In this document: positions 1 through 25,481 of the stretch, piece after piece
How positions within the stretch are numbered: the first letter of the stretch is position 1
Layout of the letters: each line of letters opens with the position of its first letter
Assembly (NCBI GenBank): GCA_027053075.1
Contig: JALUEE010000104.1
Location: 1 to 25,481 of the forward strand
Reading direction: 5' to 3'
DNA length: 25,481 nt
From: a candidate division WOR-3 bacterium
GTDB lineage: Bacteria; Hydrothermota; Hydrothermia; B15-G9; WFZT01
Made by a program: the position numbers and the translations under genes
Notes under the pieces: generated by a model
The model's input: only the letters and a program-made list of their open reading frames with translations
Databases searched by the model: none
What the model was told of the DNA's origin: nothing

Positions 1-165
1 CGCACTTCGTGCGCGGCGCCCCCAACATATAATTTCATCCCCATGCAAGTGCCTTCGAATTAATGAAAATCCTAAAAGTTGACGTCACCACCTAAAAATT
101 CTACGAAGAGGAGCTCTCACGTAGCAGGGATTTTCCTCACCAACAGAATATTTCATTTCTTACCG

Positions 166-294
166 CCCCTTCCCAGCATAAATATCTGTGGGAAAAACAA
201 TTTAGGTGAGGAGCTACATATTGGATTTTTTTAAGATTTCAAGTGGAATGCCCCCCTCCCTGAAGCCCGCCCCCGCGCACAGCGCGGGGGCGGG
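166..294 (-). repeat. REP-like mosaic (hairpin unit + conserved linker + degenerate unit)
   Basis: Perfect 13-bp stem CCCGCCCCCGCGC-aca-GCGCGGGGGCGGG (266-294) with C-rich tail at 251-260. The reverse complement of 220-250 matches the linkers at 14276-14309 and 20240-20270. A degenerate unit ATGTAGCTCCTCACC... lies at 166-219 (-). Confidence 0.8.
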
Positions 295-431
295 AAATGC
301 TTTTCGTCATTTCTGGGCACAAGTTTCTTTTATGAGGGAAAAGTATTTTGTGTTTTCTGAGCACACAATTTGTGCTTCTTGGGATATGGGCACAGTTTTT
401 AGATTCAATCTATAAGCCCCACATCAAAAAT

Positions 432-487
432 CTTCCTCTCCCCGCATAAATTCTTTGCGGGGAGAGGATTGAGGTGAGGGGTTACAT
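432..487 (-). repeat. REP-like palindromic unit
   Basis: Minus strand reads ATGTAACCCCTCACCTCAATCCTCTCCCCGCAAAGAATTTATGCGGGGAGAGGAAG, with a 13-bp stem 434-446/456-468; near-identical to 14060-14114. Confidence 0.9.
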
Positions 488-591
488 TTAAAATTTCCTC
501 GAAGGTCAATTCACTAATCTTTTTCTCCCGCGAAGTCATAGAGCATTTACTCCAGTGGAATTTTTCATTTTATAGGCTTAAAATTTGTGGC

Positions 592-867
592 ATGAAAGTT
601 AGGGCTCACGTTTTCGTCTCAGGAAGGGTTCAGGGGGTGTTTTTCAGGGACTACACCAGAAGGATGGCAAATAAATATGGAGTTACAGGATGGGTTAGAA
701 ACCTGCCAGATGGTCGAGTTGAAGCGGTTTTTGAAGGTGATGAGGAGAACGTTAAGAAGATGATTGAATGGTGTCATGTTGGTTCCCCGGCGGCTCGTGT
801 TGACCACGTTGAGGTACATTATGAGCCTTACAAAGGGGAATTCGAAGACTTTAGAATAAGGTGGTGA
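592..867 (+). CDS. acyP: acylphosphatase
   Basis: 91 aa with signatures GRVQGVFFR and [17 protein letters not shown]. Confidence 0.95.
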
Positions 868-869
868 AA

Positions 870-2297
870 ATGCAGATTAGAGAGATTCATGAGAAATACA
901 AAGCCCGAGAACTCACGATAAGTGATGTTCTGGAACAGGTGTTTGATACAATAAAAAGCAAGGAAAACGAAATTAATGCATACATCAGCCTCTACGAGGA
1001 TGAAGCAAGAGAGAGGGCAGTTGAGCTCGAGAAAAATCTAAGTGATGATATTTCCCCACTTTACGGCATTCCAGTTGCGGTCAAGGACAATATCTCAACA
1101 AAGGATATGGACACAACATGTGGCTCGCGTATTCTTTTAGGTTACAGGCCACCCTATAATGCCACTGTGGTGGACAGAATCTTAAATCAGGGGGCAATAA
1201 TCATCGGAAAAACCAATATGGATGAATTTGCCATGGGCTCCTCAGGTGAGCACTCGTATTTTGGTCCCACACGAAACCCTCACAATACCGAATATGTGCC
1301 AGGTGGCTCGTCCAGTGGCTCATCAGCGGCAGTTGCAGCGGGTGAAGCAGTGGCTGCCCTCGGGTCAGATACCGGTGGTTCCATTAGACAGCCGGCTTCC
1401 TTCTGCGGTGTGGTGGGACTTAAACCCACTTACGGCAGGGTTTCAAGATATGGACTCGTTGCCTTTGGCTCCTCACTCGACCAAATAGGTCCAATTACAA
1501 ACTCCGTCTATGACTCTGCCATTCTTTTCACAGCAATCGCGGGATTTGATCCCATGGATTCGACCTCGGTCGATATGCCTCTCCCTGATATTAATGAAAT
1601 ATTTGAAAATTACGACAAAAACCGCTTCACCATCGGAATCCCGGACGAATACTTTGTCGAGGGAGTGAATGAAGATGTGAAATCAGGAGTACTCGAGGTT
1701 GCGAAAAGATTCGAGGAGGCAGGATTTAAGCTCAAAAGAATTAGCCTGAAACACACTGAATACGCAATTTCTGTTTATTACATTATTGCAACATCTGAAG
1801 CAAGCTCCAACCTTGCCCGTTACGATGGTGTTCGCTACGGTTTCAGGGCAAAGGGTTATGAGACCCTTGATGAGATGTACAAAAAGACCCGAACCGAGGG
1901 GTTTGGTGAGGAGGTAAAGCGTCGAATTCTTCTTGGAACTTTTGCCCTTTCTGCAGGCTATTACGATGCCTATTATCTCAATGCACAGCGAGCAAGAAGG
2001 TTGATAAAAGAGGACTTCGATACGGCATTTAAAGATGTGGACCTCATCCTTACCCCTGTCTCCCCTACCCCACCTTTCAAAATTGGAGAAAAGATTGAAG
2101 ACCCGGTGTCCCTTTACCTCTCGGATATCTTCACGGTAACAGCCAGTCTTGCCGGTCTGCCTGCAATTTCAATTCCATGTTGCCGCTCAAAAAATGGCCT
2201 ACCCATAGGATTTCAGCTGATAGGACGTCCGTTTGACGAAAAAACAATCTTTCAGGCCGGCAGGTTTTACGAGGAATTTCTGAAAGATGAAGGGTAA
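870..2297 (+). CDS. gatA: Asp-tRNA(Asn)/Glu-tRNA(Gln) amidotransferase subunit A
   Basis: Amidase signature PGGSSSGS...GSDTGGSIRQPA, KDN motif, and GatA-specific SNLARYDGVRYG and GFGEEVKRRILLGTFALSAGYYDAYY. ATG at 870 preferred over GTG at 861. Confidence 0.95.
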   Translation: MQIREIHEKYKARELTISDVLEQVFDTIKSKENEINAYISLYEDEARERAVELEKNLSDDISPLYGIPVAVKDNISTKDMDTTCGSRILLGYRPPYNATVVDRILNQGAIIIGKTNMDEFAMGSSGEHSYFGPTRNPHNTEYVPGGSSSGSSAAVAAGEAVAALGSDTGGSIRQPASFCGVVGLKPTYGRVSRYGLVAFGSSLDQIGPITNSVYDSAILFTAIAGFDPMDSTSVDMPLPDINEIFENYDKNRFTIGIPDEYFVEGVNEDVKSGVLEVAKRFEEAGFKLKRISLKHTEYAISVYYIIATSEASSNLARYDGVRYGFRAKGYETLDEMYKKTRTEGFGEEVKRRILLGTFALSAGYYDAYYLNAQRARRLIKEDFDTAFKDVDLILTPVSPTPPFKIGEKIEDPVSLYLSDIFTVTASLAGLPAISIPCCRSKNGLPIGFQLIGRPFDEKTIFQAGRFYEEFLKDEG

Positions 2298-3141
2298 GTG
2301 GAAGGGGCTTTTGTTTGGACCAGCTGGTGTTCCTCATTCGGCAGCCAAACGCTCCACAGAAGAAGGAATTAAACAGGTGGCAAATCTGGACCTCGATTGT
2401 ATGGAACTCGAGTTTGTTCAGGGTGTGAGGATGAAGCCCGAGCTTGCCCGTCGGGTCAACGACTTAAGAAAAAAGCTGGGAATTGAGCTCACTGTCCATG
2501 CCCCATATTTCATAAATTTGAATACAAAAGAGCCCGAGAAATTCAGGAAATCCATCGAAAGGATACTTGATTCCGCTCGCATTGGCTATCTTGCTGGGGC
2601 TAAAAGTGTCACTTTTCACGCAGCTTTTTACCAGAAAGACGAGCCTCAGAAGGTTTATGAAAGGGTAAAAGCTGCCCTTGAAGAAATTCTTGAAACACTG
2701 GATAAAGAGGGGATTGAGATTGATATTCGGCCCGAAACCACAGGAAAGCCCACACAATTTGGGACTCTGGAAGAAATTTTGAAGCTTTCTGAGGAATTTA
2801 AAGGGAGGGTCTATCCCTGCGTTGACTTCGCGCACCTTCATGCACGCTCAGTGGGGAAAGAAAATACCTACGAGGAATTTATAAGAAGTCTTGAGCTAAT
2901 TGAGGATTATCTCGGCAGGGAAGGACTCGAAAATATGCACATCCATATTTCTGGAATTGCCTACGGGCCTAAGGGGGAGAGAAATCACCTGAATCTCGAA
3001 GAATCAGATATGCAGTACAGAGAGCTTATCCAGGCTTTCATTGATAAAGACATCAAGGGCTGCGTCGTATCGGAGAGTCCAAATCTGGAGGGAGACGCAA
3101 TTATGCTTAAAAAGCTATACCATGAGTTCAGGAACAAATGA
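2287..3141 (+). CDS. nfo: endonuclease IV family AP endonuclease (archaeal-type TIM barrel)
   Basis: Metal-ligand motifs HAPYFINL, FH, PETTGK, DFAHLHAR, HIHISGI, RNHLNL, SESPNLE. Confidence 0.85.
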   Translation: MKGKWKGLLFGPAGVPHSAAKRSTEEGIKQVANLDLDCMELEFVQGVRMKPELARRVNDLRKKLGIELTVHAPYFINLNTKEPEKFRKSIERILDSARIGYLAGAKSVTFHAAFYQKDEPQKVYERVKAALEEILETLDKEGIEIDIRPETTGKPTQFGTLEEILKLSEEFKGRVYPCVDFAHLHARSVGKENTYEEFIRSLELIEDYLGREGLENMHIHISGIAYGPKGERNHLNLEESDMQYRELIQAFIDKDIKGCVVSESPNLEGDAIMLKKLYHEFRNK

Positions 3142-4526
3142 CGCTTTTCCTCGCAGTATTATCATTCATACTCACACCCATCAGCAATCCTTCAGACTGG
3201 AGATTTCCCTCGCTTACATACAGATATATGGACCGACAGGCAACTCTAAAGGGACAAAGTTTATTTACGTTTTACCCGATCGAAGAGACGGCCCGGGATT
3301 TTAGTAGGGGTTTAACCATCCAGAGCTATTTTGACAATAGTCTGCGGGCTGAAGGGAGTTCGAAGTATTTAAACTACTTTGAGCTTGGATTTGATGGAAA
3401 GTTTCAAATCAACCGATTCTGGTCCATCGAGGATGAGGTCGTATTTTTCAATAAAAAGTCTCGTGATTTTACGTTGCCGTATTACGATGCCCTGAATGAC
3501 TATCGCAGGAAACTCTACATTCTTAAGGGAGAAGCGGCCATCGGGATGGCAAGTTTCTTTGACCTTAGGATGGAAAAGGCCTATTGCGAATTCAGGATTA
3601 AAGACCTTATCCTTCGTATGGGTAGGTTTAACATAAGGATGGGCCCTGGATATTCGGCCAATTTCCTCTTTTCCGGGATCAACCAGCCACTTGATTTTTT
3701 GTACTACTTTCAGGGGGATTACAGGGAAAAACTTAAATTCGTGTTTTTCAATGCCGGGATGCCGGATACAGTTGAAGCCAAACGTGTGGCATATCAGAGG
3801 GTGGAAATAAATCCCTTTAAAAGGGTGTCCTTTGGCTTCTCGGATGCAGTGATTTACACCCGGAAAAACCTCTTCAAGTACATAAATCCGGTGGATTTTT
3901 ACTACCTGATCCAGAGGCACAGTAAGGACAACGATGATAATCTATTAGCCGAGGGGAATGTAACTGTCTATTTCCCAGCAAGGAGCAAGATATATTTCAT
4001 TTTCCTTGACGACGACTGGATTATAACTCCCGGTGACAACCAGGCTTCACTCTATGGATATATGCTGGGATTTTACACGGTCAATCCATTGAGGCTAAAA
4101 AAGATGGACTTCAGGTTTGAGTACAGTGAGGTTTCACCCTGGACCTATGCCCATTTTTCCCACACAAATACCTGGGCAATTAATTTCACACCTCTTGGGC
4201 ACTGGGCCGGCAATGATTTCAGGCATGTTCTCATGGAATTGGGATACTGGAGAACTCCGCGGGAGCTCATTACACTGGACATTGAATATCTTGAGCATGG
4301 AATGGGGAACCTACGAATCCCCTGGGAAGAATCTTCTTTGCCAGGAAACCTAAACTGGCCCTTGCCCCCCGTGGAGAAATCTTTATCTGCTTACGTTATG
4401 TATGAAAGGGAGAGCGATTTACTGACCTTATACTCAAAACTTGGCCTTGTGTATGATGAAGATCATTTCACCCCCATTCTATCAATTTTTGCAAAGGTCA
4501 ATATACCTTTGACCGTAAAGTTTTAG
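3138..4526 (+). CDS. outer-membrane beta-barrel protein, capsule assembly Wzi-like
   Basis: N-terminal hydrophobic signal, aromatic-rich amphipathic strands, GR..RMGPG and PLGHWAGND motifs resembling the Wzi family, C-terminal Phe. ATGA overlap with the nfo stop. Confidence 0.6.
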   Translation: MTLFLAVLSFILTPISNPSDWRFPSLTYRYMDRQATLKGQSLFTFYPIEETARDFSRGLTIQSYFDNSLRAEGSSKYLNYFELGFDGKFQINRFWSIEDEVVFFNKKSRDFTLPYYDALNDYRRKLYILKGEAAIGMASFFDLRMEKAYCEFRIKDLILRMGRFNIRMGPGYSANFLFSGINQPLDFLYYFQGDYREKLKFVFFNAGMPDTVEAKRVAYQRVEINPFKRVSFGFSDAVIYTRKNLFKYINPVDFYYLIQRHSKDNDDNLLAEGNVTVYFPARSKIYFIFLDDDWIITPGDNQASLYGYMLGFYTVNPLRLKKMDFRFEYSEVSPWTYAHFSHTNTWAINFTPLGHWAGNDFRHVLMELGYWRTPRELITLDIEYLEHGMGNLRIPWEESSLPGNLNWPLPPVEKSLSAYVMYERESDLLTLYSKLGLVYDEDHFTPILSIFAKVNIPLTVKF

Positions 4527-4690
4527 TGATCCTCGGGGAAAATATGTCCACAGAAATTATTGGCTACCACTATTGCTGGATACAGACCTCTGTATTTGTC
4601 TCCAAATTGCTTAAATTCCATGACCCACTGGTTTTCCGGGTGAATTCATTTCTTTCAAAGGCTTCGTGCGTGTTCAGCTGCTAAGAGACT

Positions 4691-4724
4691 TCTCTCTCCT
4701 CCGCACTTTTCGTGAGGGAGGGAA
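4691..4724. repeat. degenerate REP-like hairpin between convergent genes
   Basis: TCTCTCTCCTCCGCAC-tttt-CGTGAGGGAGGGAA followed by GAATTCAGG, similar to the unit at 20196-20233; imperfect stem. Confidence 0.45.
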
Positions 4725-4762
4725 GAATTCAGGAGCCATACCACTTTTAAATTTTTATCAAT

Positions 4763-5161
4763 TCATGAGAATGTTTCAATAAGCCACTCTTTGATTTCGT
4801 CTCTTACCTCGCGAAATTTCTGTAGTGCCTCGTCTCCTTCATACTGTGATGGGTCTTCGAATCCTTTGTGAAGGTATTTTCTGGCCCCTGGAAAGAATGG
4901 ACAGCTTTCTTTTGCCTGATCACAGACAGTTACAACATAATCAAATTTCCAACCCCTGAATTCTTCGACACTTTTAGAACGGTGGTGAGAGATATCTATG
5001 CCTATTTCTGCCATGACTTTAATAGCTAAAGGATTTACCCTTGTAGCAACAGTACCGGCAGAATAGCTTTCAAACTTATCACCAAATAGGGCTTTCATCA
5101 GCCCCTCAGCCATCTGTGACCTCGCAGAATTATGCGTGCAGATAAAAAGAATTTTCTGCAT
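4763..5161 (-). CDS. arsC: thioredoxin-coupled arsenate reductase (LMW-PTP fold)
   Basis: P-loop CTHNSARSQMAE, resolving cysteines in VTVCDQAKESCPFFPG, and FEDP motif. Confidence 0.88.
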   Translation of the reverse strand: MQKILFICTHNSARSQMAEGLMKALFGDKFESYSAGTVATRVNPLAIKVMAEIGIDISHHRSKSVEEFRGWKFDYVVTVCDQAKESCPFFPGARKYLHKGFEDPSQYEGDEALQKFREVRDEIKEWLIETFS

Positions 5162-5164
5162 TCC

Positions 5165-5563
5165 TTACTCTTTCTTTGCCTGGCTATAAGATTTGTAAAA
5201 GTTGACTACCGGCAGTAAGATTCTGATAGGTGAATTATAAGTTAGCATAAATACAGCACCTCTCAAAGTCATGTACACAGAGGGAATTATGTTCCCATAA
5301 ATATACTTTTCTTTTGTAGCCTTACTCATTTTTGTGTTGAATTCAAAAATTGCATAACCCCTGGCCTCAAAGAAAATGTTTTCTTCTTGTTCCACAGTCA
5401 GAGTGTAACCAATTTTGTATTGCTCTACATTTTTGCGCTTTCTTACTTTGAATGAGAAATCGACATCTCCCGGCAGGATAGATACGTTTTTCTTTTTGAA
5501 TGAATAACTAACTTCCTCAATTTCAAATTTTAGGATATTTATATCTGCACCATACAGTTTCAT
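5165..5563 (-). CDS. SecB-like chaperone of a toxin-antitoxin-chaperone (TAC) module
   Basis: 132 aa with beta-rich N-half. C-terminal NIIPSVYMTLRGAVFMLTYNSPIRILLPVVNF matches the SecB pattern N...Y..LR.....T......L.LP..NF. Third gene after the toxin and antitoxin. Confidence 0.8.
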   Translation of the reverse strand: MKLYGADINILKFEIEEVSYSFKKKNVSILPGDVDFSFKVRKRKNVEQYKIGYTLTVEQEENIFFEARGYAIFEFNTKMSKATKEKYIYGNIIPSVYMTLRGAVFMLTYNSPIRILLPVVNFYKSYSQAKKE

Positions 5564-5575
5564 GAAAAACTCCTT

Positions 5576-5974
5576 TTACGCAGCTCGTTGGAAATCATTT
5601 TCGTCGAATTTATATTTAGGAAAGTCGATTACCTCTTGCCATGAACGATTGGATGTGGATTCTTCAGTTTTTCTAAAAGACATTTGTTCAATAGGTTGCA
5701 TTTTTATTTCTACATTTAGACCAAGAGCAAGTGCGAGTTTTAATAAGGTTTTTAATGAAATATTTTCGTTGCCTTTCAGAATTTTTGAGATATAGGCATC
5801 AGACACACCTAATCTTTTCGCTAACTCTCTCTGAGAGATTCCTTTTTGCTTCATTCTCTCATAAATTGTCTCGGTTAAATCGTAAAGTAGTTCTTCGAGC
5901 TTAAACCAGAAACTATTTTCATTTTCCCTGATATAGTTTCTAATTCTCTCTTCTAATGTCTTCTTTTGAGCCAT
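5576..5974 (-). CDS. HigA-like Xre/Cro HTH antitoxin with C-terminal ChAD-like extension
   Basis: HTH MKQKGISQRELAKRLGVSDAYISKILKGNENISLKTLLKLALALG, followed by a tail of about 40 aa ending WQEVIDFPKYKFDENDFQRAA. Starts 1 nt after the toxin stop. Confidence 0.85.
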   Translation of the reverse strand: MAQKKTLEERIRNYIRENENSFWFKLEELLYDLTETIYERMKQKGISQRELAKRLGVSDAYISKILKGNENISLKTLLKLALALGLNVEIKMQPIEQMSFRKTEESTSNRSWQEVIDFPKYKFDENDFQRAA

Positions 5975-5975
5975 A

Positions 5976-6362
5976 CTAATCCTCCTTTTTTAAAAATTTT
6001 TCAAGTATTTCCTGTGCATTTTTATACACTATTTTCTTAACATTTCCTTTTCTTACACCATTGCTCAAATAGGCTATATTTTTTAGAAAATCAGGGGAAA
6101 GGAATATTCTTATCTGGGGTTTGGTGTGAATTCTGAACTCCCACAAATTGTGAGATGAGAGTTTTTTGAATTTTTTCGGGTTTTGGGGAAATCCATTATC
6201 TGCAACTTTTTTAATAAATGCTATCACTCTCTGTCTCTCGTGTTTACCAAGGGAGTTTAAAAACTCCTCAATATAGATTCGCTCTCTTCCGCCTGGTGAT
6301 ATCTTTTTAATAGCCATGATAGTCAGTTTAGCACCTTTATAAAAGATTTCTGCTTCATACAC
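5976..6362 (-). CDS. RelE/HigB (Gp49-like) type II toxin
   Basis: Basic 128-aa protein with EEFLNSL...FKKLSSHNLWEFRI...QIRIF...NGVRK, a RelE/ParE-fold pattern. Toxin-first order as in higBA. GTG start with GGAG 10 nt upstream. Confidence 0.8.
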   Translation of the reverse strand: MYEAEIFYKGAKLTIMAIKKISPGGRERIYIEEFLNSLGKHERQRVIAFIKKVADNGFPQNPKKFKKLSSHNLWEFRIHTKPQIRIFLSPDFLKNIAYLSNGVRKGNVKKIVYKNAQEILEKFLKKED

Positions 6363-6379
6363 TTTATTAAATCTCCATG

Positions 6380-6414
6380 GACATGAGTTTAACTTATAAG
6401 TTAAACCATGTCAA
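6380..6414 (-). promoter_or_regulatory. sigma70-type promoter of the TAC operon with overlapping palindromic operator
   Basis: TTGACA (6414-6409), 17 bp, TAAACT (6391-6386). Perfect 20-bp palindrome GTTTAACTTATAAGTTAAAC (6387-6406), extendable by GACATG/CATGTC arms. Confidence 0.85.
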
Positions 6415-6526
6415 GTTATCGAAAATTTTGGAAGATGTAATATTCTGCCAACAAAGAGGATAAAAATGGTTCAAGCCTTCTTAACTCAGCACTGATTTTT
6501 CCTCATTTTGCCTTAAGCTATTACAC

Positions 6527-6561
6527 ATTGAGCTCCGCAAGCGAAGCTTGCGGGGCTCAAT
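6527..6561. other. 16-bp stem hairpin with GC-GAA-GC loop (possible terminator/stabiliser or REP-like element)
   Basis: ATTGAGCTCCGCAAGC-GAA-GCTTGCGGGGCTCAAT with one T-G pair. Lies between the barrel gene 3' end and the TAC promoter; no clear U-tract. Confidence 0.6.
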
Positions 6562-6644
6562 AAATCCTATATTCCAAAATCTCAATAGTATCCAGGACTG
6601 TGCAACCCATTAAATTCAAGGCACAGCGAAAAATTCAACCTCCC

Positions 6645-7886
6645 TCAAAAACTATACTTTATCTCCACAAAGGCAAGTTTGCCCAGATGCTTGCCCATCT
6701 CGCTGAAGGGTGATGAGCCTTTTCCTCCACTTAAAAACAACCCCATCACAATGTTTACCGCATCAGCAGGAGAATAAATTATCTTCGGGATGGTGAAATA
6801 ATCATCATCGCTGTAATCATAGATGATGGTTTGGTCAGCACTCCAGTTGCCCGAAGGTGAATTATATCCAAGTGTTAAGGTTCCGTAATAGATTTTCTCA
6901 TGTGTCTGAAAGTTGAATTTCTCGGCAAACTTCAATAGCATCCCGGACATAGGGTCATCAAAGTCCGTGGAGTCCCTGAAATTTTTGATGTATTTGACTC
7001 CACCCTGGATGCCAAACTTTATTTTTTCGTCAAAGAATGTGCGACTGCCACCGGCAACTGCATATAAATATGAATTCTTCACCAGCGGGTCCTCACCATC
7101 CCTGTCCTTTGTATCAAAATATGCCCCTTCACCATGAATTTCCCAGCCACTCAACGTCGTCGAAAAATCGGCACCATACATCTTTATCAGGTTATATACA
7201 GGATAAATCACAACACCAAGGGGAGGTGGAGGTGCCACTACTTTTGATTCAAAATCAGGGTCTCTGTCGTAAATACTGAGGTAAGTTGTAGAAAATTCAA
7301 AGTTTGTCAGAAAACCGTGTAGTCTCAATCCATACTGTGTGTACTTTACGTCTTTTCCGGGCTTCACCGCTCTCGTGGGGTCAAATTCAATAACCACACC
7401 TGGTCCTTCAACTTGAAAAGCGGGCATCGGGTACTTATTGGGTGTAAAGGCCGGGAATAGATAGACAGAAAAGATAAAATTGGAAAAATTAACATCAAGA
7501 TTGACTTCTTCGACTCCCTTTTTAAATTCCTCCATATCAGAGTGAAGGGTTGTATAATCCCGCGGTGTGATCACGTCAGTGGGGTTGAGCCAGTCCGCTG
7601 TCCCAATACTCACAATCTTCTTACCAGCAGTCAAATCAAACATGCCCTTTTCTATTGAAAAGTAGCCTTCAATGGGCTCCATGGTAAGCGTGTCTTTTAT
7701 CCGATCATAGCCAAAGTTAAATGCTCCATACCCCTCTACGTTGCCGCTCTGGAAGGAAATCTTCAGCTGCATTGACGTTGCAAGTTTTTCGTAAGTTTTG
7801 ATAGTATCAATTCTTCCATATCCCTCAAATCTCAGATACCCCCCAAGGGGGAAGTTTGCTATGAGCAATAATGCTAAGAGATTCAT
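6645..7886 (-). CDS. putative outer-membrane beta-barrel (DUF1302-like porin)
   Basis: Signal peptide, DLTAGKKIVSIGTADWLNPTDVITP motif, C-terminal beta-signal VEIKYSF; last gene of the RND/LolA-like cluster. Confidence 0.65.
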   Translation of the reverse strand: MNLLALLLIANFPLGGYLRFEGYGRIDTIKTYEKLATSMQLKISFQSGNVEGYGAFNFGYDRIKDTLTMEPIEGYFSIEKGMFDLTAGKKIVSIGTADWLNPTDVITPRDYTTLHSDMEEFKKGVEEVNLDVNFSNFIFSVYLFPAFTPNKYPMPAFQVEGPGVVIEFDPTRAVKPGKDVKYTQYGLRLHGFLTNFEFSTTYLSIYDRDPDFESKVVAPPPPLGVVIYPVYNLIKMYGADFSTTLSGWEIHGEGAYFDTKDRDGEDPLVKNSYLYAVAGGSRTFFDEKIKFGIQGGVKYIKNFRDSTDFDDPMSGMLLKFAEKFNFQTHEKIYYGTLTLGYNSPSGNWSADQTIIYDYSDDDYFTIPKIIYSPADAVNIVMGLFLSGGKGSSPFSEMGKHLGKLAFVEIKYSF

Positions 7887-7911
7887 TTCGCTCCCTCCTT
7901 TCGCTCCCTCC

Positions 7912-8679
7912 TTATCTCAGCGCGCTCAAAGAAAACATCCTGTCAGGAATCCCAACGTTTACTTCGATCTTTTCGAATTTCATCACGGATTTCCTCTTGG
8001 TGCGGAGTTTGGTCGCTGTCATCTCCGTTTCAAACCAGATACCCTCAATTTTTTCCATTTTATTGGTCTCGATCCTTTTGAAAAGCTCACCGCTGCGATC
8101 ATAGCAGTCGGTTCTTACGACCATGTAGTTATCCTTCCTCACCCATTTGACCATTTTTGAGTAGCCGGACTTTTTAACAACTTTCTTATTTTTCGCAGTG
8201 GCCTCAATCACCCAGCAGGGGTTACCGTTATAGTCCTCTTCCCTGATAAGCTTGTAATTCCAGTCCTCGTATTCTCCACCTCCGATGTCGTAATTTGAGA
8301 AGTCAGAGCCCATAAATGGGCCTGCCTTGCCGGATGCTGCTATTCTTTTTGCCTTTCTTATTGCAGGAATGTAAATCCACATGTCGTCTTCGCGATTCTT
8401 GTGCTCGTGGAGCAGAAATTTGGTGCCCTTTATGTCCGCTGGCTCGAGGAAGAGAATTAGCATCTTCGTTTCATCAGTTTTGGGATTGGTTTTGGACCAG
8501 CTTTCCATCTTTCTGATCCTTCTCTGGCCGGAAGGACTGATGATTTCGAGGGTCATAAATGCGTGCATATCCTTCCATTTTGGTCTGTGATGCACTCTCC
8601 ACATAATGTCCGATGCCTTCTGGCCAAAAAGCATGGACGCAAACAAAATTCCTGGTATTACAAGGTTTTTAACCTTCAT
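7912..8679 (-). CDS. outer-membrane lipoprotein-sorting (LolA-like) periplasmic protein
   Basis: F.EPADIKGTKFL...DDMWIYIPAIRKAKRIA...FMGSDFSNYD signature. ATG at 8679 with GGAGGTGA RBS preferred over the TTG start at 8694. Confidence 0.85.
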   Translation of the reverse strand: MKVKNLVIPGILFASMLFGQKASDIMWRVHHRPKWKDMHAFMTLEIISPSGQRRIRKMESWSKTNPKTDETKMLILFLEPADIKGTKFLLHEHKNREDDMWIYIPAIRKAKRIAASGKAGPFMGSDFSNYDIGGGEYEDWNYKLIREEDYNGNPCWVIEATAKNKKVVKKSGYSKMVKWVRKDNYMVVRTDCYDRSGELFKRIETNKMEKIEGIWFETEMTATKLRTKRKSVMKFEKIEVNVGIPDRMFSLSALR

Positions 8680-10948
8680 GGCCTTCACCTCCAAAGCCTG
8701 GTTTCAAAATGTTTACAACTGCAGGCAAAATTACAAGTGCTCCTATGGCACTTAAAATCATTGTTATTGCCACAAGGAGACCAAGCCTCTTTATTCCTAT
8801 GAAAACCGATAATGTGAGCACAAGGAAACCAAGTGTGACCGAGAGTGCGTTGTAAATAATGGCCTTACCCACTGTGGCAGTAGAGCGCTCAATGGCAACT
8901 GAAGTGTCGCGGGTTTCCGGATAGAATATGCGATAACGGTTGATGTAGTGCACAGCATAATCAATACCTATCCCGATTGCAATGGATGCCACGATAGCAG
9001 TTGCATGGGTAAGAGAAATTCCGGCAAATCCCATGATTCCAAAGTTGAGGATAACAACCACAAAGAGCGGGATGATAGAGAGAATACCGGCCTTAAACGA
9101 CCTCAATACAATGGCTGTAATGATCAAAACAAGGATGAATGCAGAAATTACACTGGCTATCTGTCCCTTTACCACGAGGGCATCCATGAGGATGAAGAGC
9201 CGTGACAATCCGGTCACAGTGGCTTTTATCCCTGTGCCCTTTAATTTTTTCTCCTTGTATCTGTCAATTGCTGCGACAATCTTTTTGAGCTCCCCCGTGT
9301 CGGAAGTTTTGATAAAAATGGTCATGTTGAGCACGTTGTAATCAGGATTTACAAGGGCATCAAAGTCTGAGGGGTCACCTGACATGCTGTAGAGAAAGAT
9401 TTCCTGTGAAACGAGCTCGCGGGAGTCCGGAATTTTGTAATATTCAGGCTTGTCGGCAAACAACCCCTGATTCAGACGTTTAATCATGTCAGTTAGAGAC
9501 ATTGCCCCACCGACGTAGGGAAGTTTTTTAACATACTGCTCGAATTCGTCAACAATTCTGAGATTTTTCGGGTCTTTGAATGCTCCTTTTTCTTTTGCCT
9601 CAAAGATTATGTTTAGCGGTGTGGTGCCCACAAATTCACGGTTAATCCACTCATCTGCAATGCGGATAGGGCTGTCTTTAGGGAAATTTTTTATCTCGTT
9701 GGATTCGCTCTTGATTTTCGGAATGCCGATGGCCCCGACAACCATTAAAATTATTGAAATTGCGATGATGAGTTTATCCCTCTTGGTGGTGAATCTCCCG
9801 AGTTTTCTGAGGGTCTCGCTCTCAGGGCTTTGAGTGGGCTTGACTTTTGGTTTTTTCAAAATGGCAAGAAAGGCTGGAACCATGAAGATGGAGATGAAAA
9901 GCACGATAAATACACCGATTCCATTCATAAGACCGAAAGTTCGGATGGTTTTAATTTGCGAAGTTACAAGAGATATGAAGCCTGCCACCGTGGTCAATCC
10001 GGCAATGATAACGGCATTACCCCGCTTGATGAAAACGTTATAGACGGCCTCTTTTCGGTTGTATCCAGCAAGAATTTCCTCGTTGAATTGGTGGATGAGG
10101 TGTATTCCGTAGGCTGTTCCAATGGCAACAAGTAGCATGGGCAGAAGGGATGTCTCAAGGCTCAGGGGGATGCCGAGCAGGCCCTGCAGGCCCATTACCC
10201 ATGTCGATGCGAGTAAAACAGTGAGAACAGGCAGGAAAACCCCTCTGAGAGAGCGGAAGCTGAAGAATAGGACCACCATTGCGACAAGAATGGAGATCGG
10301 AAATAGCTTTCTGATATCTCCTGTCACATGCTCGGCTATCATTGCCTCCACAACAGGCTTACCCGAAATATAAAATTTTTCTGGCCCTTCATAGGGTTTG
10401 ACTATCTTTTGAATACTTTTATAGATTGCCAGAACCTGATCCTGTGAGAGGCTATCTTTGAGGATCACCAGAATAGCCGTTGAATGCCCACTCTTGCCGA
10501 TGAGCATTCCCTCATACATGACGTCGTGATCGACCAGTTGAGCCACTCTCCTGCAATCTTCCGGGGTAGAGGGTCGGTCTTCCATCAAAGGTATTACTTC
10601 AAATCCCTCTTCGGTTCCCTTGATTTTTGAAGCCGTGGCAAAGGATAGGACCTTTTTAACCCCTTTTAGAGACTCGAGGGTGTCGGAAAGGTCCCAGATT
10701 TTCTGGAGAGTCCGGAGGGAATAGATGCTGTCGGATTCGATTCCTATAAATATAACGTCCCTTGATGGAAAAAGCTCCTTCATCCTGTTGTAGGCCTGCA
10801 CCTCGGGATAGTGAGAGGGTAGTCCTGCTTCCATTCGGGTCTCTACCCTGATGTTTTTCATAAAATAGCCAAGAAACAGGGTTATAACGAGCAACCCCAG
10901 AAGGGTCCACCAGGGATGATTTGAAACAAATTTACCGAGTTTTTTCAT
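8669..10948 (-). CDS. MMPL/RND family inner-membrane transporter
   Basis: Duplicated RND topology with about 12 TM helices and two periplasmic loops; VAIGTAYGIH and IGIGIDYAVH motifs. Confidence 0.9.
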   Translation of the reverse strand: MKKLGKFVSNHPWWTLLGLLVITLFLGYFMKNIRVETRMEAGLPSHYPEVQAYNRMKELFPSRDVIFIGIESDSIYSLRTLQKIWDLSDTLESLKGVKKVLSFATASKIKGTEEGFEVIPLMEDRPSTPEDCRRVAQLVDHDVMYEGMLIGKSGHSTAILVILKDSLSQDQVLAIYKSIQKIVKPYEGPEKFYISGKPVVEAMIAEHVTGDIRKLFPISILVAMVVLFFSFRSLRGVFLPVLTVLLASTWVMGLQGLLGIPLSLETSLLPMLLVAIGTAYGIHLIHQFNEEILAGYNRKEAVYNVFIKRGNAVIIAGLTTVAGFISLVTSQIKTIRTFGLMNGIGVFIVLFISIFMVPAFLAILKKPKVKPTQSPESETLRKLGRFTTKRDKLIIAISIILMVVGAIGIPKIKSESNEIKNFPKDSPIRIADEWINREFVGTTPLNIIFEAKEKGAFKDPKNLRIVDEFEQYVKKLPYVGGAMSLTDMIKRLNQGLFADKPEYYKIPDSRELVSQEIFLYSMSGDPSDFDALVNPDYNVLNMTIFIKTSDTGELKKIVAAIDRYKEKKLKGTGIKATVTGLSRLFILMDALVVKGQIASVISAFILVLIITAIVLRSFKAGILSIIPLFVVVILNFGIMGFAGISLTHATAIVASIAIGIGIDYAVHYINRYRIFYPETRDTSVAIERSTATVGKAIIYNALSVTLGFLVLTLSVFIGIKRLGLLVAITMILSAIGALVILPAVVNILKPGFGGEGHEG

Positions 10949-10950
10949 GC

Positions 10951-11580
10951 TTATCCTCCACGTTTTATTCCGTATAGAAAAATTTCAATAGTGAGGTTTT
11001 TTAATTTTTCGAGGTCCTTGATGCCGGGCTTCATAATGAGCAATCCGTGCATAAGCCCGGCAAGTGAGAAAATTAAATCTTCTGTGTCAATGTCTTTGAA
11101 AGTGCCCTCCTCTATCCCTTTCTCGAAAATCTCCTGCAGGATTTCCATCTCCTGGTAGTGGGTTGATACGAATTTATCTCTATTTTCAGGTGAAATTTTG
11201 CCAAGAACATACCCGCTGTAGATGGAGTTCAAGAGTTTGAAAAATTTGATATTTTTCGCATAAAAGTCATACTCGGTTTCAATAAAGGAAATTAGCTGTT
11301 TTTCCGGTGTGTCATCAGGGTTTATGTTTTTCCTGAGCCTTTCGCTGAGCTTTGACATGCCGTCTCTAAGCACGGAGACGAAGATATCTTCCTTGGAATC
11401 GAAGTAGAAGTAGAGGAGTCCTTTTGAAAGTCGGGCAGCGTCTGCGATCTCATCTGTGGTGGTATTCTCGAATCCCTTCTCGGAGAAGAGCTCGAGAGCG
11501 GCCTTGATAATGGCCCTAATCCTTCTCTGTCTTTCCTTTTCTCTCCTTTTGCTTGACTTTGTAGTCAAATTTCGACTCAT
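10951..11580 (-). CDS. TetR/AcrR family transcriptional regulator
   Basis: AALELFSEKGFENTTTDEIADAARLSKGLLYFYFDSKEDIF HTH signature. Confidence 0.93.
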   Translation of the reverse strand: MSRNLTTKSSKRREKERQRRIRAIIKAALELFSEKGFENTTTDEIADAARLSKGLLYFYFDSKEDIFVSVLRDGMSKLSERLRKNINPDDTPEKQLISFIETEYDFYAKNIKFFKLLNSIYSGYVLGKISPENRDKFVSTHYQEMEILQEIFEKGIEEGTFKDIDTEDLIFSLAGLMHGLLIMKPGIKDLEKLKNLTIEIFLYGIKRGG

Positions 11581-11587
11581 AAGTCAA
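11553..11587. promoter_or_regulatory. two tandem palindromic operators (TTGACT-N4-AGTCAA), probable TetR autoregulatory sites
   Basis: TTGACT-ttgt-AGTCAA (11553-11568, perfect) and TCGACT-cata-AGTCAA (11572-11587, one mismatch), overlapping the predicted start point and start codon. Confidence 0.75.
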
Positions 11588-11615
11588 TTATAAAAAGCCC
11601 ATAAATACTTGTCAA
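11587..11615 (-). promoter_or_regulatory. consensus sigma70 promoter of the tetR-RND operon
   Basis: TTGACA (11615-11610), 17 bp, TATAAT (11592-11587), ending 6 nt before ATG 11580. Confidence 0.9.
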
Positions 11616-11815
11616 GAGGGTTTTGTTTGCCGGAAAAATGCCAGAAAAATTTTTCAGAGATAGGGTGAGGGAGTGGTGAAAATGATTGATTTCATAGGGA
11701 TTTTGGAGGTTGGATGGGTTATTGACAATGGAAGTACCATTTGTTTCCGGCAATGGAAGAAATTTCTGATTAATGGCTTTAACATCTTGTTAAATTTCAA
11801 TAGGAGGCTTTTGCC

Positions 11816-12688
11816 ATGATTTATATTGCAATGATAACACCGTTCAACAGGGTCGGTTCCATAAATTACGATGCACACAGGAGAAATATTGAGAAGTGGA
11901 ATAAAACCGGTATCAGCGGTTATCTTGTGCTTGGCTCCACAGGGGAAGCTGTACATCTTTCCCATGATGAAAAGATAAAACTTGTTGAAATTACCCTCGA
12001 GGCAAAGTCTGTGGATAAGAAGGTTATTGCTGGAACCGGGCTCTTTTCGACAGAGAGAACGATACAGTCTACCAATGAGGTGGCAGCACTTGGTGTGGAT
12101 ATGGCACTGGTGGTAACACCATTTTTCTTTAAAGGTTTGATGTCAAAGGCCGCACTTTTAGAGCATTATCGCAGGGTGGCTGATGCAGCGAAAATCCCCA
12201 TTCTCTTATACAATGTGCCACAGTACACAGGGGTAAATTTGCCCATCGAAGCAATCCCTGAACTTGCGGAGCATAAAAACATTGCCGGAATGAAGGACTC
12301 ATCGGGTAATATTTACTATGATGCGAGGATTTTAGAAATGAAACTGCCGGATTTTCTGTTATTTGTGGGTAATTTCACAGCTCTTTACCAGAATGCTTTG
12401 CTTGGTGCAAACGGGGGAATCCTTGCGGTTGCTAACGTTGCACCATCTGAGGTGAGTAAGCTATACAAATTGGCCAAAAAGGGAGAAGCAAAAGCTGCAG
12501 GTGAAATTTATCTTAGGCTTGTAGAGGTAAACTCTACTATTGTGGGCAAAATGGGGCCTGCTGGTGTGAAATACGCAATGGACCTTCTTGGCTACGAAGG
12601 ACTCTACCCAAGACCACCCCTCCAGCCCTTGAGTAAAGAAGAGAAACGCAAAGTGGAAGAACTTTTAAAAACCAAAGGCCTGCTCTGA
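11816..12688 (+). CDS. dihydrodipicolinate synthase family aldolase/lyase (probably not a true DapA)
   Basis: GSTGE, YNVP and Schiff-base GMKDSSG motifs; AGGAGG RBS. Has VTPFFF and YNVPQYTG in place of DapA VTPYYN and YNVPxRTG. Confidence 0.85.
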   Translation: MIYIAMITPFNRVGSINYDAHRRNIEKWNKTGISGYLVLGSTGEAVHLSHDEKIKLVEITLEAKSVDKKVIAGTGLFSTERTIQSTNEVAALGVDMALVVTPFFFKGLMSKAALLEHYRRVADAAKIPILLYNVPQYTGVNLPIEAIPELAEHKNIAGMKDSSGNIYYDARILEMKLPDFLLFVGNFTALYQNALLGANGGILAVANVAPSEVSKLYKLAKKGEAKAAGEIYLRLVEVNSTIVGKMGPAGVKYAMDLLGYEGLYPRPPLQPLSKEEKRKVEELLKTKGLL

Positions 12689-12772
12689 GGGATTCTAATT
12701 AATTTAAACCTGTTGGGAAATAGATTCCTTGATGTTGGAAACAGACTCCTAACAGGAGTACCTTTATCCTGA

Positions 12773-12801
12773 TTGCTATCCCTTATCCTAACCTTTAAGA
12801 T
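12773..12801 (+). promoter_or_regulatory. putative sigma70 promoter of the phosphatase gene
   Basis: TTGCTA (12773-12778), 17 bp, TAAGAT (12796-12801), then GGAGG and ATG 12824. Confidence 0.55.
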
Positions 12802-12823
12802 TTTTAAAACTGGAGGTGCTATT

Positions 12824-14035
12824 ATGAAACTCTTGTTTTTACTTTTAATTTCACAACTCAGAATTGGACCCTATATGAACTGGGACGATTCCACCACAAC
12901 TACAATCAGAATTAACTGGAGAACATACCAAGCCGAGTCGAGCATAGTCGCTTACGGAATTGGCTCTCTAAGCGATACTATCGTCGATACAACCCAGACC
13001 ACCATTCATTCCATCAAGCTGACCGGATTAACCCCAAATAGCGTGTATTCCTACAAAATCATTGGAAACAGCTTCACCACTCCTGTTTACCACTTTCACA
13101 CTGCCCCGACAGGTGCGGATAGCATAAACTTTGTGATTTATGGTGATACTCGTTCCAATGGCTCACCTCATCGTACTGTTGTGCATGCCATCGCGCAGGA
13201 AAACCCTCAATTTGTCATAAATACAGGTGACCTCGTTCCAGACGGAAGATCCATGAGTGACTGGTACGCATTTTTCGATATAGAAGCGGAAATGCTCCGC
13301 AATGCGCCAATAATGCCCTGCATAGGCAATCATGACACACCACCGACAAACTACCTCGATCTCTTCTACCTTCCCGGTAACGAGGAGTATTACTCCTTTA
13401 AATACGGCAACCTCTACTTCATAGCTTTAAACACAGAATCAAATCTGTATGCACAAAGACCCTTTTTGACTCAGGAGCTCATTAATGCCACACAGGATTC
13501 ATCAAACTGGGTCATTGTTTACTTCCACAGGCCCCCTTATAGCGCGGGCGGACATGGATCAAGCTATAGCGTGAGGAATGCCTGGTGCAGCATACTCTCA
13601 CAGTATCACGTTCCCGTAGTATTTAACGGTCACAACCACTTTTATCAGAGGACCATTCCAATCAACGGAGTAACCTACATCGTAACAGGTGGAGGAGGTG
13701 CTCCCCTCTACTCACCTGGAAGTGCCTCATGGGTAGCCTATTCTGAAGCATGCTATCACTACATGAGAATTACTGCAACTGCAAATAGACTCTCCATCAA
13801 GGCAGTAAGAGCAACTGACGGAGTTGTTATTGACAGCGTTACTTTCACCAAACCCGTTGGTGTTTCAGAAAGAATAGACTACGGCATGCTAAACGGTTCC
13901 ATTCGCGGAAATTTCAAGGTTCTGGACATCACAGGTCGAGTGGTAGGGAATGGACTAAAGCGAATTGAAAAACCCGGAATTTACTTCCTTTATCAAAAAG
14001 GCAAACGTCTAAAGAAAATTTGCGTGGTCAAATAG
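12824..14035 (+). CDS. secreted purple acid phosphatase-like metallophosphoesterase with FN3-like N-domain and T9SS-type C-terminal domain
   Basis: Signal peptide MKLLFLLLISQL; motifs YGD, TGDLV, IGNHD, FHRPPY, GHNHFYQR; tail VLDITGRVV...PGIYFL...KKICVVK. ATG 12824 has a GGAGG RBS. Confidence 0.85.
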   Translation: MKLLFLLLISQLRIGPYMNWDDSTTTTIRINWRTYQAESSIVAYGIGSLSDTIVDTTQTTIHSIKLTGLTPNSVYSYKIIGNSFTTPVYHFHTAPTGADSINFVIYGDTRSNGSPHRTVVHAIAQENPQFVINTGDLVPDGRSMSDWYAFFDIEAEMLRNAPIMPCIGNHDTPPTNYLDLFYLPGNEEYYSFKYGNLYFIALNTESNLYAQRPFLTQELINATQDSSNWVIVYFHRPPYSAGGHGSSYSVRNAWCSILSQYHVPVVFNGHNHFYQRTIPINGVTYIVTGGGGAPLYSPGSASWVAYSEACYHYMRITATANRLSIKAVRATDGVVIDSVTFTKPVGVSERIDYGMLNGSIRGNFKVLDITGRVVGNGLKRIEKPGIYFLYQKGKRLKKICVVK

Positions 14036-14059
14036 CTACTGAAATCAATCTGATAAATA

Positions 14060-14114
14060 ATGTAGCCCCTCACCTTTATCCTCTCCCCGCAAGTATTTAT
14101 GCGCGGAGAGGAAG
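14060..14114 (+). repeat. REP-like palindromic unit (empty-site equivalent of the interrupted copy at 19718-19998)
   Basis: ATGTAGCCCCTCACCTTTATCCTCTCCCCGCAAGTATTTATGCGCGGAGAGGAAG. Confidence 0.9.
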
Positions 14115-14234
14115 GCATTGTTTAGAAGCATGTGACAAATTTCTGACTAGCTTCATCCAGGGTTGAATACTCTCAAAGGACACCTCACTTTCTTCACATG
14201 TAGGGATTGTACCTAAAAATGACGGAAAGTACTT

Positions 14235-14435
14235 CCCTCCCCCGCGCTTCGCGCGGGGGAGGGCAAGGGAGGGGGAATTCCGCTTGAAATCTTTAAAAAA
14301 TTAAGATGTGGCCCTCACCCCATCCCTCTCCCGCGAAGCGGGAGAGGAGGATTCAAAGATTTTTTGATTGGAAATTTATCAGATGTGGTCCCCACCTGAC
14401 CTCTCCACGCAAAGAATTTATGCTGGGAGAAGAAG
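14235..14435 (+). repeat. three-unit BIME-like REP mosaic
   Basis: 13-bp stem 14235-14263 (inverted unit), linker ATTCCGCTTGAAATCTTTAAAAAATTAAGATGT, unit 14306-14347 (10-bp stem, GAA loop), second linker, degenerate unit 14383-14435. Collinear with 20196-20383. Confidence 0.85.
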
Positions 14436-14542
14436 CAATTTTATTTGCTATTTTAAACTGCGACCGAGTCTTCTCTCTAAATCATCCTTTAGTTAAACTC
14501 CTCACTGATGTAACCAGCAGAAGAAGATCAAATCGTATTGAT

Positions 14543-15418
14543 TTAACTGCTGAAGCTCAGATTCACAATCTCTGGAAGCGGCTTAGGGTTTAATCCAACT
14601 TTACTGAAAATATCGGCTTCTTCGCATGTGCTGCCGGCAAAGAGCATTTTTAGCTGGTCTTCATTTGCCGGTGAGAGTGGTCCTAACAACTTTGCCGAGA
14701 GTTTCATAAATCCAACAGGAACATGAAAAATTGGCTTCTTTGAGCCCAAAGCCTTCTTTACTGCCATTATGAACTCGTTATAGGTCACCCTGTCCGGGCC
14801 GCATACACCATAAATTCCACTTACACCCTCTAAAATCCCCCTTCTAATAGCCTCCACAAGGTCACCCACAAAAACAGGCTGAACCTGGTAATTTCCATCT
14901 CCGATCACCGGAATAAAAGGCAAAAACTTTATCATCTTCTTAAGCATTTTAGCAAAATCTCCATCAGGACCAAGGACAAAGGAAGGACGCAGGATAAGGT
15001 ATTCAAGGCCACTCCCAACGATTTCCTGCTCGGCAAGAAACTTGGTTCTCATGTAAGCCGCGTCAATCCCTTTATCCACACCAGCCGCGCTGATATACAC
15101 AAACCCAACTGCCCCCACTCGCTTTGCAAGCTCTATCAAATTTACGACACCTCTGTGGTGCACATTCTCAAACTTCTTGTCCCTCGTTTCTCTGATTATC
15201 CCCACAAAATCCACGATATAATCGTAATTCCCGTCAACCTGAAAGAGACTCTTACTATCAATCCTGCACCCCTTGTATATCTCAAATTTTTCGCTTAGTA
15301 TCCTCGGTTTCCTTTTATTCACACAGATCCCAATTTTCTCAAAATTGTCATCATAGGCAATATTTTTGAGAAAATGCGACCCGATGAAGCCTGTTCCCCC
15401 GGCCACAAAAACCTTCAT
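14543..15418 (-). CDS. atypical SDR / NAD(P)-binding epimerase-like protein (complex I NDUFA9-like family)
   Basis: KVFVAGGTGFIG Rossmann motif, VGIIRE, YISAAG, YMRTK, LRPSFVLG, QPVFVGD. Confidence 0.85.
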   Translation of the reverse strand: MKVFVAGGTGFIGSHFLKNIAYDDNFEKIGICVNKRKPRILSEKFEIYKGCRIDSKSLFQVDGNYDYIVDFVGIIRETRDKKFENVHHRGVVNLIELAKRVGAVGFVYISAAGVDKGIDAAYMRTKFLAEQEIVGSGLEYLILRPSFVLGPDGDFAKMLKKMIKFLPFIPVIGDGNYQVQPVFVGDLVEAIRRGILEGVSGIYGVCGPDRVTYNEFIMAVKKALGSKKPIFHVPVGFMKLSAKLLGPLSPANEDQLKMLFAGSTCEEADIFSKVGLNPKPLPEIVNLSFSS

Positions 15419-15420
15419 AA

Positions 15421-15870
15421 TTAACCACCTCCTTCTTTCAAAGCAAGGTTAAGAATCTCCGTGGCAGGCAGGCCACGCCTCGCAAAATAATTCCAGACCT
15501 TTTTCCTTGTTTTATCATCAGGTGAGTCCCCCAGCATCTTCCTTGCCCTCTCTACTGCAAGGGGCAAAATCGCATTGAGGTCAAAGAACTCCTTGAGGGC
15601 CTCGTCAATTATTTCCCTTTTGACCCCCTTCTTCATCAACTCCGAGCGAATGTAAGATGGACCGTAGAGTTTTTTCATCTTAAATTTTACATATTCCTCA
15701 GCGTAGCTTTTGTCATCAAGATATCTCCAGTCCTTCAATTTTTCAATGATTTCTTCAATTTTCGACTGCTCAACTCCCCGCTTTTTGAGCGCAATTTCCA
15801 TTTCCCTAACCGTTCTCGGCTTCCTGGAAAGCAGGTATAGTGCATATTCCATGGGCTCACGTCTTCTCAT
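15421..15870 (-). CDS. recX: regulatory protein RecX
   Basis: ALYLLSRKPRTVREM...YLDDKSYAE...YGPSYIRSELMKKGV...YFARRG three-repeat helical pattern. Confidence 0.88.
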   Translation of the reverse strand: MRRREPMEYALYLLSRKPRTVREMEIALKKRGVEQSKIEEIIEKLKDWRYLDDKSYAEEYVKFKMKKLYGPSYIRSELMKKGVKREIIDEALKEFFDLNAILPLAVERARKMLGDSPDDKTRKKVWNYFARRGLPATEILNLALKEGGG

Positions 15871-16145
15871 TTGTATTTAATTGTGTAATATTCCAGCATA
15901 TTCATATTGCCTGAAAAACGATTCCAATGCGCGAGAAGTGAATGCGAGAAGCAAAAGACTTCAAGCCTTCTCAATCCCCATTCTCCCCTAACCCCTCCTT
16001 CCCCGAGGAAGGAGGGGAAATTTCGGGCTTTCTGATATACGACCCCGTTTTGCTTGTTTAAGCAGAAATAGGACCCCCTCCCTTCCCTTTGGGAAGGGAG
16101 GGTTGGGGTGGAATGGGTTGTCATCAACATTTCAAACTCATTCAT
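15867..16145 (-). other. 92-codon ORF built over a REP doublet, bridging rgy and recX (coding status uncertain)
   Basis: ATGA overlap with the rgy stop (16142-16145) and with the recX start (15867-15870). Peptide segments HSTPTLPSQREGRG and FPSFLGEGGVRGEW are translations of the repeats. Confidence 0.3.
15976..16117. repeat. inverted REP doublet (REPIN-like)
   Basis: Stems CCCCTCCTTCC-ccga-GGAAGGAGGGG (15992-16017) and CCCTCCCTTCCC-ttt-GGGAAGGGAGGG (16076-16102), each with a CCATTCnnCCCnAACCC tail in opposite orientation; 58-bp spacer. Confidence 0.85.
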
Positions 16146-19100
16146 CGTTTAGTGGAAAAAGTTCCTCTCGAGACTATATACACAACCTTCTTGAGGTCTC
16201 TTAAGATGCTCTGATAGTCTGCTGTGCCCTCCTCTACCCTGTCCATCTGCTCCTCAAGAAATCTCGTAAACTCCTCACTCGTGTATTCTGGATATCTCTC
16301 CGTTAAAAACCTATAAACCTTCCGGCCAAGGGCAGTTGGAAACAAAAACTTGCCTCGCTCAACCACGTATTTTCTGTCAAGTAGCGTCTGGACAATTTTT
16401 GCATAAGTTGAAGGACGTCCGATCCCCCGCTTTCTCATTTCTTCAATGAGGGTCCCCTGGGTGTAAGGCACCGTTGCCGGTACAAACTCTAACTTTTTGT
16501 CCTTTAAAATGAATTTCTCCGGAAGTTTTACCAATTTGATTGGCTGGAGAAGGTTAAAGCCATCTTCAATGATTTCAGTGGCAACCTCCTCCGTATGCAA
16601 AATTTTGTCATCAAGTTTAAACGTGAGTTTTGCGAATTTAACCTTTGCCTCTTTCATCTGGGAAGCCATAAATCTTCGCCATATAAGACTGTAGAGACGA
16701 ACGGCATTCCATGGGTCATCGAGCTCCACCTTCCTTTCTCTTACCATAAATCTCAGCTCGTCTGGTGGAATTGGTCTCGTGGGTCTTATGCATTCGTGGG
16801 CACCCCCCTCGCCCCATTTCCTAAGTTTCAGGTACTCAGGGCCAAATTCTTCTTTTATAAATTCTGCAGCTACCCTGAATCCGGCATCGGAAACCCTTGT
16901 TGAGTCTGTTCGATGATAGGTAATGAGTCCCCTTTCAAAGAGTTCCTGCGCAAGAGACATAGTCTTCTCAGCGGAAAAGCCTAAAAAGTCAGACGCACTT
17001 CGGAGAAGCTCACCTGTGTTGAATGGAGGAGCTGGATAAACGCTTCGCACCTCGTCGGCTTCCTCTGTAACCACAATTTCATGGGCTCTTTCAAAAATCA
17101 TTCGTGCCCTGCTCTCGTCCTCAATCCGGAAAGACGTTTTAAAACCATCAAATTCAAGGGTGAGCAGCCCGACCTTCCGCTTTCTCTCATTCTCCCGTTT
17201 TATCACCCATCCGAGAACTGGGGTTTGAACCCTTCCTGCAGATAGAGACCTCAGCCCGAAAGTTTTTTGCAATTTCTGGGATAAAGAAAATCCCACCCAC
17301 CTGTCAGCTATTCTCCGCAAAATCTGCGCCTTAACAAGACTTTCGTTAACATCCCTCGGTGACTCGATAGCTTCCCTGAAGGCCCTCGGTGTTACCTCGT
17401 GGAATTCGCTTCGATGGATATTTTGATTGAACGGAAGAATATTCAGCAAAATATCCCAGGCAATCTTCTCACCCTCAGAATCAGGATCTGTGGCCACATA
17501 CACCTCATTCACTTCCATGGAAAGCCGTCTAAATGCCTCAATAATTTGCAGCTTGTCGAGATCAGGCTTTTTGCCCGAATGGCAGAGATTCTCTGTGGTC
17601 TGCTCTCCCGTCTCAGTACAGCGCTTTATCGTGGCATAGACAGGAACAAAAAATCCTTTGTTTTCTAAAACCCCATAAATCCCGCCTTTTTCCGCAAGAT
17701 CAAGGATATGACCGAGCGAGGCAGTTATGAGCATCACACGGTCCCCTAAATTAACCTCATAGGCAAGGGAATCGCCGATCCACCTCTTCTGTGGTCTGCC
17801 AAAAAATCCAGCGATTGTTCGGGCTTTGTTGGGTGATTCAACGATGACAAGCGTTGATCTTACAAGGTCTCGTCTCTCAGCCTTCACTTCGCCGCTTAAA
17901 ATTTTTCTTACCCTCTCCCTGTCGTTATCAATCTCCTTCAAAACCTTCTCAAGATCAATTTTTTCTAATTTCTCAAATTCAAACTCGTAGCTCAAAAATG
18001 TCCGGAGTCTCCTTTCGAGGCTCCTGAAGGCTTTTTTCATATAAACAAGTGAGACGGCAAGGCCTTTTGTGAGTCCACCGGCAAACAATCGCGATGTTCT
18101 GCCCGTTGCTTGGATGTATGAAGTCGCATCACCTATGGTGAAAACAATTTTGCCGTCTTTTTCAATTAAAGAGATTTCGTCCGACGAGCGGAATTTTTCT
18201 AAAACATCTGGAGAGCTAATTTTCTCCCGTATGAATTCAGCGATTTCGTTGAGTTTCTCGGCAACTTTTGGGTATTTCTCAAGCTGCTCTTCGCGGAGAT
18301 TGAAATATTTGTTAATAAATTCGGCATATTCCTCAATTTTCTCTCTCTCATCAGGCAAGGCCACGCGCAGGGGATAGACAAATCTCAAGAGATTTCGGGG
18401 CAGGATGGAATCAACGTTGGCAGGTATAAGCAATTTTGGAACTCCAAGGAAAATCGCGTATCTTATCCTCTCTGGCATATCTATTCCACGAACGAGGGGA
18501 TTTTGATGGTGGGAAAGGCCCACGAGAACTTCAGCCTCTCCGTTTCGGAATTTTTCAAAGGCATCTTTGTCATCGTACGCCAGGGCTTTCTTCCCAAGAA
18601 CCTCTTTCACCCTGTCAACCATCTCCCTGCCGAGGTCCATGGACACGTAAACGAGCCCTCCGCCGCCGAGAGTTTCAACTAAATCCGGGAGTTTTTGAAG
18701 GCCCTCTTCGAATGACTTCACTTCCATGTAGGTATCAACAACGTTTCTGATGGTAGCAGTGGATTTCTGAACGTCAAATCCAAGGAGATTTTGAAATAGA
18801 ATTACCCTTCGTGTACGGGGCTGAACAGTGGCAGAAGAGATAACGAGGACACCTTCGGGCTTCTTGAATTTCTTTTTGCCTCCAGCCATTGCGCGTTTGA
18901 TGTCTCGGTCTGTAAATCCCAGCAGTTTTACGATGTAATCAATATTTTTAGATGCCTTCAGTAGAGAGTCCACGTCATCGACAAAGATGAATTTGAACTT
19001 AAACGGAGAGACGAGATCAAAGTTTTTGTAAAGAAACATGTGCGTAGAAATCAGAATGTCGAAGTCACCGGACTTTATGCGTTCCTTGTCATCCTTTTTC

Positions 19101-19552
19101 CCTGTGTAAGCGACAATTCTTTTGTCTGTTATGCTTGATATACGCTCAAAAGCCTGTTTGACAAGGACTTTCGTGGGAACAATGATGTAAGTCTTTCCCT
19201 CTATAAACGCTGCCATTGCGAGGCCAAAAGTGGTTTTACCAACACCTGTTGGAGCGAGAATGGCAAAGGAGTTGCCAAGGATGACGCGTCTTGCCCAGGT
19301 TTCCTGCAATGCCCACGGGGCAAATCCAAATTTCTCTCTGAAAAACTCGCTGAATTTCTCTGATACTGATTTAACCCTGCAGAGGTCAGACAATCTTTTG
19401 AGTTTACCTGTTTTTTCGAGGGTTTCACAGAGAATGGTATTATCGACCGGCTCAGGCAGACAATTTGAGCACGGAAGGCCACTTTTCAGCCTTGTGTAGC
19501 TGATCGAACCGTAACAATTTGGGCATAAATTTTTAAAAATCGCGATATTCAT
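16142..19552 (-). CDS. rgy: reverse gyrase
   Basis: N-terminal Zn finger CPNC...CSNC; SF2 helicase-like APTGVGKTT, DDVD, QATGRTSR; TOPRIM VESPNKA and TDPDSEGE; SAGRVQTP; catalytic ITYHRTDS; GIGRPSTYA; 1136 aa. Confidence 0.97.
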   Translation of the reverse strand: MNIAIFKNLCPNCYGSISYTRLKSGLPCSNCLPEPVDNTILCETLEKTGKLKRLSDLCRVKSVSEKFSEFFREKFGFAPWALQETWARRVILGNSFAILAPTGVGKTTFGLAMAAFIEGKTYIIVPTKVLVKQAFERISSITDKRIVAYTGKKDDKERIKSGDFDILISTHMFLYKNFDLVSPFKFKFIFVDDVDSLLKASKNIDYIVKLLGFTDRDIKRAMAGGKKKFKKPEGVLVISSATVQPRTRRVILFQNLLGFDVQKSTATIRNVVDTYMEVKSFEEGLQKLPDLVETLGGGGLVYVSMDLGREMVDRVKEVLGKKALAYDDKDAFEKFRNGEAEVLVGLSHHQNPLVRGIDMPERIRYAIFLGVPKLLIPANVDSILPRNLLRFVYPLRVALPDEREKIEEYAEFINKYFNLREEQLEKYPKVAEKLNEIAEFIREKISSPDVLEKFRSSDEISLIEKDGKIVFTIGDATSYIQATGRTSRLFAGGLTKGLAVSLVYMKKAFRSLERRLRTFLSYEFEFEKLEKIDLEKVLKEIDNDRERVRKILSGEVKAERRDLVRSTLVIVESPNKARTIAGFFGRPQKRWIGDSLAYEVNLGDRVMLITASLGHILDLAEKGGIYGVLENKGFFVPVYATIKRCTETGEQTTENLCHSGKKPDLDKLQIIEAFRRLSMEVNEVYVATDPDSEGEKIAWDILLNILPFNQNIHRSEFHEVTPRAFREAIESPRDVNESLVKAQILRRIADRWVGFSLSQKLQKTFGLRSLSAGRVQTPVLGWVIKRENERKRKVGLLTLEFDGFKTSFRIEDESRARMIFERAHEIVVTEEADEVRSVYPAPPFNTGELLRSASDFLGFSAEKTMSLAQELFERGLITYHRTDSTRVSDAGFRVAAEFIKEEFGPEYLKLRKWGEGGAHECIRPTRPIPPDELRFMVRERKVELDDPWNAVRLYSLIWRRFMASQMKEAKVKFAKLTFKLDDKILHTEEVATEIIEDGFNLLQPIKLVKLPEKFILKDKKLEFVPATVPYTQGTLIEEMRKRGIGRPSTYAKIVQTLLDRKYVVERGKFLFPTALGRKVYRFLTERYPEYTSEEFTRFLEEQMDRVEEGTADYQSILRDLKKVVYIVSRGTFSTKR

Positions 19553-19558
19553 ATTGCA

Positions 19559-19587
19559 ATTTTACCTCCCCACCCCAAAATGTTCAA
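19559..19587 (-). promoter_or_regulatory. putative sigma70 promoter of rgy
   Basis: TTGAAC (19587-19582), 17 bp, TAAAAT (19564-19559), ending 6 nt before ATG 19552. Confidence 0.65.
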
Positions 19588-19717
19588 TGAGGATGTGAGG
19601 TTTTGATTGTTAGCTCAAAAATTATTGCTCCTCACAAACCTTGCACGTGTCGGTGGGACAACCACGAGCTTTGACGAGGGGGGAAGTCAAAGCGTCTGAA
19701 ATTTTTAAAAATACAAG

Positions 19718-19998
19718 ATGTAGCCCCTCACCTTTATCCCTGACGTCACCCACGAATTTCTGAATAATAACACCTGATCCCTTGCCACGTCTTCAAAAAG
19801 GTGTACTACGCTCAATATTTGAACATTCTTTTTATGCAGTACAAACGAATATGTCCTCCTGGCAAAATTACTGATTTTATGCGCAAAATCAAATTTCCCG
19901 CGCAGATTGCACTGTATAAATATACATGAAAAGCAAAAACATGGGTGATGTCAGACCTTTATCCTCTCCCCGCAAGAAATTTATGCGGGGAGAGGAAG
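19718..19998 (+). repeat. REP-like unit interrupted by a MITE
   Basis: ATGTAGCCCCTCACCTTTATCC (19718-19739) resumes as ACCTTTATCCTCTCCCCGCAAGAAATTTATGCGGGGAGAGGAAG (19955-19998). Confidence 0.9.
19740..19954. mobile_element. 215-bp non-autonomous miniature inverted-repeat element (MITE)
   Basis: Ends CTGACGTCACCCACG / CATGGGTGATGTCAG form a 13/15 inverted match. Flanked by perfect 10-bp direct repeat ACCTTTATCC (19730-19739, 19955-19964). No transposase ORF. Confidence 0.88.
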
Positions 19999-20195
19999 TT
20001 TTTGGAAGCAAGTCTCATTAATTTGTACTCTTTGATTCAGCCGATAGGCGCTTAAAAATAGATTTCTCTTCAAAGTATTAAGCTTCCATTACCTATCCAC
20101 TATAGCCATGGCTTCTACAATTGGAACAAGCTCGAAAGTATTCACCTTCCACTCGCAGGCTTTGCCTGTTGGGCAAAAGATATCCCAGGTAATTT

Positions 20196-20383
20196 CCCTT
20201 CCCCACGCTCCGCGTGGGAGAGGGAATTCAGGGTGGGGGCATACCGCTTAAAATCTAAAAATCAAGATGTAAGCCCTCACCCCGACCCTCTCCCGCAGAG
20301 CGGGAGAGGGAGTTTTACGGATTTTGACTGAAAATCTGCCAGATGTAGCCCCTCACCTCAATCCTCTTCCCGCATGTATTCAT
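20196..20383 (+). repeat. three-unit BIME-like REP mosaic (last unit truncated)
   Basis: Inverted unit 20196-20239, linker ATACCGCTTAAAATCTAAAAATCAAGATGT, unit 20267-20310 (11-bp stem), linker GATTTTGACTGAAAATCTGCCAGATGT, half unit 20343-20383. Confidence 0.85.
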
Positions 20384-20604
20384 AAGTTTTTTAAACAAAC
20401 CTCTTTTTTCGAACCTTTGATGTGGGACAAATACATTTGAAAATTTATAGGAGGCCGTCAAAAGCAGCCCCCTAATCCACATCGGGGATTTAATCTGTAA
20501 GTATTTACAACAATAAAAATTCCAGAAATGGAGATTTGGCAGAATAGGTGGAGAGAAATCCCGTAAAAACTTTTGATCTGAAATATTTCGAACCAATATC
20601 ATCA

Positions 20605-20633
20605 TTGTTACTGATTTTCGGATAGTTTAAAAT
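20605..20633 (+). promoter_or_regulatory. putative sigma70 promoter of the propeller-receiver-nucleotidyltransferase operon
   Basis: TTGTTA (20605-20610), 17 bp, TAAAAT (20628-20633), ending 6 nt before ATG 20640. Confidence 0.6.
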
Positions 20634-20639
20634 AAAGGT

Positions 20640-22856
20640 ATGATGGCTTTTATTCTTGTTATCCTGAGTTTTTCCATTAACTGGACCACCTTCTACAACT
20701 CCGAGATGCTGAACGGATGGGCAAGACATGGCGACACCCTTTACCTTGCCACAAATGGCGGAATTTTGCAGGCGATACTGAGAGATTCCCTGGTCATTAC
20801 AAAGAGGTTTACGAATATTGATGGTCTTAGTGAGCCTGTCATTAATTCCATAACTATTGACGAATACGGAAATGTCTGGGCTATTGGAGACCATCACGTG
20901 TTTTTCAAAAACGGGGATACTTTCGTTCCCTACAATGGGCTAAATTTTGACAACGACAGTCTCACATCCATTGCAACAGCCGGAGATTGCATTTTCATTT
21001 CCTCGATTACGGGGATAAGGATTATTTCCATGATGGGAACACCATCGGATTTTGGAGACGACCGGATTACCACATACAATAGCTATAACCTGCCAATCGA
21101 AAGTGATTCCATTCTAAAACTCAGAATAATGAGAGATACACTACTTTTTGGTACACCACGGGAGTTTTGCTACTCTCCCCTACCCGGCTTTCCAGACAGT
21201 CTCGTTCGCATCCCTTCAGACAGTCTCCCCGGTGCCTATGGAAGCCAAAAAACTATCAGGGATTTTTACAAAGGACCTCGTGTCCTTGCCATACTTACCA
21301 ACAACGCAGTCTTTTTAAGGGATTTTGAAAACAACTGGCACGTGATTCAATCCGTCAACAACGGTCGTACCTACTGGTTTTGTGGCTACCATATCATTTC
21401 GGGAATAAACAACAACGTGTATGTGGGACTTGGATGCCTTCGCGACAATGCTAATTTACCTGTTAGAATCCTTCCACTTGTTAAAATAGATTCAACAGGA
21501 AGTGCAGAGGTCATTTCACCGGATAGCCTTGTATGCGACTATCCCCCTCACGTAACTCAGGTAATCCCTATTTCTCCTGACACCCTAATCATTGGCACCG
21601 TTTGCAATCATTCATACAACCTCAATTTTAGTGAGAGAAAATGTGGGGGGATGACTTATACATATCACGACGGAACATGGACGGGCCAGAAACTTGGTCT
21701 GCTTGAGATCAACTACATTTCAGGTATTAAGAAAACCTCTGATGGAAAAATATGGTTATTTTCCTCGCTCATCTATCTACCGACCTATTACTCACGGCTT
21801 TTTTACTTTGATGGGAAAAGGTTTTATCCTTCCGGAAATTTTAATCATGTCTTTCATGACTCAACGGGAGAGCTGGATTTGCTCACTGACATTGAGGTAG
21901 ACAACACCGGGAGACTATGGGTTGCAACCAACCATAACGGGATCTTCCGCATAGATGGGGACAGTTTTGACATTCACCTCTACCCTTCCGAATTTGTCAA
22001 AACCATTGGATTTACAGGTGACAATGAGCTGGTATTCACCACGAATTCTGGTACGTTCCTTCATTCAGAGGCACAGGATACAAGGATAAGCTCGCTTACG
22101 AATGTCTATTCCATAACTCATGACCAGCAGGGGAATCTCTGGCTTGCAGATATTTCGAACGGCTTTGAGGTCTATTCTCCGTCCTATCAGCTTGTTCTGA
22201 GCTCAGCAAACTTCTTTTCTATCACGACTCATAGTTTCAGGTGTGCTGCTCACATGGGCTCCTATCATTTCCTCGGCTCAGACAATGGAATTGTTGTAAT
22301 TAACGGAGAAAAACTGGAGACCACGATTCTTCCAGGGGTTGTGATTCGAAGTCTTGCCCTCGACAGTCATGGTTATCTCTGGGCACTCACAGAGGAGGGT
22401 GTTTACGTAATAGATACAAGAGATTTTTCGATAAAATACTACTTTTCTGCGTTCAATAGCGGACTTGTGGGCAATACAAGAGATGTGGGACCAAATTTCT
22501 TTTACTACAAACTTATCCGGGATGACATTCTTGTTGATGAGAACAGTCACACTGTCTGGATAGGTTCCACCCATGGTGTTTCGGTCATCAAGACCGATCT
22601 TTACTGGAACTACGCAAATAAGGCCGCGAGTCCCATCATTTTCCCCTCGCCAGTGAAGCCCGATGACAGGTTTGTAACAATATCTGGATTAAACGACAGA
22701 GAGCGGGTATCTTTGTATAAAATGGATGGCACGAAAGTTAAAGTGGAGCTCGAGAGGGGAAAGGGATTTGTGAGATTCGTGACCAAGAATCTCTCTGCAG
22801 GTACTTATATCGTCCTCGTAGGGAATAAAAAGCTTCTTTTTTCAGTAATTAAATAG
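20640..22856 (+). CDS. secreted beta-propeller protein with T9SS type-A C-terminal domain (PorZ-like architecture)
   Basis: Signal peptide; repeated regulator-propeller motifs (FTNIDGLS..INSITIDEYGNVW, DIEVDNTGRLWVAT, SLALDSHGYLW, VWIGSTHGVS); CTD IFPSPV...LYKMDG...AGTYIV...FSVIK. Confidence 0.7.
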   Translation: MMAFILVILSFSINWTTFYNSEMLNGWARHGDTLYLATNGGILQAILRDSLVITKRFTNIDGLSEPVINSITIDEYGNVWAIGDHHVFFKNGDTFVPYNGLNFDNDSLTSIATAGDCIFISSITGIRIISMMGTPSDFGDDRITTYNSYNLPIESDSILKLRIMRDTLLFGTPREFCYSPLPGFPDSLVRIPSDSLPGAYGSQKTIRDFYKGPRVLAILTNNAVFLRDFENNWHVIQSVNNGRTYWFCGYHIISGINNNVYVGLGCLRDNANLPVRILPLVKIDSTGSAEVISPDSLVCDYPPHVTQVIPISPDTLIIGTVCNHSYNLNFSERKCGGMTYTYHDGTWTGQKLGLLEINYISGIKKTSDGKIWLFSSLIYLPTYYSRLFYFDGKRFYPSGNFNHVFHDSTGELDLLTDIEVDNTGRLWVATNHNGIFRIDGDSFDIHLYPSEFVKTIGFTGDNELVFTTNSGTFLHSEAQDTRISSLTNVYSITHDQQGNLWLADISNGFEVYSPSYQLVLSSANFFSITTHSFRCAAHMGSYHFLGSDNGIVVINGEKLETTILPGVVIRSLALDSHGYLWALTEEGVYVIDTRDFSIKYYFSAFNSGLVGNTRDVGPNFFYYKLIRDDILVDENSHTVWIGSTHGVSVIKTDLYWNYANKAASPIIFPSPVKPDDRFVTISGLNDRERVSLYKMDGTKVKVELERGKGFVRFVTKNLSAGTYIVLVGNKKLLFSVIK

Positions 22857-22867
22857 GAGGTTTGAAG

Positions 22868-23248
22868 ATGGAAAAGAAAAGACCAAAAATTCTATTTGTT
22901 GAGGATGAGAAGAATCTTTTGCTTTTGTACAGGAAGGAGTTTGAAAAGGAAGACTATGAAATTCTAACCGCCACAAGCGCAGAGGAAGGACTTGAGATTT
23001 TAGACAAGCAGCCAGATATTGACGTGGTTGTGCTTGATATAAAAATGAAGGGGATGTCTGGCCTTGAGGCACTTGCGAGAATAGCCAGGTCGCGTAAAAA
23101 TATTGGACTTATCCTCGCGACTGCTTACTCCTCATTTCAGGAGGACTTTACCTCGTGGCTTGCTGACGCTTACATTGTCAAGTCACCAGACTTTATTTCA
23201 GAGCTAAAGCGAGAAATCAAAAGGGTGCTGGAGGAAAAGAGGAAATGA
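22868..23248 (+). CDS. single-domain response regulator (CheY-like receiver)
   Basis: ILFVEDE, phosphoacceptor VVLDIKM, ATAY, IVKS. AGGAGG RBS upstream of ATG 22868. Confidence 0.9.
   Translation: MEKKRPKILFVEDEKNLLLLYRKEFEKEDYEILTATSAEEGLEILDKQPDIDVVVLDIKMKGMSGLEALARIARSRKNIGLILATAYSSFQEDFTSWLADAYIVKSPDFISELKREIKRVLEEKRK

Positions 23249-25481: not shown

Follow-up and report, generated by a model that had tools for sequence, protein, structure and literature searches.

Toxin-antitoxin-chaperone (TAC) systems, in which a toxin-antitoxin pair is encoded together with a SecB-like chaperone, are described in PMC3581621 with HigA, MqsA and HicB antitoxins and with frequent horizontal transfer; the same 2013 report notes their enrichment in Thermotogae and records them also from Caldicellulosiruptor and Deinococcus-Thermus. 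In PMC4257090, linkage to toxin-antitoxin genes is given for 63% of the SecB genes from organisms other than the alpha-, beta- and gammaproteobacteria. In E. coli, HigBAC and CmdTAC detect tail and capsid proteins of phages (bioRxiv 10.1101/2024.02.24.581848; PMC11618068), and the former source presents TAC chaperones in general as modular phage sensors.

The locus considered here lies in a window of 25,481 nucleotides, the whole stretch of DNA that was analysed, from a candidate division WOR-3 bacterium; none of the 20 papers listed by a literature search joins WOR-3 with SecB or with toxin-antitoxin systems. ORF calls place three co-oriented, closely packed genes on the minus strand, in the order toxin, antitoxin, chaperone, which we read as a HigBAC-type, chaperone-dependent TAC operating by the mechanism set out below, with a probability of about 0.8. 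The initial annotation had proposed such a TAC module, and its proposal stands, as gene order, toxin fold and residues, antitoxin tail, SecB fold and operator all passed inspection. The features of the region, in window positions, are:

5976-6362, minus strand: toxin gene, 128 aa, GTG start
5576-5974, minus strand: antitoxin gene, 132 aa
5576-5698, minus strand: ChAD-like tail, antitoxin residues 93-132 (40 aa, 6 aromatics, Ala-Ala end)
5165-5563, minus strand: SecB-like chaperone gene, 132 aa
6386-6414, minus strand: predicted sigma-70 promoter, TTGACA-17-TAAACT, 10/12 consensus matches
6389-6404, no strand assigned: perfect 16-bp palindrome TTAACTTATAAGTTAA between -35 and -10, candidate operator
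6527-6561, no strand assigned: hairpin with a 16-bp stem upstream of the promoter, an inverted repeat with a single locus in the genome
4763-5161, minus strand: host gene of the ArsC/LMW-PTP family (PF01451; TIGR02691 below cut-off)
5162-6644, no strand assigned: variable interval of 1483 bp holding the cassette, from the DUF1302 gene to arsC

The genes are indeed as tight and AT-rich as first described, with a gap of 1 nt between toxin and antitoxin and of 12 nt between antitoxin and chaperone, and a GC content of 0.33-0.34 each. Over positions 5162-6640, GC is 34.1% compared to 43.9% for the genome, and of 3133 genome segments of the same size, 30 (the lowest 1%) are as poor in GC.

The M. 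tuberculosis TAC, HigB1-HigA1-SecB-TA (Rv1955-1957; 7AWK, 7NBU, 5MTW), has the same gene order. It also resembles the cassette in its HigB, which is of the Gp49 type and carries a long helix at the C-terminus (Z 12.7 between the toxin model and 7awk), in the SecB fold of its chaperone (Z 11.2), and in an HTH antitoxin that bears an aromatic tail of about 40 residues and an aliphatic end of the ClpX type, VA there and AA here. The two differ in sequence (11-12% identity), at the F93 position, which is Val here, and in the thermophilic nature of the present host; moreover, the M. tuberculosis TAC sits in a large island, whereas our cassette is a small stand-alone insertion. HigBAC of E. coli NT1F31 likewise unites a HigB, a HigA with an aromatic ChAD and a SecB-like HigC at a variable locus. 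However, its ChAD spans 96 residues with four spaced aromatics, ends in Leu-Pro and acts independently of ClpXP, while the tail found here has 40 residues, ends in Ala-Ala and is devoid of the 30-residue repeat spacing; and HigBAC is carried by a prophage and senses lambda gpV, whereas a Pfam scan of the 24 window ORFs revealed no prophage or defence-island genes. CmdTAC (PD-T4-9; PMC11618068) is alike in that the model of its chaperone, CmdC, matches ours and that its antitoxin has an AA end serving as a ClpXP signal, but CmdT acts on mRNA as an ADP-ribosyltransferase and CmdA lacks an HTH, in contrast to the predicted RelE fold of the present toxin. The closest toxin structure is that of S. 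pneumoniae HigBA (6AF3, 6AF4; Z 14.0), which has the same catalytic pattern and is listed as a toxin-antitoxin module. To our knowledge, it has neither a dedicated chaperone nor an addiction tail.

Every defining feature of a HigBAC-class TAC that can be tested is thus present. The cassette is an ordinary member of the group and cannot be called unusual, since thermophile TACs have already been reported, SecB genes linked to toxin-antitoxin pairs are known and the layout is common in the phylum. Through it the HigBAC group gains an intact, probably thermostable representative, and the general understanding of TACs stays as it was; given that TAC chaperones act as modular sensors, a thermophilic version may serve as a structural or engineering tool.

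Evidence for a hot habitat comes from elsewhere in the genome. A reverse gyrase is encoded at 16142-19552 (TIGR01054, 1325.7 bits), and the IVYWREL fraction of the host is 0.426, which by formula corresponds to about 65 °C. The best-matching sequencing run is a hydrothermal vent metagenome, which may be the source. When the locus was first announced as a TAC in a reverse-gyrase bearer, the gyrase itself was correctly recognized, but it lies outside the cassette and is unrelated to it; being 10 kb away, it was rejected as a part of the system and is regarded as host context. Parts of gatA (window 1203-2167) and of the reverse gyrase gene (16779-16981) each have one extra DNA match in the assembly.

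The toxin is a predicted ribosome-dependent mRNase of the HigB/RelE (Gp49) family. It matches Pfam Gp49 (PF05973) with 35.4 bits, above the cut-off of 23.9, and its predicted model (pLDDT 91.6) compares best with S. pneumoniae HigB (6af4; rmsd 2.4 over 108 aligned residues), RelE proteins other than this and the M. tuberculosis toxin reaching Z ≤9.9. A PDB sequence search with the toxin alone gave no match and a 6-row profile gave chance matches only, but a 10-row profile led to S. pneumoniae HigB 6af3 with an E-value of 5.2e-5. In a Foldseek search of the model nothing appeared at E ≤0.001; the top ranks were nonetheless all RelE/HigB. Aligned to 6af3, residues E75, R77, R85 and K105 of the toxin fall on E66, R68, R73 and K92 of HigB, the likely catalytic set according to PMC9098466. 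With the basic catalytic residues kept, the assignment of a RelE/HigB-like toxin made from the bare sequence was well founded. The sole departure from solved HigB toxins concerns the F90/F93 position, occupied here by Val103 and in the two orthologues by Glu.

Likewise, the second gene proved to be what had been surmised, an Xre-HTH antitoxin with an aromatic C-terminal tail. Its HTH_3 domain spans residues 37-88 (Pfam, E 7e-16), and the HigA model TIGR02607 is matched with an E-value of 2.3e-9, below the cut-off of that model. The tail contains F100, W112, F118, Y121, F123 and F128 and closes with RAA. While the orthologues in the relatives G003 and G005 are 52-55% identical overall, their tails diverge in sequence, with F100-R101 and the terminal Ala-Ala kept. 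Such divergence is expected, since ChAD tails share no significant similarity, as stated in PMC5105189. The terminal Ala-Ala is likely a ClpXP degron: in CmdA and in M. tuberculosis HigA1 a terminal AA or VA is the ClpXP signal (PMC11618068; bioRxiv 10.1101/2024.02.24.581848). The host has clpP and clpX, adjacent on one contig (C98) and both above model cut-off. Its tmRNA (G000:C37:12409-12772, minus strand) has one frame ending in YNYAMAA, a YAMAA tag that rests on manual frame reading, the ARAGORN tag call being a different frame, GEQPALW. Judged by its antitoxin terminus, the cassette is likely of the ClpXP-triggered TAC type.

The third protein had been suspected of being SecB-like and of escaping automated annotation, and both expectations were confirmed. 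Neither Pfam SecB (PF02556) nor any NCBIfam model matches it, so that annotation would indeed overlook the gene, and PDB sequence searches with the single sequence or a 15-row profile found nothing. The PADLOC model PD-T4-9_C, for the CmdC chaperone, is matched with an E-value of 1.4e-6, however, and an Atlas search returned SecB clusters (0.93). The Foldseek search that had been suggested as a check recovered the SecB fold, whose absence would have refuted the TAC proposal: with the AlphaFold model (pLDDT 84.6), all 19 matches at E ≤0.001 fell in ranks whose listed entries are SecB, among them the TAC chaperone-ChAD complex 5MTW, with an E-value of 1.1e-5 to 1fx3 and 1qyn. Structural comparison (VIA, second-look mode) gave a Z-score of 13.9 to E. 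coli SecB 1qyn (rmsd 2.5 over 122 aligned residues), compared to 11.2 for M. tuberculosis 5mtw and ≤6.0 for unrelated folds. The protein is therefore predicted, from its modelled fold, to be a divergent SecB-fold chaperone resembling HigC and SecB-TA. Its branch is poorly covered by the Pfam model, as a HMMER search over 1.84 billion representatives found 11 relatives, one of them carrying PF02556, and the model matches only 1 of 15 close homologues scanned. Being invisible to Pfam, chaperones of this kind imply that surveys based on PF02556 undercount TACs.

A promoter and operator of the cassette's own had also been postulated, and both are conserved in relatives. The consensus scan was dropped as stand-alone evidence because the number of sites is at chance level: the promoter is the best of 8 sites in the scan, with 6.0 +/- 2.5 expected from shuffles. 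Support comes instead from conservation, TTGAC and the spacing being kept in G003, G005, G229, G139 and G056. The palindrome, which extends imperfectly to 6380-6412 as a self inverted match, has a single match in the genome when up to 2 mismatches are allowed. In each of the six HigBA-SecB lineages inspected (window/L077, G003, G005, G229, G139 and G056) both it and the -35 box keep their position, which supports the view that it is an autorepression operator, likely bound by the antitoxin HTH. Farther upstream, the hairpin at 6527-6561, which a terminator scan did not call as a terminator, may insulate the cassette from the preceding operon. The latter comprises four genes, for TetR, MMPL/RND, LolA-like and DUF1302 proteins (window 6645-11580), directly upstream of the cassette. 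In other vent runs, the region upstream of the promoter (6420-6640) shows several small deletions and a skip of 75-82 nt; in the coding region the one change is a compensated +1/-1 pair (6063-6066).

The three genes behave as an accessory unit. Orthologues of the cassette were found in two of five congeners and in none of 35 other relatives, at three different chromosomal sites, and the toxin-antitoxin-chaperone order is kept in G003, G005 and all three metagenome loci (L077-L079). In the congener G004 (89% complete) the same DUF1302 and arsC genes, about 93% identical in DNA, flank a 453-bp repeat-rich spacer that takes the place of the 1483-bp interval. Full and empty alleles both exist in vent samples: the cassette is covered in 4/4 vent metagenome runs examined, and in run X10 a loose end at 5152 represents the G004-type empty allele. 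In run X1 one contig skips 5155-6637, and the cassette contig has a depth of 47.5 compared to 77-80 for the flanks, a ratio that is not to be equated with the share of cells. The pN/pS values relative to L077 (toxin 0.28, antitoxin 0.11, chaperone 0.17) indicate purifying selection on each of the genes. Among 13 sequencing runs listed, none with the locus is an RNA run, which speaks neither for nor against expression. Low GC combined with presence and absence among congeners and vent populations is typical of defence cassettes. A scan of viral contigs with the antitoxin alignment confirmed none of 103 candidates; since it detects close relatives only, it says little on viral carriage.

On the other side of the cassette, arsC starts 3 nt past the chaperone stop, with no terminator called between them, and judging from this arrangement it is probably co-transcribed with the cassette here. 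Because the linkage is not conserved, it was rejected as a fourth module gene: a 98% identical copy is present in G004 without a TAC, and no arsC lies downstream of the G003 TAC. A high-copy intergenic repeat with 74-130 genome matches per block occupies window positions 171-536, 14053-14457, 15967-16161, 19697-20023 and 20156-20383; it also fills the empty-site spacer of G004 and lies upstream of a second TAC described below. As a boundary of the cassette this repeat was rejected, there being no copy within 4400-6700.

In the mechanism we envisage, a single promoter would drive all three genes, with the antitoxin HTH repressing at the palindrome. By analogy with 5MTW and E. coli HigBAC, a tetramer of the chaperone would bind the 40-residue tail through its aromatics and hide the Ala-Ala end. 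A competing client, probably a viral structural protein, would draw the chaperone off, whereupon the antitoxin would be degraded by ClpXP, for which the host has the genes, or would aggregate; the freed HigB would then be expected from its fold and residues to cut mRNA in the ribosomal A site, bringing translation to a stop. Shutdown of the cell is therefore the likely outcome when the chaperone is drawn away. Counting against this explanation are the F90/F93 position, which is not kept, and the length of the tail, 40 residues compared to the 96 of the E. coli HigBAC ChAD, together with its missing repeat spacing; the lack of prophage and defence-island genes among the scanned ORFs and the differing ARAGORN frame of the tmRNA also weigh against it.

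What pulls this trigger in nature is less clear than the mechanism. By analogy with the E. coli systems we give a phage protein roughly even odds, and as the host is apparently uncultured, the question will be hard to test. The same chaperone-addicted machinery could instead respond to unfolded proteins of the host under heat, oxidative or arsenic stress, as in the stress-sentinel model published first for the M. tuberculosis TAC (PMC4257090). A thermophilic vent host and the lack of a visible prophage context among the window ORFs would suit such a sensor, and the close arsC gene would agree with a connection to arsenic or redox state; yet arsC is unlinked in G003 and stands alone in G004, and neither so patchy an occurrence among congeners nor variation within populations is what one would expect of a core stress sensor, all of which makes this trigger unlikely. 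A similarly low probability attaches to the idea that the cassette is a selfish, chaperone-dependent addiction element that persists through post-segregational killing and senses nothing on behalf of the host. It is AT-rich, patchy and mobile between sites, and most TACs bear signatures of horizontal transfer, according to PMC3581621. On the other hand, the Pfam scan of the window ORFs detected no gene for mobility either within the cassette or next to it, the empty allele persists along with the full one, and tested TACs of the same layout defend against phages, as reported in bioRxiv 10.1101/2024.02.24.581848. Both of these alternatives concern the trigger, not the mechanism.

Whether the chaperone belongs to the toxin-antitoxin pair at all can be judged from the distribution of SecB-like genes in the phylum. 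Our chaperone profile matches 17 of 272 genomes and PF02556 matches 34, their union being 37, so that 235 have no SecB-like match by either search, which speaks against a housekeeping SecB here; the SecB-like genes of the phylum are neither lineage-wide nor free of toxin-antitoxin linkage, as a housekeeping SecB would be. We examined 39 SecB-like loci (6 further PF02556 matches have no locus), two of which have no upstream ORF. In 32 of the remaining 37 an antitoxin lies immediately upstream of the SecB-like gene: 19 of these antitoxins are of the HTH type (one of them recognized solely by alignment), 9 are HicB and 4 are MqsA. At four other loci the upstream gene is an unnamed one that follows a HEPN-like gene, and the last locus is unassigned. 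The ORFs preceding SecB end in AA in 14 of 37 cases and in A in 26, whereas among the long ORFs of this genome the counts are 2 and 62 of 1551, an enrichment that is a description and not a test, since kin are not independent. A tree of 31 rows puts the window chaperone into a starred clade together with those of G003 and G005; stars also mark the groups of the MqsRA-linked, the HicAB-linked and three of the four HEPN-linked chaperones, but not the HigBA group.

An ordinary HigBA pair, with an antitoxin stable by itself and a SecB-fold passenger acting in general chaperoning or export, is thus very improbable: the fold cannot separate linked from solitary SecB (E. coli SecB even scores above the M. 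tuberculosis TAC chaperone) and TAC chaperones can replace housekeeping SecB (PMC5105189), but the three genes move together to different sites, the antitoxin bears a tail with a putative degron, the tree arranges the chaperones according to toxin class and most genomes of the phylum gave no SecB-like match by either search.

Beside the HigBAC-type cassette, this genome contains a second TAC layout, HicA-HicB-SecB (L001:1468-2691, G000:C85; PF07927, PF05534 and PF02556). Its HicB ends at 144 residues owing to a 1-nt deletion relative to the HicB of G004, which has 175 residues and a tail ending in IIPA; a 7-nt duplication lies just downstream of the deletion. If the deletion is real and not an assembly error, this HicAB pair would have lost its addiction tail yet kept its chaperone. 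It is tempting, though doubtful, to regard the Pfam-invisible SecB branch as a heat-stable receptor of vent-virus structural proteins, maintained under balancing selection in vent populations, and the two TACs together as a natural picture of addiction gained and lost. Were this true, two chaperones of the same thermophile, one of them left intact in the second TAC after the loss of the tail, might also engage in cross-talk.

The four HEPN-like loci (L024:1498-2746, L032:555-1917, L050:45-1181 and L052:676-1812) each consist of a HEPN-like gene, an unnamed gene of 110-159 codons whose product ends in AA or GA, and SecB. One of the four has a Pfam HEPN match, the others being alike by eye, and the TAC literature consulted contained no TAC layout with a HEPN toxin. 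A RefSeq-wide survey by Nakamoto and colleagues (Cell Reports, 2025) reportedly distinguishes eight TAC classes, among which this layout may be included. At L034:727-2639 (G254), SecB is located between two unannotated ORFs of about 240 residues with no match to a toxin-antitoxin family, the upstream one giving a weak match to PADLOC CARF_HEPN (E 0.002). Finally, two TAC loci of relatives (L024:1-1204 and L061:2-604) adjoin what appear, from motifs recognized by eye, to be type I restriction-modification genes, a neighbourhood consistent with placement in defence islands.

Follow-up and report, generated by a model that had tools for sequence, protein, structure and literature searches.

The DNA analysed here, hereafter called the window, is a stretch of 25,481 nucleotides from a candidate division WOR-3 bacterium whose genome (G000) has been assembled into 114 contigs totalling 2.44 Mb and is 95% complete. 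It carries a reverse gyrase gene, rgy (16142..19552, minus strand; identified by a match to TIGR01054) and, divergent from it, a gene encoding a beta-propeller (Reg_prop) protein with weak PorZ/T9SS-tail matches (20640..22856, plus strand). As located in the first-pass annotation, a 215-bp MITE (19740..19954, plus strand) lies between these two genes, 188 bp upstream of the rgy start. It is flanked by two perfect copies of the 10-bp sequence ACCTTTATCC at 19730..19739 and 19955..19964 (no strand assigned), and its terminal inverted repeats (19740..19759, plus strand; 19935..19954, minus strand) match at 13/15 and 16/20 positions, the same figures as first reported. No ORF is contained in the element: stops occur in all reading frames but one, and the remaining open frame of 71 codons runs off both ends.

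Excision in silico of the MITE together with one copy of the duplication restores, as had been proposed, a repeat unit like that found at 14060..14114 (plus strand), with 2 substitutions and 1 indel by eye. The latter had also been presented as the empty site, but it is a paralogous uninterrupted copy and not an empty allele. An empty orthologous site occurs in the genome of a sister species (G004, contig C303), where a single ACCTTTATCC is present and no element. One contig of the best-matching sequencing run reads, with zero mismatches, through the left junction into 67 bp of the window MITE, while the right junction was unbridged among the 32 read-run pieces listed. Mapping of reads for empty alleles gave no clear one at the exact locus, the skip joints being short-sided and likely derived from paralogous repeats.

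An Rfam scan of 19400-20700 pointed to no known RNA: its six matches lay outside the MITE and scored far below the gathering thresholds. The MITE was also considered as a structured RNA, but its fold (z = -3.2) was not taken as evidence for this because the terminal inverted repeats make up the main helix. A promoter scan near rgy detected 5 sites versus 2.3 +/- 1.7 in shuffles. The 9/12 promoter-like site at the left end of the MITE does not stand out from chance, and the one facing rgy is not within the element, so that neither a regulatory role nor an effect on rgy is shown for the MITE. Elsewhere in the window (5165-6362, minus strand), three short consecutive genes, read by eye as a SecB-like chaperone, a helix-turn-helix protein and a RelE/HigB-like protein, form what we take to resemble a toxin-antitoxin-chaperone module.

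The search for sibling copies revealed 23 full-length MITEs of 214-216 bp in G000 which, together with the lack of an internal ORF, upholds the initial call of a MITE. Target duplications are exact and of 10 bp in 17 of these copies and of 11-12 bp in 3, the others having 10 bp with a mismatch (1 copy), 10 bp after five extra bases (1 copy) or none (1 copy); 9-bp duplications were found in 0/23. With 23 full copies, 17 of them with an exact 10-bp duplication, the window element is not a chance structure. It is the most divergent copy in G000, with 85.6-89.8% identity to the other 22, and shares 94% identity with one copy of G004. A recent burst is suggested by ten other copies whose identity to one reference copy is at least 99%. 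Among the 41 genomes searched, the family is confined to G000 and to the sister species G004, which has 9 full copies; the 10-bp duplication is exact in 7 of them.

Several copies have unusual surroundings. The five extra bases noted above (G000:C47:83865-84079), GTCAG, follow the right end and precede the duplication; they repeat the last five bases of the element. One copy (G000:C21:10743-10958) has a 12-bp duplication and sits inside a terminator-like G/C hairpin. The copy devoid of duplication (G000:C40:294-509) has mirror-loop halves on its flanks that face opposite ways, as if the hairpin between or next to the insertion(s) had been deleted, an arrangement that would possibly be direct evidence of element-driven repeat loss. 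Two copies are found within one purine-skewed element (G000:C11:18483-19396) that resembles by eye an IS3-type integrase gene, and a third MITE insertion occurs in G004 (contig C61) in a similar sequence. Finally, other non-autonomous elements of sister species, of 238 bp (G001:C100), 432 bp (G001:C114) and 225 bp (G003:C295), have related CTGACATTACCC ends and, in two of the three cases, 10-bp duplications.

An autonomous partner with matching ends had been sought, and a 1.19-kb IS was found in G000. IS ends having the termini of the MITE but a different interior occur as 4 left and 7 right ends, mostly at contig breaks, and three left/right pairs have a common 10-bp duplication. One of these pairs, on contigs C85 and C40, contains the two halves of a transposase gene, the whole IS measuring 1188 bp. 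This gene is interrupted at a TA by an IS630-type element and belongs to the only IS copy assembled far enough to be read. The IS630-type element (G000:C40:1227-2290 and G000:C85:1-146) has two ORFs and a TA site; beyond it, C40 continues into an unrelated SurA-like gene, indicating either a misjoin at an IS630 copy or a rearranged locus. The termini of the window MITE are identical to those of the IS at 18-19/20 positions (left end) and 20/20 positions (right end), and a subterminal block just inside the right inverted repeat is common to both. Their interiors gave no alignment better than shuffles (p 0.14-0.94), and descent of the MITE from the IS by deletion is therefore not shown. In the MITE, window positions 19778-19783 read TTGCCA and align with a TTGACA box that precedes the transposase gene in the left end of the IS (L001 near 860); they are possibly a decayed transposase promoter.

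A DDE transposase had been inferred, and an IS4-like family considered compatible with the 10-bp duplication; further analyses of the partner point to an IS4-family DDE transposase. Both transposase halves match the NF033591 IS4 model (2e-24 and 3.8e-14), while a Pfam search of the two halves at E 0.001 returned nothing and a PDB sequence search only noise. A full-length transposase of 347 aa, encoded by a single ORF with no frameshift, is on record and matches the N-terminal half with 100% identity over 91% of this query; it scores 138.8 on NF033591, under the cut-off of 152, and this model is the best family for 14/14 transposase homologues. Across these 14 homologues, residues D89, D153, E250, Y243 and K257 are invariant and R246 is nearly so, which includes the complete YREK signature Y-(2)-R-(3)-E-(6)-K (Y243, R246, E250 and K257). 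The DDE spacers are of 63 and 96 residues, the second being slightly under the published D(60-110)D(100-150)E. The top five PDB matches of the predicted structure (pLDDT 73.5) are all Tn5 transposase (E 8e-8 to 8e-7). Because they share ends, duplication length and target register, the MITE has likely been moved in trans by the transposase of the same-ended IS. From what is known of the IS4 family, this would proceed by cut-and-paste with a 10-bp staggered target cut.

The sequence into which the MITE is inserted had been taken for a REP/BIME unit. REP elements are recognised by an associated Y1 HUH transposase (TnpA-REP/RAYT) and by a GTAG tetranucleotide at the foot of the hairpin. A Y1/RAYT transposase (PF01797) was not found in the 95%-complete G000, the control search being positive in 6/14 genomes. 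In the uninterrupted unit, the GTAG at 19720-19723 is ca. 18 bp away from the hairpin rather than at its foot, and it is variable or absent among subtypes. On both counts REP membership was rejected, and the layout and letters of the repeat point elsewhere. In the uninterrupted order, a mirror segment CCCCTCACC is followed by a 5-nt loop, by CCTCTCCCC and by a hairpin closing on GGGGAGAGG, a three-stem mirror-plus-hairpin arrangement. At the locus, the mirror or third-strand segment CCCCTCACC (19724..19732, plus strand) is parted by the insertion from the hairpin (19963..19995, plus strand), whose pyrimidine and purine stems are CCTCTCCCC and GGGGAGAGG, respectively, and the left copy of the duplication is centred on the mirror loop. 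The insertion, which is intergenic and probably near-neutral, separates the third-strand segment from its hairpin.

This arrangement is that of class II triplex motifs, which consist of pyrimidine, purine and reverse-Hoogsteen mirror stems (GG, AA, TA pairs) with a second loop of up to 6 nt (PMC4666352); the stem order and the second loop of the host repeat both conform to it. The same class II layout on the purine strand, in intergenic position, characterises the BoxC/PIT/TMECO repeats of E. coli (Holder et al. 2015, PMC4666352), whose letters are nearly identical in the host repeat over the purine stem, the short loop and the following GGTGAGGG. In most copies here the first loop is longer than the 6-nt limit of that description, and there are about 20 times more copies than the 23 of E. 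coli (PMC4666352). The family indeed amounts to about 450 copies in G000: a strict motif finder detected 472 motifs versus 1, 1 and 0 in three local shuffles, and 442 G-rich class II motifs with an 8-nt stem were counted, including the reconstructed host site. The first loop is within the 6-nt ITxF limit in 58 of these 442, and the host copy of the window, with a longer and partly paired loop, is outside it. By its sequence, the host repeat is therefore of BoxC type in layout and letters rather than a strict ITxF hit; triplex formation in vitro has been shown only for E. coli oligonucleotides.

Triplex-type repeats are numerous in the vicinity. At least three further units occur in the rgy-propeller gap, and intergenic clusters of several subtypes are found in the window at 266-490, 14235-14435, 15980-16110 and 20196-20383. 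The single DUF559 gene of G000 (G000:C26:16563-16877, L161; E 2e-41) has triplex-type repeats on both sides, as well as a roughly 40-bp A/T-rich block that recurs at both flanks, and is a candidate for how these repeats spread.

Whether sibling copies occupy the same repeat family had been raised at the outset, and insertions do concentrate there. Empty sites were reconstructed in G000 for 22 MITEs, for a further MITE divided between two contigs and for three IS pairs, 26 in all; the copy lacking a duplication was left out. Of these, 18 fall within 2.5 bp of the centre of the mirror loop, 1 at a hairpin tip, 1 elsewhere in the repeat and 6 outside. Among 6000 random non-coding positions, 85 fell in a mirror loop, 75 in a hairpin loop and 423 elsewhere in the repeat, so that 69% of observed sites compare with 1.4% expected at the mirror loop (binomial p 7e-28, sites treated as independent). 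Six of the 7 sites reconstructed in G004 are also at the mirror loop. When only in-repeat sites of both genomes are considered, 24/26 are at the mirror loop versus 85/583 in the background (Fisher p 3e-17, sites again treated as independent). Mirror-loop insertions of G000 have the same orientation as the repeat in 9 cases and the opposite one in 9, and 28 distinct ten-base duplications occur among 30 sites.

The preference extends to relatives of the IS. In other species of the genus, related ends are found at the equivalent loop of a shorter triplex-type motif (for instance G003:C295, with a 10-bp duplication), and 12/25 ends carry a motif tag, 6 of them stricter tags. For distant relatives, which were recovered with an alignment query after the single N-terminal half had given none, 67 of the 83 loci returned were analysed, 16 duplicates or partial matches being left out, and 44 with recognisable ends were kept. 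They provided 78 distinct flanks from MAGs labelled Balneolaceae, Chitinophagaceae, Thermoanaerobaculaceae, Hyphomicrobiales and Rickettsiales, plus unlabelled contigs. A tag occurs in 34/78 flanks versus 1.2% of control positions, the looser tag requiring only G-runs, and stricter hairpin or mirror tags in 14/78 versus 0.7%; many of these loci are related or come from similar samples, and most have no matching duplication, probably because the assemblies join ends of different copies, which makes the comparison supportive rather than a formal test. Hairpin tips are also targeted in relatives. Read outwards from the element, targets begin with CC or GG, as seen in 52/78 distant-relative ends, and proceed through an A/T-richer centre into a G- or C-run.

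We consider it moderately probable that these observations have a common explanation, in which a MITE sharing the ends of an IS is moved in trans and lands mostly in the mirror loop through a local readout of sequence or shape rather than through recognition of a folded triplex. An IS4-family DDE transposase would act in trans on ends common to the MITE and the 1.19-kb IS, by cut-and-paste and with a target cut staggered by 10 bp. Each half of the transposase dimer would accept a G-run or a C-run, on whichever strand. These runs would surround an A/T-richer centre of 4-6 bp and reach some 5 bp past the duplication. With its two C-runs on either side of a short loop, the mirror loop would then be the commonest best-fitting site, while short-looped hairpin tips (C-run, loop, G-run) would fit too and be used in relatives with shorter repeats.

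This local readout was formulated as a two-component 26-bp model that treats each 13-bp half-site as either a G-run or a C-run; its training set comprised 103 half-sites, all taken from other genomes. At beta=1, the model places 60% of hits over the whole genome, and 79% of hits in non-coding DNA, at mirror loops, as compared to the 69% observed. Because this matches the observed share, a local readout is sufficient, triplex folding is not needed and this reading was ranked first; however, since the training half-sites are themselves largely derived from triplex-type repeats, the match speaks for sufficiency and not for causation and leaves room for folded-triplex recognition. The hits outside the full repeats include a hairpin-less half motif (model score 14.9) and, in G004, a G-run site resembling the coding DNA of another IS, while three off-repeat sites of G000 score poorly (0.2-2.4). 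A plain strong/weak-base model of the target was rejected: 942 of the 9393 non-coding sites scoring at least 3 with it were mirror loops versus 17/22 observed. Hairpin-less mirror motifs, under a loose definition, number 243 in non-coding DNA versus 517 full motifs and received about 1 hit versus 18; many of the 243 are weaker matches, and the difference hints that the hairpin may help targeting.

The latter difference is also one of three observations favouring recognition by the transposase of the intrastrand triplex (or H-DNA) in its folded or extruded form, with cleavage around the short loop joining the third strand to the purine stem. In addition, insertions of both orientations centre on the mirror loop of a target that is not palindromic, a pattern not obviously expected of a two-fold symmetric dimer reading bases, and the different, shorter triplex motif of sister species is hit at the equivalent loop (for instance G003:C295). 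We nevertheless regard triplex recognition as unlikely, for the local sequence model gives the observed share, a hairpin-less half motif and non-repeat G-rich sites are hit as well, and relatives target hairpin tips. Moreover, in vivo footprinting detected no stable triplex at an E. coli site, a 10-bp staggered cut is known to require duplex target DNA, and a high-temperature host endowed with reverse gyrase would be expected to disfavour strand opening. Equal reserve applies to its generalised form, in which IS10-like transposases forming an uncharacterised clade across phyla (CTGACAT/CTTAC ends, 10-bp duplication), together with their MITEs, would read the BoxC/PIT triplex fold and cut around its loop.

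It appears quite improbable that insertion is steered to the loop by a repeat-bound host protein, or by the DUF559 nuclease, through tethering of the transpososome or bending of the DNA. The abundance of the repeat family (472 motifs versus 0-1 in shuffles) and the triplex-type repeats flanking the only DUF559 gene would agree with such a tether; the recurrence of the same half-site pattern across unrelated phyla better fits a property of the transposase. A pure safe harbour, with random insertion and survival only in dispensable intergenic repeats, had been suggested for this element and is very improbable as the sole explanation. Nearly all copies are indeed intergenic or within other mobile elements, and selection probably removes coding insertions, of which the 26-bp model at beta=1 expects about 32%; yet the 1.4% expectation was already drawn from non-coding DNA, and the use of one register in 24/26 in-repeat sites largely refutes this view. 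Duplication of whole repeat-plus-MITE units in place of independent insertions, to which three G000 copies with the same duplication in the same repeat subtype would conform, is scarcely credible in view of the 28 distinct duplications among 30 sites, of near-identical MITEs in different repeat subtypes and both orientations, and of the empty orthologous repeat in G004.

No function is known for the widespread BoxC/PIT/TMECO triplex repeats, and a defined IS4-family clade with its MITEs uses them as main landing site in a fixed register. If the preference reflects local sequence only, as favoured here, the system is a tidy and fairly ordinary addition to repeat-targeting IS. A polarity-blind G/C-run target rule would be unusual for a DDE dimer. 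If the triplex reading were true, it would represent a DDE transposase reading a DNA triplex and an in vivo reporter that these long-unexplained repeats fold. In either case, a small transposase and a 215-bp donor offer a cheap test of the in vivo relevance of the triplex fold. No transposons or transposase remnants are described at E. coli TMECO sites by Holder et al. (PMC4666352), who report a raised genetic variability around these repeats; landing of a MITE in a fixed register would be one concrete route to instability at BoxC-type repeats. IS186 in BoxC was considered as a precedent but was left unconfirmed, one paper having both in a table only and a further search returning none. A search of the open-access literature, with subscription papers and ISfinder outside its scope so that older reports may exist, returned no report of an IS targeting BoxC or triplex motifs.

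When compared to IS-derived bacterial MITEs, as summarised in the introduction of PMC4666352, the element does not differ in kind: it has the same size of ca. 200 bp, terminal inverted repeats, a target duplication, no coding capacity and the need for a transposase in trans. Its partner is, on sequence grounds, an IS4-family, IS10-like element. It resembles the IS10 subgroup (IS10R, ISAba1 and ISTth2; PMC2266710) by its single-ORF DDE transposase, full YREK signature, ends beginning with CT and length of ca. 1.2 kb. It was not called a member of this subgroup because its duplication is of 10 bp and not 9 bp (PMC2266710) and because named members are only ca. 25% identical: among the 45 of 524 plasmid records listed, the named matches are ISTth2 (25% identity), placed in the IS10 subgroup in supplement S5 of De Palmenaer et al. 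(2008, PMC2266710), and ISEc29 (24%). Its 1188 bp compare with the 1200-1350 bp given for the subgroup in PMC2266710, relatives with clear ends measuring ca. 1140-1230 bp, its D-E spacing of 96 compares with 100-150 in the same source, and its target is, in contrast, often a non-palindromic mirror repeat.

IS elements that target REPs include ISRm22 (IS4 family), IS1397 and ISKpn1 (IS3), and IS621, ISPpu9 and ISPpu10 (IS110) (Tobes and Pareja 2006, PMC1525189). The present system shares with them a fixed position in an abundant intergenic repeat, an IS4-family example being included in that survey (PMC1525189). ISRm22 inserts at the palindrome axis of the REP with a 6-bp duplication and has all its copies in REPs (PMC1525189), whereas the insertions described here target a triplex-type motif, mainly at its mirror loop and thus outside the hairpin, with a 10-bp duplication and with 6/26 sites off-repeat. 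Hence, IS-derived MITEs and repeat-targeting IS, including those of the IS4 family, were already known, and the present system departs from them in its target class, in its mirror-loop register and in a polarity-blind half-site rule across the clade.
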